DNA of 64,000 bases from Kiritimatiellia bacterium (GTDB lineage Bacteria; Verrucomicrobiota; Kiritimatiellia; JAKQHR01): assembly GCA_050178035.1 (NCBI GenBank), contig JBFXGK010000019.1, positions 54-64,053 of the forward strand. Reading direction: 5' to 3'. Below are positions 1 through 64,000 of this stretch, piece by piece. Every line of letters begins with the position of its first letter. Positions within the stretch are counted from its first letter, which is position 1. A program made the position numbers and the translations under genes. The notes below the pieces were generated by a model that ran no database searches, was not told the origin of the DNA, and was given only the letters and a program-made list of their open reading frames with translations.

Positions 1-1
1 C

Positions 2-1195
2 CACCTCTACCAAACCCTCACCCGCAATCTGCCCAAGGTCCAGAATGCCAAGCTGTTCGACTGGCTGATCGGTCTTTACGAGGTCTGGCGCGAACTGACC
101 CCGGAAGCTGTCGAAGTCAGCACGCAGGTCGGACTGGGCGAACTGCTTCTGTCCGGATGCACGACCACAACTGATCATTTCTACGTTTTCCCCCAGAACG
201 CGCCCGAGGAATTTCTGGATGTTGAAATTGACGCCGCCCGCAAGATGGGCGTGCGCTTCCACCCGACCCGCGGAAGCATGAGCCGCGGCCGGACCGCCGG
301 CGGGCTTCCGCCCGACGACGTGGTGCAAAGCCCCGAAGCCATTTTGAAGGACTGCGACCGGCTGATCAATAAATACCATGATCCAAAACCGTTCGCGATG
401 TGCCGGATCGTGCTGGCCCCCTGCTCGCCTTTCTCCGTGACCACCGACCTGATGAAAGAAACCGCCGTCTATGCCCGCACCAAGGGCGTTTTCCTGCATA
501 CGCACCTCTGCGAAACGCGGGATGAAGAGGATTTCTGCGTCCAGACGCTTGGCAAGCGTCCGCTGGCCTATATGGAACACTGCGGCTGGGTGGGCAAGGA
601 TGTCTGGTACGCCCACGGCATCTATTTCAACGACGACGAGATCAGGCAGCTAGCCGCCACCGGAACCGGCGTGGCCCACTGCCCCGGATCCAACCTGCGC
701 CTCGGATCGGGCATCTGCAAGGTGCCGCAGCTGTTGCGCGAGGGTGTGCGTGTCGGCCTTGCCGTGGACGGCAGCGCCAGCAACGATTCGTCGAGCATGA
801 GCCGCGAAATGCAGCTCGCGCTGAACGTGCACCGCATCGGCACCGGCGTGGACCAGATGCCGCCGCAGGATGTGCTGAAGATCGCCACCGTCGGCGGAGC
901 CAGCATCCTCGGCCAGCCCGAAATCGGGCAGCTCAAGCCCGGCATGGCCGCGGACATCGCGATGTACCGGCTGGACCGGATTGAATATGCCGGCGCGATG
1001 CACGACCCGGCCTCGGCCATCCTGTTCTGCGGCGCAGGCGCGCGCGCGGACTACACCATCGTGAACGGCAAGGTGCTGGTGGCGAAAGGCAAACTGGTCG
1101 GCATGGACGAGGAAGCGCTTTTCGCCCGCGCAAACGAAGTGGCCGCAAAGATGGTCGAGAACGCCGAACGCAAAACAGGCGTATCGTACCGCTGA
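2..1195 (+). CDS. Amidohydrolase-superfamily deaminase/chlorohydrolase (SsnA / 8-oxoguanine-deaminase-like); 5' end outside window
   Basis: Open frame from nt 2 (no start in window). Metal-dependent amidohydrolase motifs: HxH-region remnants, HLCET, AHGIYF, VAHCPGSNLRLG, LAVDGSASND. Lies immediately upstream of Mo-hydroxylase subunits, as ssnA does next to ygfM/xdhD in E. coli. Confidence 0.8.
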   Translation, partial: HLYQTLTRNLPKVQNAKLFDWLIGLYEVWRELTPEAVEVSTQVGLGELLLSGCTTTTDHFYVFPQNAPEEFLDVEIDAARKMGVRFHPTRGSMSRGRTAGGLPPDDVVQSPEAILKDCDRLINKYHDPKPFAMCRIVLAPCSPFSVTTDLMKETAVYARTKGVFLHTHLCETRDEEDFCVQTLGKRPLAYMEHCGWVGKDVWYAHGIYFNDDEIRQLAATGTGVAHCPGSNLRLGSGICKVPQLLREGVRVGLAVDGSASNDSSSMSREMQLALNVHRIGTGVDQMPPQDVLKIATVGGASILGQPEIGQLKPGMAADIAMYRLDRIEYAGAMHDPASAILFCGAGARADYTIVNGKVLVAKGKLVGMDEEALFARANEVAAKMVENAERKTGVSYR

Positions 1196-1231
1196 TTTAT
1201 AAACGAACATTAAGTAAAAGAAGGAGAACAG

Positions 1232-2080
1232 ATGAAATTCTGTGATTTTATCATACCGCACACGGTCGAAGAGGCCTGCGGAGTGCTCAGGCAGCTGGGG
1301 GAGGCGGCACAGCCCATCGCGGGCGGAACCGCTTTCCATTTCTACACCGATGACCGCATCGAAACTGCTGTGGATATCTCCCAGCTCGGGCTGAACACCA
1401 TCACTCCGGTTGACGGCGGATTCCGCATCGGCGCAATGACCACCCTTGCCCAGATATCGGATTTCAAGGCCGACGGCTGGATGCTCGGCGAGGTCGCGCG
1501 GCACATTTCGACCCAGCAGATCCGGAATATCTCGACCATCGGCGGCAACATCTCGCGCGTGTTCCCGTGGTCGGACTTTGCGATCGCCCTGCAGGCGCTC
1601 GGCGCCACGATGCACGTTCAAGGCGACGCCGCACAGGACATCTCCTCAGACGACTTCTTCAAGTCCCAGCCGGCGCGCCTGTTCAAGGATGGAAGCCTGC
1701 TGACGGGAGTGACCGTTCCCGCCGTCAAAAAGCCGGCGGGCTTCGGATGGCGCAAAGAGCAGCGTTCCATGAAGGGCTTCGGGCTGATGTCCTCCGGTGT
1801 GATGCTGACCCTGGGCGGCAATGCGATCGCCGACATCCGCGTCGCGATCGGCGCCGGGATCCCCTTCCCCCGCCGCCTGCCGAAAGTCGAGGCCGCGCTG
1901 AAAGGAAAGTCTGCCGACGAGAAAACGCTCGGCGACATCATCCTGTCCCGCCCGGAGGAAGTCAACTGGGTCAGCAAGGAAGGCCTCAGCGAGGAATACA
2001 TCGGGCACCTGGCCGATGTCGTGATTTTCGATGCCCTGATGCAGGCCGTGCGCCGCGCGAAAGGAGAGCAAAATGCGTGA
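1232..2080 (+). CDS. Molybdenum hydroxylase FAD-binding subunit (xanthine dehydrogenase / CoxM family)
   Basis: RBS AAGGAG at 1221-1226. GGTAFHFY FAD-binding PCMH motif. 8-nt overlap with the next gene. Confidence 0.8.
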   Translation: MKFCDFIIPHTVEEACGVLRQLGEAAQPIAGGTAFHFYTDDRIETAVDISQLGLNTITPVDGGFRIGAMTTLAQISDFKADGWMLGEVARHISTQQIRNISTIGGNISRVFPWSDFAIALQALGATMHVQGDAAQDISSDDFFKSQPARLFKDGSLLTGVTVPAVKKPAGFGWRKEQRSMKGFGLMSSGVMLTLGGNAIADIRVAIGAGIPFPRRLPKVEAALKGKSADEKTLGDIILSRPEEVNWVSKEGLSEEYIGHLADVVIFDALMQAVRRAKGEQNA

Positions 2081-2546
2081 ACCAAAGCATACAATAAGCC
2101 TCACGATTAACGGCGAGAAGAAGAAGTTCAAGGTCAACGCGGAGGAAAAGCTCCTCGATGTGCTCCGCCGCGAGGGCTACAAGAGCGTGAAATTCGGCTG
2201 TGGCGAGGCCACCTGCGGATCCTGCACGGTCCTCATGGACGGCAAGGCGGTCTATTCCTGCATCCTGTTCGCCTTCCAGGCCGACGGGCACGACATCTGG
2301 ACGGTCGAAGGTCTTGGAACCTTCGACAAGCCCCACCCCATCCAGCGCGCGCTGGTGGATGAAGGCGCCGTGCAGTGCGGATTCTGCATCCCCGGCATGA
2401 TCCTGGCCGCCAAGGCCATGCTTGACGCCAATCCGAAACCGGATGAAGAGGAGTTCCGCGAAAAAATGGACGGCAACCTTTGCCGCTGCACCGGTTACGA
2501 AAAAATCTGGGTCGCCATCCACAAGGTCATTGGAGGTGCGAAATGA
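2073..2546 (+). CDS. Molybdenum hydroxylase [2Fe-2S] ferredoxin subunit (CoxS/XdhC-type)
   Basis: RBS AAGGAGAG. Cys clusters CGEATCGSC and CGFCIPG...CRCTGY, typical of the two [2Fe-2S] domains. Confidence 0.85.
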   Translation: MREPKHTISLTINGEKKKFKVNAEEKLLDVLRREGYKSVKFGCGEATCGSCTVLMDGKAVYSCILFAFQADGHDIWTVEGLGTFDKPHPIQRALVDEGAVQCGFCIPGMILAAKAMLDANPKPDEEEFREKMDGNLCRCTGYEKIWVAIHKVIGGAK

Positions 2547-4876
2547 ACGTCAAGGATTTGAAAGTTGTAAATCACTCCGTCGAAAAAGTGGACGCCATGG
2601 CGCTCGCGCTCGGCAAATCCCTCTATGTGGCTGACCTGAAGCCCGAGGACTGCCTGCACGTCAAGATGCTCTGGAGCCCGCACGCGCACGCGCGCATCAA
2701 GTCCATTGATGTCTCCAAGGCCGAGAAAATGAAGGGCGTCCACGCGGTGCTCTGGCACGGCAATGTGCCGCGCGTCGCACACTGCACCGCCGGCCAGGGC
2801 TATCCCGAGCCGTCGCCCTACGACACCTTCATGTTCGACACCAAGGTCCGCTATGTCGGCGACCGCGTCGCCGCCGTTTGCGCGGAAACCAGGGAAATCG
2901 CCCAGGCCGCCGTCGAGGCCATCAAGGTCGAATACGAAGTGCTTCAGCCCGTGCTCTCGATCTGGGACGCCCTCAAGCCGGGCGCGCCCATTATCCACGA
3001 CGAGCCCGACTGCTCGATTCCGATTCCCGTGCCCTATGAACCTCAAAACAATGTCGTTGCCCGCCTCGAAATGAAGGTCGGCGATGTTGAAAAGGCGTTC
3101 AAGGACTCGGATTTTGTTTTTGATGAGGAATACGAGACGCAGTACGCGCAGCACTGCCCGATGGAGACTTATGTCTGCTCGGCGCAGATTGACGCGCGCA
3201 ACCGCATCGTCATCACAACCAGCACGCAGGTGCCCTTCCACTGCCGGCGCATCGTCGCGCAGACGCTGCAGATTCCGGAAAAGCAGATCCGCGTGATCAA
3301 ACCCCGCATCGGCGGCGGCTTCGGCAGCAAGCAGGAAATCCTGCTGGAGGATGTCGTGGCCATGTTTGCGCTGCGGACCCAGAAGCCCGTGTTCTGGGAA
3401 TTCACGCGCCAGGAGAACTTCCTGACCGGACGCACACGCCATCCGATCCATTTCAAGATGAAGGGCGGCGTGAAGAAAGACGGGACCATCACCGGCTACA
3501 GCATGATCGCCACCTCCAACACCGGAGCCTACGGCGGCCACGGCCTGACCGTGATCGGCTGCTGCGGAAGCAAGGTGCTTCCGCTGTACCACATTGACAA
3601 CCTCTACTTCAAGGGGACCGTGTGCTACACCAACCTGCCGGTCGGCGGCGCCTACCGCGGATTCGGCGCCACTCAGGCGTTCTTCGGATTCGAGTCGCAG
3701 ATCGACATGATGGCCGAGGCCATCGGCATGGACCCGCTCGAGTTCCGCAAGAAGAACCACATCCTGCTTGGCGAAACCTCTCCGGTTTTCTCCGCGCTGG
3801 GCGAAGGCAAGGAAGGCGTGCCGATGGACATCAGCTCCTGCGCGCTGGATGAATGCATCCGCCAGGGCGCCGAGGAAATCGGCTGGAAGAACCGCACGCC
3901 TCACACCGGGAAATCGGGGCGCTACCGCCGCGGCATGGGCATGGCCTGCCTGATGCAGGGATCCAGCGTGCCGGAAATTGACATGGGCGCGGCCTCCATC
4001 AAGATGAACGACGACGGCTCCTTCAACCTGCTGATCGGCGCAACCGACCTCGGCACCGGAAGCGACACTGTCCTCGGGCAGATTGCCGCCGAAGCCATCG
4101 GGACGACGATTGACAAAATGATTGTCTACTCGTCCGACACCGACATGACGCCGTTCGATGTCGGCGCGTACGCCTCCAGCACGACCTATCTGAGCGGAGA
4201 GGCCGCCCGCAAGGCCGGTGCCAAGGTCAACAAGCAGATCCTTGAAGTCGCCGGGAAGATGCTGGACAAGAAGCCGGAAGATCTCGTGGCGGAAAACTCC
4301 GTTGTGACGGCAAAGGACGGCAGCGCAAAAGTGACGTTCGGAGAGATTGCGAAGTACTCGCTCTATATGAAGAACCAGTTCCAGATCATGGACTCGGCCT
4401 CGCACATCACGCACAAGTCCCCGCCCCCGTTTGCGGCCCACTTCGTCGAGATTGAAGTGGACACCTGGACCGGAAAAATCCGCGTGCTGAAGTACGTGGC
4501 CACTGTGGACTGCGGCACCGCCATCAACCCGAAGCTGGCCGAGGGCCAGACCGAGGGCGGACTGCTGAACGGAATCACCTACGCGCTGACGGAGGAGTAT
4601 CTGTTCAACGACAAGGGCCGCATGACCAACTCCACCCTGCAGCGCTATCATCTCTACTCGATGAGAGACCTGCCCAAGGTGAAGGCGATCCTGGTTCCGA
4701 GCTGGGAAACCACCGGCCCTTACGGCGCAAAGAGCGTTTCGGAAATCTGCATCAACGGCGCAGGCCCCGGAATCAACAACGCGCTCTACAACGCCTGCGG
4801 CATCCGGCTTCATTCCATGCCGTTCACGCCGGAAAAGGTGTGGAAGGCTCTTCAGGAAAAAGAGAAAAAGGCGTAA
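2543..4876 (+). CDS. Molybdopterin-binding large subunit of xanthine-dehydrogenase-family hydroxylase
   Basis: ATGA overlap with the upstream stop and RBS GGAGGTG. Start chosen at 2543 (MNVKDLK) rather than the ORF-track start at 2480, which overlaps the previous gene. Aldehyde-oxidase/XDH a/b-hammerhead and MoCo-binding signatures (GGGFGSK, AYRGFG). Confidence 0.85.
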   Translation: MNVKDLKVVNHSVEKVDAMALALGKSLYVADLKPEDCLHVKMLWSPHAHARIKSIDVSKAEKMKGVHAVLWHGNVPRVAHCTAGQGYPEPSPYDTFMFDTKVRYVGDRVAAVCAETREIAQAAVEAIKVEYEVLQPVLSIWDALKPGAPIIHDEPDCSIPIPVPYEPQNNVVARLEMKVGDVEKAFKDSDFVFDEEYETQYAQHCPMETYVCSAQIDARNRIVITTSTQVPFHCRRIVAQTLQIPEKQIRVIKPRIGGGFGSKQEILLEDVVAMFALRTQKPVFWEFTRQENFLTGRTRHPIHFKMKGGVKKDGTITGYSMIATSNTGAYGGHGLTVIGCCGSKVLPLYHIDNLYFKGTVCYTNLPVGGAYRGFGATQAFFGFESQIDMMAEAIGMDPLEFRKKNHILLGETSPVFSALGEGKEGVPMDISSCALDECIRQGAEEIGWKNRTPHTGKSGRYRRGMGMACLMQGSSVPEIDMGAASIKMNDDGSFNLLIGATDLGTGSDTVLGQIAAEAIGTTIDKMIVYSSDTDMTPFDVGAYASSTTYLSGEAARKAGAKVNKQILEVAGKMLDKKPEDLVAENSVVTAKDGSAKVTFGEIAKYSLYMKNQFQIMDSASHITHKSPPPFAAHFVEIEVDTWTGKIRVLKYVATVDCGTAINPKLAEGQTEGGLLNGITYALTEEYLFNDKGRMTNSTLQRYHLYSMRDLPKVKAILVPSWETTGPYGAKSVSEICINGAGPGINNALYNACGIRLHSMPFTPEKVWKALQEKEKKA

Positions 4877-4890
4877 TCATCACGAAAAAA

Positions 4891-4921
4891 CCGCCGCGCC
4901 CAAAAAGCGCGGCGGTTTTTT
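4891..4921 (+). terminator. Rho-independent terminator of the hydroxylase operon
   Basis: CCGCCGCGC-ccaaaaa-GCGCGGCGG stem-loop followed by TTTTTT. Confidence 0.7.
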
Positions 4922-5059
4922 ATGCCCTGGTCGGACGAACGCCGCGGGGTCCGGCTGGGCCCCCGGCGGGTTTATCCCGCCGGAGCGGAAGGTCATGCCA
5001 AGGCGAGAGGCCGCAGCTTCCCGCCCTACACTGAACCATATATTATCAAGTGATGTCTG

Positions 5060-5265
5060 CGTTCCGTTTTTCGCGAATAATTAAGAAAATGGTCGTTTTT
5101 AAGCGTTTTTGGCCTATTTTCGACGCTTTTTGGGCATTTTTGAGCATATTTTGCCGATTTTTAATGTTTTTTGAGCCTTTTCGGGATTTTTGAAGCGATT
5201 TTTGCGTGCTGTTTTGAATTTGTTTTATGAAGGCCGCTTTTCGTATGATCTGCGCAAATCAGGAG
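5060..5265. repeat. Phased T-tract tandem-repeat array (about 14 units of ~10-11 bp, consensus GGCnnTTTTTg); predicted intrinsically curved DNA; copy A of four
   Basis: Sequence runs ...gtcgtttttaagcgtttttggcctattttcgacgctttttgggcatttttgagcatattttgccgatttttaatgttttttgagccttttcgggatttttgaagcgatttttgcg... T4-6 runs recur every 10-11 nt. Shares words (tttttgagcat(a)ttttg, GGCC(a/g)TTTTTGG) with copies at 25.3, 41.6 and 45.6 kb. Confidence 0.6.
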
Positions 5266-5272
5266 TTCGCGA

Positions 5273-5791
5273 ATGAAAATGAAAGCGCTGGCGGAGGCGG
5301 TGGACCGGTCGGTTCCGTTTGTAATGAACGTGCAGAAGAAGTTCGGTCTGCAAACGCTGCTGCATTATTCCGACGGCTATGCGGCGCTGATGAAGAAGCT
5401 GGTCTGGCTCTCCCTCTCTCCCGTTCCCCAGAAAGATATCGAACTGCTGCTGAACCGCGAACGGAAGCTTCTCGAGGTGCTGAAGGTGGATTCGGTGTCG
5501 CACGAAAGCGACTGGTTCGAGCGCATGTGCGTCATGAAATCGGGCCCGTCCCGCCTGCTGCTGAGCGGCTATGACCTGAAGTGCCGCATTGACGGGGATG
5601 CCGTGCAGCCGGGGCTTGATTTTGCCGAGCGCGCCCGCGAACTTTTCGAGGATCAGGAAATGGGCGCAGACGCCCTGACGGCATTGAAAAACTACGCCGC
5701 GATTTTCAAAAGAGTCCGGGACCAGCTGGCGCAGGACATTCCCGCCATGGCCGCATCGCTGCGTTGGGCAAAGAGAATTGCGACCCCATGA
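5273..5791 (+). CDS. Hypothetical protein with possible N-terminal HTH
   Basis: Coding-like GC3 bias. N-terminal LAEAVDRSVPFVMNVQKKFGL resembles a helix-turn-helix. No family recognised. Confidence 0.45.
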   Translation: MKMKALAEAVDRSVPFVMNVQKKFGLQTLLHYSDGYAALMKKLVWLSLSPVPQKDIELLLNRERKLLEVLKVDSVSHESDWFERMCVMKSGPSRLLLSGYDLKCRIDGDAVQPGLDFAERARELFEDQEMGADALTALKNYAAIFKRVRDQLAQDIPAMAASLRWAKRIATP

Positions 5792-5809
5792 TGTTTTCCC
5801 GGGCGGGGT

Positions 5810-6130
5810 TCAGCGCGCGGGCGCGGGCGTTTCGACGTTCAGGCGGTAGCGGCGCTGCACACCTGCCGCCACCCGGTCGGAAATCCTGATGTCCCCTCCG
5901 GTTCCCTGCAGCCTTTCGGCTCCGGCCAGCGGCATCCATAGCCGGCCGGCCGAGGCCGAGTCGTTATAGAACACCGTGTAATATACGCCCGGATCAGACG
6001 CCCACTGCAGGACAACGTTCTCTCCGCTGCGGGTGACGATGAGCGTGGCCTCCGCAAGGGGCTCGGTGGGCACAATCGTGCTAACGCATCCGGCGAGGGC
6101 AAGCAAAAGGATTGCGGATAGTTTTTTCAA
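5810..6130 (-). CDS. Putative lipoprotein (hypothetical)
   Basis: Signal peptide with lipobox MKKLSAILLLALAGC. 4-nt overlap with the upstream gene. Confidence 0.5.
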   Translation of the reverse strand: MKKLSAILLLALAGCVSTIVPTEPLAEATLIVTRSGENVVLQWASDPGVYYTVFYNDSASAGRLWMPLAGAERLQGTGGDIRISDRVAAGVQRRYRLNVETPAPAR

Positions 6131-6660
6131 TCGTACCAGCTGCGGCTCCGGCGACCGGCATTGAGATCTTTGAGCTCAAGATTGTAGCGGCGCGCGAACC
6201 AGCGCCAGTCATCCCGGCTGAACATGAAAACCTTCGACAGCGAGTTGAGGATCATTGCAGGATTCAGGCTGGGAATGTTCATGACGGAGGGGCACCAGGC
6301 CGTGGCCGTGACCAGAGAAGCCGGGAGGATGGTCTCGTCGCCGACCAGAATGGCGCGCGTCGGGACAACCTTCATGAAGTTTCCCTGCCGATAACGTTCA
6401 GCGGAGACATAGACCCATTCGGATCCGCTCCACGCGTAGAGCAGCGGTTCCGCGGAATCCCTGCTTTTCTGGTATGAAACCAGAACGGCGGGAAACCGGT
6501 CCGCGACGTCGAAGGCCAGTTCCAGCTGGGCCGGATTGGCCGGGATCACCAGCATGGTCAGCTGCCGGGGCTGCCGGCTTGCGGCGGCGAGAACATCTGC
6601 GCCCGCAAAAGCCAGAAGGGCCGCGCACACACTCAAAACCGTTAACTTCCTCGTAGACAT
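6127..6660 (-). CDS. Secreted hypothetical protein
   Basis: N-terminal signal peptide (LTVLSVCAALLAFAGADVLAA). Co-directional and overlapping the downstream lipoprotein gene. Confidence 0.5.
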   Translation of the reverse strand: MSTRKLTVLSVCAALLAFAGADVLAAASRQPRQLTMLVIPANPAQLELAFDVADRFPAVLVSYQKSRDSAEPLLYAWSGSEWVYVSAERYRQGNFMKVVPTRAILVGDETILPASLVTATAWCPSVMNIPSLNPAMILNSLSKVFMFSRDDWRWFARRYNLELKDLNAGRRSRSWYD

Positions 6661-6766
6661 AACACGCCTTTCTTCAAAACACAGAACAAACCTTTATCAT
6701 TCCGGCCCTGAAAACACAAGTCAGGAGATTTTGAATCGCGAACCGCCGCAAACATCCAATTGTGGT

Positions 6767-6800
6767 TTGACAAAACAGGCCGGCCGCAGTTAGTATGCGA
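6767..6800 (+). promoter_or_regulatory. Candidate sigma70 promoter for the 6846 gene
   Basis: TTGACA (6767-6772), 17-nt spacer, TTAGTAT, about 45 nt upstream of the ATG. Confidence 0.35.
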
Positions 6801-6845
6801 CCCGAACATACTTGCAGTGTGAGATATTTTGCAGAGGATGAACAT

Positions 6846-7673
6846 ATGAGCAAACTGGCAACGCCGTTTATAATTATTGTGCTTGTACTCAGTATTGTGG
6901 CGCTGGTGCTGGGAATCCAGCTCTTCAATCAGCGCGAGATCCTCAAGGGCCGCACCCAGCGGCTTGAAACCGCCGCAGGCGAGTTCGCCAAGAGCATTCA
7001 TTACGACGATTTCAATGTCGCCCTGCTCAAAGATTATGAGCAGATGATGACGCCCCTCAACCAGCTTTCCGCCCAGGGCGCCAACCGCTGGGATGAACTG
7101 CAGGACACCAAGCTGGATCTGGAAAACACCAAAGCCGAACTGACTTCAACCCAGGAAAAACTGGCCGCCACGGAAGAGAAGCTCGTCGCGACCGAGGCGC
7201 AGGTTGTGGATCTGACCGGACAACTCGAAAGCAAGGAAGTCGAGCTGGCCCAGGCCAACACCCAGATCGAGCAGCTGGAAGTTGAAAAGGAAGACCTCAA
7301 CACGCAGCTGGCGGACACACAGACTCAGCTTGAAAACGCAAAAAGCGAAGCAACCGATTTGAAGGACGAGATCGCCTCGCTGAACCAGACCATCGAGGAC
7401 ATGTCCCGTGAACTCGGCGAACTTCCGGACAAGCCCGCGCCGCGCGGCCTGACTGGAAAAATCCTCTTCCTCAACCCCTACTGGAACTTTGTTGTGCTGG
7501 ACATCGGGCGTGACGACGGTCTGAACCCCAATGTGGAAATGCTGGTCCACCGCAAAGATAAACTGATTGGAAAAGTGCGCATCAGCGCCGCCGACGACAA
7601 GATGGCCATTGCCGAAATCCTCACGGACTGGGAAGTGACGCCGGTGAAGGAGGGCGACTATGTTCTCTACTAA
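6846..7673 (+). CDS. Membrane-anchored coiled-coil protein with conserved C-terminal globular domain (hypothetical)
   Basis: Start chosen at MSKLATPFIIIVLVL (TM helix). The ORF-track start at 6795 is less likely. Long heptad-rich Q/E/L region (ATEEKLVATEAQVVDL...) precedes a C-terminal domain. Confidence 0.55.
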   Translation: MSKLATPFIIIVLVLSIVALVLGIQLFNQREILKGRTQRLETAAGEFAKSIHYDDFNVALLKDYEQMMTPLNQLSAQGANRWDELQDTKLDLENTKAELTSTQEKLAATEEKLVATEAQVVDLTGQLESKEVELAQANTQIEQLEVEKEDLNTQLADTQTQLENAKSEATDLKDEIASLNQTIEDMSRELGELPDKPAPRGLTGKILFLNPYWNFVVLDIGRDDGLNPNVEMLVHRKDKLIGKVRISAADDKMAIAEILTDWEVTPVKEGDYVLY

Positions 7674-7794
7674 GATTCTTAGTGTGCTGGCCGCCGTGGT
7701 GATCGTCCTGTTTCTGGCCCTGATCACCCTGCAGGCCGTGGAACTGAGCCACTACAAGAGCGCCCCGTCCGTCTGGCCAGCTGCTGCACAGTGA
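7660..7794 (+). CDS. Candidate small membrane protein (44 aa), absent from ORF track
   Basis: atg overlapping the previous gene's end. MFSTKILSVLAAVVIVLFLALITLQAV forms a single TM helix. Confidence 0.3.
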   Translation: MFSTKILSVLAAVVIVLFLALITLQAVELSHYKSAPSVWPAAAQ

Positions 7795-7811
7795 GGAAAC
7801 CGTTTGTGAAA

Positions 7812-7955
7812 ATGCCCGCAGTCATTCTTGCAATCCTGGCGCTGTGCGCACTTCTTGCAGGCTGCGCGAGCCCGGACAGCGAAGCCGAACTGCCGTGGAA
7901 CACACCCCAGTCGTGGGAAGCTTCGCCCATGATACCGGGCATGGATCGATACTAA
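7812..7955 (+). CDS. Candidate small lipoprotein (47 aa), absent from ORF track
   Basis: MPAVILAILALCALLAGCASPDSE... is a signal peptide with an L-A-G-C lipobox. Confidence 0.35.
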   Translation: MPAVILAILALCALLAGCASPDSEAELPWNTPQSWEASPMIPGMDRY

Positions 7956-7970
7956 TCCCTGGCGAGACGT

Positions 7971-8729
7971 TCAGCCCGCAGGGTCGCCGATGGCCATCTG
8001 GGGATAGAGTTCGCCGATGAACTCCCGGATTTCCTCATGATGCCCGTCCGAATCTTCCTCCCGCAACCCCGACACGGCGATATAGGCCCATCGGTGGGCG
8101 ACATTATGGAAAATCCGGTCGGTGGACATCCAGATCATGCGCTGGACGTGATAGGGGGTCTCGCGCCCCTTCCCCACAAACCAGTATGCGTAATAGGTGA
8201 GCGCGGCAGGCGACCCCTCCGCGCGGCCCTGGGGTTCAAGATCCAGAACCATTACGTCGAGAGGCTTGCGGCCGGCGAGAGGAACTTCCAGCACATCCGT
8301 GTTCATGATCACCTGGCCCTGACCCGTCAGGCACATCTGCGGGCGGTGTATGCTGGAGCGATCCCCGCCGCTCAGCACGATAGACACGAACATTTGGCGG
8401 CCCGACGGCTGCGTGTAGCTTTTTTTGATCAGTATCGTGTCGGGGGGCAATACGGCCGCCTCATCATATGACATGCCGTGCAGGGGGCTCCCGCAGGAAG
8501 GGCACACATCGCGATCGGGAAGGCTGCTCGTCAGAAATGTTCCGCGGCACTCCTTGTTATGGCAGTAGCGCAGTTCATCCCCCCCCCACGCCCCGACGGC
8601 ATCCGGGAGTTCCACCTTAATGCCCGCCTCGTCCGTGATGTTCACATCCACGGTCAAAGCCAGCACCAGGCTGGTTAACGCCATCAGGATGATGACGATG
8701 ATGTACGGCCAGTAAGTCCGAGTTTCCAT
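7971..8729 (-). CDS. EpsI-family exosortase-associated protein (putative), with a C4 zinc-ribbon-like insertion
   Basis: N-terminal TM anchor. ELPDAVGAWGGDEL resembles the EpsI P..iG.W.G motif. Lies directly downstream of the exosortase. Extra CHNKEC...CPSCG cysteine quartet. Confidence 0.55.
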   Translation of the reverse strand: METRTYWPYIIVIILMALTSLVLALTVDVNITDEAGIKVELPDAVGAWGGDELRYCHNKECRGTFLTSSLPDRDVCPSCGSPLHGMSYDEAAVLPPDTILIKKSYTQPSGRQMFVSIVLSGGDRSSIHRPQMCLTGQGQVIMNTDVLEVPLAGRKPLDVMVLDLEPQGRAEGSPAALTYYAYWFVGKGRETPYHVQRMIWMSTDRIFHNVAHRWAYIAVSGLREEDSDGHHEEIREFIGELYPQMAIGDPAG

Positions 8730-9673
8730 GTTTCCCGCGCCTTGTTAAGATCCTTGTCAAGGAGATTGCCCAGCCCGACCATCAGCAGGATCGCCACAGC
8801 AAAAACAATGTATCCGGAATAGTCATGATAAAGACCCGTGGCAACATCCTCGCCAAACGCCTCGGCCACCAGCGCCAGGGCCGTGATGCGCACTATGTTG
8901 CCCGCGATGGCGAGCGGCACGGCGCAAATGAAAAGAATCCATTTCTTGAGCAGTGTCTTCTGGGTGAACCAGGCATACACCGCCGTCAGCGCTGTCATGG
9001 CCAGCAGGGACCGCAAACCGCTGCAGGGATCGGCGACGTCAAGCTTGAAACCCTGCGCCGTTTCGGAATAGATGCCCGAGCCCACACGCTTGACCGCGAC
9101 ACCCAGCCCGTTGATCAGCAGCACCGATATCTTTGTGGCCGTGATCCGCAGCGGGAACGTGAGGCTGTCCAGAAAGTTCAGGGGGATGCAGAAGATCAGG
9201 TACGAACAGGGGAAGATGATTTCTTTGGCCACCCGCCATCCCCAAAAATATAAGGGGATCCCCCATATCAGCAGAATGAGAGCAACCAGCGAAATGCGCG
9301 GATGGGTCACACGCGCCCCCAGCCAGTGAAACAAGAGCGCACAGATAATCAAGACTAGCCCGGCGCGGCATAATTTGCGTTCCGGGAATGCAGCCATGAG
9401 CGCTTCCCGCTGTCTCCAAAGCAGATACAGGCTGGCGGGAACAATGATCCAGCCATGAGAGAAGTTGCTGTACGGGCTGTTCCAGCGGTGAATAAGCCAT
9501 ATAAAAGCCGACCGGCCGGTGGCGGCGATGTTTTCCGTATTGCCCTGATAATGATACATGATGAAGATCAGGCCGAATATGATCGAAGTCAGCCCGATCC
9601 GGATGAAATCATCCGCCGACAGTGCCGCCAGATTCCAGCGCTCGCTCCAGATTTTTTCGTCAATTTTTTTCAT
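8684..9673 (-). CDS. Exosortase (XrtA/EpsH-like polytopic transpeptidase)
   Basis: Eight or more TM segments. Invariant exosortase motifs VADPCSGLRSL (catalytic Cys) and AGNIVRITAL (NxxR). Confidence 0.8.
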   Translation of the reverse strand: MKKIDEKIWSERWNLAALSADDFIRIGLTSIIFGLIFIMYHYQGNTENIAATGRSAFIWLIHRWNSPYSNFSHGWIIVPASLYLLWRQREALMAAFPERKLCRAGLVLIICALLFHWLGARVTHPRISLVALILLIWGIPLYFWGWRVAKEIIFPCSYLIFCIPLNFLDSLTFPLRITATKISVLLINGLGVAVKRVGSGIYSETAQGFKLDVADPCSGLRSLLAMTALTAVYAWFTQKTLLKKWILFICAVPLAIAGNIVRITALALVAEAFGEDVATGLYHDYSGYIVFAVAILLMVGLGNLLDKDLNKARETWKLGLTGRTSSSSS

Positions 9674-9709
9674 GGGAAAAGTCTACAAACTATACGCCCG
9701 GTCTTGCGG

Positions 9710-10255
9710 TCAAGTCAAATGACCGGCAAGAAATTCGGGCAAATATTTCATCCCGTCGAGGCGAAAATTCGCGGCGGTTTCAGTGCCGGAGGGGGCGATA
9801 CGCACCGTCCGGCAGCCCGCGGCAAGACCGGCGCGGACATCACTCTCATGATCCCCCACCATCCAGGAGCCGGGCAGGTCTAAATTGTGCCGGCGGGCCG
9901 CATCAAGCAACATGCCAGGAAGCGGCTTGCGACAATCGCACTCGTGATCGCCGTGCGGGCACACCATGATGTCCAGCAGCTCCAGGCCTGCCGCACTGAC
10001 CGCACTGCGCAAATGTTCATGAATGCGGTTGAGTTCATCCCATGTAATCAGGCCCCGTTCAATGCACCGCTGGTTGGTGACAATCACCGCGGCATAATCC
10101 CTTTGATTCACCACTCGCAGAGACTCCATGAACTCCGGCATAATGAAGAAGCGTTCCAGAGAGAGCACATAATATTCCTCGGGCGGCGGCGCGATATTCA
10201 CCACACCGTCCCGGTCAAAAAAAACGCACTTCCGCTTTTCAGTTTGCGTTTTCAT
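9710..10255 (-). CDS. gmhB: D-glycero-D-manno-heptose 1,7-bisphosphate phosphatase
   Basis: HAD motif I FDRDGVVN. GmhB zinc loop CPHGDHECDCRKPLPGML, close to E. coli CDCRKPHPGML. Confidence 0.85.
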   Translation of the reverse strand: MKTQTEKRKCVFFDRDGVVNIAPPPEEYYVLSLERFFIMPEFMESLRVVNQRDYAAVIVTNQRCIERGLITWDELNRIHEHLRSAVSAAGLELLDIMVCPHGDHECDCRKPLPGMLLDAARRHNLDLPGSWMVGDHESDVRAGLAAGCRTVRIAPSGTETAANFRLDGMKYLPEFLAGHLT

Positions 10256-12605
10256 CGCCTGTTAAATTTATCTCTTTTTCTGACCATGCAAACCCGTCAT
10301 CCGCTCGAAGAATCAGGCGGGTTGCCCCCATTTTGCGCACCTGATCCGCCGAAAACTCCGCCCCGCCATCCTGAATGCAAACCATCGGGTTTCTGAATTT
10401 CAGCGGTTTGCGCTGGACCAGGAAACCGAACTGTCCACTCCAGCCGGGTTTCTGCATTGCAGTGACGCACACCCGCTCGCCATTGACACGGCCTTCCACG
10501 GTTCCATCCCGCAGGCGGCGGACGGACAAGCCAATCCAGGTGTTTAGAGGGATATAGGCCCCGAACGATTCCAGCGGCATCATCTTTCCATCGCGGCAGA
10601 CGCCCGTGGTCCACGCGCTGGTATCGCCCGCCGCGCCAAACCATGCAAAGTTCGCTGAATCCTGAACATCGAAGAGCAGGAACGCGCCGTGCAGCATACT
10701 GTTCGCGCGTCCCGGAGGAATCATGATCTCGGCAGAAAACTCGCATGCGCCATCTACGCGATCACCAGAGAGGCTAACGCCATGAGGCTGGTCGGCGTCC
10801 GGCGTGAAGACCCCCTCCCGCCCCGCACCATCAATGTCGCCACAGTCCTCCAGTTTGAGTGGACGGAACCAGCGATATTGAATGTCATCGCCATCGGGAT
10901 CGTTTGCCGATACATGAACATTTCCGGAGTCCATGTTTGCAAGACTGGATATTGCCGGAGGAAGATTCATCCGGGCAATCTCAAAAGCAACAGGCTCAGA
11001 GCGCACTTCCATGCCGTCGTCATAAACCGCGTACGCCTGACAACGAACCGGTCCCGCGCCAAGAATCATCGGGTTGAAACGCCCGGCCTCAATCGGAATG
11101 CGAAATTCTCCATTCACAAGGCCGGTTTCTTTCGGTTCGCCGGCCGCGGCTATCGAAATTTCAACTGCATGAAACAAATCCACCTTCTGGCCCGCAGATA
11201 TCCCCTTGAGATTCACTGAACGGTTCCTGTTGTTCACAATAAAGCTTCTTTCATCAAAAGCCTGAACCGCAACGGGGCCCGGTTTGCGAACAACCGCGCG
11301 CAGTTCATGGTAACCGTCGGGCAGCTTTGATGAATCAAAAGACAGCATGGGCTCAGATCCGAAATCGGCCCGAAATACCCCATCCAGAAAATACTGAATT
11401 CTCGGCGGGAAGCGGGAGTTCTGGATTCCCGCATCTGTATAGAAAGTCACTTTCCCCTTCAGCGGGCCCTCCGGATCCATGCCGGCAAGCGTAACCGGAA
11501 AGATCTCCGCCCAGGGGGCCGCCAGCGGCTCGCCCACCATCAGCAGCTGGAGCGGACACTGCACAGCCAGATAATAGCTCTCGATGATGCTGCATCCGCT
11601 CATGTAGTGAGCAAAAAAGAACGGACTGGCGAACTTAGATCCAATGGCAAAAGGTTCAGCCACGGTCCCGGAAGAAGCTGTTGCTCCGGCGCGAAGCCAG
11701 ACCGACAGCTTGGTCTGGTGCTGTTCAATAAAATTTGCGGCATGACTGGTAAGATGTTCCGCTACCGAGCCCGGCATCAAGGATCCCGGAGTTGGGACAA
11801 TTTCATGGATGCCGTCAAACAGCCCCATCAGACCCTTTTGGCCGTCCGGATACTTGTCACGGATTTCCGCCCGGCCCTTCACCGATGCAAGAGCACCAAC
11901 AGCGGGCGAGTACTGCCAGTCCCGGCATTTCGAACGGATGTCGTCACGCTTAACGAATATCACAGGCTCCCGCGGACGGGTACCGTCAGCGGCTGCTCCG
12001 CGACGAAGAACATCCAGGGACTCATCAACGCTCAGTCCGCGGGCGCCTGTATAGGCCAGCATCATGGATGGCAGGGGCATCCTGTCGCCCAGTTTGAAAT
12101 TGAAGCTGTCAAACGACTCGGCCAGTTTCACCCGGTCCTGAGGAGTTTTGGGGCCACAAAAAAGCGGGGAAGTATATTTCCCTTGCGCAACGAGCTGATC
12201 GTCCGGCAGCTCATTCCTCATAAAGGTCATCCCGGTCAGCGAAACAGGTGAGCCCGTCGCACGAGTGATGCGAACCGGAAAGTCAGCAGAATAGATCCAG
12301 GCCAGAACATGATCCCCAATGCCGCGCCGCAGAATCTCCTCGTTTGCGGGAGCCCAAATGTGCTGCAGAAACTCCGCCTCGTTCATTTCCGCCTCGGACT
12401 TCAGCACGGATGCCGGCAGCGGCAGTCTGATGACATTGTGATGCGGGATGCGCCTCAAATGCGCATAATGGTTTGCCACCTCAAGAGAACGCGGCGAATT
12501 TTCGTTTACAAGGATGACAACTTCATGCGGCGCCAGGGCAGCACCAAGCGTTGTGCAGGAAAAGACGAGTAGACACGCCAGACGAGATATTGAAGAACGG
12601 ATCAA
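10239..12605 (-). CDS. Large secreted hypothetical protein (788 aa) adjacent to exosortase
   Basis: Signal peptide, then a long soluble region with SGCS and Cys-containing segments. No PEP-CTERM tail. Family not recognised. Confidence 0.55.
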   Translation of the reverse strand: MIRSSISRLACLLVFSCTTLGAALAPHEVVILVNENSPRSLEVANHYAHLRRIPHHNVIRLPLPASVLKSEAEMNEAEFLQHIWAPANEEILRRGIGDHVLAWIYSADFPVRITRATGSPVSLTGMTFMRNELPDDQLVAQGKYTSPLFCGPKTPQDRVKLAESFDSFNFKLGDRMPLPSMMLAYTGARGLSVDESLDVLRRGAAADGTRPREPVIFVKRDDIRSKCRDWQYSPAVGALASVKGRAEIRDKYPDGQKGLMGLFDGIHEIVPTPGSLMPGSVAEHLTSHAANFIEQHQTKLSVWLRAGATASSGTVAEPFAIGSKFASPFFFAHYMSGCSIIESYYLAVQCPLQLLMVGEPLAAPWAEIFPVTLAGMDPEGPLKGKVTFYTDAGIQNSRFPPRIQYFLDGVFRADFGSEPMLSFDSSKLPDGYHELRAVVRKPGPVAVQAFDERSFIVNNRNRSVNLKGISAGQKVDLFHAVEISIAAAGEPKETGLVNGEFRIPIEAGRFNPMILGAGPVRCQAYAVYDDGMEVRSEPVAFEIARMNLPPAISSLANMDSGNVHVSANDPDGDDIQYRWFRPLKLEDCGDIDGAGREGVFTPDADQPHGVSLSGDRVDGACEFSAEIMIPPGRANSMLHGAFLLFDVQDSANFAWFGAAGDTSAWTTGVCRDGKMMPLESFGAYIPLNTWIGLSVRRLRDGTVEGRVNGERVCVTAMQKPGWSGQFGFLVQRKPLKFRNPMVCIQDGGAEFSADQVRKMGATRLILRADDGFAWSEKEINLTGDENAN

Positions 12606-14020
12606 TAGGCCCCTTCTTTAGTCAAAAGCGCCCGGAAGGTCCGGAAAAGGATCACGGTATCCAGCCAAATGGACCAGTTGCGGACGTAATAGGTGTCCCA
12701 TCGCTCCATGCCTTCCGTGCCAGCCTCGCTTCGTCCGGAAACCTGCCACAGGCCGGTAATGCCCGGCAGCACGCTTTCGCGCAGCGCACAAACGCTTTTA
12801 GGGAGCTGCTGATGATGGTATTTGGGCAGAGGCCGCGGCCCGACCAGCGACATCTCCCCGCGAAGAACATTCACCAGCTGAGGAAGTTCATCCAGAGAAC
12901 TGCGGCGCAAAAATTTCCCGATCGGCGTGATGCGCGGATCGTTTTTCAGCTTGTAGTGGCTGTTCCACTCCTCGCGCAATTCGGGCTTTTCCGCCATTTC
13001 CTTTTCAAGAACTTCCTCTGCATTGGGCACCATGGTCCTGAATTTCCATGTTTTGAAAAGCTTCCCGTGCCGGCCAACGCGCTCCTGCCGGAACAGCGGG
13101 CTTGCGCCCGTCTGAAGCCGGATGAGCAGAGCCAGCAGGAGACACACAGGAATCCATACCGGCGACAACAGCAGCACCGCCACCAATTCCATCGTCTGCT
13201 TTGAAATTCGCGCAATGGGATTCAACAGATTGCGCTCAACCTCAAGCCCCAGCACACCCAGAAAATCGCGCGCGCTTACCCATAATGACGGAATATCAAA
13301 CAGATCCGGAATGATGATTACACGGCGGTAGTGCGAAAGCGGTCCTTCCAAAAGCATCATCAGGCGCTCTCTCGCAATACTGGGCGCCCCCAGCACAGCA
13401 AAGCTTGCATCGTGTGTTGAATCTTCCAATCCTCCGAGCACGGGGATACCCCGAACGCTGTCACCCGTCTTCAAATCATCATCAAAAACGCCGATCGGGA
13501 TATAGCCGAGGCCGGCCTCCTTGGTAATCACATCCAGCACATGCGAGACGGTCCTGTCGTTTCCGTAAATCGCCGTGGGCACACCCCAGCAATTGCGCTT
13601 GAGCAGGATTCTCTTAACCAGTGTGCGGGTAAACGGAATCAGCGGGACGCTGATTAGATACATCAGCGCGAATTTAATACGGCTGGTCACATCTGCCGTT
13701 TTGGTCAGGAACATGGCGGCAGCCGCCATGCCGAAAATCACCAGAAGCAGCGTCTGAATTCTGCGCAGCTCTTCGATGGGCCCGATCCCCCATGGCGGGG
13801 TGATCTTGAAAATCACCGCGCCCAGCATCCACATCGGAATCAGATACAGCGCCCGGGAGGGGGGAATATGGCTTTCGCGTAGAATATACCGCAGCAGACC
13901 CGCCAGCAGAATAGCCGCCAGCAACGCCAACGCGTCGCCCAGCAGAATGGCGCCCATATTCAAAAACATCCGGCGGTAATAGGAGAACCCGCCGCCCAAA
14001 GAACTGTCATTCAATTCCAT
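12602..14020 (-). CDS. EPS polyprenyl glycosylphosphotransferase (WbaP/bacterial sugar transferase family)
   Basis: C-terminal catalytic domain KRPLFRQERVG.HG..F...KFRTM and DELPQL..VL.G.MSLVGPRP. N-terminal TM domain. Start set to MELNDSS (14020) to avoid a 52-nt overlap. Alternative start at 14149. Confidence 0.8.
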   Translation of the reverse strand: MELNDSSLGGGFSYYRRMFLNMGAILLGDALALLAAILLAGLLRYILRESHIPPSRALYLIPMWMLGAVIFKITPPWGIGPIEELRRIQTLLLVIFGMAAAAMFLTKTADVTSRIKFALMYLISVPLIPFTRTLVKRILLKRNCWGVPTAIYGNDRTVSHVLDVITKEAGLGYIPIGVFDDDLKTGDSVRGIPVLGGLEDSTHDASFAVLGAPSIARERLMMLLEGPLSHYRRVIIIPDLFDIPSLWVSARDFLGVLGLEVERNLLNPIARISKQTMELVAVLLLSPVWIPVCLLLALLIRLQTGASPLFRQERVGRHGKLFKTWKFRTMVPNAEEVLEKEMAEKPELREEWNSHYKLKNDPRITPIGKFLRRSSLDELPQLVNVLRGEMSLVGPRPLPKYHHQQLPKSVCALRESVLPGITGLWQVSGRSEAGTEGMERWDTYYVRNWSIWLDTVILFRTFRALLTKEGAY

Positions 14021-14097
14021 GGCCGGTAGAATAAACAACCGCCCCGCGGCGCGCAAGCTTGGGTTCGCGCGCCGCGGGGCGGTTGTCGGCAGAAAAA

Positions 14098-15300
14098 CTA
14101 AATCAGCTGGCTGTAAAAATTGAGCAAACGCGGAGCCTGATGCCTCCATTCCAGTTCGTTAACCATCCTGCGACGGCCGGTTTCGCCCATTTCTTTACGT
14201 CGTGCTTCATCGGTCAGCAGCTCCAATATTTTGGCGGCCAGGTCCTCAACATCATTGGGACGGGCGTAAAGAGATGCGTCGCCGGCGGACCGCCGACCCT
14301 CCAGTAGATCATACTGAACAATCGGGCGGCCCAGCGCCATGTACTCAAGAATTTTGTTCATGGTGGATTTGTCGTTGAGCGGGTTCAGCGGATCGCAATC
14401 CACGCACACATCGCAGCTTGAAAGTCGCGCAATCATCTCCTCGTCAGGAACCCGGCCCGTGAATTCCGTCTGCGATTCAATGCCCAGGCCGGCGGCCAGT
14501 TGCTTCAGATCCTCAAGGCACGATCCGCCACCAATAAAACAGAAATGAATGTCGTCCCGTCCCCTGTCTTTGATCAAATAGCCGGCAGCGCGCACCAGAT
14601 GGTCCACCCCGTCAAACTCGCCCATGACACCCATATAACCCACCAGCCACTTGCGGCCATTTTTATATCGCTCGTCTGGGGCAATGGGATTGAAGCGCGA
14701 GAGGTCCGGCCCGCTCCTCACCACCTGGACATTTTCGGGCTTTTTGCGCCCGCGATCAATGGCCACCTGTTTATACGATTCGTTGGTGGAAATCACCCGG
14801 TCAGCCAGCGCGAAGGTTAAACGCTCCGCCAGCCGCATCATTTGGTAAAAAAAACCGCGTTTATTGAATTTCGATTCGTACAGCTCAGGCGTCAGATCAT
14901 GGTGGTCGAAAACAAATTTAGTTCGATGAAACAGTTTGAACCACAGCACCACCAGAAATATCAGATCCGGCGGATTGCACGCATGTATGACGTCAAAACC
15001 AAAATCCCTCCGCACCTTACGCGCGAGGCGCCATTCGGCCCACAGCGCGCTGCTGTATTCGCGCAGATAGCCAAGCGCTGAACTTTTTTCCGGTGGAAGC
15101 CGGTGACGGTAAATATGTATGCCGTCCAAATCCTCGCGCAGGCTTTCGCAGCCCTTGCCAGTCGGACAGATCACGCAAACCTGATAGCCGGCCCTTGCCA
15201 GCGTGGTAGACTCCATCCAGACGCGCCGGTCAAAGGGCACGGGAAGGTTCTCTACAATAATCAGAATGCGGCCGGGTGGTCTACCAGGAGATACCGTCAT
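14098..15300 (-). CDS. Glycosyltransferase family 4 (GT-B, group 1)
   Basis: GT4 C-terminal E..ALGRPIV-type motif and Rossmann-like halves. Confidence 0.8.
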   Translation of the reverse strand: MTVSPGRPPGRILIIVENLPVPFDRRVWMESTTLARAGYQVCVICPTGKGCESLREDLDGIHIYRHRLPPEKSSALGYLREYSSALWAEWRLARKVRRDFGFDVIHACNPPDLIFLVVLWFKLFHRTKFVFDHHDLTPELYESKFNKRGFFYQMMRLAERLTFALADRVISTNESYKQVAIDRGRKKPENVQVVRSGPDLSRFNPIAPDERYKNGRKWLVGYMGVMGEFDGVDHLVRAAGYLIKDRGRDDIHFCFIGGGSCLEDLKQLAAGLGIESQTEFTGRVPDEEMIARLSSCDVCVDCDPLNPLNDKSTMNKILEYMALGRPIVQYDLLEGRRSAGDASLYARPNDVEDLAAKILELLTDEARRKEMGETGRRRMVNELEWRHQAPRLLNFYSQLI

Positions 15301-16579
15301 AATTCAAATCATCGGGTTTGGTTTTGAAAAGTCCCACCAGATCCAGAACTTTCGCGGATTTTGGAGCGGAGGCGACTACATTTCTAAATTCGGCCGTATC
15401 ATTGCAGATCACCAAAAGTTCCGCATGTTTTAGAATTGTCTCCCAATCCGCGAGCAGGACCGACAAATGCGGGATTTTCTCCTCAATATAACTGCGGTTT
15501 GCGCCGATCAGCTTTGCCTCCTGAACATAACGGTCCATGATTTTCAGCTCATACCCCTTGCCGATTAAGCGTTCGGCCAGTTCGACCGCCGGACTTTCGC
15601 GCAGATCATCGGTTCCCGCCTTGAATGCCAGGCCGAGCATGCCGATCCTGCGGCAGCCGGTTTTCGCGATCCTGTCCATGGTTATGGCCAATTGCTGGCG
15701 GTTCGACTCGTCCAATGATCCCAGCATCGGCAAACTGATGCTGTTTTTCCCGGCAAAGTAATTGATGGCGCGCAAATCCTTTGGCAGGCAGGATCCTCCA
15801 TAAGCAAAGCCCGGGCGCATATAAACCTGCGACACGTTGAGCTTTGTGTCCTGCGTGATGATATCCATCACTTTGCGCGCGTCCACGTTCACAGCCTTGG
15901 CCACGCGGCCGATTTCGTTTGCAAAGGTGATTTTTGCGGCATGCCACGCATTGGCTGTGTACTTGATCATTTCCGCAACGGCCACATCCGTCACAATGAG
16001 GGGCGCATTCACCGATGCATACACCTGCCGCAACACTTCTTCGGCATCCGCATCGTCGGTCCCCACCACGGTGTAGGGTGGATAATCATAATCACGGATT
16101 GCAGTGCCCTCACGCAGAAATTCCGGATTGAAGGCCACATGCACCTTTTGTTTTCCGGCGGCTTTACGCAGGCGCTCCGCACATTTCGCCGTGGTGCCCG
16201 GCAGTATCGTGCTGCGAATAATCACGGTGTGCATCTTCTTTTTTGCCGCAACCGCTTTGCCGATCTGATCGCAGACCGCCATGACATAGCTGTCGTCCAG
16301 CGAACCGTCCGCGCGGCTGGGGGTGCCGACACATACCAGCGAAACATCGGTCCGGGCCACGGCTTCATCAGCGGATACCGTGGCGGTGAGCCGGCCGCTT
16401 TTCACCGCCTCCGCCAAAAGCTCCGAAAGCCCCAGCTCAATGATCGGTGACTGCCCGCGGGCAACCATATCCACCTTTTCGCGATTCACATCCACGCCGA
16501 TGACCTGAAGGCCATCGCGCGCCATGCAGGCGGAGGTTACCACGCCCACATAACCCATGCCAAAAACGCTAATTCTCAT
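15281..16579 (-). CDS. Nucleotide-sugar dehydrogenase (UDP-ManNAc/UDP-Glc 6-dehydrogenase family)
   Basis: N-terminal GxGYVG NAD fold (ISVFGMGYVGVV). Catalytic-Cys region GGSCLPKD. C-terminal GLAFKAGTDDLRESPA. Confidence 0.85.
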   Translation of the reverse strand: MRISVFGMGYVGVVTSACMARDGLQVIGVDVNREKVDMVARGQSPIIELGLSELLAEAVKSGRLTATVSADEAVARTDVSLVCVGTPSRADGSLDDSYVMAVCDQIGKAVAAKKKMHTVIIRSTILPGTTAKCAERLRKAAGKQKVHVAFNPEFLREGTAIRDYDYPPYTVVGTDDADAEEVLRQVYASVNAPLIVTDVAVAEMIKYTANAWHAAKITFANEIGRVAKAVNVDARKVMDIITQDTKLNVSQVYMRPGFAYGGSCLPKDLRAINYFAGKNSISLPMLGSLDESNRQQLAITMDRIAKTGCRRIGMLGLAFKAGTDDLRESPAVELAERLIGKGYELKIMDRYVQEAKLIGANRSYIEEKIPHLSVLLADWETILKHAELLVICNDTAEFRNVVASAPKSAKVLDLVGLFKTKPDDLNYDGISW

Positions 16580-18515
16580 TCAGCACCTCAATTTCCGTTT
16601 CAAAAGCCGCCGGCAGACTGATTTCGGCCGCCGCCGCGAGGGTACATGCCGGTTCTTTTCTCATGAAGCCGGCAGAGTACCAGCCCCCGTCATTCTCCGC
16701 ATGCAAAATCTTCGCATCCATTCCCGCCGGAAGGCTGATGCGCAATCTGCGCCCCTGCCGCATTACTGTAACGGTAGATGACTCAGATATTTCCACGGCA
16801 CATCCCGGATGAAAATGAAGCCGCAGCTCTGCACGATGCCGTCCGGCACCCGTCAGCGAATCCCGAATCAGCAGGCGGTTCTCCATGAGTTCAATCCTGC
16901 GCTCATGTGTTGTCCCGAAATATTTGTATCCGTCATGCGAAGCGCACAGCACACCCCCGGAGGCAGCGGGCCTCCATTCTGATACCCGTGTCCTCGCGGG
17001 CCGACGCCACATCATGGGGCCGGTCTGTTCCGACTGATCCCGCCCATCCAGTGAAACCGTGTTATGCGCCAGCGTACCGCGGAAATATTTCCGCCATGAT
17101 GAATCTGTATAGTAGGTGAAAGTTCCCGGATCCACGATAAACTCCAGGCCGCCCGCCGAAAGCGTGAAGGACAGCGCATCGGCGTGTCCGTGAGCCGCGA
17201 TGCTCAGGTATCCGAGCGGCCCCGCGTCGGCCAGTACAAACACCTCTTTTTCTGTGCCGCGACGGGAGACCAGTTCATAGATTCCGGCATCTTCATAAGC
17301 ATGCGATCCGGCGGGCCGCGCCACCTCGCGGGCGGGTTTTGATTCGATTGCCAGGCACTGACTGATCAGTTCGGCCGTCATGGTTTTCTTTTCGGGCAGG
17401 CGGACACCAAACAGCCGCGCGCCGAGATCAAGAACCCATTTCGCAGACGTTTCCGCGGTCGCGGCCAACTGGAGCGCCTTGCCGTCATCGGAATCGCCAT
17501 AACGCGGCAGATTGCCCCCGGCATCCGCGAGAAGCGGAACCGCTTGCAGCATTTTCAGCAGCACATCCTTTGCAGGTAGAGCGAAATCATTTGCTTCCGC
17601 ATAAGCCAGCAGCCCGAAACCAAGGACAAACAGGTGATAACCGAAAGCCTGTTCGCGATTGAGGCCCGAGCGGAACGTCTGCCGGACCAGCTCTTCTTCA
17701 AGAACGCTCCGACTCAGTTCCTTCCATTTTTCAGATTCCGGCCCCAGCAGGAAATGCCTTGAGGAAATATACAGCCCCGCCATCTCTCCGATCAAATGAT
17801 TGTTGGCGGAAGAACCGGAGCAATAGGTTTCCGCGATGAATTTCTGCTGTTGGTATATGGACCGACGCACCGGAGACTGGCTGCCGAACAATTGGTCATG
17901 CGCATGGGAACCGCGCAAAAGACGTTCGCACCAGACCCAGGATATCAGCCGGATCCCCTGCTCCAGCGGATGCGTCCAGTTGACCCCAATGAACGGCGGA
18001 TTCTGGTCGATCCATGACAGTATCTGCCGCGCGACCTCATCGCTGTAGCGTTCGTCGCCGGAAAGCGCGTAAGTCGCCGACAATACCGACAGATGGTGAT
18101 GCCGATTCTTCTCCCAGATGATCTTGATATCGCCCAGGAACTGCGCATCGCGATGATTGATATCAAAACCGAATATTTGCGGAGCCTGCTTGCCAGACAC
18201 TGGATCGGCATGCCAGTTGATGTTCTCTTCTTTAATATCCAGCCCGAAGAACAGCCAGCGGTGATCTAGATAACGGTCTGCCTCCGCACGCAGAGCGACA
18301 ATCTGCTCGGCCGGGAAATCCCCCAAAGCCATTTTTTGTACAGCGATGAATCCCGTCTCACCCGGCATCCATGAGGCATCGCTTCCGTGCCGCCATTTGC
18401 GTTTTTTGGCGGCCAGGCGAACGCGGGACAGGATTTCGCCGGGACCCATGGCCCTGAGGCGGTGATAATACCAAGATGCAGACATTATTCGCTTAGGATT
18501 TCCAGTAGTCAGCAA
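16569..18515 (-). CDS. Heparinase II/III-like (alginate-lyase-like) family protein
   Basis: Alpha/alpha-toroid then beta-sandwich layout with the conserved H/N/Y pattern. Such proteins are commonly paired with WbpB-like oxidoreductases in glycan loci. Confidence 0.6.
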   Translation of the reverse strand: MLTTGNPKRIMSASWYYHRLRAMGPGEILSRVRLAAKKRKWRHGSDASWMPGETGFIAVQKMALGDFPAEQIVALRAEADRYLDHRWLFFGLDIKEENINWHADPVSGKQAPQIFGFDINHRDAQFLGDIKIIWEKNRHHHLSVLSATYALSGDERYSDEVARQILSWIDQNPPFIGVNWTHPLEQGIRLISWVWCERLLRGSHAHDQLFGSQSPVRRSIYQQQKFIAETYCSGSSANNHLIGEMAGLYISSRHFLLGPESEKWKELSRSVLEEELVRQTFRSGLNREQAFGYHLFVLGFGLLAYAEANDFALPAKDVLLKMLQAVPLLADAGGNLPRYGDSDDGKALQLAATAETSAKWVLDLGARLFGVRLPEKKTMTAELISQCLAIESKPAREVARPAGSHAYEDAGIYELVSRRGTEKEVFVLADAGPLGYLSIAAHGHADALSFTLSAGGLEFIVDPGTFTYYTDSSWRKYFRGTLAHNTVSLDGRDQSEQTGPMMWRRPARTRVSEWRPAASGGVLCASHDGYKYFGTTHERRIELMENRLLIRDSLTGAGRHRAELRLHFHPGCAVEISESSTVTVMRQGRRLRISLPAGMDAKILHAENDGGWYSAGFMRKEPACTLAAAAEISLPAAFETEIEVLNEN

Positions 18516-20655
18516 GATTTATCTTCATTCCGCTCCGAAGAGCATCCAGTGCGGCCAAGGTCACCAAGGTGGTGTCAAACAGGCAGTCAGCGGATATCGG
18601 CATTGGCCCGCCGGTCTCAACCGCTTGCACAAAGGCCTTCAGTTCATTCTTCTGACCCTTGTCCATACCGCCCTTCACAGTTTTCTTTTTGAGGCCGCTG
18701 AAGATGTGAAGGGATTCGAAATTAATCATTTGAAGCGTCATGCCCCCGCCGAATACTTCCAGAAACTCCTTGGGCACTTTGGGCGAACCCTGTGTCAGGT
18801 AGAGCAGGCTGGCCACGGAGCCGTTGTCGTACTCAACCGTTGCGATAATGTTCTCGCGCTCGTCTGCTGAAGGATTGTCCGGCGACAGAGCCGCTGCGGC
18901 CACAGACACCGGGCGCGCGCCGGTCAGGTATGCAAACACGTCAAGGAAATGTCCGGCCTCCCCCGCAAAACGTGTGCCCTCGCTCGCATCAACGTACCAT
19001 GATTTTGCATCAGTCTGCCCTGCATGCACTCGATAATTCAGAACCAGCGGAGTTTTGATCCCACTGATCTGCTCCTTCATGGCCCGAATAACGGGAGAAA
19101 ACCGGCGATTGAATCCCACCTGAAGACGATCGTTTCCGCTTTCAACAATAGCTCTTCGCACCTCTTCCACGCCCGCCAGATCAATGGCCAGCGGTTTTTC
19201 AACAAATACAGCCTTCCCGGCATGCAGCGCCTGCGTAGTCAGTTTCGCATGGGAAGCATGACGCGTGGCGATCAGGACGGCATTGGTTTCCCCGTCATTC
19301 AAAACAGCGGAAATATCCGTTCCACTGTTCTGGAATCCAAACTTGCGTGCGGCGTTCTGCGCCGTGAGGCTGGTGGTTGTAACAACCCGGCGCATCTCAA
19401 CCGACGGGTTGCCGGCCAGATGGGGGAGAAGCATGCTGGAGGCATAATTTCCCGCCCCGATCACCCCCAGTTTCACCGGCGCCGCCGTTGCGGGTTTTGC
19501 GGTTGGCAGCGAGGCGGGCTTTTCAGCAGGAACATTCTCATATTTGAAAACAAAACCCAGCCCGCGGATGGTGCCGTCGCCCACCTGCCCGAAGACGGAT
19601 TCCGCTTCGCTGAACGGATAGATGCTCGAAATGATCGGATCAAGCTTCATGCATCCGGAAGCCACCAGATCCAGAAACGACTGCATGTTCCGGTTCTCGG
19701 TCCAGCGCACATAGCCAATCGGATAATCCACGCCGCGCTCTTCATAGTTCGGGTCATAGCGGCCCGGCCCGTAGGAACGCGAGAAACGGAGTTCCATTTC
19801 CTTTTCGTAATAATCCTTCCAGGGGAGATCGAGATGCGTCTTGCCTATGTCAATCACGCGGCCGCGGTCGCGTGAAAGCTCGACGGCCAGTTCGGCGGGC
19901 TGTTTGCTGTCGCCGGCGGCGCAGATGAAAACGGCGTCGCAGCCGACACCGCGCGTGATTTGCCGCACCGCCGATTTCAATCCCGGATCGTCCGGTTTGC
20001 AGGCATTGAGCGCGCCAAGTTTGACAGCCAGTTCGCAGCGCTCCGCAGAAAGATCAATGCCCAGCGTCCGCACGCCGGCGGCGGCCAGTATCTGAACCAG
20101 AATCTGCCCCAGAAGACCAAGGCCAATCACGCAGGCGGTCTCGCCCAGGCGCATTTCCCCCTGCCGGAAACCCTGCATCGCGATCGCGCCGATGGTGGAA
20201 AAGGCGGCATGCTCCATGCGCACATCTTTCGGAACCGGAACCACCAGATTGCGAGGCACATAATTGATTTCTGCATGGTTCGCGTAACCCGCGCCCGCAC
20301 AGGCCACAGCCTGGCCCACGGTCAGGTCATTCACGCCCGCGCCCACGGCCGTCACCGTGCCGGAAACGGAATATCCCAGCGGAGTGAGCGCATCCAGCTT
20401 GTTCATGACTTTATCATAGGCCGCGCGCAGACCCTGCTGCTGCACCGTCTGCATGACCTTTTTCACCTGGTCCGGCCGAGCCTTGGCCATTTCGAGATAG
20501 GACATCTTCCCCTCGCGCACCTTCATGCCCTCCGTGCCGATGGAAATGACGCTGTATGCGGTTTTTACCAGCACGCCTCCCGACTTAAGCGCAGGCGAGC
20601 TCACATTCTCCAGTTTGATGGACCCGGTTTTATAGTTTTGAGATATCTGCTTCAT
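18493..20655 (-). CDS. Bi-domain oxidoreductase: zinc-type MDR dehydrogenase fused to Gfo/Idh/MocA NAD(P)-oxidoreductase
   Basis: N-terminal half has GroES-like and Rossmann regions (GLGLLGQ). C-terminal half has LGVIGAGNYA and EKPLA, typical of Gfo/Idh/MocA. Confidence 0.75.
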   Translation of the reverse strand: MKQISQNYKTGSIKLENVSSPALKSGGVLVKTAYSVISIGTEGMKVREGKMSYLEMAKARPDQVKKVMQTVQQQGLRAAYDKVMNKLDALTPLGYSVSGTVTAVGAGVNDLTVGQAVACAGAGYANHAEINYVPRNLVVPVPKDVRMEHAAFSTIGAIAMQGFRQGEMRLGETACVIGLGLLGQILVQILAAAGVRTLGIDLSAERCELAVKLGALNACKPDDPGLKSAVRQITRGVGCDAVFICAAGDSKQPAELAVELSRDRGRVIDIGKTHLDLPWKDYYEKEMELRFSRSYGPGRYDPNYEERGVDYPIGYVRWTENRNMQSFLDLVASGCMKLDPIISSIYPFSEAESVFGQVGDGTIRGLGFVFKYENVPAEKPASLPTAKPATAAPVKLGVIGAGNYASSMLLPHLAGNPSVEMRRVVTTTSLTAQNAARKFGFQNSGTDISAVLNDGETNAVLIATRHASHAKLTTQALHAGKAVFVEKPLAIDLAGVEEVRRAIVESGNDRLQVGFNRRFSPVIRAMKEQISGIKTPLVLNYRVHAGQTDAKSWYVDASEGTRFAGEAGHFLDVFAYLTGARPVSVAAAALSPDNPSADERENIIATVEYDNGSVASLLYLTQGSPKVPKEFLEVFGGGMTLQMINFESLHIFSGLKKKTVKGGMDKGQKNELKAFVQAVETGGPMPISADCLFDTTLVTLAALDALRSGMKINLADYWKS

Positions 20656-22325
20656 TTTGGCCCTGCCTTTTCATTCCAGTCAATGTGCAACCAATCAGGC
20701 TGAACATAAACAACACATCTTCCGTTCCATACAAAGGAATCACCCGGCTTCATGTTCTTAACCATCATTTCCCATTGCCCGATTCGATTGTCCGGAACCT
20801 CGTATCCCAGCAAATAATGAAACCAGTTCTGCCCCTGACTCCACTGCCCCAGCTGCACAAAATCGGGCCTGACGGCCTCCAGATAATCATCGAACCGGGG
20901 CATGCCGGTTTCTGGATCTATATATTCAAGGATCTTTCCCGAAGTTCTGCCATCCAGGCTCAGCACCACTATTCGCTCATCAACATAATGCCTCAGCTGC
21001 ACCTCTGTAACCGCAACCCGAGCCGTATTTGTCAGCGGACAGTTCAAATGAGTCAGCAGACGATCCGTGTATTCCTCCCGCTGCTTGTCGGCATGCATTA
21101 CTCGCACCAGATTCCCCCCATAGCCTTTAATCCTTATAATCCTGCGATAGTAATCAATTCCGCTGCCGGCCAGCATATATCCCGCGGCGAGCAAAATAAT
21201 CATCGTGCGCGTCGTCTCGCCAATCCGGCTGCGACTGCGCAGCTCGGCAAGGTCCAGCCCACGGATACCCGCGACAAAGAATGGCGGAAACACAACCAGA
21301 AAATATCGCCCGAAATGATCAGCTCCCACCACAAAGGTATAGAATGCAATTCCCGCAAGAATAACGGCCATTGACAGATATTCGATCAAATGACGACCCA
21401 CATGTTCCCTCCAGTCCGTTCTTTCAGAGAGATATATCCGGCAAAGTGTGACAACCCAGTACACAACACCCAGTGAAAGCGGGGTAAAAAATAGAAGCAG
21501 GGTAACCAGCGCCTTGGGATGGAAATACAGGCAACCGGGAATAAGCGTGATCGAAGCCCTCCGCCCGGCGTACATGCGCGCAAGAGATGAATCCGTAAAA
21601 ACCCGCCCGGTGATCTTGTACTGATACAGGTACCACGGATACAGAACCAGCACCGCGAAAACAGCGCACACTGCCACTCCCGCAATGCCATCCAGCCATC
21701 CCCGCAGCACAACCATGCGATACAGGAAATAGAGCGCAAACACCAGCAGGCACAGCGCGCCGCCATCCGGCCGCGTCAGCAGCGCCCAGCCAAGCAGAAG
21801 GCCCATGGCCGCGCCACCCGCGACGCTTTGCTTTGCGGAGCGCGCACATCCGGCCGCAAGAACCAGAGAAGACAGAACCTGAAATGCCGACAGGATGTTT
21901 TCCAAACCCGACAGGGCATTTGCCAGCACAGGAACACAGAACAGCCATAGAACAAGAAGCAGCCGGGCGAAGCGCTGCCGCACCGAAAAATACCTGCCCG
22001 CAACATGCCAGAGCAGAAGAGCAATGAGAAAATATATTGTGCTACACAATATCTTCAGGAACAGGACGGCGGCAGATCCCGACATCATCATCAATGCCAC
22101 CAGCATCAGCGTCCAAAAGGGGCTTGTCGAAGCAACCACAACTTCGTCTGCGTTGTATGTGAAGGGATGTCCCTCCACAAAACGCTCAGCGACTGCCAGA
22201 TGGACCTGGGCATCTCCCGCAATCTGCAGAAAGAACGGAATGAAGATCACCAAATATGCGAACAGCGCAAGAACCGCCAGCATCAGATGCGCCATCCGGA
22301 TATTGACCTGTAAAATCCTGTTCAT
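20652..22325 (-). CDS. Polytopic membrane protein with C-terminal soluble domain (GT-C-like glycosyltransferase/polymerase candidate)
   Basis: About 11 predicted TM helices in the first ~370 aa, then a ~180-aa globular tail. No confident family assignment. Confidence 0.55.
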   Translation of the reverse strand: MNRILQVNIRMAHLMLAVLALFAYLVIFIPFFLQIAGDAQVHLAVAERFVEGHPFTYNADEVVVASTSPFWTLMLVALMMMSGSAAVLFLKILCSTIYFLIALLLWHVAGRYFSVRQRFARLLLVLWLFCVPVLANALSGLENILSAFQVLSSLVLAAGCARSAKQSVAGGAAMGLLLGWALLTRPDGGALCLLVFALYFLYRMVVLRGWLDGIAGVAVCAVFAVLVLYPWYLYQYKITGRVFTDSSLARMYAGRRASITLIPGCLYFHPKALVTLLLFFTPLSLGVVYWVVTLCRIYLSERTDWREHVGRHLIEYLSMAVILAGIAFYTFVVGADHFGRYFLVVFPPFFVAGIRGLDLAELRSRSRIGETTRTMIILLAAGYMLAGSGIDYYRRIIRIKGYGGNLVRVMHADKQREEYTDRLLTHLNCPLTNTARVAVTEVQLRHYVDERIVVLSLDGRTSGKILEYIDPETGMPRFDDYLEAVRPDFVQLGQWSQGQNWFHYLLGYEVPDNRIGQWEMMVKNMKPGDSFVWNGRCVVYVQPDWLHIDWNEKAGPK

Positions 22326-23722
22326 ATTGTCTTCGCCTGCTTCATGTTTGAATTAATAAACCTGAACTTCCCATTCGGAGCACGCGGAATTGCATCCACA
22401 TACTCAAACCGGATGCCGATCTCATTTCCAAGCCTTATCCGGGCTTCCTGCATGATAAGCTTCTCGTCGCGCTCCGTATAAAATGATTTTTTAACTATTC
22501 TAAGAACCACCTCTTCCCGGCGGTCCTGGCATATCTGCGCCTCAGCCACATTCACGCTGTCCTTGAAAAGGTGATCCAGGCGGCCGACCATCCGGCCATC
22601 CGGCGTCAGAATGTAATCTTCGACGCGGCCAAGCACCTTGTCCACAAGGATGCCGGCACGCCCGCAGGCCGGTTCCTGTTTTGCGGAAAGGGTGACCACA
22701 TCGCCGACCTCATAGCGGATCAGCGGGAACGCAGGGTTTCCGAATCCCGTGCAGACCAGCCGGCCGGTTTCGCCGGGGCCACAGGGCTTGTCGTCATCGT
22801 TCAGCACCTCAACAAAGCTGTGCTCCAGCTTCATGTGCATTTCTCCGCACTCGCATTCCACAATATTGGCGCATATTTCCGTGTTGCCGTACCAGTTGAA
22901 CACCTTGCATCCGAACATTTCGCTGATCAGTGCGCGCTGGAAATCCAGCAGCGTCTCGGAAAACGTGTAGACCGCTTTCGGCCGCACCGCGCATCCGCCG
23001 AGTCTCTGCGCCTCAAGCGCCAGCAGATATATGGAAGACGGATACCCGCCGAGCATCACAGGCTGAAACCGTTCCAATTCGTGAATATAGTGCGGAAGAT
23101 TGCGTTCCGACATATGATAGGACGACATGAACAGATGATTGTTTGCATGATCATAAGTCCAGAACGGCGGCTTTATCTGACCCGGGCCGGTCACAGGATG
23201 TCCCGCGCAAAACGCAAACGGCCGGCGATTCAACAAACTGACGCGCCCCCATGAATAATGAATCTGCTTGTAGGCATATTCACGTTGAAAACAGCTGTTG
23301 GCCATTGGGAACACCAGCGCCTGTCCGGTTGTGCCGCTGGTGTGCACCATCCGATGGGGTATTTCCTTCAGATCAGAATTGATGAACTCGCGCGGACTGT
23401 TTTTCACAATGGATTTCGACAGCAAAGGCAGCCCAGAAAGATCTCCGGTCCTGGCCGCATCGACATATTCCGGCCGAGAAGCATAGTGCGGAGTCACGGG
23501 AACCATCTTCCGCAGAAACTGCGCGGTCTGCGCCTGCTGATAGGCCAGCAGAGACTCTCGCGGCCAGAACTGCAGTTGTAGCAGCAGCGCAAGATTGCTC
23601 ACGAAGTCGTCGCCATAGCGGGCATGCCGCTGCTGCAGGCCATAGGCGGTTGTTATCACGTTCTTTACAACTGCCGGCGACACATTGTACAGCCGCTGTC
23701 TAATTCCCGTTCCGTAACTCAT
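22322..23722 (-). CDS. CapK/PaaK-like adenylate-forming enzyme (coenzyme F390 synthetase family)
   Basis: HTSGTTGQ AMP-binding P-loop motif. Start set at MSYGTG (TAATG overlap with the upstream stop) rather than the track start at 23788. Confidence 0.7.
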   Translation of the reverse strand: MSYGTGIRQRLYNVSPAVVKNVITTAYGLQQRHARYGDDFVSNLALLLQLQFWPRESLLAYQQAQTAQFLRKMVPVTPHYASRPEYVDAARTGDLSGLPLLSKSIVKNSPREFINSDLKEIPHRMVHTSGTTGQALVFPMANSCFQREYAYKQIHYSWGRVSLLNRRPFAFCAGHPVTGPGQIKPPFWTYDHANNHLFMSSYHMSERNLPHYIHELERFQPVMLGGYPSSIYLLALEAQRLGGCAVRPKAVYTFSETLLDFQRALISEMFGCKVFNWYGNTEICANIVECECGEMHMKLEHSFVEVLNDDDKPCGPGETGRLVCTGFGNPAFPLIRYEVGDVVTLSAKQEPACGRAGILVDKVLGRVEDYILTPDGRMVGRLDHLFKDSVNVAEAQICQDRREEVVLRIVKKSFYTERDEKLIMQEARIRLGNEIGIRFEYVDAIPRAPNGKFRFINSNMKQAKTI

Positions 23723-25284
23723 TCGAGTTCCACATGCCCCGCCCAGCCGAAATGCGGGCGAAAATTGAGCAGCCTGTCCTTCGTCCATTTGTTAGGATCG
23801 CCAGACCAGCCGCTTTCATTGCTCACGACAGAAACATCTCCCGCGGCCAGCATCATATCGTGATGATCAAAGGCCCGCTTCACAAGGGGCAGTTTGTTTT
23901 CATCAAAGCCCATGATCCGGGCGCAGACGGCATCCACGGCCGCCGGATTGTCTCCGGCAATAATCAGGCCGGCGGGCCGCGCATCGCCGGCCACGGGACC
24001 ATTCCCCTCCATGGCGACAATGCCATCCACCACGGAAAGAAATCTTTTGGGCTCTCCGACAAACTTTCCGCCGGGTCTGCCATAGAAAAGGATGCGGTTC
24101 AAATCGAGGCACATTCTCCACACCGTGTCATTGCCATGCCAGTTGCCCGACCGCACCACCTCCTCGGTGCCGCCAAAGATTTTGTAGGCCAGTTTTTTCA
24201 GGCGGCGGGCGGCGGTCTGCATAAGGCGGCTGTGATTCATCAGTCCTTTTTTTGCAGCAAGCACCAGAGAATTTTCCAGGCGGCCACGGGCGCGAGCCTT
24301 GTCAAACTGATCGCCCCCGTTTTCCGGGGCGCCGATTACATAATGCGGCAGGCAGTTCTTGTTGGCATTGATGCCCACGAGACTCTTCAGGTTCACGGTC
24401 AGGCCGCATTTTTTATGCGTCTTGAGCTTGGGAACGCTGATAAACACATCCGCCGCCAGCGGCGAATTTGAAACTTCATATTCATGCTTCCCGCTGCTGT
24501 GATGGCGGTTGGTTTCCGCCACATCGTAATAGGCTCCGTAATAGGTTCTGCCTGCCCTGTCGTATTCCGCGAACATGCTGTTCGCACCCAAGTCGAAAAG
24601 CGACTTCCCGGCCGGATCACCTTTCAGCCTGATCCGGTCCGTGTAAATTCCGTCCTTCTCTATCCAGTGCTCGTCGCGCAGATCAATCAGCTCAATTTCA
24701 AATTGTTTCTGTTCCGCGTAGAGTTTGCGGATTTCATTCAGGCCCATGCGCTCCGTGATGAGATCCCATTTTGAATCTGTCTGAGGCCCGTCACCGATCT
24801 GAATGCGGCCCCGGCCTTGAAGCGCAATGTATACATAATCCACCACGGCACGAATCACCGAGCCATGCGTGATCACATAATCCCAGTCGTCGCACAGGCT
24901 GTGTTTATGGGCAATCATGTTGGGCTTGATGAAAACGGTCTCGCCCGGCCTGATCAGCCAGCCCAGCGGATTCCACGCGGCCGTGTTCCAATGAGGCAGA
25001 TCGTATCCAAGCAAATGGAAAGTGTCCCGCACGGCTTCATAAATCGTATTGGGCTGCGCCGCGCGCCCGCGCGTCAGCAGTTCCGGACAGGATTCAGACG
25101 GATGATACGGCGGCGCGGCGGGATACCGGCTGTCAGGTTTGTATGTGAGACCAACTTTCACAGAAAGCGGTCGCGACCCGGTTTTCGCCAAAGGCTTCGG
25201 CGTGGCAAGCGGAGCGCGACCCTCCAAATATAATATTTCCAGAAATTCACGATAATTTACCAAATTTAGGCAGAATTTGGCCAT
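23719..25284 (-). CDS. DUF362-family protein (uncharacterised, possibly Fe-S associated)
   Basis: VFIKPN, KTHKKCGLTVNLKSLVG and VDGIVAMEGNGP segments resemble DUF362 signature blocks. Confidence 0.55.
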   Translation of the reverse strand: MAKFCLNLVNYREFLEILYLEGRAPLATPKPLAKTGSRPLSVKVGLTYKPDSRYPAAPPYHPSESCPELLTRGRAAQPNTIYEAVRDTFHLLGYDLPHWNTAAWNPLGWLIRPGETVFIKPNMIAHKHSLCDDWDYVITHGSVIRAVVDYVYIALQGRGRIQIGDGPQTDSKWDLITERMGLNEIRKLYAEQKQFEIELIDLRDEHWIEKDGIYTDRIRLKGDPAGKSLFDLGANSMFAEYDRAGRTYYGAYYDVAETNRHHSSGKHEYEVSNSPLAADVFISVPKLKTHKKCGLTVNLKSLVGINANKNCLPHYVIGAPENGGDQFDKARARGRLENSLVLAAKKGLMNHSRLMQTAARRLKKLAYKIFGGTEEVVRSGNWHGNDTVWRMCLDLNRILFYGRPGGKFVGEPKRFLSVVDGIVAMEGNGPVAGDARPAGLIIAGDNPAAVDAVCARIMGFDENKLPLVKRAFDHHDMMLAAGDVSVVSNESGWSGDPNKWTKDRLLNFRPHFGWAGHVELE

Positions 25285-25345
25285 TTTTGGCCATTTTCAG
25301 GCTAATTATAACGATTTTTGGCATTATTCAGCCTTTTTTCATGAA
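25225..25345. repeat. Phased T-tract tandem repeat, copy B
   Basis: aatttaggcagaatttggccatttttggccattttcaggctaattataacgatttttggcattattcagccttttttc, with 10-11-bp periodicity. Located upstream of the 25284 start. Confidence 0.55.
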
Positions 25346-25361
25346 TTGTCGGCCTTCTGCA

Positions 25362-27197
25362 TCAAAGCTGTTTCGCACGATAAAAACCGGTCGTGCGGGC
25401 CGAATTTGTGTCTGACAGAAATATCGATGGAGTTGAAGAGGTGATTGGCCCGCCTTCGACCATCCAGCCGCCGGTCAGCAGATTTGAACTGAACTCAAGC
25501 GCATAAACGTAGCCGCTTACAACGCCATCCAGCGTATAGCCTATATTTGTCGGGCTTAAAATCAATCCACTCCCCCTCAATGATCTTTCATCATATCCCA
25601 GATCGGGAGCCGCCCCGAAAATGCGCGGCTGATAGTCCCCGTCCACCGAAACGGTAAGCCACATACCCGTGGCGCCGGCATCAATGCACGGGGAATCCCA
25701 CGCCAGATGAAAATCATTGCTCAGCGCATTCACAAAGCGCGGATCAATCACAATACTGTTTGAATCCATGCCTGTCGCTGCTGTCCAGTTACTCAGGCTG
25801 TTGAAGGCCACGTCAGGAGAAGGGGAGATGCGGTTCCAGCCAAATGCCAGCATTCCATTGGTTGTGAAATAACAATTGTGGTCAACAATGTTATCCACAA
25901 CATTAGAGCCGTCCTCCTCGCGGATGGAAATTTCATTCGTCAGGCTCAGATAAATGATGTTGTTATAAAACCGATTTCCGCGCATAGGCCACGGATTGCC
26001 GTAGGGGTCATAACGCGTTGGCGCAAAGTACAAACTCACAGCATAACTTCCGCGCGCTCCGATGATTGTGTTGTTATAGACATGATTGCTTTCCGCCGAG
26101 GTAATCAAAATGCTCCGGCCGCCGTTGTTGACCACCAGGTTGTTGTAAACCCGGGCATTTTTGCTCACTTCAATCATAATGCCTTCACCAGCGTTATCAT
26201 AAACATAGTTGTGACACACCACCAGCGCTCCGCCCGACCTGCAGTAATCAAACCAGATTCCAACCCCCTTGTTCCATGCAACCGTGCAGTTGCTCACCAC
26301 CCCATAGTAAGGTATAGTTTTCAGCCCGCCGGAACCCCATCCCGGCAGAAATGACCTGTAGCCATTGCTGACGACCAGACACGAGGAAATCTCACTGTTG
26401 TCCATCATCCCGCCGCCCATTACGCCATTGCAGGCCAGCACACAGCCCGTGGCTCTTGAATCAAAGCCCAGTGACAGTCCCGCCAGATCGCACCATTGAA
26501 TGTCACACTTAGACACCAGGGCATTCCCTCCCGAAAACACGCCGGGCAAGCCGCTGGTATAGGTGCAGGAATTTGAATGGCGGAAAGTCAGATTCTCCAG
26601 AACCAGCCAGCTGTTCGTCCGGTTGTCCCCGTTAAATATATACCGATTCGTGCTGGCCTCCATGATGCTCCCGTTCGGATCTGAATTGTCCGCCAGCCAC
26701 ACATATAAAGAGAGTGTATTCGTATCGTAGAAGAAAGAACCCTGTGTCATGTCTTCGCGGTTGGTCCCCACAGGAATATAGTAAGGATGCTTTGGCACCA
26801 AACCAATCTGCTGCAAAACCGCCCCGTCGTCAAACACCTGCTGCGGATTGATGGGCCAGTTTGTTCTATACCACACATAATCCTGATCAAAAGCCCAGCC
26901 CGTCACCACGGCGGATCCTTTCAGAACCGGCCGTTCATTTTCGTATGCCTTGAAGGTGATCGGCTGCCCCGGGAGTCCGAAGTTGGTGATTATAATCAAT
27001 TCTCTATAGTTCCCGCCGCGGATGTGAATTGTGTCGCCCGGCTGCGCCAGGCCGGCCGCCTTGCCAATGCCGCGGAATGGAGAACCCAAAGACATCCCAT
27101 CGTTAACAAAGTCATTTCCATTGGTGGCCACATAATAGTCGGCCGCGATGGCCATTCCGCAAAACAGCGCGATCATCATTCCCGCCAGAATCCTCAT
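25362..27197 (-). CDS. Secreted right-handed parallel beta-helix protein (polysaccharide lyase/epimerase/hydrolase-like)
   Basis: Signal peptide MRILAGMMIALFCGMAIA, taken as the start. Repeated N.V.NN.G PbH1-type rungs (VYNNLVVNNGGRSILI, VYNNTIIG). Confidence 0.65.
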   Translation of the reverse strand: MRILAGMMIALFCGMAIAADYYVATNGNDFVNDGMSLGSPFRGIGKAAGLAQPGDTIHIRGGNYRELIIITNFGLPGQPITFKAYENERPVLKGSAVVTGWAFDQDYVWYRTNWPINPQQVFDDGAVLQQIGLVPKHPYYIPVGTNREDMTQGSFFYDTNTLSLYVWLADNSDPNGSIMEASTNRYIFNGDNRTNSWLVLENLTFRHSNSCTYTSGLPGVFSGGNALVSKCDIQWCDLAGLSLGFDSRATGCVLACNGVMGGGMMDNSEISSCLVVSNGYRSFLPGWGSGGLKTIPYYGVVSNCTVAWNKGVGIWFDYCRSGGALVVCHNYVYDNAGEGIMIEVSKNARVYNNLVVNNGGRSILITSAESNHVYNNTIIGARGSYAVSLYFAPTRYDPYGNPWPMRGNRFYNNIIYLSLTNEISIREEDGSNVVDNIVDHNCYFTTNGMLAFGWNRISPSPDVAFNSLSNWTAATGMDSNSIVIDPRFVNALSNDFHLAWDSPCIDAGATGMWLTVSVDGDYQPRIFGAAPDLGYDERSLRGSGLILSPTNIGYTLDGVVSGYVYALEFSSNLLTGGWMVEGGPITSSTPSIFLSDTNSARTTGFYRAKQL

Positions 27198-28381
27198 CTG
27201 CACCCCGCCTTCCGATACGCCTGTTCTGTTTTTTCCATAACCCGGTTCCACGAATATACACCCGCCGCTTTGGCCGCGCCATTTCTACCCATCATTTCCA
27301 TCTGCTCCGGATGGTCCAGCAGCCAGCAGATTTTCTCGGCAATGTCGTTCGGATCCTGCCCGACGAGCAGACCGTTCACCCCGTTGTCGATCACGCTGGC
27401 GACAGAGGGAATGCCGCAGCCGATCACCGGTTTATTAAAGCACCAGGCTTCGACATATACTATGCCAAAGCTCTCCTGCAAAGAAGGCATGCAAAAAACA
27501 GAGCAGGCTGAGAGCGCATCCGTTTTTTCCTGAGGAGACACCTCGACAATGCGGTGCACGCGAGTCTCAGCAGCGAACAGTTCATAGTGCTTTTCGGACC
27601 CCCCCACCGGCGTGCCCATGAACACAAAGTGGACATCCGGGAACCGCGCCCACACCGCTGGCATCGCCTGCAGCAGCTGGCGGTACCCCTTGTAGTCGAA
27701 ATGCTGAGCCAGAAACAGCACGAAGGGACCCGTTATGCCGTTTCGGGCAAGAAATTGGGCGGGAAAAGAATGTTCTTCCACAAAGGGTCCGGCGCCGGCA
27801 ACGGTGATGCGGCTTTCATCCACGCCCAGTTCCACCAGCAGAGTTTTTTCCCCTTCCGAGAGAGAGATAACCGCATCCGCCTCGCGGTAGATTTTTATGA
27901 ATTCCCGATGCCGCCATGTTTTCCAGCGCGGATGATGAACGGGGCTCAGCACAAATGGAACATTCTTCTTCCGGGCCAGGTCCAGCGATGCCCTGCTCAA
28001 TCCCTCGCGACCGATACGAATATTATGTATAAGATCAACGCCATCCGAATAACGCTCGAGCCCTCGTTCAATCACCCGGGCAATGCGAGGAAGAGCCAAC
28101 GGCATCAATGGATAGTATGAGGCTACAAATGGCACCATCTTCAGCTTTTCCTTCAGGGAAAATCCGAGCTTGTTGACTTCGACGCCGTCCACCGCATAGG
28201 ATATGTCTTCACGAGGTGTGCGAAGGGTGGTGCCAAGAAGCCAGTCCGACCTGTTCTGATCCCAATGAGTCACCACGCACACGCCGTGATTTCGCGCGAA
28301 CAATTGCGCAGTTTTATGAATCAGCGCCTGCGCGCCGCCTTTGCAGGGAGGATAGGTCGTGCTGGTGTACAATATTTTCAT
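27194..28381 (-). CDS. Glycosyltransferase family 4
   Basis: GT4 fold. C-terminal SLQESFGIVYVEAWCFNKPVIG matches the E..G.....EA.a.G.PvI motif. Confidence 0.8.
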   Translation of the reverse strand: MKILYTSTTYPPCKGGAQALIHKTAQLFARNHGVCVVTHWDQNRSDWLLGTTLRTPREDISYAVDGVEVNKLGFSLKEKLKMVPFVASYYPLMPLALPRIARVIERGLERYSDGVDLIHNIRIGREGLSRASLDLARKKNVPFVLSPVHHPRWKTWRHREFIKIYREADAVISLSEGEKTLLVELGVDESRITVAGAGPFVEEHSFPAQFLARNGITGPFVLFLAQHFDYKGYRQLLQAMPAVWARFPDVHFVFMGTPVGGSEKHYELFAAETRVHRIVEVSPQEKTDALSACSVFCMPSLQESFGIVYVEAWCFNKPVIGCGIPSVASVIDNGVNGLLVGQDPNDIAEKICWLLDHPEQMEMMGRNGAAKAAGVYSWNRVMEKTEQAYRKAGCR

Positions 28382-28515
28382 ATAAATGTGATCTGGAACT
28401 CAAGAAAGCAAAATATGAAGAATATCCCGCACGGAGGCACAGAGACACGGAGATATGCATTCCTATTGATCTAGTAAATCCTGTCTAAAGAAACGCTTCT
28501 TGTATACAAATTTAC

Positions 28516-29346
28516 TCATTCATTTTTCCACCGAAAATCAGCCTTCTGAACAGAAAAGGATTTGCGCATATCAGAACCCGGAACATAAACCGCATATTCC
28601 AACGGCCATTTCTGAAAATATGCACCACTGAGCAGCTTTTCTGCACGACGAAGCAGCGTCAGCAGGCCGCGCGTTCTTTGGGCGCACATCGGTGCGCGCT
28701 TCAGCAGAATCTGAGCTTCCTCTCTTGCGGTATCACTTGCACTGAGATTCTCGCCCGTCATGGTGAATGCGGAGAGATATTTTTGCGCACAGGCCGCTTT
28801 GTACCCCGCCTCAAGAAGGCGCACCGCAAAGTCAGAGTCCCCGTTGGCCCGGAACGATGTGTCAAATCTAAAACCGTCATCAATGATGCGCTTGCGCAGA
28901 AACATCGCGCAACTCAACACGTATAAATGATCCGTAAGGAAATATACCGCCCGCGGACGATAGGCTTTTCGATATGAAATCAGCGAGCCGTCCGGCCTGA
29001 TGAGCAGCGCTCCGCCAAAGAGGATGTCCGTTTTCGGGTGGTCTTTGAAATATTTCTCCACATATGCCAGCGATCCCGGCAAGTACTGCTCGTCGCAGTT
29101 CAAATAGGAAATAATCTCGCCCTTTGCGCGAATGAAACCCTTGTTCACGGCATCATACATGCCATTGTCTTTTTCAATCGCATAGTAAAGTCCCCGCTGC
29201 CCGGCAAGCCACTCGGCAGTTCCATCATTCGAGGCCCCATCCATCACCATGTGTTCGAATTCCACACCATCCTGGTCGCGAACAGAGGCCGCGCAACGCC
29301 GGAGATGGTTCAGCATGTTAAAGCTGGGTGTAACAACAGATATCAT
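28516..29346 (-). CDS. Glycosyltransferase family 2
   Basis: MISVVTPSFN...DGASNDGT (DXD-type) GT-A signature. Confidence 0.8.
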   Translation of the reverse strand: MISVVTPSFNMLNHLRRCAASVRDQDGVEFEHMVMDGASNDGTAEWLAGQRGLYYAIEKDNGMYDAVNKGFIRAKGEIISYLNCDEQYLPGSLAYVEKYFKDHPKTDILFGGALLIRPDGSLISYRKAYRPRAVYFLTDHLYVLSCAMFLRKRIIDDGFRFDTSFRANGDSDFAVRLLEAGYKAACAQKYLSAFTMTGENLSASDTAREEAQILLKRAPMCAQRTRGLLTLLRRAEKLLSGAYFQKWPLEYAVYVPGSDMRKSFSVQKADFRWKNE

Positions 29347-29358
29347 CAGATGTCACAA

Positions 29359-30870
29359 TCATGCATTCAGCCTGATGGCCGCTGGAATCCGGGGTGCGGG
29401 AACGGGAGCAGGCCTCTCGCTCAAGGGCGATTGCCGCCCGTCCGCCCGCACAAGGCCTTCCAGCATAAATGCCCAGAAAAAGAACTGCTCAAAGGAATTA
29501 GTGGCAGAGCCATGGACAAAGATCAGAAGAACCGTGAACGACGCAAAGCCTGAATACAACACCACATATATGTGCCTCAATTGGGGATCGATCCAGTCTT
29601 TCTTTGCTAGCCGGTAATATCGGATATTCCCGAACAGAAGGAATAGGGCCGCGAAAACGGTGCCCGGGAAGCCCATAAGAATGAGCAAGCTTAAAGGCCC
29701 ACTGTGAAAATTCCGCGACACAATGTAGTCTTCATAAGTCGGGTTCTGCTGCCGGTAGGCCGGTATCGCATCCGCGGCCGTAAACGCAAAGCCCTTCCCA
29801 AGCCAAAAATAGTCAGGCACCTCTTTCAGCAGGTGCCGCCACAGCTCGATTCTCCACAACGTGGTGGCTTCGGCGGAGGCTCGGGCCTCGGGATCTATGT
29901 TGGCAAAGGGGATTACGCTCACGGATCGCTGATAATTCAACGGCAGATAGCGCGCGAAGAGCGCAACAAAAAGCACACCCGCCGCCATCAGCACCGTGTA
30001 TCGGTTGATGAACCTTCTCCATCCCAGGCTGAAATCGGAGGAATAGTAGAACACCAGCGTGGCCACGATAAACACAATGGCAATGCGGTGTCCCGATACA
30101 CCCGCAAGAACGAGGGCAAATATCAATATTCCAAGTTTAAGAATCTTCTGAAACAGCGTCTTCCTGGGAAGAAGCAGAAAAAACAGGCAGAACATATATC
30201 CCGTGGTTTGCGCCGGTTGCACACGGATCATTTCCTCATTGGATTCCATTCCCTGGAGCAGTTGAACCGCTCCGTAGTCGGGTTTTATAAACTGGTAGTG
30301 CTGCCAGATGGCGCCGCCGCTCTTTGCATAGATGAGCTGCCCCAGCGGGGGCAGTATGGAAAGAATGCAAAGCCAGTAAATGGATTTTTTCCACTGCCCG
30401 GGTGACAGCTGAACATCGCGGCAGACTACAACAAAGGCGATAATCATCCACAGGCGGACATAGGCCGCACCGCCCCATGTCTGGCCGCCAAGAAAGCGCA
30501 ATCCAAATCCGCGCAACGCAGCAGTATAGAACATGACAAGGGCATATCCAATCATCATGTAGTACACAGAGTTCAGCGCGAATTTCCTCCGCTTGTGAAT
30601 GATTCCCGCCGCGATCATCATGACCGTCATCAAAAATGACAGAAGCAGGTACATGTTGAAGTTCTGGGGGAAGAACGGAAGTGTGATGGTGCTCGCGTAC
30701 AAGGCAATAATGATCATGGCCAGAACCTGCGGACGGTTCAGAAAGAACACTGCCACGGGAAAAAGAACCATTGCGGCCATGACGGGGCTCTGGCCGGGTT
30801 TAAAGCCCACCACGACCGCGATGAAAATCGCGATGATGTAGCCAATAACGATCAGTATCTGGGGTGTCAT
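29359..30870 (-). CDS. Wzy-type O-antigen/EPS polymerase (O-antigen ligase-like membrane protein)
   Basis: 10-12 TM helices with a periplasmic loop carrying a Wzy_C-like region. Low GC. Confidence 0.6.
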   Translation of the reverse strand: MTPQILIVIGYIIAIFIAVVVGFKPGQSPVMAAMVLFPVAVFFLNRPQVLAMIIIALYASTITLPFFPQNFNMYLLLSFLMTVMMIAAGIIHKRRKFALNSVYYMMIGYALVMFYTAALRGFGLRFLGGQTWGGAAYVRLWMIIAFVVVCRDVQLSPGQWKKSIYWLCILSILPPLGQLIYAKSGGAIWQHYQFIKPDYGAVQLLQGMESNEEMIRVQPAQTTGYMFCLFFLLLPRKTLFQKILKLGILIFALVLAGVSGHRIAIVFIVATLVFYYSSDFSLGWRRFINRYTVLMAAGVLFVALFARYLPLNYQRSVSVIPFANIDPEARASAEATTLWRIELWRHLLKEVPDYFWLGKGFAFTAADAIPAYRQQNPTYEDYIVSRNFHSGPLSLLILMGFPGTVFAALFLLFGNIRYYRLAKKDWIDPQLRHIYVVLYSGFASFTVLLIFVHGSATNSFEQFFFWAFMLEGLVRADGRQSPLSERPAPVPAPRIPAAIRLNA

Positions 30871-30918
30871 TTGTTTGTCATGAAAGCATAACGCCTTCCG
30901 GCGTAAAATCTTTTTATA

Positions 30919-32028
30919 TCAAGAGTTCCCGCCCACCTTGCGAATCACTTCCAGCCATGCATGACTCCAGTTCGCCATATTGAAGGATTCCCTGACAATT
31001 CTTTGCTGTTCCCGTGCGGTTTTCTCCCGGCTGTCTAGAACAGAGATAACGGCGGCAGCCAAATCGCCGGGGTCGGGACGGGCCTGCACCGTCGGGAGGT
31101 CGGCCAGGCCGGCAACATTCGTCGATACCACAGCCGTTCCGCAGGACATGCTCTCCAGCGCACTCAGCGATGTTCCCTCCCGGCACAGGGTCGGAATAAG
31201 CGTCAGCGCGGCGGTTGAGTACAGCGCGGGCATGGCTGCATAGGCGGCTGACGGACAAAAATCAACTTTATCCCGGATTCCCAGTTCAACTGCCAGATCG
31301 ATACACTTTTTCAGGTAGCCCTCATGATGCGCCTTGCCCGAGATACAAAGCCGCAAGCCGGCCCGGGACTCAAGAATCTTTCCGAAAGACCGGATCGCCA
31401 GATCAATTCCCCGGTCCTCTGTAATTTGGCGGGGAACCAGGATCACCTTCTCTGCGCCATCACCAGGGGGTTCCGAAACCCTCCTAAAACAAGATGTGTC
31501 CACACAATTGGGAATGAACCAAACATTCGGGAGAATCTCGCGAAACATCTCCGTCGCCGGTTTTATATCTGCGCCCATTGTTCTCAAATAATGAGTATCG
31601 TTTGCGACCAGAGGATTCCGGCTAAATGTCGTCCGGGCGGCACGCTCATGCAGGCGGTCATACCACTGCATATTCTCCATGTGCCATTCGACGCCGTGTG
31701 ACAACACAATCGTCTTGCGGGCAAATTTTTCATGCAGAAGGGCATTCACCGCATAGTGCGCAATGATCACATTGCTCCGTCTGAGAACGGCCTGTTTCGA
31801 CAGATATGCAGACCACATGAACACGAATTCATCTGATCCAGGAACAAGACGATCCAGACCGGGAAGTCGGAGAACCATGATCGTATCTCCGGCGCGCACG
31901 CGCTTCATCGGCTGCATTACGCAGCTCCTGTGTCCCGCCGATTCAAAGACGCGCTGAAGGTTTTGAATATATACCTCCTGCCCGCCCACGATCGGCCGGT
32001 AGTGATAGCTGATCTGCGTGATATTCAT
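30919..32028 (-). CDS. Glycosyltransferase family 4
   Basis: GT-B group-1 motifs (EGTSLSALESMSCGTAVV). Confidence 0.8.
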   Translation of the reverse strand: MNITQISYHYRPIVGGQEVYIQNLQRVFESAGHRSCVMQPMKRVRAGDTIMVLRLPGLDRLVPGSDEFVFMWSAYLSKQAVLRRSNVIIAHYAVNALLHEKFARKTIVLSHGVEWHMENMQWYDRLHERAARTTFSRNPLVANDTHYLRTMGADIKPATEMFREILPNVWFIPNCVDTSCFRRVSEPPGDGAEKVILVPRQITEDRGIDLAIRSFGKILESRAGLRLCISGKAHHEGYLKKCIDLAVELGIRDKVDFCPSAAYAAMPALYSTAALTLIPTLCREGTSLSALESMSCGTAVVSTNVAGLADLPTVQARPDPGDLAAAVISVLDSREKTAREQQRIVRESFNMANWSHAWLEVIRKVGGNS

Positions 32029-32035
32029 GTTTTGT

Positions 32036-33166
32036 CTAATTCAGAATTTGTTCCAGTAAATCCGCGATCTTTTCAGACGCATGGCCATCGCCATAGGGGT
32101 TAACCGCGTGAGACATTTCCCGATAAACGGTCTCATCGCAAAGAAGCCGCTCGGTTTGGTGGAAAATTTCTTCTGTATCTGTTCCAACCAGCCGGGCGGT
32201 CCCGGCATCAATTCCTTCCTGGCGTTCCGTGACCTTTCTCATCACCAGAACGGGCTTGCCCAATGCCGGAGCCTCCTCTTGTATGCCCCCAGAGTCCGTC
32301 AGCACAAGATGGCACCTGTTCATCAGCCAGATCATTGATTCATAATCCACGGGTTCTATCAGGCATATGTTCGGCATGTTCCCAAGAATCCGGTTCACCG
32401 GTTCACGCACCCGCGGATTGAGGTGTACAGGATACACGATCTGAACATCATCATGTTTCTCTGCGATAATTTTCAGCGCGTGACATATCTGATCAAATTC
32501 CTTCCCGAAGCTTTCCCGGCGATGGCCGGTTACAAGAATGATCTTCCGATCCATATCTATTTGAGGGAAACGTTTCGTCATTTCTTCCGGCCGGCGCAAC
32601 TTCAGTTTCTCGCGGCCGCACAAGAGCGCATCAATTACAGTGTTGCCGGTGATATATACATGAGCCGAGATGCCCTCTCCCGCCAGCCGCGCGCGCGCCC
32701 TCTCCGTCGGCGCGAAATGGAAATCCGTCAGGTGACTGATCATAATTCTGTTGATTTCCTCGGGATAGGGCGAATATTTATCCCCGCTCCGGAGGCCCGC
32801 CTCAATATGGCCAACCGGAATCTTCTGGTAAAACGCGGCCAGGGCCGCCGCAAAGGCCGTTGTGGTGTCTCCCTGCACCAGCAGCACATCGGGACGTTCC
32901 CGCAGAAGCACATTCTCAACACCCTTGAGCGCGGCGGACGTTATATCCGTAAGAGTCTGGCCGGGTTTCATGATGTCCAGATCATAATCGGGGCGGATAT
33001 CAAAGAATTCCAGCACCTGATCCAGCATGTGCCGGTGCTGCGCCGTCACGCATATCACCGGCCGGAAACAAGCAGCACGTTTTTGAAGCTCCAGAACCAG
33101 AGGGGCCATCTTAATGGCCTCCGGCCGTGTGCCAAAAACAAACAAAACCTTTTTTGCCGGTATCAT
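32036..33166 (-). CDS. wecB: UDP-N-acetylglucosamine 2-epimerase (non-hydrolysing type)
   Basis: VLFVFGTRPEAIKMAPL, HIEAGLRS and EEINR are hallmark WecB/MnaA motifs. Confidence 0.85.
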   Translation of the reverse strand: MIPAKKVLFVFGTRPEAIKMAPLVLELQKRAACFRPVICVTAQHRHMLDQVLEFFDIRPDYDLDIMKPGQTLTDITSAALKGVENVLLRERPDVLLVQGDTTTAFAAALAAFYQKIPVGHIEAGLRSGDKYSPYPEEINRIMISHLTDFHFAPTERARARLAGEGISAHVYITGNTVIDALLCGREKLKLRRPEEMTKRFPQIDMDRKIILVTGHRRESFGKEFDQICHALKIIAEKHDDVQIVYPVHLNPRVREPVNRILGNMPNICLIEPVDYESMIWLMNRCHLVLTDSGGIQEEAPALGKPVLVMRKVTERQEGIDAGTARLVGTDTEEIFHQTERLLCDETVYREMSHAVNPYGDGHASEKIADLLEQILN

Positions 33167-34177
33167 TTAATCCACCATCCTGAAAATGCGCTCCAGAGGA
33201 AAGCGTTTCGCTTCGGCCACTTCGAATTTTTCGGGCACATTGCCCAGCGCCATGATCATGAATATGTGTTCATGGACGGGAATATTCAGCATCTGCCGGA
33301 TCTCCCGCTCCGCATGGCGGCCGGAGGCCCAGATCAGTGGACAGGACCCAATGCGCATGTAATGGAGGGCGTAAAGCAGGTTCATCGCAAAGATTCCACC
33401 ATCCGTATAGCCTTGGTATCTTTCCGAAATTCCGGAGAATGCCCGGATGCTGTATGTCAGCACGATGGCGCGGTTGATCTGCTCCGTGAAGCCCCGGGTT
33501 CCCCGCTGAAGCTCCATCAGCCGTCGCACCTTGTCGGCCGGAGTCACCGCATAAACCCGAACAGCCTGCCGGTTGCAAACCGACGGCGCGGTCTGAGCCA
33601 TCTCCACGGCGCGGGCCACTGCCGCCATATCCACCGGTTCATCTGTGAAATGCCGAACACTCCTGCGGCTTCTGCAAAACGCGGCAAAATCGCTCGCGGC
33701 GCCTTTAAAATATTCATCCCGCGACATTTTTAATGTTCCGCCCGGCGTCACATTTTCGCGCAGAGCAGCCAGATCCTTCCGGAGCGTCTCCACGGGAACA
33801 CCATGCGCCTCATTGAATTCAATGTAGCGCGCCAGAGCCGAAAGGCCCTCTTCAAATGCCGCGCAGGGCTTGCCGCAAAATTGGCCGTTGTACGCTTTCA
33901 GCAGCGCGATCAGATTTTCAGCCACCTGTCCTCCAAACCCCGGACGCGTATCGCGAAACGACAACCCCTTTTCAAGCACATGATAGGTGGCGGCTATGCG
34001 CGCCTCCAGCAACTCCTCGTTGGAGCACGGATCACCGACTGTAGCGGAATATTTCAGGTAGGACCGCGCATCAGCAAGCGACAGCCCCAAAACCTGCAGA
34101 CCCGACACGGTGTCTCTCAGTAATTTCCGCAAGGCCGGGGGAAGCAACGCACGCATTGTGGACCGAATGCTGTTCAT
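33167..34177 (-). CDS. Nitroreductase-family protein with ~150-aa N-terminal extension
   Basis: C-terminal RRSVRHF...SVCNRQ and LIWASG segments are typical of the nitroreductase/NADH-oxidase fold. Confidence 0.6.
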   Translation of the reverse strand: MNSIRSTMRALLPPALRKLLRDTVSGLQVLGLSLADARSYLKYSATVGDPCSNEELLEARIAATYHVLEKGLSFRDTRPGFGGQVAENLIALLKAYNGQFCGKPCAAFEEGLSALARYIEFNEAHGVPVETLRKDLAALRENVTPGGTLKMSRDEYFKGAASDFAAFCRSRRSVRHFTDEPVDMAAVARAVEMAQTAPSVCNRQAVRVYAVTPADKVRRLMELQRGTRGFTEQINRAIVLTYSIRAFSGISERYQGYTDGGIFAMNLLYALHYMRIGSCPLIWASGRHAEREIRQMLNIPVHEHIFMIMALGNVPEKFEVAEAKRFPLERIFRMVD

Positions 34178-35214
34178 GACGTCATGCTCCTTGTCAAAAA
34201 TTCCCGGGACTGCCTGATCTCGTCTTGAAGCCTCAGATTCACCGCGCTGAAATCGAGCGGTGTCCGAAGCACATCCGCCAGACCGTCCTGTGGCCCGTCG
34301 ACCATACGGGACTGCAGTCCGTAGCGCTGGAGAATGTCCCGAATCTTGTTGGCCCTGTAGGGGGTTCCGATGGCGCAGAAGGGTCTGTTAAAATGCAGCG
34401 AAAACAGCGTCCCATGATACATGCCGGTAAGCACCATGTCCGCTTTTCGCAAATAGCCCAGCCATTCAAACGGCGTTACACATGCGCGATTGATGTCGCA
34501 GTAAGGCGAGTAATATCCAACTGAAATTGTCTTCCTGTTCACTGAACGGGCATACGCCTGCAAATCCCGCCCCTGTTCCCGAGACAGGTGCACCGAATAA
34601 ACGAATATATAATCCTTATCTCGTGGTTCGATCATCTCCTTCTCGAAGGAATAAAGAAAAGTTGGATCCAGTACAATCTGGGCCTCACGGCCGGTCAATT
34701 CTTTCACAAATGCTTTTGTATTGGTATCCCGGACTCCAAAAGCAGAAAACCGGTTCAGCAATTCGGGAAGTTCTCTAGGACAAGGATCACCAACCGTGTC
34801 AGGCCCAAAGCTGGCGGCATAGGAGATCAGCTTCCTGCTGTTCACATGCTTTCCGAAATAGACCGGATCAAAACCGCTCATGGCATTAGTGTAGTTCCAA
34901 ATGGAATCGCTGCCGAATATTACACAATCAAAATGAAGTTTCCCCAGTCGCTTCCCCCGATAGCAGCGCGGGGTCAGCTTCAATTTACGGTAATCATCCC
35001 CAAATGCCGCAAGCTTCCGATAATTCATCCATGTATATGAAGGATATCGACGGGATATCAGGCAGAGGTATTCATTGAGTGTGAACCGCATATTCTTGTA
35101 ATCAATAATCACGTTTTCACAATATTCCGAAAGGAGATAGTTCTGAAGAGCATAGGCCTGAAGAAACGCGCCATAATTGACCGCATTGTGATAGGTCAGT
35201 ATCCCGGTCTTCAT
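34174..35214 (-). CDS. Polysaccharide pyruvyl transferase (CsaB/WcaK/EpsO family)
   Basis: N-terminal GILTYHNAVNYGAFLQAYAL matches PS_pyruv_trans. Confidence 0.75.
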   Translation of the reverse strand: MKTGILTYHNAVNYGAFLQAYALQNYLLSEYCENVIIDYKNMRFTLNEYLCLISRRYPSYTWMNYRKLAAFGDDYRKLKLTPRCYRGKRLGKLHFDCVIFGSDSIWNYTNAMSGFDPVYFGKHVNSRKLISYAASFGPDTVGDPCPRELPELLNRFSAFGVRDTNTKAFVKELTGREAQIVLDPTFLYSFEKEMIEPRDKDYIFVYSVHLSREQGRDLQAYARSVNRKTISVGYYSPYCDINRACVTPFEWLGYLRKADMVLTGMYHGTLFSLHFNRPFCAIGTPYRANKIRDILQRYGLQSRMVDGPQDGLADVLRTPLDFSAVNLRLQDEIRQSREFLTRSMTS

Positions 35215-36383
35215 GCAACTCCCAGAAATTCTTTGAGGATTTCCCGCCAGCGCCGCTCAAAGGCCTCCGGGCTGAACTTCTCAAGTGCAACCTCATGGGT
35301 CCTGCGGCTGTGGTCCTCATGCCAAGCCGGAGGCCGGCCTGCAAAATCAACAACCGTCTTTTCAATCGTCGAAATTGAACAGTCCTCCAAAGTTATGCCA
35401 AAGTCTTCAGTATCAATGCCGCATTCACGACTGATGATGGGAATTAGGCCGGCGCACATGCACAAAGTGACCGCGCCCGGCTGCCCCTCCCCGCTTGAAG
35501 GCATCAGCACGGCCCCGCACACGCCTATCAGTTCGTCAAACAATTTGCCGCCAACATCAACCCAGCCATGTAAATGGATGTTATTTGTCCTGAAGAGTTC
35601 AACCGCATAACATTCGCAGAAATCTTTTTCCCGTTTCAGCGGCGAACAAATGTGGAGTTCATATTCAGGATGCCTTGCAAATATTTCGAGGAGCAGATCC
35701 AGCCCCCTTCGAACGGAGCGCGACGAAGCCAGATACATAAATACTCGCCGCGCGTGTTTAAAATCTCGCTGTGTATTTCTGGTTTCTTCATAACCAGAAT
35801 TATTGAATGGTATTACGCTAGAATTATAGGGTTTATAACCCGATGCGGTAAAACTATTGCCAAAGCATGCAATCATTGAATAGTTGGCCAGGTCATTCGA
35901 AAATACTTCTGCAAAGTCATGTTTCTCAAGCTGGCACTTACGGCGTTCTTCCAGATCCTCATAGCGCTCCTCCAAATTGCGGTTGCCTAGTACCGCCTCC
36001 ATCCCAACGGTGATTCCGAGCTTGGGAACATTAGACGGGAGCAATTTGGCAATACGGATGCCGTTTTGTCCGGTGCCGATAAATGCATCGTAGTGCCGGT
36101 CGGGAACAAACCGGGAATCGGACCAGTCCACGACATCAATGATATATCCCAACTCATCGAGTATCCGCGCAATTTGAAGGTTCTGGCCCCAATTCTGATG
36201 AGCCCGGAACAACGCCCTGTTCTCAGGATCCGCCATAAACGGGCCCGCCAGATACTCGAACAGAAGCCGTTTCTTATAAACCCCTTCTTTACTAAAAACA
36301 TCCCGCAAAACCGGATATCCGGCGTATTTGCGATAAACCAGCCTGAACCGGTTCACTGCCTTATCCATAAAAGTATTCATCAT
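35211..36383 (-). CDS. Hypothetical protein with GT-B-like C-terminal half (putative glycosyltransferase)
   Basis: C-terminal SSGEGQPGAV...AGLIPI resembles the group-1 GT E..G motif. The N-terminal half is unrecognised. Confidence 0.45.
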   Translation of the reverse strand: MMNTFMDKAVNRFRLVYRKYAGYPVLRDVFSKEGVYKKRLLFEYLAGPFMADPENRALFRAHQNWGQNLQIARILDELGYIIDVVDWSDSRFVPDRHYDAFIGTGQNGIRIAKLLPSNVPKLGITVGMEAVLGNRNLEERYEDLEERRKCQLEKHDFAEVFSNDLANYSMIACFGNSFTASGYKPYNSSVIPFNNSGYEETRNTQRDFKHARRVFMYLASSRSVRRGLDLLLEIFARHPEYELHICSPLKREKDFCECYAVELFRTNNIHLHGWVDVGGKLFDELIGVCGAVLMPSSGEGQPGAVTLCMCAGLIPIISRECGIDTEDFGITLEDCSISTIEKTVVDFAGRPPAWHEDHSRRTHEVALEKFSPEAFERRWREILKEFLGVA

Positions 36384-37921
36384 TGCGGAATCAATTTAAA
36401 TCTCTGGCAGGCGGCGCTGACGGCCCAGGCCACAGCCACACCGGCGGCGCTGATCAGGACAGCAGCGGGGGCAAGGGTGAACCAGCTGGTCAGCGCAAGT
36501 TCAAAGAAGAGCTGGAATACATAGGCCACGAAGAAAGGAACTGTCACAGGCAGGAAATAGGTGAACTGCCCCAAAATACTGGAAACATTAAATAGTTTTC
36601 GATCCACATAAACGCGGATGAAAAGCATGAAGGGTATGGTCAGCAGCCAGCAGAGAGCTGCGCCGACGATGCCCATCCTCGGGATCAAAATGAACATGCC
36701 CGAGATAATCACTGGAATGTTAAGATAAGCCATGATGGTCTGAACCTTCACCAACCCCGCGCCCAGCAGAAAGTTGTGGTTGATAATCCCCATCGGGGCC
36801 AGAGCATAGCGGATGCACACAATCTGCAGGACCACAGCCGCCTGCAGAGCGAATTCCGGCCCCATCCAGAGCGTCAGAAACTGGCGGCCGCACAGAAACA
36901 GCGGCAAAATAAAACCCACGGAGATCACGATGATCAGCAGTGTGGATTTCACATAGAGACGGCGCAGGCGTGCATAATCCTTCTGTTCAAACAGACTTGC
37001 GGAAAACGGAAAAAGAAACGCGCTGGCCCGGGCCAGCACTGCATGCACCTGTCGCGCCAACTGCAAGGCCACCGTGTAGTAGGCCACCGCCGAAGGGCCG
37101 ATGTATGATGCAATCAGAAAACGGTCCACATTTGAATTTACAATATTCAGCAGCGACTCCAGCCAGCGGTAGACCCCGAAACCTGTGATTTCCCTAAGCG
37201 AATGCCAGTCCGCGCGGGGAACGGGTGAGAGACCGGATATCAGCACTGCGCGCGCGGTCAGGAATTTTGCAATCCCCCCGAGAAAAAGAATAATCACTGT
37301 CGCCGCTACGACCGCGCGCAATCCATATCCGGCGAGCACTAGCACAATATTCACAAGGATTGTCGCGGCTTGGGTGATGATGGTCACACGTGCGGCCAGG
37401 TCGTAGCGCTCATAGCCGTAAAAAGCGGACTCAAACACGCTGTCGAAAAATCGCGCCAGCAGGCCCAGCGATCCTATTTGAATGGCGGTGGTGGCCAGCG
37501 GGACATCGGCGGGCTCCAGCCTGAATACCCGCCCGCAGAGAAAAGGGGCCAAGAAGACTATAATCACGGCGCCCAGCAGCCCCAGCATGCAGTACATGGC
37601 CAGCGTGGTGGCCATCGTGCGCCTGACCCCCTCGCTGTCACCGCGCGCGCGATACAGCGACACATACTTGACGGTGGCATCCGTCAGGCCGAATTCCATG
37701 ATGCCCCCAAACCCCAGCACGCTGTTCACCAGCATCCAGATACCGAAATGCTGGATGCCCATCCGCGCCACAAATACCGGCGTTGAAAGGAACCAAAGCA
37801 CCGGATAGACCAGATAGGCCGTCAGATTTGAACCCGCATTCAGAACGCCGCGCTGGAAATCAGCCGACCGAGTGCGCGGATCCAGACCTTTTAAGAATAT
37901 TTTCAGATTTTCTGTTGCCAT
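36380..37921 (-). CDS. wzx: Wzx-type oligosaccharide flippase (MOP/PST family)
   Basis: 12-14 TM helices. Start chosen at MATENLK (37921) rather than the track start at 38020. Confidence 0.7.
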   Translation of the reverse strand: MATENLKIFLKGLDPRTRSADFQRGVLNAGSNLTAYLVYPVLWFLSTPVFVARMGIQHFGIWMLVNSVLGFGGIMEFGLTDATVKYVSLYRARGDSEGVRRTMATTLAMYCMLGLLGAVIIVFLAPFLCGRVFRLEPADVPLATTAIQIGSLGLLARFFDSVFESAFYGYERYDLAARVTIITQAATILVNIVLVLAGYGLRAVVAATVIILFLGGIAKFLTARAVLISGLSPVPRADWHSLREITGFGVYRWLESLLNIVNSNVDRFLIASYIGPSAVAYYTVALQLARQVHAVLARASAFLFPFSASLFEQKDYARLRRLYVKSTLLIIVISVGFILPLFLCGRQFLTLWMGPEFALQAAVVLQIVCIRYALAPMGIINHNFLLGAGLVKVQTIMAYLNIPVIISGMFILIPRMGIVGAALCWLLTIPFMLFIRVYVDRKLFNVSSILGQFTYFLPVTVPFFVAYVFQLFFELALTSWFTLAPAAVLISAAGVAVAWAVSAACQRFKLIPQ

Positions 37922-38056
37922 GAAATTATTCCAGACACGACGGCATCCTCGCTTTGGGGGTCGAGCTTCCGCCTTCGCCAGGAAGCTCCGGCGTGACACG
38001 CCGTGGAACCTTCCCGACACGGCGTCGCAGGAGATTCGCCCTCCATAGAGGCGGCT

Positions 38057-38935
38057 TCAGGACTTGCGGCCAATGAAATATACCGTCCGGAGTGTTTCTT
38101 CACGCCCCCTGAACGCGTGTATTCTTTCGTCCGTTTTCTCGAACAGGGGCTCGAAATGCTTCTGAATGAAGTCCTGCAGTATTTTCTGGTCCACCCGCAG
38201 GGGGTGAGCCGCATCATACTTCTCCCTCACGCGCTCGCGGATAACGGAGGCCTCATAAAGCCTGTCATTAAACACAAAGACGCCGCCAGGCTTCAGCACC
38301 CGGAGGAGATTGTCCAGCAGCAGGCGCACATCATAGCAATGCTCTATGACATTTATCATCACCACAAGGTCATAAGTGCAGTCCAGCGGCATTTCTTCGA
38401 TGGGCATATCCAGCATGGCTTTCACGGATATTCCGGGCAGCCAGCGCCTCATTCCCCCGGGCATGGAACGCCACAACACCTTCCGCACATTCCGCGCCAG
38501 TGCGCTGTTTGAAGGACGGTCTTTGACCAGGTTTCCCGAACGATACCGGCACTGAGGATGTGTCAGATATTCCCTGATAAGAGGATCCAGCAGTGTGCAC
38601 TGCCGGATTTCGCATGCGTTCGCTATCAGCCGAAGATTGGTGAACGGGCCGCAGCCCAGTTCGATGGCATGATCAAAAGACAGACCCCTCAGCGTACGGT
38701 AGCCATCAAAGAAGGCCGCATGATCATAATTCCTGTCGTCAGCGGCGCGGAGTCCAAGCTCCATCCAGTGTTTTCTTTCAGCCTTCTGGGCCGTAGTCCA
38801 ACGATTCTTTTCCACTTGGGCAACACCTTCATTCTCGTGAAAATATTTCTCATCGTTCTCCCGCTGCAGCGCTTTCTCCGCCGCCTCACCGGTCAAAATG
38901 TTGACATTGCTGTCGATATGCAGCTTTTCATTCAT
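38057..38935 (-). CDS. Class I SAM-dependent methyltransferase
   Basis: ELGCGPF motif I and a VLKPGGVFVF post-II region. Start chosen at MNEKLH, with a GGAG RBS 10 nt upstream. Confidence 0.7.
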   Translation of the reverse strand: MNEKLHIDSNVNILTGEAAEKALQRENDEKYFHENEGVAQVEKNRWTTAQKAERKHWMELGLRAADDRNYDHAAFFDGYRTLRGLSFDHAIELGCGPFTNLRLIANACEIRQCTLLDPLIREYLTHPQCRYRSGNLVKDRPSNSALARNVRKVLWRSMPGGMRRWLPGISVKAMLDMPIEEMPLDCTYDLVVMINVIEHCYDVRLLLDNLLRVLKPGGVFVFNDRLYEASVIRERVREKYDAAHPLRVDQKILQDFIQKHFEPLFEKTDERIHAFRGREETLRTVYFIGRKS

Positions 38936-38951
38936 GAGCAGAACCACTCCT

Positions 38952-40025
38952 TTATAAAAGGTCCACGACACGTTTCGCGGCATGACCGTCCCAGCCCTCA
39001 ATTCTGGCGGGTTTCGCATTATGGCGCGCGGCGAATTTCTCCCAAACTGTTTCAACAGGGTTCGCTTCAAGATCCAGCAGACTGTTGGTGCCCTCGCAAA
39101 TGGTAACGGGCCGCTCGGTGTTGGGGCGGAGGGTCAGGCACGGGATGCCCAGAAATGAGGTTTCCTCCTGAATGCCTCCGGAATCTGTGACCACGGTTCC
39201 GGCTCCGGCCATGAGTGCAAGAAATTCCACATAACCCATCGGGTCCAGAAGCGTTACGCCGGCCGGACATTCCAACCGGTGTTTCTGAAGCATCGCGCGC
39301 GTGCGCGGATGCACAGGGAAAATCACGGGGCCGGATTCCGCCACCCGGCCCAGCATGGTCATGATGCGCCCCAGCATCGCAGGCTCGTCCACGTTGGACG
39401 GCCGGTGCAGCGTTACCGCAAAATATTCGCGCGGCGTCAGCTCCAGCCGCTCGATGACATCGGACTTCGCTGAGATAGGAAGTATCTGGCAGAGACTGTC
39501 GATCATGACGTTGCCGACAAAATGAAATTTCTCCTGCGGAATGCCTTCCCGGAGCAGGTTTTTGTCCGCATCGCGGCAGCTTGTGAGCAGAATGTCGGAG
39601 ATGGAATCGGTCACAATTCGGTTGATCTCCTCGGGCATGGTGCGGTCAAAGCTACGGAGGCCCGCCTCGATGTGCGCAACGCGAATGCCCATTTTCACCC
39701 CCGTCAGCGCGCCGGCAAGAGTTGAATTCACATCGCCGGGCACAACCAGCAGATCAGGACGCAGCTGCTCCAGCAGCGGCTCAAGGGCGGTCATCACTTT
39801 GGCGGTCTGGACGGCATGACTGCCGGATCCGACCCCGAGGAAGTGATCCGGCGGGGGCATGCCGAAATCGCGAAAGAAAATGTCCGACATGACGGCGTCA
39901 TAATGCTGACCCGTATGAACAACAATCGGATCATATCCGCAGTCACGCGATTTGATTTCCCGCCAGACCGGGAAAATCTTCATGTAATTCGGCCGCACCC
40001 CAGCCAGCAACACAATCTTCTTCAA
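38952..40025 (-). CDS. UDP-N-acetylglucosamine 2-epimerase family protein (second copy)
   Basis: HIEAGLRSFDRTMPEEINR and GDVNSTLAG motifs. Divergent from the 32036 copy, so it could be the hydrolysing/NeuC-like or WbpI-like type. Confidence 0.8.
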   Translation of the reverse strand: MKKIVLLAGVRPNYMKIFPVWREIKSRDCGYDPIVVHTGQHYDAVMSDIFFRDFGMPPPDHFLGVGSGSHAVQTAKVMTALEPLLEQLRPDLLVVPGDVNSTLAGALTGVKMGIRVAHIEAGLRSFDRTMPEEINRIVTDSISDILLTSCRDADKNLLREGIPQEKFHFVGNVMIDSLCQILPISAKSDVIERLELTPREYFAVTLHRPSNVDEPAMLGRIMTMLGRVAESGPVIFPVHPRTRAMLQKHRLECPAGVTLLDPMGYVEFLALMAGAGTVVTDSGGIQEETSFLGIPCLTLRPNTERPVTICEGTNSLLDLEANPVETVWEKFAARHNAKPARIEGWDGHAAKRVVDLL

Positions 40026-40096
40026 AATACTCTCCGATCCTGCGTTTTCACTTCATTTCCTGCCTTCCTGAGTTCCTGATTCATATTTCTGTTTGT

Positions 40097-41038
40097 CTAC
40101 AGAATTTCATGCAGGCGGCAGATTTTTGCGTCGGGGGAGACATAGCGGGCTTCGCACTCCAATGAGGCGCCCGTTTTCTCGCGTACGGCGTCTCGAACTT
40201 TGCGCGTAAGCGCAATGACATCGGCAGAGGTTGCCTCACCGCGATTGACAATAAAATTAGCATGTTTTTCGCTGACCTCCGCATCGCCGATGCGAAGGCC
40301 CTTGAGCCCCGCGTCCTCAATCAGTTTTCCCGGCGGACCGAGATGCTCCAAATGCCGGGGCAGCGCGGCAAAGACGGATCCGCAGGACGGGAATTCAAGC
40401 GGAAATTTATTGGCCCTGAGCTTTAGCGCCTGCCGGGCACGTTCGCGAATCTTTTCGGGGTCTGATCTTTTGCATTCCAGCTCGACGTGCAGAATGACCA
40501 GGAGCCGTTCATGAAATACCGACCGGCGGTAACCGAATTCGCATTCATCATGACTGAGACGGATGACCTGCCCTTTCTCATCCAGCGCCCAGACCTGGCG
40601 GACGCGTTCCCCGATGGTGTAACCGCTGCAGCCCGCATTCATGAAGACCATGCCGCCCAAGGTGCCCGGGATGCCCTCCAGAAATTCAAAACCCGCAAGG
40701 CCTTCGTTTTCGAGGGCGTGCGTCAAATTGGCCGACCGGATACCGGCCTCCGCCAGCACACTGACCCCGTCAATGTTAAGTGATGAAAAATTCCGGCCAA
40801 AGCGGATCAGCGCGCCGCGAATACCCTCGTCATCGAACAGCAGCTTGGCTCCGCCGCCAATGACAGCATATTTCATCTTTTTTGCACGGACATACTGGAT
40901 TGCATTTTGAATCTGCCTGGCATTGCCGGGTTCGATCAGCAAATCGCAGGTTCCCCCGATTTTCCAGGAACAGTGCTGTTTCAACCCCGTATTCTTGCGG
41001 AAATACCCAAGATCCCTTTCATTCAGTTCAATGCGCAT
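40097..41038 (-). CDS. murB: UDP-N-acetylenolpyruvoylglucosamine reductase (UDP-N-acetylmuramate dehydrogenase)
   Basis: FAD-binding PCMH domain (KIGGTCDLL, AVIGGGAKLLF) and C-terminal MurB domain (GSVFANP-like SCGSVFA). Confidence 0.8.
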   Translation of the reverse strand: MRIELNERDLGYFRKNTGLKQHCSWKIGGTCDLLIEPGNARQIQNAIQYVRAKKMKYAVIGGGAKLLFDDEGIRGALIRFGRNFSSLNIDGVSVLAEAGIRSANLTHALENEGLAGFEFLEGIPGTLGGMVFMNAGCSGYTIGERVRQVWALDEKGQVIRLSHDECEFGYRRSVFHERLLVILHVELECKRSDPEKIRERARQALKLRANKFPLEFPSCGSVFAALPRHLEHLGPPGKLIEDAGLKGLRIGDAEVSEKHANFIVNRGEATSADVIALTRKVRDAVREKTGASLECEARYVSPDAKICRLHEIL

Positions 41039-41048
41039 GAAATATTCC

Positions 41049-41549
41049 CTACTTCAGCAGCACGTTCACGATCATTTTTTCCCAAAGCCACTGGGCCCGG
41101 TCGCGGAACTGTTTGAAGCGCTTCAGGCGTTTCTCGAAAAAGGCCCAGTCGGGATCTTTCTTTACACCTGTCTGCCGGTGCGCTGCGACCGCGGCTTCCA
41201 TTTCGCTCATTAGGGCATCAGACGCTTCAATCTTCTGAGCGATGGCATCCAGCAGGGCCTTGCGGAATATTTTTCCAAACTCCTCATTGGCGCGGTAGAA
41301 ATCCTTGCGGTCGCCCTTGACCCACACGCGACTGACGGCGCCCCACTGCTCGAGCTGACGCACGGCCATGCTGGCGCTCCCCTTGCTGATACCGAGATTG
41401 TGCATCAGGTCGGCCAGCGTCTGCGGCTCGCGACAGAAATAGAGGTGGGCAAAAATCTGGCCGATAATGCGGCCGGCGCCAAAGGATTGCGAAAAGTTTC
41501 CGGCAGACTCGACGAAACGCTGACGCAGATCTTTCAGTTCATCAGGCAT
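41049..41549 (-). CDS. GbsR/MarR-type winged-helix transcriptional regulator
   Basis: GRIIGQIFAHLYF...EPQTLADLMHNLGISKGSASMAVRQLEQWGAV matches the GbsR-family HTH. Start set at MPDELK. Confidence 0.6.
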   Translation of the reverse strand: MPDELKDLRQRFVESAGNFSQSFGAGRIIGQIFAHLYFCREPQTLADLMHNLGISKGSASMAVRQLEQWGAVSRVWVKGDRKDFYRANEEFGKIFRKALLDAIAQKIEASDALMSEMEAAVAAHRQTGVKKDPDWAFFEKRLKRFKQFRDRAQWLWEKMIVNVLLK

Positions 41550-41599
41550 GGCAACACCCCACAAGGCAGAAATTTCGGATTAGTGGAACGAAAGGAAAC

Positions 41600-41695
41600 G
41601 CTAAAAGGCTGAAAATAGGCAGTATTTAAGCGCTTTTTATAAGAATTATAACAAAGTTTTGGCCGTTTTTAATGCTTTTTAAGCATCTTTAGCCG
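41600..41695. repeat. Phased T-tract tandem repeat, copy C
   Basis: gcagtatttaagcgctttttataagaattataacaaagttttggccgtttttaatgctttttaagcatcttt. Located immediately upstream of the regulator gene. Confidence 0.5.
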
Positions 41696-41704
41696 GTTGT
41701 CGGG

Positions 41705-41887
41705 CTAAAACAGAGTGTAGATAAACGGAGCCACCGATGATCCGGCGACAATCAAAACGGACAGCAACAGCAGGACTATGACCACGGGGACAATCCACCA
41801 GGCCTTATTGTGCCACGCGAATTCGCCGAATTCTTTTAATAGAAGTCCGAGATATTTCAAAATCTTCATGGAGCAATTTCCCTGCAA
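41705..41887 (-). CDS. Small membrane protein, DUF5989/SxtK-like, carbamoyltransferase-associated
   Basis: 60 aa with a single C-terminal TM helix (WWIVPVVIVLLLLSVLIVAG). Sits 4 nt downstream of the carbamoyltransferase, as SxtK-like genes do. Confidence 0.5.
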   Translation of the reverse strand: MQGNCSMKILKYLGLLLKEFGEFAWHNKAWWIVPVVIVLLLLSVLIVAGSSVAPFIYTLF

Positions 41888-41890
41888 CGG

Positions 41891-43720
41891 TTAATCCAAT
41901 ACAAAGTCCGTCCGCCAGCTGGCGCTGTCCTGGAAGGGCGGCTGATGTTTTTTATCCAAAATGTAGGAACCCAGAACGAGATAGTCCATTTCGGTTCGCA
42001 TGAAACAGCGGTAGGCATCTTCAGGCGTGCAGACGATGGGTTCACCGCGAACATTGAAAGAAGTGTTGATAACAATACCATAGCCGGTGAGATCATCAAA
42101 GGCCTTGATAATAGCATGGTATCGCGGACTGGTCTCGCGGTTCACGGTCTGTACGCGGGCGGAATAATCCACATGCGTAATGGCCGGGATGTCAGAGCGC
42201 ACCTGGTTGATGCGCTCGCGAACGGAAAGCTTTTCGCTTTCATCCAGCCCAAGGCAGCGATCCTTGCGGACCCGGGCAACCAAAAGCATATAGGGCGACG
42301 GGCGGTCCAGTTCAAAGTAATCAGATGCTTTTTCCTCGAGGCACGACGGCGCAAAGGGCCGGAAGGACTCGCGGTACTTGATCTTCAAATTCATAATGGA
42401 CTGCATTTTGGGAGAACGAGCATCGCCAATGATAGAGCGCCCGCCAAGGGCGCGCGGGCCAAACTCCATACGGCCCTGGCATAGGCCTATGACATTTTCC
42501 TCCGCAATCAGCCGGGCTATAGTGCGGGCCCAGTCGGCTTCAGTCGGTCTCGTCGCGGGATATCCCTTTACCTGGAGGAACTCGCCAACTTCCTCATCGG
42601 AGAATTCGGGACCAAGATAAGCACCATTCATCTGATCATGCTTATTGTCAGCCGAACGGGGATTCCCCTTCACCTGATGCCAGACCAGGAGAGCACACCC
42701 GAGGGCTCCGCCGGCATCTCCCGCGGCGGGCTGTATCCAGATATCCTCAAACGGGCCTTCCCGCAAAAGGCGGCCATTGGCCACACAGTTGAGCGCAACG
42801 CCGCCGGCCATACAAAGATATTTTTCGCCGGTTATTTTGTGAACATGCCGGGCCATCCGCAAAACAATTTCCTCCGCGACCACCTGAATGGAGGCGGCGA
42901 TGTCCATTTCGCGCTCAGTGAGGTCCGATTCGGACTTGCGCGGCGGTCCGCCAAATAGTTCATCAAAACGGTTGTTGGTCATCGTCAAGCCGTCGAGATA
43001 GCCAAAATAATCGAGATTCAGCCGAAACGATCCATCCTCGCGCAAATCAAGAAGCTTATCCCTGATGAGATCAGCAAACACGGGTTTCCCGTAAGGGGCA
43101 AGGCCCATGAGTTTGTATTCTCCGGAATTGACTTTGAAGCCGGTAAAGTAGGTGAAAGCGGAATAAAGCAAACCAAGGGAGTGAGGAAAACGCAGTTCGC
43201 TGAAGATTTCCACTTGATTTCCCCTGCCGCGACCAATGGTGCTGGTCGCCCATTCGCCCACGCCATCAATCGTCAGGATAGCTGCGCTTTCATAGGGCGA
43301 GGGATAAAAGGCGCTGCCGGCATGCGACTCGTGGTGCTCCGGAAAGAACATTTCCGGCGGCATTTTGATGCCGGCCTGCTCCAGCGAGGCCTCAATCTCC
43401 GGTGGAATCCACAGTTTCTGTTTAAGCCAAAGGGGCAGGGCCATCATGAAGGAATTCAAACCTTTGGGGGCAACCCCGATGTAGGTCTCAAGAATGCGGG
43501 CAAACTTGTTGATGGGCTTGTCATAAAATGCAACCGCATCAAGCTGTCCCGACTGGATGCCACCCTCGGCAAGGCAATAGCGGACAGCATTAACCGGGAA
43601 GTTGGAATCATGTTTCTTGCGTGTAAAGCGCTCCTCCTGCGCGGCAGCTATAATCTGCCCGTCGCGCACAAGTGCGGCAGCCGAGTCGTGATAAAAAGCG
43701 CTGATCCCAAGAATATTCAT
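41891..43720 (-). CDS. Carbamoyltransferase (NodU/CmcH/SxtI family)
   Basis: N-terminal MNILGISAFYHDSAAALV, metal site EHHESHAGSAF and C-terminal YrdC-like half. Start at the TAATG overlap, not the track start at 43888. Confidence 0.85.
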   Translation of the reverse strand: MNILGISAFYHDSAAALVRDGQIIAAAQEERFTRKKHDSNFPVNAVRYCLAEGGIQSGQLDAVAFYDKPINKFARILETYIGVAPKGLNSFMMALPLWLKQKLWIPPEIEASLEQAGIKMPPEMFFPEHHESHAGSAFYPSPYESAAILTIDGVGEWATSTIGRGRGNQVEIFSELRFPHSLGLLYSAFTYFTGFKVNSGEYKLMGLAPYGKPVFADLIRDKLLDLREDGSFRLNLDYFGYLDGLTMTNNRFDELFGGPPRKSESDLTEREMDIAASIQVVAEEIVLRMARHVHKITGEKYLCMAGGVALNCVANGRLLREGPFEDIWIQPAAGDAGGALGCALLVWHQVKGNPRSADNKHDQMNGAYLGPEFSDEEVGEFLQVKGYPATRPTEADWARTIARLIAEENVIGLCQGRMEFGPRALGGRSIIGDARSPKMQSIMNLKIKYRESFRPFAPSCLEEKASDYFELDRPSPYMLLVARVRKDRCLGLDESEKLSVRERINQVRSDIPAITHVDYSARVQTVNRETSPRYHAIIKAFDDLTGYGIVINTSFNVRGEPIVCTPEDAYRCFMRTEMDYLVLGSYILDKKHQPPFQDSASWRTDFVLD

Positions 43721-44196
43721 TAGAACTGTTTCCTGTATCGCGAAACGTCCCCAACCGGCTTGCGAGATGTCCAATAGGTGGGTTCGGCCGTATGAATCTG
43801 GCGATGAAGAGGGTCCTTCCCTTTTAGTTTCAGCGCCAGATGCATAGGGAAGAAGCACAGATAGTAGAATGGCGTCAGTAGCACCCATGTAAGGACTTCA
43901 CCCACCCGTTGCCCCAGCCGCTTTCCAAAGCGTTCAATGGCGGAAAATACCGGTGGAATGAATAATCCCGACACCAGCACAACTCCGGAAAAACTCCAAA
44001 CAACAAACCCCATAGTCCTATGACCCAGCCGCCAGAAAAGAAAAGCGCCAATAACCGCCATAACCGCGGTTTGAATTACAGCTGCTTTTTTTGAATTTTG
44101 CCCTTTTGAGGCGTCAGCTTTTTTCGCTGCGCCTTCCCGCCAGGGCCAAACCACTGATGAAACCGTATTACTCATAGAACTGCTGTATCGATCCAA
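43720..44196 (-). CDS. SxtJ-like small membrane protein (putative)
   Basis: 158 aa with 3-4 TM helices. Overlaps the carbamoyltransferase start. Confidence 0.45.
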   Translation of the reverse strand: MDRYSSSMSNTVSSVVWPWREGAAKKADASKGQNSKKAAVIQTAVMAVIGAFLFWRLGHRTMGFVVWSFSGVVLVSGLFIPPVFSAIERFGKRLGQRVGEVLTWVLLTPFYYLCFFPMHLALKLKGKDPLHRQIHTAEPTYWTSRKPVGDVSRYRKQF

Positions 44197-44420
44197 TAAA
44201 CCTGCTCACTGAAGTTACGGCGGGTGTCTCTACAACAAAATGCCGGGCAATGAAAGGAAAAATCCGCAAGGTCAGCCGGCGGAGCCCCCACCCGGTTGAA
44301 TTCACTGCCGCTTTATTATTCGGCTTGCCCTGCTGGGTTTAATCGTTAAGCTTGCCAACCGGTTTGTGTCAGGTGAATTAGACACGAAATACAAGCGATC
44401 AGGAAAGCCGGAGCACAAAT

Positions 44421-45569
44421 ATGAAACCCAAGAAAACAAAGCAGACGCGGATTGCACGAAAAATCGGCCTGCTTGCTGCCAGCACACTGATCTCCTGTTT
44501 GCTGCTGGAGTTCGCCGTGCGGATATTTCTCGGCGACCGCATCGTTTTATTCCCGAGATTTCATGCCCGGGCCGAGTACGGGCCATACACCATCAGACGT
44601 TTGCGGCCAGACACCACTTTCCGTCATCGCAGCCGGGACGGATCCTGGAAATTCACTATCAACTCGCAGGGTTTCCGTTCAGCCGCGGATTTTCAGTATG
44701 AAAAACCGGAGGGAAATTTAAGGGTGATCTGCCTCGGTGATTCGCAAACCCAGGGCTTCGAGTGCCGTCAGGACAAAACATTTTCCGCAGTCATTCAGCG
44801 CTATCTCTCCAAACGCGGGGAAAATGCGGAAGTCATCAATGCCGGGGTCTCCGGATTCAGCACCGCCGAAGCTCTCGCCTTTCTGGAAAATGAAGGCATC
44901 CGGTACAACCCCGATGCCGTTGTGCTCGGTTTCTTTGCCAATGACATGGATGACAACATCAAAGCCGATCTTTTCAGATTAACCGAAGAGGGTCTGGCGA
45001 ACCATCGCTTCGAGCACATTCCCGCCGTCGGCATACTGGATGTGGTTGACCGTTGCCCGCCGCTGCGCTGGCTCTCTCAGAATTCGTATGCCTACTCCCA
45101 CTTGTTCAATACCGTATGGGAGTACAAAAAGAGCCTGCTGTTGAAAGAGGCTGAATACGCCGCCGCGACGGAGTTTGCGGCTGCCCAGAAAGACGAAGAT
45201 GCCCGCCTGACTGGGAAGAAACAACAGCTGACGGAAGCCCTGCTGGAACGCATGCATTCATTCTGCGAAAGCAACAATGTTGTCCTTGTTGTGCTGGATA
45301 TTCCTCAGCCGGGCAAGGAAGATCAGGACTTCCTGCCGTCCATTCCCGAAAAAATGGTGCAGTCTTTCAAGGAGCATTCGGATGCGCTTATTCTGAGTCC
45401 GGAAATCCTTGGAGATTATGACGGGCTGCTGGATTTTTTCGTGCCGCACGGCCAGCGCCATATTTCCGAAGCAACTCACATGCTGCTTGGAGCAGCGGCG
45501 GCAAAATCCATTCTGGAACAGTTGGAGGGCAGAAAATCATTGGAAATCGCTCCTGCCGTGGATTATTGA
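44421..45569 (+). CDS. SGNH/GDSL hydrolase-family protein (putative polysaccharide O-acyl esterase/transferase)
   Basis: N-terminal TM anchor. Block I VICLGDSQTQG carries the catalytic Ser. Gly (NAGVSG) and Asn blocks are present. Confidence 0.7.
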   Translation: MKPKKTKQTRIARKIGLLAASTLISCLLLEFAVRIFLGDRIVLFPRFHARAEYGPYTIRRLRPDTTFRHRSRDGSWKFTINSQGFRSAADFQYEKPEGNLRVICLGDSQTQGFECRQDKTFSAVIQRYLSKRGENAEVINAGVSGFSTAEALAFLENEGIRYNPDAVVLGFFANDMDDNIKADLFRLTEEGLANHRFEHIPAVGILDVVDRCPPLRWLSQNSYAYSHLFNTVWEYKKSLLLKEAEYAAATEFAAAQKDEDARLTGKKQQLTEALLERMHSFCESNNVVLVVLDIPQPGKEDQDFLPSIPEKMVQSFKEHSDALILSPEILGDYDGLLDFFVPHGQRHISEATHMLLGAAAAKSILEQLEGRKSLEIAPAVDY

Positions 45570-45589
45570 AGCACAAGTGCGGAAAAACC

Positions 45590-45690
45590 TGATAATTTTG
45601 TTCATTTTCCACGATTTCTGCTGTTTTTAGGCCGTTTTTGAGCATTTTTGGCTGTTTTTGAACGTTTTTTGCTTTTTTTAGGATATTCTA
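45590..45690. repeat. Phased T-tract tandem repeat, copy D
   Basis: ttcattttccacgatttctgctgtttttaggccgtttttgagcatttttggctgtttttgaacgttttttgcttttttta. Shares tttttgagcatttttgg with copy A. Confidence 0.55.
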
Positions 45691-45926
45691 CGTGTTTGGG
45701 GGCGCGTTTATCCACCAACCCGGAGGCAGACTTCGTCCCGGTGAAATCCCGGCGGGACGGGATTGCACGGACCGCAATCTAATTTCCGGACGTCACGCAT
45801 ACGCATAACGTTCAATACGCATTGAACATATCATACGACACGGCAGACGCAAGAACAATGCGCCAAAATCTTTTTTCTTGGGGGAGGCGGCTCCGGTCTG
45901 ATAGTCTCATAAACAGTGTTCTGACC

Positions 45927-46748
45927 ATGAATACCTTTTTCGAACTGGTGATCGCAGAACTCCTGTCGCAAGGCGTTCTTCGGCGCGACAGCCGCATCCT
46001 GGTGATGTGCGGCGGCGAAACCGACCACGCTGTGCTGATGAAGCTCGGCTTCACAAATGTTGTGATCAGCAATGTGGACGAGCGGAGAGACCGGAATGAC
46101 ACCGCCCAATACGCCCCGTTTGAGTGGAGCTACCAAAATGCCGAATCCATGACGTTCGAAGACCGCAGCTTCGAGTTTGTGATCGAGCACTCGGGCCTGC
46201 ACCACCTGCCCTGTCCACAGCGCGGCATTGCGGAAATGTACCGCGTGGCGTCAAAAGGAATCATCGGATTCGAGGCAAACCGCAATCTTTTCACCACCCT
46301 CGGCGTAAAACTTGGATTCGGACAGGAATATGAGACGGCGGCGGTTTTCTACAACGATCTCAAATACGGCGGCATTTCCAACAGCGCCATCCCCAATTAT
46401 GTCTACCGCTTCACCGCAGGCGATATCCGGCGAACCGTCTCAACGCTGAATCCCGCTGCACGGCACCGTTATCGGTTCTGGCACGCCACGCAAATCCCGG
46501 CGGCTGCGCAAAATATTAAAAATCCTCTGGTCCGCTTCGGATTGCGGACATTCGGAAGCCTGCTGAAGCTGGCGGGAAGATCTTGTCCGTTTCTCGCGAA
46601 CAACATGGCCTTCTTTGCGGCCAAACCCGCCATTCCGGATGATCTGCATCCATGGCTGAAGTTGGAAAACGGGAACATCGTTCCCAACCGGGAATTCCTG
46701 GAGAGAAAGTACCGGCCGGGCCGGGTTAACGGCCCAGCGCCTCTTTAA
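45927..46748 (+). CDS. Class I methyltransferase-like protein
   Basis: ILVMCGGETDHAVLMKLGF...FEFVIEHSGLHHL resembles the SAM-MT motif I/II layout. Start chosen at MNTFFEL. Alternative start at 45822. Confidence 0.5.
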   Translation: MNTFFELVIAELLSQGVLRRDSRILVMCGGETDHAVLMKLGFTNVVISNVDERRDRNDTAQYAPFEWSYQNAESMTFEDRSFEFVIEHSGLHHLPCPQRGIAEMYRVASKGIIGFEANRNLFTTLGVKLGFGQEYETAAVFYNDLKYGGISNSAIPNYVYRFTAGDIRRTVSTLNPAARHRYRFWHATQIPAAAQNIKNPLVRFGLRTFGSLLKLAGRSCPFLANNMAFFAAKPAIPDDLHPWLKLENGNIVPNREFLERKYRPGRVNGPAPL

Positions 46749-48612
46749 GAAGCTGAATGTTCAGCATGACCATTGTCGGAGGCTCCGGCAGACGGGCCGC
46801 CCGCTCAAATACTTCCAGAGCCTCTTCGTGTCGGCCGTTCAGTCGCAGAGCCAAACCCAGCTGAGTGATGTAGAATGAATCCTTCGGATAATCGTTCACG
46901 ATCTGTCGAAGAAGTTCGATGGCCCTGTCGTTTTCGCCAAGGGCCGAATGCACCTTGCTCTTGCCGTAGACAACTTCCAGCGCGTACGGATTGCGCTTGA
47001 GCGCCTCGTCATAGCTTTCCAGCGCCAGTCGGCTGTTTTCCTTTTTAGCCTCCGCATCGAGGCTCCAGAATCCGCGTGTCTTGTGAATGTGCCCCATACC
47101 CTTCCACGGTTCCCAGAATCCGGGATCAATTTTGACAGCCTTCTGAAAATACTGCAGAGCCTTCTCGTCTTTCAGTTCGCCGCGGGCCTTTTCCCCGAGT
47201 CGGAAAAGAACGTCCGACGCCAGCGCCTGCGCCGACAGGAGCAGAAGGATTACAGCGCACAGCGCGCCGCACAGGGAAAACGCCCGGGCAGATATCCGGC
47301 GGGGCTGAAAAGCTCCCGCGGCGTACAGCTCGGCCGAAACCAGCCCCCCCAGCAGAATCAGGATGTGGCTGTTGGCAGAGATGTGGAAGTTGAAATCGAA
47401 AACAGCATGCGCAAGACTGGCCGCGGACGCCCCCAGAAACCCCGCCGTGAGAAATTCCGCATGCCCATGCAAATCCCTCTTCAAGTAAATGAAAAGCAGA
47501 CGTCCGAGACCCCAGAAAACAAAGACCGCAAACAGCACCAGGCCCACCGCGCCATATTCCGCAAGGATCTGAACATACTCGTTATGAGCATACATCACCC
47601 ACGACTGGTAAGTATGCGACCTGTATTTCGGCTCCACCCAGCGGTAGGTGCCCGGCCCGCAGCCGAAAATGGGGTTATCCTTCACGATCCCCATGGCGTC
47701 GGACCACAGCTGTGTGCGGACATCTCCCGTTCGGGCGTATTCGATCCGGTTTCTCACGACCGGAACGGTTGTCCAGAGAACGAAGCCAAGACCAGCGACC
47801 AGCAGCGGCAGGCCAATAAAACTCACATAGAATAATTTTCTGTTCCGCTTCCAGAGAACAAGCCAGAGCGTCGCCACAAAACCGACCGCCCCCCCGATCC
47901 AACCCGAACGAGACTGGGTCAGCACCAGCACCGGCGCAATCAGGGCCAGCGTATATCCAGAGAAGATGCGCAGCATTCCGCCCGCGCCCGGCGAGAAAAG
48001 AAAAGCCAGGCAGATGCACATAACAATCTCCAGCAGATTGGCAAAATGATTGGGGCACATATAGGTGCCGCTGGCGCGCATGCCATACGTTTCCGGCCGC
48101 ACGAGGTTCAGAACCATGCGCGAGCCGCGCACGTGCAATACGAGCGCATACCAGAGGATGAGTGAAACAACAACGACGAGAAGGCCGGTGATCCATTTCC
48201 AGCGGTTTCCGCGGTGGCCCATGTTCGTCCACGCCAGCAGGATCAGCACGGCGTTTGCCAGCATCACAAAATGAAAGCGGGTGATGTGGCTGATTTCAGA
48301 ACCCGGAATCCTGAACGCCACATAGGCCAGCAGAGCCAGTCCCGCAAAGAAACCGGGCGGGATGCGGATCTCGCGCAGATCCGGCGCAAACAGCGGCCGG
48401 AGAAAAAACAGCAGAAGGCCGGCCAAGGAAAACATCATCAGCAGCGCAATAGACCAGGTTCTGACGCCGCCATACAGGAACAGGCCCGCCCATGCAGGCG
48501 CCAGAAGGAATATCAGGGTGATTCCGTCATAAAAACCACGACGCAAGGACACCGGGGCAACCTGACTGCGGCGGCGGCGGCGGGATCCCTGATGGTCTTC
48601 AGGCGGTTGCAT
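46726..48612 (-). CDS. O-antigen ligase-family membrane protein fused to C-terminal TPR domain (PEP-CTERM-system-type O-glycosyl ligase candidate)
   Basis: About 12 TM helices with a Wzy_C/O-antigen-ligase loop (LTQSRSGWIGG). C-terminal ~150 aa carry 3-4 TPR repeats. Confidence 0.65.
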   Translation of the reverse strand: MQPPEDHQGSRRRRRSQVAPVSLRRGFYDGITLIFLLAPAWAGLFLYGGVRTWSIALLMMFSLAGLLLFFLRPLFAPDLREIRIPPGFFAGLALLAYVAFRIPGSEISHITRFHFVMLANAVLILLAWTNMGHRGNRWKWITGLLVVVVSLILWYALVLHVRGSRMVLNLVRPETYGMRASGTYMCPNHFANLLEIVMCICLAFLFSPGAGGMLRIFSGYTLALIAPVLVLTQSRSGWIGGAVGFVATLWLVLWKRNRKLFYVSFIGLPLLVAGLGFVLWTTVPVVRNRIEYARTGDVRTQLWSDAMGIVKDNPIFGCGPGTYRWVEPKYRSHTYQSWVMYAHNEYVQILAEYGAVGLVLFAVFVFWGLGRLLFIYLKRDLHGHAEFLTAGFLGASAASLAHAVFDFNFHISANSHILILLGGLVSAELYAAGAFQPRRISARAFSLCGALCAVILLLLSAQALASDVLFRLGEKARGELKDEKALQYFQKAVKIDPGFWEPWKGMGHIHKTRGFWSLDAEAKKENSRLALESYDEALKRNPYALEVVYGKSKVHSALGENDRAIELLRQIVNDYPKDSFYITQLGLALRLNGRHEEALEVFERAARLPEPPTMVMLNIQLLKEALGR

Positions 48613-48621
48613 CGGCAGAAA

Positions 48622-49662
48622 CTAGAAGACGCTGCGAGGAACCACAATCACGTCTTCCGCCTCAATGGAGATATCCTTCTCAGGATTCTTCTCGATGTAT
48701 TTCACATCGTAGATGTCCGAATTGTCCCCGCGGATCAGCTTCACCTTCTTGGGCTGGGCAAACTCCGTGTAGCCGCCGGCCGTTGCAATGGCCTGCACAA
48801 GGGTCATGCCGCTAAGCAGCGCGTAACGCCCGGGCAGCCGGACTTCACCCCGAACGTAATAGCTCTGCTGCTGCATCACCACATTGACGCTGATAGTCTT
48901 GTAAATTTCAGCTTTTAGATAAGCGTCGCGGATGGCCCGCTCAAGTTCCGAAGTGGTCTTCCCTGCGGCGAGGACCTCATTGATGTAGGTCAGTGTCACA
49001 TACCCGCCCTCGTCAATCACATCTTGAATTTCCTCTTCGCGCGGGATCCCGCGAAGATAGATCGCGAGCACGTCTCCGGATTTCAGCTGGTAAGGGGATG
49101 TCCTCCCGGTATTGCCATATTCCCGGGACGTTTCGCCACCCGAAGCCGGAGCAGCAGCCGCCGGAATCCGGGGCGGCTCCGGCTGCGGATCAACCTTCAC
49201 AGGAAGCGGAGTGGCCGCAGCGGTCCGTTGAGTATGGGGTCGAATCGGCGAAGACGCAGGGGGCGGGATGGTCTGAGGAGAAGCCACAGGAACCATAGCG
49301 CGCGGCTGTGAGGCCTTCTTCCGAGCGGCCTCGTCGGCGCGCGCCTGTTTTTCCGCCAGTTTCCGGGCTTCTTTTTCGCGGGCCTCGCGCTCCTCCGCAA
49401 GCCGTTTTGCGGCCTTTTCCTGTTCTCTCTTTGTTTGCTGCTCCTGCGCAATACGCGCCTCTTCCTCCCGTTGGAGGCGGGCCTCTTCTTCCCGGATGGT
49501 TCTTTCGTAGGCCTGCTCGTATTCACGAGCCTGCCGGGTGTAGCGGGAGGAATAATCGGGATAAGGATAGCCGGAAGGACGGTTGGACCGGCATCCGGAC
49601 ACCGCGGAAACCATAAACGCGCAAGCAAGAATGATCCAGATTCTCATCTTCATGCTGATCAA
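48622..49662 (-). CDS. wza: Polysaccharide export protein (Wza/EpsA family, SLBB domain) with charged low-complexity N-terminal region
   Basis: Lipoprotein signal (AVSGC). A E/R/K/A-rich ~90-aa segment and a Pro-rich linker precede the Poly_export and SLBB core (YQLKSGDVLAI...PGRYAL). Confidence 0.7.
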   Translation of the reverse strand: MISMKMRIWIILACAFMVSAVSGCRSNRPSGYPYPDYSSRYTRQAREYEQAYERTIREEEARLQREEEARIAQEQQTKREQEKAAKRLAEEREAREKEARKLAEKQARADEAARKKASQPRAMVPVASPQTIPPPASSPIRPHTQRTAAATPLPVKVDPQPEPPRIPAAAAPASGGETSREYGNTGRTSPYQLKSGDVLAIYLRGIPREEEIQDVIDEGGYVTLTYINEVLAAGKTTSELERAIRDAYLKAEIYKTISVNVVMQQQSYYVRGEVRLPGRYALLSGMTLVQAIATAGGYTEFAQPKKVKLIRGDNSDIYDVKYIEKNPEKDISIEAEDVIVVPRSVF

Positions 49663-51767
49663 GCCTTTCCCTCCGGTTCCACTTTCGCGGCGGCAGGCTC
49701 GGGCTGCGCCTCTTCGCCCGGCGCGTAGTAATGCGAATAGTAGGAATGATAGTAGTAGTAGTAATCATCCCGCATGATGTTGATGTTGTTCAGAACCACA
49801 CCGATCAGTTTCCCGCCGACATTTTCAATGATCTGCTTGGCGCGCGAAGAAATCATCTTGGGGTATTTCCGGTACTGGATCACCAGCAGGACGGCATCCA
49901 TTTCACTGACCAGAATGGAGGCATCGCTCACCCCCATCACCGGCGGAGAGTCGAAGAATACGTAATCGTAGCGGCTCTTCAGGTTCTTGACCAGTTCGCG
50001 CAGGCGCTGGGTGTCGAGCAGGCCCAGCGAAGAACGCGGGAGCTTCCCGCTTGGGAGAAAGTGCAGGTTTGGAACGCTCGTGGCCTTGATGGTTTCCTCA
50101 ATCGGCACATCGCGCATCAGCACATTGGTGAGACCAAACCGGTTGGACATGCCCAGGATTGTGTGCTGCACGGGACGGCGCAGATCGGAGTCCACAATCA
50201 GCACCTTGTCGCCAAGTTGGGCGCAGACAAACGCCAGATTGAACAGTGTTGTGGATTTACCTTCGCCGACCCCGCCGCTCACCATCGCATAGGCGCCGCC
50301 GGGAACTTTCGCCGCAAACTGCATATTGGTTCGCAGCACGCGATAGGCCTCTGCATGGGGACTGTCCGGCCCCTCCTCGATCAGCGGGCGCACTTTCTGA
50401 GGGATCACGCCCAGAACAGGCAGACCCATGGACCGCTCCACGTCGTCCACGGTCTTGACCGACGTGTCGAGGTACTCGATGAAATAGGCCAGGCCGAGTG
50501 CGGCACCCAATCCCACGAAGAGGCTCAGCAGGATGTTCATGAACACATTCGGGCTTGCCGCCCGGAGAGGAGGCTCCGCCGGATCCACAACCTCAACGGC
50601 CGTGCGCGGAACCTCAAGAGAAATGCCTTCCTGGGCTATACGCGCCTGCAGCGCCTCAAGAATGGAGCGCTGCACATCCAGCTCCCTCTGCGCTTTTTCA
50701 AACGGAAGGAATTTATCGCGCGACGACTCGATGTCCTCTACGCGAGCCTCACCAAGCGCCATTTCCAGGGCCTCGTATTTCTCGCGGGCGACGGCATAGT
50801 CGGCCTCAAGACCCTTCTTCAAACCCGCCAGAGCGTTTTTCAGCTGCTGCTTGAGCTCATCGCGACCGGCCACCAGACGCTTCACTTCCGGGTGGTTGGC
50901 TCCGTAAGTTTCCAGAGCTAGCTTGAGATTCACCTCCGTGTTCACCAGATCGGAACGGATGCGTGAAAGCGCGGGATCATTGACAATATAGGCCGATGCA
51001 TTCAGAAGATCCTCCCCCTCGAGATTGATCAGCTGTTCGTACCGGGCCTTGCGCACCACGCGATCCACATTGGCCGCAAGACGGTCGGCCTCAAGCTGCG
51101 AGAGGCGAATCTTGTCAACGCTCACGCCCCGGTCGATCACCGAAACGCCCAGTTCCTCACGTATGGTTTCGACACGGTTTTCAACCTCATCCACCTTGTC
51201 CTGCTGCTTTTTCATTTCGTTCTGCAGCGCATCGATGGCCGATTTGATTTCACGGCGCTTGGCCTGAAGGCGGTGATCGCGGTAGACATTGGCCACCTCG
51301 TTGGCAATGCGTGCGGACTCCTGCGCATCTGTGCTGTAGACGGAAATTTCGATGAGGCTGGTGTCGCGCGCCTGCGCCACGCTAATAGAACCGTTCAGAA
51401 CCTCGTAAGTCTCCTCCCGGGAGAGGGCTCGCTCTCCATCGGTAAAGCGCTTGCCCCAGATTTCCTCCAGGTTCAGGTTTCTGATCACCTCGTTAAGGAT
51501 GGGTTTGGATCGGATGATTTCGTACTGCGTGCGCAGGAAAAAGGGGTTATAGGCGGAATTGAGCTGGCGCTCGAAGACATCAATGTCCGTAGCATCCTGC
51601 CGCACCAGAATGCGGGCAGTGGCGGCATATTTCTTCGGCAGCATGAACGTTACTCCGGTGCCGGTGAGCACCACCAGAAGAGTCACTGCGAGGATGACTT
51701 CCTTGCGGGAGCGGATGACCCGCCAGTAGTCCAGAAAATGCAGTTGGGCTTCGTTCGACTGTTCCAT
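49659..51767 (-). CDS. wzc: Polysaccharide co-polymerase / BY-kinase (fused Wzc-type chain-length determinant and tyrosine autokinase)
   Basis: N-terminal Wzz TM anchor and a long coiled-coil periplasmic domain. Second TM. Walker A VSGGVGEGKST and A' VLIVDSDLRRP. C-terminal Tyr cluster YYYYYHSYYSHYY. Confidence 0.8.
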   Translation of the reverse strand: MEQSNEAQLHFLDYWRVIRSRKEVILAVTLLVVLTGTGVTFMLPKKYAATARILVRQDATDIDVFERQLNSAYNPFFLRTQYEIIRSKPILNEVIRNLNLEEIWGKRFTDGERALSREETYEVLNGSISVAQARDTSLIEISVYSTDAQESARIANEVANVYRDHRLQAKRREIKSAIDALQNEMKKQQDKVDEVENRVETIREELGVSVIDRGVSVDKIRLSQLEADRLAANVDRVVRKARYEQLINLEGEDLLNASAYIVNDPALSRIRSDLVNTEVNLKLALETYGANHPEVKRLVAGRDELKQQLKNALAGLKKGLEADYAVAREKYEALEMALGEARVEDIESSRDKFLPFEKAQRELDVQRSILEALQARIAQEGISLEVPRTAVEVVDPAEPPLRAASPNVFMNILLSLFVGLGAALGLAYFIEYLDTSVKTVDDVERSMGLPVLGVIPQKVRPLIEEGPDSPHAEAYRVLRTNMQFAAKVPGGAYAMVSGGVGEGKSTTLFNLAFVCAQLGDKVLIVDSDLRRPVQHTILGMSNRFGLTNVLMRDVPIEETIKATSVPNLHFLPSGKLPRSSLGLLDTQRLRELVKNLKSRYDYVFFDSPPVMGVSDASILVSEMDAVLLVIQYRKYPKMISSRAKQIIENVGGKLIGVVLNNINIMRDDYYYYYHSYYSHYYAPGEEAQPEPAAAKVEPEGKA

Positions 51768-51874
51768 ATCTGTTCCGTCTCTAAAACGCCAGTGAGGCGC
51801 ACAGTGCGCCCCACTAGCTTTCTGTCAGCAAATATACATTCACGCCGACCCCGCAGGGGGCGGCTGAATTCATC

Positions 51875-53071
51875 TTAAAGCTGAACTTTCCAGCCAAGAT
51901 GTATGCGGTTGCGCTCGTAGTCGCCGCGCAATTCTGAATCCACATCATAATACTGCCAGCCGGTTTCAAGCCAGTTGGACTTCGTGACCTGATAGGTCAG
52001 GCGCGCGCTGACCTGCGTTATGTCTTCGGATCCGCTCGTGCTCAGCAGAGTGGTTTCTTCCTCGGCGCCCGTGGCAATGTCATCCTCGCTGTAGTCGCCA
52101 ATCGAATACCCGGCCGAAAGATAAGCCGACAGGCGGGCCGTGATGTCATGCGCAATGCTGGCAAAAAAGCGGGTGCGCTCCTGATTGGCAAACGGGTACA
52201 CATCCGTCTCCATCAATGCAAAGCTCGCGCCCAGCGAAATGCGGGTGGCCGGCGACGGGAGGAAGGTCAGAGAGGCTTCGCCATAGGGCGAGGATTCGCT
52301 TCCGGATTCCGTTTCCATGTCTTTTTCCATGAAGCCCGCGCGCGCGCTGCCCAGCAGGCTCGCGCTGAAAATCTGCTCCAGGCCCAGGCCAATCTCCACG
52401 GTGTCAGATCCGCGATCCACCACATCCGTGTTCTCATATTCCATGGACTCCGCGCGGAACTCCGCCAGCACGGCCGTTTCAGGAACAAACTGATTGCGAA
52501 GCGTCAAACCCCCGACCAGAATGTCGTAGTCGTTTTGATCCGCAACCACATCATCATCGTAGCGCAGGAGGATGTGGCGTCCGGCAATATCAAAGCGCGT
52601 CTCAGGACGCAGATGGATGGAAAGATTTCCATTGACCGTATTATAGGTGTAGTCATTCTGCTGGCGAACAACGGTGCCGCGATCCATCAATTCCGGCAGC
52701 TCAGCGATCTTCAGGGATTCCTTCACACCCAGCGCAAGGCGCGGAGTGAATTCATGATTCAAAATAAAGTCGAGGGCATGATGAATATCTTCATTGTCTT
52801 CGTCGCGATCAGCCCAATAGACAAAGCCCGGCATGTAGCGCAGGCTGAGGAAGGTCTGCTCAAGACTGATGTTCCCGATGAACTCAATTTCCTCAATGAC
52901 TTTAACGCTCTCGTCTTCTTCGCCTTTGACGGCTTCCCGTATGTTGTCGTCATATTCCAGGCGCAGGCGGTTAACCAACTGATAGCCGCGGCCTTCACCC
53001 TGGGCAAGGACAACGCCCTGCAGCGCAAAAAGAACCGCAACAGAAGCCAGCAAAAATGTCTTCCAGTTCAT
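51875..53071 (-). CDS. Outer-membrane beta-barrel protein (EPS-locus associated)
   Basis: Signal peptide. Alternating amphipathic beta-strands. C-terminal aromatic/hydrophobic ending (WKVQL). Confidence 0.55.
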   Translation of the reverse strand: MNWKTFLLASVAVLFALQGVVLAQGEGRGYQLVNRLRLEYDDNIREAVKGEEDESVKVIEEIEFIGNISLEQTFLSLRYMPGFVYWADRDEDNEDIHHALDFILNHEFTPRLALGVKESLKIAELPELMDRGTVVRQQNDYTYNTVNGNLSIHLRPETRFDIAGRHILLRYDDDVVADQNDYDILVGGLTLRNQFVPETAVLAEFRAESMEYENTDVVDRGSDTVEIGLGLEQIFSASLLGSARAGFMEKDMETESGSESSPYGEASLTFLPSPATRISLGASFALMETDVYPFANQERTRFFASIAHDITARLSAYLSAGYSIGDYSEDDIATGAEEETTLLSTSGSEDITQVSARLTYQVTKSNWLETGWQYYDVDSELRGDYERNRIHLGWKVQL

Positions 53072-53124
53072 ATTATTCCTCTCCTCGATTTCCTAAAGCT
53101 AACTATTCTGTATCTTTATTAAAC

Positions 53125-53712
53125 TCAGTTGGGGGTCATCGGACGGATCGGCGGAGCAACAAATTCAACCTGCTGCAGGAGCTCCTGAAGGCCGAGATAG
53201 CTGATGGCCACATTTGCATCGGTCCCGAATTCGGGCTGGTCCGGTTCGCCGAACTCCTTGCTGTCCTTCAAGGGGTCTGTCTGCGACCCTCCCTTGAACA
53301 CATTGGCCACAACGGGTTCTGCCAGGGGGCGGAGGCTGTCAGCCGCCTGGCTCATGCTGTCAATGTTCACGCCGCGGCTCGCCAGGAAATCAACCCAGGA
53401 CTTGTCATTTTCGGGGTTCTTGACCTCATCACCGCGCTTCATGGCCAGCACGATCACGCGGGCCAGATCAGCCTTAGTGAGCACTTTTTCAACATTCCAG
53501 CCATCCTTGGGCTGGATGCCGTTGATGGCCAGCACCTCGGCGCATTCATAAACAGTGGGGGATGCGGGCAGAAACCGGGCCAAGCCCAGCACGTTGACCA
53601 GAATTTGGGCCAGTTCGCCCTGTGTAACCTCTTCCTTCTCTTCGGCCGCCCAAACTCCGGGAACGGCCATAATCACAGAAAGCAACGCCATCAACACAAT
53701 CGCTTTTTTCAT
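53125..53712 (-). CDS. Secreted hypothetical protein
   Basis: Signal peptide MKKAIVLMALLSVIMAVPGVWA (start chosen here). Acidic and Pro-rich C-terminus. Confidence 0.45.
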   Translation of the reverse strand: MKKAIVLMALLSVIMAVPGVWAAEEKEEVTQGELAQILVNVLGLARFLPASPTVYECAEVLAINGIQPKDGWNVEKVLTKADLARVIVLAMKRGDEVKNPENDKSWVDFLASRGVNIDSMSQAADSLRPLAEPVVANVFKGGSQTDPLKDSKEFGEPDQPEFGTDANVAISYLGLQELLQQVEFVAPPIRPMTPN

Positions 53713-53937
53713 AACTTTCAAACCCTCCGTTCTGATCATTTCCAGCATTTTCAAAAAAACCGATAAAACACAGCCGGCTCTCACGGCTGATCCAACTTCA
53801 CAATTTTGGATAAACTACCTTTTTGGGATCAAACCCGTCAAATGAAAAATCTGATTCCCGCACATAAATATCCGCCAAGGAAACACTTCCCAAAAAACCT
53901 TTCGTATCTCCGAAGCCCCTTTGCTAGTATCCGCGCC

Positions 53938-56325
53938 ATGTTCTGGAGACTGAAAAAAATATTTCCGCTTCTGCTGGCGGCGGGCGCACTGCAAACGGCC
54001 GCAGCTCCTGTTCACCCGCTGGGGGCATTCAACTTCCCTTCGCGGGAGGAGGCCGACAAGGCCTGGATCCGCCGCGACGGAAGCCCCGCAGTCGCCACGG
54101 CCGGCGCCGCGGGCGGCGTCACATTCCCCTGCCCCCTCAAGGACCGGGACCGGGTCTACTGGGATCAGGCCGTTTCCCTGGATCTCTCAAGTTTCACCAG
54201 CCTCGAAATGGATTTATCCTGCCGGCGGCCTGAATCCATCCGCTCACTGGGCATATATTTGAAAAGCGGAAGCGGATGGTATGTCTGGAACAAACCGCTG
54301 GCGTACGCCGGCCGCCAGACGGTCCTCATGCCGAAAAACCTTTTCTCCATTGAGGGAACCCCCGCAGGATGGCACCGGATTGAGGCGGTTCGAGTCTCGC
54401 CGTGGAGAGGCAATGCCGAAAACACTGAAATTTCCATTTATGGCCTTTTCGGGCGCGCTGACGAGATCCTGATCATGAAAGGAACCCACACCGACCCGGC
54501 CGAGCAGGCGGCTGCACGGCGGGCGGCGGAACGCCTCAGCGACTGGCTGGCCGACCTGAATCTGCCCCACGGAATCGTCGCAGGGGACCAAATTCCGGCA
54601 CAGGCCCGCATTCTCATTCTTCCCTATAATCCGGCGCTCACAGGCGGGCAGCGAAAGTCCATATCATCCTTCATAGCCCGCGGCGGGAAACTGATGGTCT
54701 TCTACTCCGCCGATTCCGAACTGGCCCGCATGATGAATCTGAAACTGGGCGCTTATGCCTCCGCTGCAAACCGCGGGCAGTGGAGTTCGTTCGCTTTCAG
54801 CAAGCCGCATGAATGGCTGGTTCCGGAGTCCGTGCCGCAGCAGTCGTGGAACATACGCCCCGTCACGCCGGGCGCGGGCAGGGGCGAGATCATTGCCGAA
54901 TGGCGCGATGCCGCAGGGCGGCCGACCGGCGATCCCGCATGGGTTTTCACCGACCGAGGCCTCTGGATGACGCACATCCTGCTGGGCGACAATCCGCAGA
55001 AGAAACAGGAAATGCTTCTGGGGCTGCTGGGCCGGCTGGAGCCGTCCATCTGGGCGCGGCCAGCATGGATGATGCTGCAGCGGGCCGGACAGATTGATTC
55101 GTTCCGCAGTCTCGAGGAGGCAATTGGAGTTATTGGAACGGCCGCCCGGAAAAACGGGAGGAAAAAGGAGGCCGAAGCCCTGCTGGCGGAAACGATGCAG
55201 CACTACCGGGAGGCCATTGGTCTTTATGAAAAATCCGCTTTCCCCGCCGTGGTCGCTTCCTGCAAGAAAATGCGCGACTGCCTCACGCGCGCCTATTCCT
55301 GCGCGCAAACTCCGGCGGCGAACGAGTTCCGGGGCGTCTGGGATCAGTATGTCACAGCATTTTATGACGGCAAATGGGCCGAAACCTGCCGGCGGCTGAA
55401 AGAGGGCGGCATGACCGCCGTATTCCCCAACGTGGCCAAAGGGGGAATCACCCGCTGCCGCGGAAACATCCTTCCGATGGAACTCAAAAACGGAGGCGAT
55501 CCATTCAAGGAATATATTGAACATGCCCGGGCCGCCGGGCTGGAAGTCCACGCATGGATCATCTGCTGGAACCTTGACACTGCGCCGCCGGAATTTGTTG
55601 AGCAGATGAAAAAAGAAGGCCGCCTGATCATCGGCGCGGACAGCAAACCCCGCCCGTGGCTCAATCCCGCGCATGAAGCCAACCGCAGCATGATGGCCGC
55701 GTTCATCCGCGAGGTTGTTCGCAACTACGGACCGGACGGCATTCACCTGGACTACATCCGCTATCCGGATGCCAACGGGAGCTACGACCCCGTTTCCCGG
55801 CAGCTGTTCGAGAAACAGATGAAGATCACGGTCGGCCGCTGGCCGCGCGACGTGATGGACGGCGGCCCTCTGCGCAAAAGCTGGCGAAAGTGGCGGGCCG
55901 ACAACCTGACAGCCCTGATCTCGCGGCTGCACGATGAAATCCGCGCGGAAAATCCCCGCGTCCGGTTCTCCGCCGCCGTCTACGGCAACTGGCCGGATTG
56001 CGCAGAAAGCATCGGACAGGACTGGGGCTCCTGGGTGGACCGGCGGCTGGTGGATTTTGTCTGCCCGATGAACTATACGTCAAAGCCGGGCGCTTTCCAT
56101 GCGCTGCTCAAAAAGCAAATGGATATAGAAAACGCGGAAAGACGGATGTATCCCGGCATCGGCGTATCGGCCACGGAAAGCCAGCTGCCCCCGGATCTTG
56201 TGATCGAGCAGATCGGAACGGCCCGGGAACTGAAGGCCCCGGGCTTCATGCTGTACCAGCTCGACGAAGTGCTGGCGGATGACGTGCTGCCCGTCCTGCG
56301 CCTCGGAACCACCCGCGTGCGCTGA
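53938..56325 (+). CDS. Large secreted glycoside-hydrolase-like family 10 (GHL10/DUF187) protein
   Basis: Signal peptide. Central TIM-barrel-like region (HAWIICWN, GIHLDYIRYPD) resembles GHL10. Start set at MFWRLKK. Confidence 0.6.
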   Translation: MFWRLKKIFPLLLAAGALQTAAAPVHPLGAFNFPSREEADKAWIRRDGSPAVATAGAAGGVTFPCPLKDRDRVYWDQAVSLDLSSFTSLEMDLSCRRPESIRSLGIYLKSGSGWYVWNKPLAYAGRQTVLMPKNLFSIEGTPAGWHRIEAVRVSPWRGNAENTEISIYGLFGRADEILIMKGTHTDPAEQAAARRAAERLSDWLADLNLPHGIVAGDQIPAQARILILPYNPALTGGQRKSISSFIARGGKLMVFYSADSELARMMNLKLGAYASAANRGQWSSFAFSKPHEWLVPESVPQQSWNIRPVTPGAGRGEIIAEWRDAAGRPTGDPAWVFTDRGLWMTHILLGDNPQKKQEMLLGLLGRLEPSIWARPAWMMLQRAGQIDSFRSLEEAIGVIGTAARKNGRKKEAEALLAETMQHYREAIGLYEKSAFPAVVASCKKMRDCLTRAYSCAQTPAANEFRGVWDQYVTAFYDGKWAETCRRLKEGGMTAVFPNVAKGGITRCRGNILPMELKNGGDPFKEYIEHARAAGLEVHAWIICWNLDTAPPEFVEQMKKEGRLIIGADSKPRPWLNPAHEANRSMMAAFIREVVRNYGPDGIHLDYIRYPDANGSYDPVSRQLFEKQMKITVGRWPRDVMDGGPLRKSWRKWRADNLTALISRLHDEIRAENPRVRFSAAVYGNWPDCAESIGQDWGSWVDRRLVDFVCPMNYTSKPGAFHALLKKQMDIENAERRMYPGIGVSATESQLPPDLVIEQIGTARELKAPGFMLYQLDEVLADDVLPVLRLGTTRVR

Positions 56326-56370
56326 CCCGGAACACCCTGCGAAAATTTTTTTCTTTTGTGCTGGACATAA

Positions 56371-56412
56371 TTCACAGTTAATCTATAAGTCCTATCATAT
56401 TAGTCATATTAA
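56371..56412 (+). promoter_or_regulatory. Candidate promoter plus direct-repeat operator upstream of the Rrf2-pst operon
   Basis: TTCACA-16 nt-TATCAT. Direct repeat TCATATTA x2 (56395-56402 and 56404-56411) overlaps the -10/+1. It has similarity to the Pho-box half-site TGTCATA. Confidence 0.3.
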
Positions 56413-56428
56413 TGAAGGCGGGTATCAA

Positions 56429-56869
56429 ATGAAGCTGACAACCAAAAGTGAATACGCCCTGCTGGCCCTGCTGCACATGGCCCGGCAGGAGCCTGATGCA
56501 TGGACTTCCGTGGATGCCGTGGCGCGGGCGAAAAATATCCCTCCCAAATTCCTCGAGCAGATCCTGCTCGCGCTCAAGCGGGCGCGAATCCTTCGCAGCA
56601 CCAAAGGCAAGCACGGCGGCTATCAGCTCGCACGGCCCGCAAACCGGATTTCCATCGCTGAGATCGTCCGCGTGCTCGACGGCGCCCTCGCCCCCGTGGA
56701 ATCCGTCAGCGAATATTTTTATGAGTCCACCCCCATTGAAAGCGAGCAGGGGCTTGTCAGCGTTTTCAGAACCATCCGGGATTACATCTCGGACCTGCTG
56801 GAAAAAACCACCTTGGCGGATGTCTGCCAGATGAAAGTTAAAGGAAAGAGAAAAGGAGATTCAAAATGA
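56429..56869 (+). CDS. Rrf2-family transcriptional regulator (no Cys cluster)
   Basis: MKLTTKSEYALLALLHMA N-terminal wHTH. Lacks the IscR three-Cys motif. Stop overlaps the pstS start. Confidence 0.8.
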   Translation: MKLTTKSEYALLALLHMARQEPDAWTSVDAVARAKNIPPKFLEQILLALKRARILRSTKGKHGGYQLARPANRISIAEIVRVLDGALAPVESVSEYFYESTPIESEQGLVSVFRTIRDYISDLLEKTTLADVCQMKVKGKRKGDSK

Positions 56870-57915
56870 AGAACATTGTAAACATTGGTTTAATGATGGC
56901 TTCAGCGTTTGCCCTGTGCTCGCTGTGCGCATGCCAGAAGAAGACCGAAGCCCCCGTGGAGGCACCGGCCGTGGAACCGTCTGCCGCCCCCGCCGAAGAG
57001 GCTCCCGCCGCAGTGACGCCCGGCAAAGGCGCTGTTGTAACCGAAGGCACCCTCAGTTTTTCGGGCGCATGGGCACTCTATCCCATGGCCGTCCGCTGGG
57101 GCGAAGAATTCCAGAAGCTGCATCCGGATGTCCGGTTTGACATTTCCGCGGGCGGTGCCGGGAAGGGCATGACCGACGTTTTGGCCGGCGCAATTGATGT
57201 CGGCATGGTCTCGCGCGACGTGGCGCAGGCAGAAGCCGAAAAGGGCGCACTGGCTTTTGCAGTGACCAAGGACGCCGTGGTTCCCGTCATCAGCGCGAAT
57301 AATCCGCAACTGGCGGCTCTGCTGAAAAGGGGCCTCACCCGTGAGGCCGCCAAATCCGTCTGGATCAGCGGCGCCGCCAAGACCTGGGATGAGATTACCG
57401 GCGATGCCATGGAGGCGCCGCTTCACGTCTATACCCGCTCCGACGCCTGCGGCGCGGCCGAAACGTGGGCCAAGTATCTCGACGGCAAGCAGGAAGACCT
57501 CAAGGGCATCGGCGTCTACGGCGACCCCGGCATTGGCGAGGCGGTTCGCAAGGATCCGCTGGGCGCTGGCTACAACAATGTGAATTACGCCTACGACGCG
57601 AAAACTCAGAAGCCCGTGGACGGCCTGGTCGTGCTTCCGCTCGACGTGGACAACAGCGGCAGCATTGAGCCAGCCGAGGATTTCTACAAAACCCGGAAAG
57701 AGCTGACAGACGCCATTGCCGACGGCCGCTACCCTGCGCCGCCCGCACGGGATCTGTATTTCGTTACGCTGGGAACGCCAAAAACAGAACTGCTCAAGTC
57801 ATTTCTTGAATGGGTGCTGACTGACGGCCAGCAGTTCGTTCCGGAAGCCGGCTATATCAATCTCCCGCAGGAAGTGCTTTCCCGCGAAATCAATAAACTG
57901 AAAGGAAATGAATAA
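56866..57915 (+). CDS. pstS: Phosphate ABC transporter substrate-binding lipoprotein
   Basis: Lipoprotein signal, then the PBP fold with FSGAWALYP, SAGGAGKG and GMVSRDV phosphate-binding motifs. Confidence 0.8.
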   Translation: MKNIVNIGLMMASAFALCSLCACQKKTEAPVEAPAVEPSAAPAEEAPAAVTPGKGAVVTEGTLSFSGAWALYPMAVRWGEEFQKLHPDVRFDISAGGAGKGMTDVLAGAIDVGMVSRDVAQAEAEKGALAFAVTKDAVVPVISANNPQLAALLKRGLTREAAKSVWISGAAKTWDEITGDAMEAPLHVYTRSDACGAAETWAKYLDGKQEDLKGIGVYGDPGIGEAVRKDPLGAGYNNVNYAYDAKTQKPVDGLVVLPLDVDNSGSIEPAEDFYKTRKELTDAIADGRYPAPPARDLYFVTLGTPKTELLKSFLEWVLTDGQQFVPEAGYINLPQEVLSREINKLKGNE

Positions 57916-58625
57916 TGAAAAAATGGATTCTCATCATGCTGTTCCTGGCGGCAGTTTCCGCCAGCGCCTATGACGACGGCGACAACCAGATATGGCTGAA
58001 GCTCGGCCTTTCCGGCAAGCTGGCCTCGAATGTCACCGTCAAAGCCGAAAGCGAATTCCGCTACGGCGACGATGCCAGCGAATTCTATGAACAGTACACC
58101 CTGCTCGGCGCCGACTACACCGCCACGGACTGGCTGAAGATCGGCCTGGCCCACCAGGAAATCGCCAGCCTGAAGCAGACCGCCAACTGGTCACAGAAGA
58201 TCACGGATGGAGCGGAATCCTATTCCAAAGTCAGCGACACCTACTGGACCCAGGAGGAGCGCCCGACGCTTGACATCACCCTGAACGACAAGCTGGCTGG
58301 CTGGGGCCTGGAAGACCGCGTCCGCGTGGAATACCGCATGAAAGAAAACGAGGATGAATACTTCCGTTACCGGAACCGCATCAAGGTCAAAACCCCGTGG
58401 AAGTGGACCTCGCTGGGAATCAATCCCTATGTTGCGTGGGAAGCCTACTACAGCGACAAGGATGTTGATCCCGACTGGGACCGCCACCGTTACTATGCGG
58501 GAGCCGCCTTCAAGGTTTACAAGGCCATAAAGGCAGATGCGTATTACTGCCTGCAGCAGGATCTCAAGGCCGGCGACTGGACAGACGTCAATGTGGCCGG
58601 CATCGGAATAAGCGCCGCGTTCTAA
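57915..58625 (+). CDS. Outer-membrane beta-barrel protein (DUF2490-like) embedded in the pst operon
   Basis: Signal peptide. Alternating-hydrophobic strands. C-terminal aromatic (AAF). Confidence 0.5.
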   Translation: MKKWILIMLFLAAVSASAYDDGDNQIWLKLGLSGKLASNVTVKAESEFRYGDDASEFYEQYTLLGADYTATDWLKIGLAHQEIASLKQTANWSQKITDGAESYSKVSDTYWTQEERPTLDITLNDKLAGWGLEDRVRVEYRMKENEDEYFRYRNRIKVKTPWKWTSLGINPYVAWEAYYSDKDVDPDWDRHRYYAGAAFKVYKAIKADAYYCLQQDLKAGDWTDVNVAGIGISAAF

Positions 58626-58632
58626 GGAAAAC

Positions 58633-59523
58633 ATGATGCCGGGACGCATAGCCAGGGATATTGTCGCGCGGAAAACATTCTTCGCGCTGACCCTGGCTGT
58701 GTGTCTGCTGGCCCTGCCGCTGGCGGTCAGCCTTTTCGTCAAGTCGCTCCCCGTGCTGAAGAGCGCCCCGCTTGCATCCATTCTGTTCTCCACCGAGTGG
58801 CAGCCCATGCAGGGCAAGTTTGGCATGCTGGCGTTTTTCATGGGAACGGTGACGGTCACGGCGCTGGCCATGCTGATTGCCGTTCCCGTTTCGCTCCTGG
58901 CCGCGATCTGGCTCTCCGAATACGCATCCAGCCGGCTGCGGAACGTTCTGCTCCCGATGATTGATCTGCTGAGCGGAATTCCGTCGGTGATCTACGGCGT
59001 ATGGGGCATCATCATTCTGGTTCCTTCGGTGCGCTGGCTTTCCCATCGGTTCGGCGCATGGTCCAGCGGCTACTGCCTGCTGTCCGGCGCGCTGGTGCTC
59101 GCCGTGATGATCAGCCCGTTCATCATCCATGTCGCCCGCGAGGTCCTTTCAACGGTGTCCTTCGGCATCCGCGACGCCTCGCTCGCGCTGGGCGCCACCA
59201 AATGGCAGACCATCAAACTGACCGTGCTCCGCAAGGCTTTGCCGGGCATCGTGGCGGCGGTCATTCTCGGACTCTCCCGCGCGCTCGGTGAAACCATTGC
59301 CGTGCTGATGGTCATCGGCAATGTGCCCATGATTCCCAAGTCGCTTTTTGACCCTGTCTATCCCCTGCCCGCCCTGCTGGCCAATAATTACGGGGAAATG
59401 ATGTCCATCCCGCTCTATGATTCCGCCCTTCTGCTGTCGGGCTTCATCCTGCTGGTCACGGTGCTGGCGTCCAATCTCGTCGCCAAGGGCATCCTGCGCG
59501 CCATGCAAAGGGGGCAGATATGA
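58633..59523 (+). CDS. pstC: Phosphate ABC transporter permease
   Basis: Six TM helices and the EAA-like loop characteristic of PstC. Confidence 0.85.
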   Translation: MMPGRIARDIVARKTFFALTLAVCLLALPLAVSLFVKSLPVLKSAPLASILFSTEWQPMQGKFGMLAFFMGTVTVTALAMLIAVPVSLLAAIWLSEYASSRLRNVLLPMIDLLSGIPSVIYGVWGIIILVPSVRWLSHRFGAWSSGYCLLSGALVLAVMISPFIIHVAREVLSTVSFGIRDASLALGATKWQTIKLTVLRKALPGIVAAVILGLSRALGETIAVLMVIGNVPMIPKSLFDPVYPLPALLANNYGEMMSIPLYDSALLLSGFILLVTVLASNLVAKGILRAMQRGQI

Positions 59524-60386
59524 AGTTGTCCAATCTCGCCGCGAGAAAACTTGAAGAAAGAATATTCAAGGCCCTGATGTATTTATCGGTGGCCCTCGTC
59601 TTGGGCACCCTCCTGCTGATCGTCGGCATCATCATCGCCAAAGGCGTGCCGTCGCTCAGCATCCAGATGCTGACCCAGACGCCCAAGGGCGGCTACTATC
59701 TCGGCAAGGAAGGCGGCATCCTGAACGCGATCATCGGATCGATCTATCTCGCGTCCGGAGCCACCCTGCTGGCCCTGATGGTCAGCCTGCCGGTGAGCCT
59801 CTATATAAATGTCTACACGCGCAACAACTCCAGACTCGCCTCGCTGGTTCGTTTCAGCATGGACATCCTCTGGGGCATCCCGTCCATCGTCTACGGCGCC
59901 TTTGGCTTTATCATCATGATCTCCCTCGGCCTGCGCGCCTCGCTCGGAGCGGCCATCATCGCGGTGGCCCTGTTCGAACTCCCCATCATGGTCCGCGCCA
60001 TGGATGAAGTGCTGAAAATGATCCCGCAGGAACTGGCCGAAGCCTCCTACAGCCTCGGCGCCACCCGCACCGAAACCGCTTTCCGCGTGATCGTCCGGCA
60101 GGCCGTTCCGGGACTTATCACCGGCGGGCTGATGGCCTTCGGGCGCGGCATTGGCGACACGGCCTCCGTCCTCTTCACCGCTGGATTCACCGACCGTATC
60201 CCCACTTCGCTCTCGCAGCCGGCCGCCACGCTTCCGCTGGCCATTTTCTTCCAGCTCGGCACACCCTTCCCCGAAGTGCAGGGCCGCGCCTATGCGGCGG
60301 CCACCGTGCTGACCGTCATGGTGCTGGTCATCAGCCTGACGGCCCGGCTGATCGCGCACCGTTATTCAAAATGCATCACACACTAG
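59520..60386 (+). CDS. pstA: Phosphate ABC transporter permease
   Basis: PstA-type permease with an EAA motif region (ELPIMVRAMDE...EASYSLGAT). Confidence 0.85.
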   Translation: MKLSNLAARKLEERIFKALMYLSVALVLGTLLLIVGIIIAKGVPSLSIQMLTQTPKGGYYLGKEGGILNAIIGSIYLASGATLLALMVSLPVSLYINVYTRNNSRLASLVRFSMDILWGIPSIVYGAFGFIIMISLGLRASLGAAIIAVALFELPIMVRAMDEVLKMIPQELAEASYSLGATRTETAFRVIVRQAVPGLITGGLMAFGRGIGDTASVLFTAGFTDRIPTSLSQPAATLPLAIFFQLGTPFPEVQGRAYAAATVLTVMVLVISLTARLIAHRYSKCITH

Positions 60387-60395
60387 GAATCACCT

Positions 60396-61154
60396 ATGAG
60401 CACACGCAACCTGAGCATCGAACATCTGAATGTCTGGTACGGACCGCGCCAAATCCTGCAGGATGTCACGCTGGACATCCCCGACCGCCAGATCACCGCG
60501 ATCATTGGGCCCTCCGGATGCGGAAAGACCACACTGATGCGCTGCCTCAACCGCCTGCTCGAAGTCAACACCGAGGCGCGAACCGAGGGGAAGATTCTGC
60601 TGGACGGGAAAAACATCTTCGATCCCGACACCGAAGTGACCTCGATCCGCAAAAAAATGGGCCTGCTCTCGCAGCGCCCGCAGGTGCTGCCAATGTCCAT
60701 CTACGACAATGTCGCCTACGGACTGCGCATCCACGGCCTGCGCAAAAAATCGGAACTGGACCGGCTCGTGGAGAAAAACCTCAGGGGCTGCAGTCTCTGG
60801 GACGAAGTGCACGACCGCCTCCACAGCCCCGCCACCGGTCTTTCCATCGGCCAGCAGCAGCGCCTGTGCCTTGCGCGCGGACTCGCGGTGGAACCGGAAA
60901 TCATACTGGGCGACGAGCCCACCTCGGCGCTCGATCCGCAGTCCAGCCAGAACATCGAGCAGCTCCTGGTGCAGTTGAAAAAGGACTACACCATCGTTCT
61001 GGTGACTCACATTCTGCGGCAGGCCAAGCGCATCGCGGATCATGTCGTGTTTCTCTACATGGGCAAAGTCATCGAAACCGGGCCCGCCGCCGAAGTGCTC
61101 AACAACCCGCGCGAAGACCTCACCAAGCGCTACATCGCCGGCGTCATCAGCTAA
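60396..61154 (+). CDS. pstB: Phosphate ABC transporter ATP-binding protein
   Basis: Walker A GPSGCGKTT, signature LSIGQQQR, Walker B ILGDEPTSALD. Confidence 0.9.
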   Translation: MSTRNLSIEHLNVWYGPRQILQDVTLDIPDRQITAIIGPSGCGKTTLMRCLNRLLEVNTEARTEGKILLDGKNIFDPDTEVTSIRKKMGLLSQRPQVLPMSIYDNVAYGLRIHGLRKKSELDRLVEKNLRGCSLWDEVHDRLHSPATGLSIGQQQRLCLARGLAVEPEIILGDEPTSALDPQSSQNIEQLLVQLKKDYTIVLVTHILRQAKRIADHVVFLYMGKVIETGPAAEVLNNPREDLTKRYIAGVIS

Positions 61155-61162
61155 ACAAAAAG

Positions 61163-61190
61163 GGCCGCGCAGATGCGCGGCCCTTTCGTC
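61163..61190. terminator. Bidirectional rho-independent terminator between pstB (+) and the serA-like gene (-)
   Basis: GGGCCGCGC-agat-GCGCGGCCC stem, flanked by an A-run (aaacaaaaa) 5' and TTTCGTCT 3'. Confidence 0.6.
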
Positions 61191-61208
61191 TCACATATGT
61201 CCGGCTTT

Positions 61209-62159
61209 TTATTTCACCGCATGCAGCGGCTTGCCGGTGCTCTTGTAGGCCTTCACGATGTTGATCACTTCTTCCGCAACCGCTTCCGAAGCCTGGTCCG
61301 TCGAGGCCCCGACGTGCGGCGTGGCGCCCATAACCATCGCGGCCAGCTCCGTGTCCGCAAAAGTCTTGTCCTGCGCCGCGGGTTCGTTTTCATAAACATC
61401 CAGGCCGACGCGCAGGCCCTTCTCTTTGATCGCAGTCTTCAGCGCGGCCGTATCCACCACCTCGCCGCGGGCGCAGTTGATGAAAATTGCGCCTTTTTTC
61501 ATGGCCGCAAAGAATTCCGCGTTGAAGAAATGCGCCGTGGCCGGAACCGCGGCAATATGCACGGTGACCACATCGGACTTCGCGGCCAGGTCCAGCTTCG
61601 TGGCGCAGTGCCCTACGCCCAGCGATGCGGCCTTCTCGGGGGTCAGGTCAATATCCCATGCGACGATGTTCATCTCCATGCCCTTCGCGCGGCTGGCGAC
61701 GGCCTTGCCGATCGCGCCCATGCCCATCACGCCCAGTGTGCGGCCCTTGAGCCCGCGCGCCTTGCCGTATTCCTTCTTGTTCCACACGCCGTTGCGCATG
61801 TCCGCCGTAGCGTTCACAATTCGGCGGTCGGCGGCAATCATCATGCCGATTGCAAGCTCGGCCACGGCATCGGTGTTTTTGCCGGGCGTGTTGCTCACAA
61901 AAACCCCCTTCGCCTTTGCGGCGGCGCAGTCAATCGTATTCACACCGGCGCCGGCGCGAATGATCACCTTCAGCGCTGATGCGGCTTCAATCACGGCTTT
62001 GGAAACCTTCGTCGAGCGCACGATGAGGATTTCCGCATCGCCGATCGCGGCGGGCAGGCCTTCCGCGCCCACATCGGGCTTTGAAATCACTTCCGCTCCC
62101 AGCGCGGTCAGCGCCTTGGAAGCCGTATCCGACAACTTGTCTGCAACCAGAATCTTCAT
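61209..62159 (-). CDS. D-isomer-specific 2-hydroxyacid dehydrogenase (short-form D-3-phosphoglycerate dehydrogenase-like)
   Basis: NAD-binding GMGAIG, catalytic R/E/H arrangement (NCARG...VDVYENEP) and a GGAGG RBS. Resembles SerA without the ACT domain. Confidence 0.75.
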   Translation of the reverse strand: MKILVADKLSDTASKALTALGAEVISKPDVGAEGLPAAIGDAEILIVRSTKVSKAVIEAASALKVIIRAGAGVNTIDCAAAKAKGVFVSNTPGKNTDAVAELAIGMMIAADRRIVNATADMRNGVWNKKEYGKARGLKGRTLGVMGMGAIGKAVASRAKGMEMNIVAWDIDLTPEKAASLGVGHCATKLDLAAKSDVVTVHIAAVPATAHFFNAEFFAAMKKGAIFINCARGEVVDTAALKTAIKEKGLRVGLDVYENEPAAQDKTFADTELAAMVMGATPHVGASTDQASEAVAEEVINIVKAYKSTGKPLHAVK

Positions 62160-62195
62160 TTCATTCCTCCGTTTTAATATTCACAATCCCGAAAC

Positions 62196-62325
62196 TTGCC
62201 GCCCTGTATAGCGGGAACACCCCGCCCCTGCAAGCCCGCGATTTTCCAATCATTGGAAATTCTGACTCGAAAAGTTCCAACCATTGGAAGTTTTTCAGGC
62301 AAAAGTTCCAATCATTGGAACTTTT
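62196..62325 (-). promoter_or_regulatory. Sigma70-type promoter (-35 TTGCAG / 17 nt / -10 TATACA) with three upstream TTCCAAT-n-ATTGGAA palindromes at 31-bp spacing
   Basis: On the - strand the -10 is 62205-62210 and the -35 is 62228-62233. Palindromes lie at 62244-62258, 62275-62289 (one mismatch) and 62306-62320. Confidence 0.55.
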
Positions 62326-62373
62326 GAGTTTCTGCCAAAAAGCGAAAACCTTGCAGGAACCATTTCTCCGGTT

Positions 62374-62889
62374 TCAACTGCGCTTCAGATAAAAGGAAAT
62401 CAGGTAAACCGCAACGGAAATCGCGATGTAACCGAATTCGACGCGGTTCTTTTTGGGCGCGTCCCCGCGCGAGTGCGTGATGTCCAGCACGGCCTGATGC
62501 AGCAGGAAAGTGTAGAGCACAAAATAGAGAAAGGGAATCACATGCACATGGATTGGATAGTCACCGATTTCCTTTTTGAACAGCGAAAGGATCCATCCGA
62601 TCTGCGTGTAGATTCCGAGGAGGCCCAGCCCGGCGTTGATAAACATCCATTTGACTTCGTCGCGGCCGAAGATGGCGAGATAGAATATCGTATAGACAAA
62701 AATTGCAATGCCGCCGTGCGCATACAGGAACGCCACCGGCGGGCCATTTTTGGCATAGGCCATGGCAAACCCCGACGCGCCAAACGCCAGCATGTGGATC
62801 AGGAAAAATGGATAAACCGAGTACCACGGGATTTCGGATCCCTGCGCATAGCGCCTGTTGTTCATCGTCATTTCGCTGTGAATTTTCAT
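62374..62889 (-). CDS. Hypothetical integral membrane protein
   Basis: 5-6 TM helices. Start chosen at MKIHSEM, which abuts the upstream stop. Confidence 0.45.
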   Translation of the reverse strand: MKIHSEMTMNNRRYAQGSEIPWYSVYPFFLIHMLAFGASGFAMAYAKNGPPVAFLYAHGGIAIFVYTIFYLAIFGRDEVKWMFINAGLGLLGIYTQIGWILSLFKKEIGDYPIHVHVIPFLYFVLYTFLLHQAVLDITHSRGDAPKKNRVEFGYIAISVAVYLISFYLKRS

Positions 62890-62893
62890 AGCT

Positions 62894-63625
62894 CTAAAAC
62901 GACAGCACGAGTCCGGCCACAGCATAATGGAACAGGGCAAAGGTGTACACCTCGTCGTTGTCGGCGCCGCCCTCCAGGATGCGATAGCCGGCCGTCAGCG
63001 CGAGGCGGGGACTGAAATCGTACCGCATCGCAAAAAGCACATCCTCCGCCCGCCCCTGCGGCGCGGCCAGCGCTTCGCCGTCAACCAGCAGATGAATTTT
63101 TTCAAAAGGCGTCCAGGTGACGCTGAAACTCAGCAGCGGAACAACGCCCGTGTTCTCCTTCTCTGATTCCATGCCGCCGCCTTCCAGTTTAATGGAGGCA
63201 TCGCGCACCTTGAGCGCCCCGCCGAAGCTGAATGTCCATTTGTCTGTTTCGCGGAAGATATAACGATAAATCAGGCGGTACGAGTCAAACCGGAAGGTGG
63301 CCTCAACCGGCGTTCCCGCGGGGAAGATGTCGCCATTGAAATCCGTATCACGGGCCAGCACCCCCTCGGCATCCATGGTCAGCGGGGCCGCCAGAAAACC
63401 GACCCAGTGCCTGTCCGCAAAGATGCATCCGTAACGGGCCCTGAAGGCGACGGTTTCATCGGCTTCCAGATCATCCGTCAGCGAAAACCTTGTGCCGGAA
63501 TCACCGGGAATGGCGGCATCGTTGTAGCCCGGAAAGACATAACCGGCCTCAAGGTCGAGAGTGTGCTGTCCGGACGAAGTGCAGGCCAGCCCGATCAGGC
63601 ATAAAAACGCAGCGACATTCCTCAT
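62894..63625 (-). CDS. Outer-membrane beta-barrel protein (hypothetical)
   Basis: Signal peptide MRNVAAFLCLIGLAC. Amphipathic strands. C-terminal LVLSF. Confidence 0.5.
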   Translation of the reverse strand: MRNVAAFLCLIGLACTSSGQHTLDLEAGYVFPGYNDAAIPGDSGTRFSLTDDLEADETVAFRARYGCIFADRHWVGFLAAPLTMDAEGVLARDTDFNGDIFPAGTPVEATFRFDSYRLIYRYIFRETDKWTFSFGGALKVRDASIKLEGGGMESEKENTGVVPLLSFSVTWTPFEKIHLLVDGEALAAPQGRAEDVLFAMRYDFSPRLALTAGYRILEGGADNDEVYTFALFHYAVAGLVLSF

Positions 63626-63684
63626 CTTTATCCTCACCCCTGCTGATTCCGGACGCGGTTTGTTCATTTCTCAAATCACCTTGT

Positions 63685-63744
63685 GCCGCCCTATGTATCC
63701 CGAACGCCACGCCCCTGCAAGCCCGCGATTTCCAATCACTGGAA
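63685..63744 (-). promoter_or_regulatory. Second copy of the TTGCAG-17-TACATA promoter with one TTCCAATcACTGGAA palindrome
   Basis: The sequence from 63684 to 63750 is ~85% identical to 62195-62260. The -10 is 63692-63697, the -35 is 63715-63720, the palindrome is 63730-63744. Confidence 0.5.
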
Positions 63745-63778
63745 ATTTCAAATGCAAAAAACCTTTTAGGGCTTTTGG

Positions 63779-64000
63779 CTATTTCACCGCGTTCAGGATT
63801 CCGCCCATGGTCAGGGCGCCGACGGCGGATAATATCAGCAGGATGATGGTCGGAGCGGCCCAGCGTTCCCATTCCGCATCGAAGGCGGCTTTCTGGTCGT
63901 CCGGTTTCCCGAAAACAGTGAGACCGACAAGTTCCCGCACCCCAACGCCCACCGCATTGAGCATGAACGCGGTGTTTGCTATTTTCGCAATCGGAGGCAT
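63779..64000 (-). CDS. C-terminal portion of a membrane protein whose 5' end lies beyond the window
   Basis: Open frame runs to the window edge. The ATG at the edge is probably coincidental. Hydrophobic TM-like segment present. Confidence 0.35.
   Translation of the reverse strand: MPPIAKIANTAFMLNAVGVGVRELVGLTVFGKPDDQKAAFDAEWERWAAPTIILLILSAVGALTMGGILNAVK

Follow-up and report, generated by a model that had tools for sequence, protein, structure and literature searches.

Helically phased palindrome arrays in the intergenic DNA of Kiritimatiellia as putative sites of a dimeric DNA-binding protein

Three minus-strand genes lie behind two promoter-like cassettes in the 64-kb stretch of Kiritimatiellia DNA analysed here (the window; Table 1). 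The gene downstream of cassette A codes for a 316-aa enzyme that resembles 3-phosphoglycerate dehydrogenase without an ACT domain and whose homologues are named D-3-phosphoglycerate dehydrogenase; identity among its orthologues falls from 90-95% directly to 66%. Cassette B is followed by the gene for a 243-aa signal-peptide protein, read as an outer-membrane barrel in a preliminary description of this locus, which has more than 5000 homologues, the sole named one being from a Kiritimatiellia MAG. Because only 4 nt separate its stop codon from the start of the next gene, which codes for a 171-aa membrane protein, the two are taken to form an operon, and the stop codon of the second gene lies 54 nt upstream of the most distal palindrome of cassette A. 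Two winged-helix regulators are encoded elsewhere in the window, an Rrf2 protein (56426-56869) and a MarR/IclR-like protein (41049-41564), and no link between either and the palindrome motif was seen. The host genome uses ordinary G+C-rich hairpin terminators, e.g. at 61158-61190.

Table 1. Genes, palindromes and predicted promoter elements at cassettes A and B. Palindrome centres are given relative to the predicted transcription start, placed from the hexamers.
Feature	Position	Strand	Remarks
D-2-hydroxyacid dehydrogenase, 316 aa, downstream of cassette A	61209..62159	-	Pfam 2-Hacid_dh and 2-Hacid_dh_C
G+C-rich block GGGCGGCA, putative discriminator/start-site region	62197..62204	-	Directly after the -10; from the alignment; also in L003
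Cassette A predicted -10, TATACA	62205..62210	-	17 nt past the -35; followed after 45 nt by the ATG (62159); kept in L003
Cassette A predicted -35, TTGCAG	62228..62233	-	Conserved in L001, L003, L084, L128 and L135
Conserved AATCGCGGGC directly upstream of the cassette A -35	62234-62243		
Proximal palindrome TTCCAATCATTGGAA	62244..62258	.	Perfect; 10 nt upstream of the -35 hexamer; centre about -53
Middle palindrome TTCCAACCATTGGAA	62275..62289	.	1 mismatch; 31 bp to each neighbour; centre about -84
Distal palindrome TTCCAATCATTGGAA, extended AAAAGTTCCAATSATTGGAACTTTT	62306..62320	.	Perfect; centre about -115
Membrane protein, 171 aa	62374..62889	-	No Pfam match
Signal-peptide protein, 243 aa, first gene after cassette B	62894..63625	-	No Pfam match
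Cassette B core: CTTGCAG (63715-63721), 17 nt, TACATA (63692-63697), GGGCGGCA (63684-63691)	63684..63721	-	
Cassette B palindrome TTCCAATCACTGGAA	63730..63744	.	1 mismatch; single; 9 nt upstream of the -35

The window contains four TTCCAATnATTGGAA palindromes with at most two mismatches, against 0.27 expected, and none of 100 shuffled sequences reached four; two of these TTCCAATNATTGGAA sites are perfect and two carry a single mismatch. Loosening the cut-off to three mismatches gives 6 matches against 3.4 expected, so that the additional matches are at background level. The motif occurs in 2 of the roughly 13 intergenic gaps of the window. The centres of the three clustered sites are exactly 31 and 31 bp apart with a linker of 16 bp, and Tandem Repeats Finder describes this region as a repeat of period 31, present in 2.6 copies with 80% matches. 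Cassettes A (about 62195-62260) and B (about 63684-63750) are approximately 85% identical by a hand count on their pairwise alignment, and both are laid out on the minus strand as palindrome, TTGCAG, 17 nt, TATACA/TACATA and GGGCGGCA. The combined pattern CTTGCAG-N17-TAYAYA occurs twice in the 64 kb, both times in the cassettes, against 0.09 expected. Compared with the sigma-70 consensus, the hexamers match at 4/6 and 4/6 positions in cassette A (TTGCAG-17-TATACA) and at 4/6 and 3/6 in cassette B (TTGCAG-17-TACATA); together with the 17-nt spacer and a suitable distance to the start codon, these matches point to predicted sigma-70-type promoters. A sigma-54 promoter was also considered for the GG...TTGCA portion of the cassette and was rejected, as the GG-to-GC distance read off the sequence is 15-16 nt and not 12. 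In its anatomical claims, namely the palindromes, their 31-bp register, the duplication of the cassette and the placement of a palindrome directly upstream of sigma-70-like hexamers at both loci, the preliminary description was therefore accurate.

This layout is conserved beyond the window. The array at the dehydrogenase promoter is kept across strains and species of the genus in two to three copies (three in the window and in L003, two in L001 and L084), and in L003, from a related species, the promoter hexamers and the array are retained while the sequence of the 17-nt promoter spacer has diverged. In the nearest representative genome (JAKQHR), palindrome arrays also stand ahead of perR and metG, where they precede sigma-70-like promoters by 14-24 nt. 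Within one genus, the gap between the proximal palindrome and the predicted -35 thus measures 9, 10, 14 or 24 nt, indicating that the array is not phase-locked to the promoter. The extended cassette, in which the palindrome is joined to AATCGCGGGCTTGCAGG, is restricted to these two transcription units: in metagenomes it was recovered only at the two loci of this genus, apart from 5 chance matches, and a widespread promoter module was accordingly rejected. The serA-like gene and the 243-aa/171-aa operon have in common a recently duplicated promoter module built on an element that is found throughout the class.

The class-wide distribution of that element emerged from a scan of species-representative genomes, in which at least 115 array stretches were found, nearly all of them in Kiritimatiellia-type MAGs. 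Among the matches listed, arrays comprise 2-7 palindromes with the consensus tTTCCAAT[C/G]ATTGGAAa, flanked by T- and A-tracts; of 481 sites, 98% have C or G at the centre. The search admitted any spacing from 21 to 51 bp; nevertheless, the spacings among the matches listed (n=288) fall into groups corresponding to 2, 3, 4 and 5 helical turns, with 35 at 21-22 bp, 215 at 31-32 bp, 5 at 40-43 bp and 2 at 52 bp. The modal value depends on lineage: among the matches listed, MAG bin-1020 favours 32 bp (95 of 105 pairs), and 31 bp prevails in the other genomes (98). Spacer length is fixed and spacer sequence randomised, the last spacer matching the next flank at 0.31 against a null of 0.30, and an identical motif is found in MAGs whose G+C content ranges from 53 to 68%. 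In bin-1020, sites with 0, 1, 2 and 3 mismatches number 158, 34, 13 and 2 (the last against a background of 3), i.e. there is no tail of decayed copies. The bin-1020 spacers also contain an orientation-specific RTTTGCG extension, which proved unrelated to gene direction. In searchable open-access literature no description of such arrays was found, the full 15-mer being absent and the few matches to its 11-bp core coming from unrelated papers, and the array is apparently a repeat that has not been described before.

Approximately 90% of the arrays are intergenic, and they lie in convergent gaps about as often as in divergent ones. Their density in one MAG is roughly 1.9 extra arrays per 10 kb, or about one per 5 kb. 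The Kiritimatiellia loci L005, L006 and L136-L139 contained no copy of the motif in 6-20 kb. Many arrays are separated from a start codon by just 2-35 nt or follow a stop codon at 8-30 nt, and this closeness, together with the frequency in convergent gaps, means that no single promoter-relative mechanism fits all arrays. Array polarity does not follow the direction of the genes, the sense strand carrying G at the centre in 15 cases and C in 15; this independence favours symmetric recognition of duplex DNA and disfavours an RNA or a directional signal. The adjacent genes are functionally unrelated and include pheS, pyrE, mreC, miaB, trpD, yggS, perR, an ECF sigma factor gene and genes for transporters, and no functional enrichment was detected among downstream genes, of which 77 encoded proteins were assigned to 96 Pfam families and bore diverse NCBIfam names. 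Canonical sigma-70 promoters show no positional enrichment beside arrays across the class, and canonical -10 hexamers are seldom found in the sequences flanking them. Several specific origins were also rejected. Upstream elements of rRNA or tRNA operons do not explain the arrays, as 113 loci contained no rRNA and 5 tRNAs, one of them abutting an array; nor does a phage origin, since palindrome pairs were found in just 5 stretches on 4 IMG/VR contigs. An RNA element was set aside for want of strand bias relative to genes and of an Rfam match, the window giving none and 20 array-bearing loci yielding only unrelated riboswitches and a group II intron.

These data bear directly on the regulatory model of the preliminary description, in which the dehydrogenase, the barrel protein and the membrane protein make up a small regulon under a dedicated dimeric transcription factor. 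Both arrays of the window are upstream of genes, few of its intergenic gaps carry the motif, the extended cassette is confined to two transcription units in public metagenomes, and the array at the dehydrogenase promoter is kept in a sister species, all of which such a model would accommodate. The arrays ahead of perR and metG in JAKQHR do not belong to so small a regulon, however, and across the class the same arrays stand ahead of dozens of functionally unrelated genes and are also present in convergent 3'-3' gaps, where promoters are not expected. The two arrays in 64 kb would correspond, by extrapolation only, to more than 100 per genome. Beyond the window, at least in related genomes, the motif is frequent without being associated with promoters, an outcome that the preliminary description itself had named as a refutation of its model. 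Consequently, we regard a dedicated regulator of a small regulon as the least probable of the readings weighed here. A symmetric dimer acting cooperatively on one helix face is still the best reading of the anatomy, and it is its assignment to one dedicated regulator of a small regulon that lacks support; the interpretation given in the preliminary description is thus partly supported, holding locally only.

High copy number, an intergenic location and occurrence in every orientation class are also what would be expected of a selfish or neutral repeat of the REP/BIME/REPIN kind that spreads by transposition, tandem duplication or gene conversion, is tolerated in intergenic DNA and comes to lie beside promoters incidentally. 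Like those elements, the arrays are made of short extragenic palindromes that occur in many copies, cluster at characteristic distances and are present in gaps of every orientation class (for REPINs, PMC3116915, PMC3337134). Array copy number varies among strains at the dehydrogenase locus (three, two, three and two, as given above), some arrays bear traces of tandem duplication (neighbouring spacers have a mean identity of 0.51 against a null of 0.39, and the centre base tends to stay the same along an array), and a composite spacing pattern of [22,30,22,30,31] recurs at several loci in rumen MAGs. Such traces imply that the periodicity could be partly inherited and not selected. In bin-1020, furthermore, the centre bases of adjacent pairs are complementary in 52 cases vs identical in 27, a modest bias toward inverted orientation. 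In most genomes the balance is the reverse, with 141 identical vs 28 complementary pairs denoting direct orientation, and the arrays differ from REPs and REPINs in several other respects: they lack the GT(A/G)G (GTAG-type) head, the G+C-rich stem and the hairpin made by an inverted doublet, having instead an A+T-rich, weak stem (folding energy of one site, -4.9 to -8.4 kcal/mol) and whole-turn spacing. The self-complementarity of individual spacers is below the null (2.71 vs 3.31 pairs of 8), which rules out a REPIN-type hairpin constraint. RAYT-like genes were found in L062, L043 and L080 within the approximately 1.1 Mb sampled, yet the repeats that border the one in bin-1020 (L062 3649-4245) belong to another REP, TTCGTAGTCAAGCCCGTGAGGGCTGTG, of the canonical GTAG type. 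The conservation of 14 specified bases and of spacer length amid randomised spacers, without decayed copies, is the signature of selection and not that of a mobile repeat in decay, and the constancy of a single motif across genomes so different in G+C content likewise speaks against such a repeat. The arrays are not canonical REP/RAYT elements, and a selfish or neutral repeat of this general kind appears unlikely.

A different possibility is that the arrays are themselves transcription signals, either because the AAT[S]AT centre serves as a -10-like element with TTGGAA 16-17 nt upstream of the next site, or because a hairpin formed by adjacent palindromes in the transcript terminates or stabilises the upstream mRNA, which at cassette A would be that of the 243-aa/171-aa operon. 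A promoter scan picked out TTGGCA-16-AATGAT, whose -10 falls within the distal palindrome, arrays lying 2-35 nt from start codons leave no room for a separate promoter, and the rarity of canonical -10 hexamers in array flanks accords with a promoter function. For the hairpin, the 95-nt array region has a folding energy of -38 kcal/mol (z = -6.4) with the two distal palindromes pairing, these two sites are followed by CTTTT in the window's genus, and arrays fill convergent gaps in which no intrinsic terminator is obvious. Nevertheless, polarity independent of gene direction suits neither variant, the similar frequency of arrays in divergent and convergent gaps does not fit a role confined to promoters or to terminators, and spacings of 21-22 bp do not match -35/-10 geometry. 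In most lineages, moreover, it is an A-run and not a T-run that follows the site, the host already has ordinary hairpin terminators of the kind noted above, no Rfam family matches, and spacings set by whole turns of the helix are a feature of duplex DNA. The array in the window was not flagged by a terminator scan; its stems have 2-3 G-C pairs, and the pairing of the distal sites lacks a proper U-tract. We therefore consider a role as transcription signals very unlikely.

For the geometry of the arrays there is a precedent. NrdR tetramers bind two 16-bp palindromic boxes that are 15-16 or 25-26 bp apart, and binding is best when the centres are separated by whole turns (PMC12051234). NrdR boxes and the arrays have in common palindromes of 15-16 bp, an unconserved linker of 15-16 bp and centres about 31-32 bp (3 turns) apart, and both have variants one turn longer and a modal spacer that depends on lineage (PMC12051234; PMC13584703). 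The linker at cassette A is 16 bp, and the class-wide modes between centres are 31-32, 21-22 and 42 bp. The NrdR consensus, acaCwAtATaTwGtgt, is however unrelated to the TTCCAATSATTGGAA of the arrays, and a genome has few NrdR sites, confined to nrd promoters, whereas arrays reach 7 copies and number hundreds per genome in some MAGs. No ribonucleotide reductase gene was found among the downstream genes examined, and tblastn detected no NrdR homologue near arrays. Boxes of the Fur family (Fur, PerR, Zur) offer a second parallel in their 7-1-7 inverted repeat with an AATnATT core, a form that the arrays also take, and in L037 a PerR-like gene is situated 76 nt from a three-site array. Four orthologous loci (L136-L139), however, have boxes of the TAGTAATnATTACTA type ahead of perR as well as ahead of the ahpC and ferritin genes and contain no TTCCAAT sites in 6-8 kb each, and a PerR-like binder represented by this paralogue was rejected. 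Those boxes are of the classical type of the Bacillus Fur-family consensus, from which the arrays depart in a centre base restricted to C or G, and their copy number, 31-bp phasing and target genes are likewise unlike those of Fur-family regulons. The arrays are accordingly neither NrdR boxes nor boxes of the PerR-like Fur-family protein tested.

A further parallel may be found in the upstream arrays of global architectural regulators, as exemplified in E. coli by Lrp at ilvIH, pap and serA and by Fis at rrnB P1 (-71, -102 and -143). Both are nucleoid proteins with diverse targets and with sites of about 15 bp that have an A+T-rich centre and are spaced upstream of the -35 at intervals of about 3 turns, and serA is a classic Lrp-activated gene. 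Phased upstream sites of about 15 bp and functionally diverse targets are common to these systems and to the Kiritimatiellia arrays. The sites of Lrp and Fis are degenerate, in contrast to the near-invariant array sites, and a location in 3'-3' gaps or abutting start codons is atypical of either protein. When E. coli Lrp, AsnC, Fis, NrdR and IHF served as tblastn queries, approximately 1.1 Mb of array-bearing DNA gave no match; for Lrp and AsnC the threshold was E<=1e-3 and the search space comprised the window together with about 1 Mb of loci that carry arrays.

The reading that we favour, with about an even chance of being correct, is that the palindromes of the window are local copies of Kiritimatiellia-wide binding-site arrays for a putative symmetric dimer, an abundant DNA-binding protein that would oligomerise along one helix face. 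Each 15-17-bp site would take one dimer, and neighbouring dimers, placed whole helical turns apart (3 turns, or 31 bp, in the window's genus), would touch on one helix face, their contacts giving rise to a dimer of dimers or a longer filament or wrap. As arrays occur in intergenic DNA of every orientation class and beside unrelated genes, the binder would be closer to a global architectural factor, i.e. a nucleoid-associated protein or global regulator, than to a dedicated operon regulator. At cassette A, three dimers would be positioned at about -53, -84 and -115 ahead of the sigma-70-like promoter of the serA-like dehydrogenase, and at cassette B one dimer at about -52 before the 243-aa/171-aa operon. 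At both cassettes the dimers would most probably modulate recruitment of RNA polymerase from upstream, in whichever direction any such effect on transcription may run.

If a protein does bind the arrays, it would be a major and hitherto unstudied factor in organising transcription or the nucleoid in a whole class of environmentally and gut-relevant polysaccharide degraders, and the near-invariant site and fixed spacing should make it readily recoverable by DNA affinity in cultured Pontiella, Kiritimatiella and Tichowtungia. In annotation work, the motif offers a practical way to recognise intergenic DNA and Kiritimatiellia contigs, and the locus cautions that a phased palindrome array need not be the private operator of an operon. 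It is enticing to speculate further, although we think this extension doubtful, that Kiritimatiellia possess a hitherto unrecognised genome-wide system of punctuation in which an abundant, sequence-specific architectural protein polymerises on phased TTCCAAT[S]ATTGGAA arrays and thereby sets the boundaries of transcription units or supercoiling domains. If so, arrays would mark a large share of intergenic regions, be they promoters, gaps between cistrons or 3'-3' junctions, and would constitute a sequence-defined counterpart of the functions that REP/BIME-gyrase/IHF or Fis/Lrp perform diffusely in enterobacteria.

The palindrome TTCCAATNATTGGAA occurs four times in the window, where 0.27 copies would be expected by chance, and none of 100 shuffles contained four; relaxing the search to three mismatches added matches at background level only. 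The three copies before the dehydrogenase gene have centres exactly 31 bp from those of their neighbours, and Tandem Repeats Finder resolves this array into a 31-bp unit present in 2.6 copies. On the minus strand, the promoter-like cassette before the dehydrogenase gene (cassette A) and its near-copy before the operon for the 243-aa and 171-aa proteins (cassette B) share a common order, namely palindrome, AATCGCGGGC (1 base shorter in cassette B), TTGCAG, 17 nt, TATACA or TACATA, and GGGCGGCA, with an identity between the two segments of ~85% (pairwise alignment A1). The string CTTGCAG-N17-TAYAYA is found twice in the window, both times at the cassettes, against 0.09 expected. The palindromes, their 31-bp phasing and the duplicated promoter-like cassette reported in the preliminary description are thus borne out. 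A weak palindrome look-alike with three mismatches, TTCGGATTAGTGGAA, lies 10 nt upstream of the start of a MarR/IclR-like winged-helix regulator gene (gene and look-alike within 41049-41588), a resemblance at chance level.

Palindrome sites and cassette-associated genes in the window
Feature	Position	Strand	Remarks
Palindrome TTCCAATNATTGGAA	62244		perfect match
Palindrome TTCCAATNATTGGAA	62275		1 mismatch
Palindrome TTCCAATNATTGGAA	62306		perfect match
Palindrome TTCCAATNATTGGAA	63730		1 mismatch
D-2-hydroxyacid dehydrogenase, 316 aa	61209-62159	-	Pfam
Signal-peptide protein, 243 aa	62894-63625	-	first gene of two-gene operon; no Pfam match
Membrane protein, 171 aa	62374-62889	-	second gene of operon; no Pfam match

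The serA-like 316-aa dehydrogenase has no ACT domain, and its homologues are named D-3-phosphoglycerate dehydrogenase, measure ~395 aa and in some cases carry that domain. The closest homologues beyond the genus, also of ~395 aa, share just 66% identity, and none in the databases is intermediate between them and the genus members. One homologue of the 243-aa protein is labelled as from a Kiritimatiellia bacterium. Convergent with the dehydrogenase gene lies a pst operon without phoU (56426-61190; Rrf2-family regulator, pstS, DUF2490 protein, pstC, pstA, pstB), with a G+C-rich hairpin at 61158-61190 common to both. Further away, a long cluster of large genes on one strand (~10000-40000) has a MurB-like gene (40097-41038) as its neighbour; the Pfam comparison in this part covered that gene and a methyltransferase gene (45822-46748). 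The genes immediately outside the equivalent cluster of a same-species MAG (GCA_029559795.1, locus L001) have matches in the Wzz, BBP2_2 and GHL10 families, and these hint at a locus for the cell envelope or for exopolysaccharide.

The dehydrogenase sequence is identical on a contig of this MAG and on one Logan contig, and in L001 two palindromes precede the gene, compared with three in the window. In the sister species (95% dehydrogenase identity), the array, likewise at 31 bp, has three palindromes in one retrieved locus (L003) and two in another (L084); both keep the AATCGCGGGCTTGCAGG and TATACAGGGCGGCA blocks and have a divergent 17-nt promoter spacer, a pattern consistent with a real -35/-10 promoter and an upstream array that fluctuates in copy number. 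The sister species carries the cassette at the dehydrogenase only. In a metagenome scan the extended cassette was recovered from this genus only, at the dehydrogenase and at the 243-aa/171-aa operon, plus five chance matches; the cassette is therefore a promoter module that has been duplicated locally. The counterpart in L001 (3806-4030) of window 62894-63625 has the 243-aa gene deleted to a short remnant, and following this deletion cassette B stands ~170 nt upstream of the gene for the 171-aa membrane protein. Two more arrays occur in JAKQHR, the nearest representative genome, each upstream of a sigma-70-like promoter, by 14 nt in one case and 24 nt in the other; the genes served by these promoters would be a PerR-like gene (TTTACA-17-TAGATT) and metG (TTTGCA-16-TATAAT).

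A search for palindrome pairs separated by any gap of 6-36 nt, with each species represented by one genome, retrieved at least 115 DNA stretches, nearly all from ~30 MAGs titled Kiritimatiellia or Kiritimatiellae or bearing vaguer PVC labels. The matches listed include one in the cultured Pontiella sulfatireligans, several in a Tichowtungia MAG and two, seemingly unrelated, in Aliarcobacter and an alphaproteobacterium. They comprise at least 493 sites, grouped in arrays of two to seven, with the consensus tTTCCAAT[C/G]ATTGGAAa; at the centre base, a position left free in the search, 98% of 481 sites have C or G. Among these listed matches the commonest centre-to-centre distances are 32 bp (111) and 31 bp (104), flanked by shoulders at 30 and 33; a further peak lies at 21-22 bp (35), and a few distances measure 40-43 and 52 bp. 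They correspond to three helical turns at 31-32 bp, two at 21-22 bp, four at 40-43 bp and five at 52 bp. In bin-1020, an array-rich MAG, 95 of 105 pairs are spaced at 32 bp, other genomes have mostly 31 bp, and three rumen MAGs show composite patterns such as 22-30-22-30-31. Rumen Kiritimatiellae MAGs (L066 ~801, L072 ~1707, L098 ~3079, L120 ~5496) also carry a second conserved motif, GATTGTGCAAAAT, 17-28 nt past the outermost palindrome on one side of the array; it is a candidate core promoter of a portable module comprising array and promoter. Typical three- and four-site arrays at 31-bp spacing, including the symmetric variant TTCCAACGGTTGGAA, are present on a predicted viral contig, IMG/VR UViG_3300035698_006241 (L124 3429-3505; L125 650-767, 14358-14435).

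A self-trained ORF caller places about 90% of arrays between genes. They occupy 33% of tandem, 43% of convergent and 46% of divergent gaps in the bin-1020 blocks, where array-free gaps are very short (median 10-42 nt), and 14%, 19% and 27%, respectively, in other genomes; the window has two arrays in ~13 gaps. Excluding the one selecting array per block, bin-1020 has ~1.9 arrays per 10 kb and several other MAGs have close to none. In several array-bearing convergent gaps the ORFs on both sides score highly for coding. Many arrays stop 2-35 nt short of a start codon or open 8-30 nt past a stop codon, and polarity by centre base bears no relation to which way the neighbouring gene points (15 vs 15). 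The adjacent genes are functionally unrelated: 77 proteins gave matches to 96 Pfam families, and named neighbours include pyrE, yggS, mreC, miaB, pheS, trpD, perR, a TetR-family regulator, an ECF sigma factor, a Phd antitoxin and transporters. The local architecture had been interpreted as a small regulon of the dehydrogenase, an OM barrel and a membrane protein under a dedicated regulator. The architecture stands, but with arrays across the class, beside unrelated genes and in convergent gaps too, the regulon does not, and we judge a private system of this kind very improbable. At one locus (L112 5037-5222), a four-site array fills the interval between a tRNA-Glu 3' end (2 nt) and the start of an aspartate-semialdehyde dehydrogenase gene (19 nt); at another (L052, bin-1020), an 833-nt convergent gap is filled by another tandem repeat, ...ggcccagaatgaatccgggccggcgca..., in ~ten copies, with a palindrome pair on each side.

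Among bin-1020 sites, 158 are perfect, 34 carry one mismatch, 13 carry two and 2 carry three (background 3), a distribution without a tail of decaying copies. Spacer similarity is at background, adjacent in-array spacers being modestly closer than random pairs (0.46-0.51 vs 0.39-0.40); the final spacer has no resemblance to the following flank (0.31 vs 0.30), yet spacer length is still fixed, and individual spacers are not self-complementary, with 2.71 pairs out of 8 where the null is 3.31. Signs of enlargement by tandem duplication are visible in some arrays: adjacent in-array sites have the same centre base in 141 pairs and complementary bases in 28. Since decayed copies are absent and spacers drift at fixed length, the 14 specified bases and the inter-site distance are maintained. 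An account of the arrays as a REP-like selfish or neutral repeat must be weighed against this constraint and is unlikely; kept bases and kept distance together are, on sequence grounds, the signature of putative duplex-DNA binding sites with a geometric requirement.

Comparison with known elements yielded no identity. Neither the window nor 20 array-bearing loci gave an Rfam RNA family match for the element. The palindrome lacks the GTAG head of canonical REPs, its stem is weak, at -4.9 to -8.4 kcal/mol, and the RAYT-like Y1 transposase gene of bin-1020 (L062 3600-4440, gene 3649-4245) is flanked by another, classical GTAG-type REP, TTCGTAGTCAAGCCCGTGAGGGCTGTG, once upstream and about five times downstream, a REP/RAYT system distinct from the arrays though in the same genome. 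NrdR boxes are alike in geometry but differ in sequence and target genes. Nor is the palindrome the box of the array-adjacent Fur-family protein, as four orthologous perR loci have TAGTAATnATTACTA boxes and zero TTCCAAT sites. These classical Fur-family 7-1-7 boxes precede PerR-like genes (L136-L139, ~3950-4000 and 4440-4640), with an extra TAGTAATnATTACTA-type box in the gap before a neighbouring ahpC or ferritin gene in L136 and L139. In these PVC bacteria the arrangement resembles an ordinary PerR regulon. Homologues of Lrp/AsnC, Fis, NrdR and IHF were not detected in ~1.1 Mb of array-bearing DNA. The literature searched held no paper with the full 15-mer, the few matches to its 11-bp core all lying in unrelated papers, and the element appears undescribed.

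We give an even chance to the proposal that the sites bind dimers of a putative abundant, lineage-specific protein, which contact each other on one helix face and act globally. Each site would accommodate one symmetric dimer, and dimers at adjacent sites would share a helix face and touch, as NrdR tetramers do on boxes of equal spacing (PMC12051234). The putative binder would be an architectural factor or a global regulator, not a dedicated operon regulator. With TATACA of cassette A set as -12 to -7, site centres would fall at ~-53, -84 and -115, and the single centre of cassette B at ~-52; a complex upstream of the cassette promoters would modulate RNA polymerase recruitment. Protein binding, oligomerisation and the direction of any transcriptional effect are what we infer from the observed anatomy, phasing, constraint, distribution and local conservation of the sites. 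That the arrays are themselves promoter or terminator signals is quite improbable. In favour of this reading, the palindrome centre AAT[S]AT resembles a -10, and adjacent palindromes pair at -38 kcal/mol just past the upstream operon. Class-wide, sigma-70 promoters show no positional enrichment beside arrays.

The element is distributed like extragenic palindromic repeats and, at the same time, has the geometry of a phased operator array. It is noteworthy for its near-invariant motif, its strict phasing and a distribution blind to gene orientation across a whole class, and the putative binder should be easily identified by experiment.
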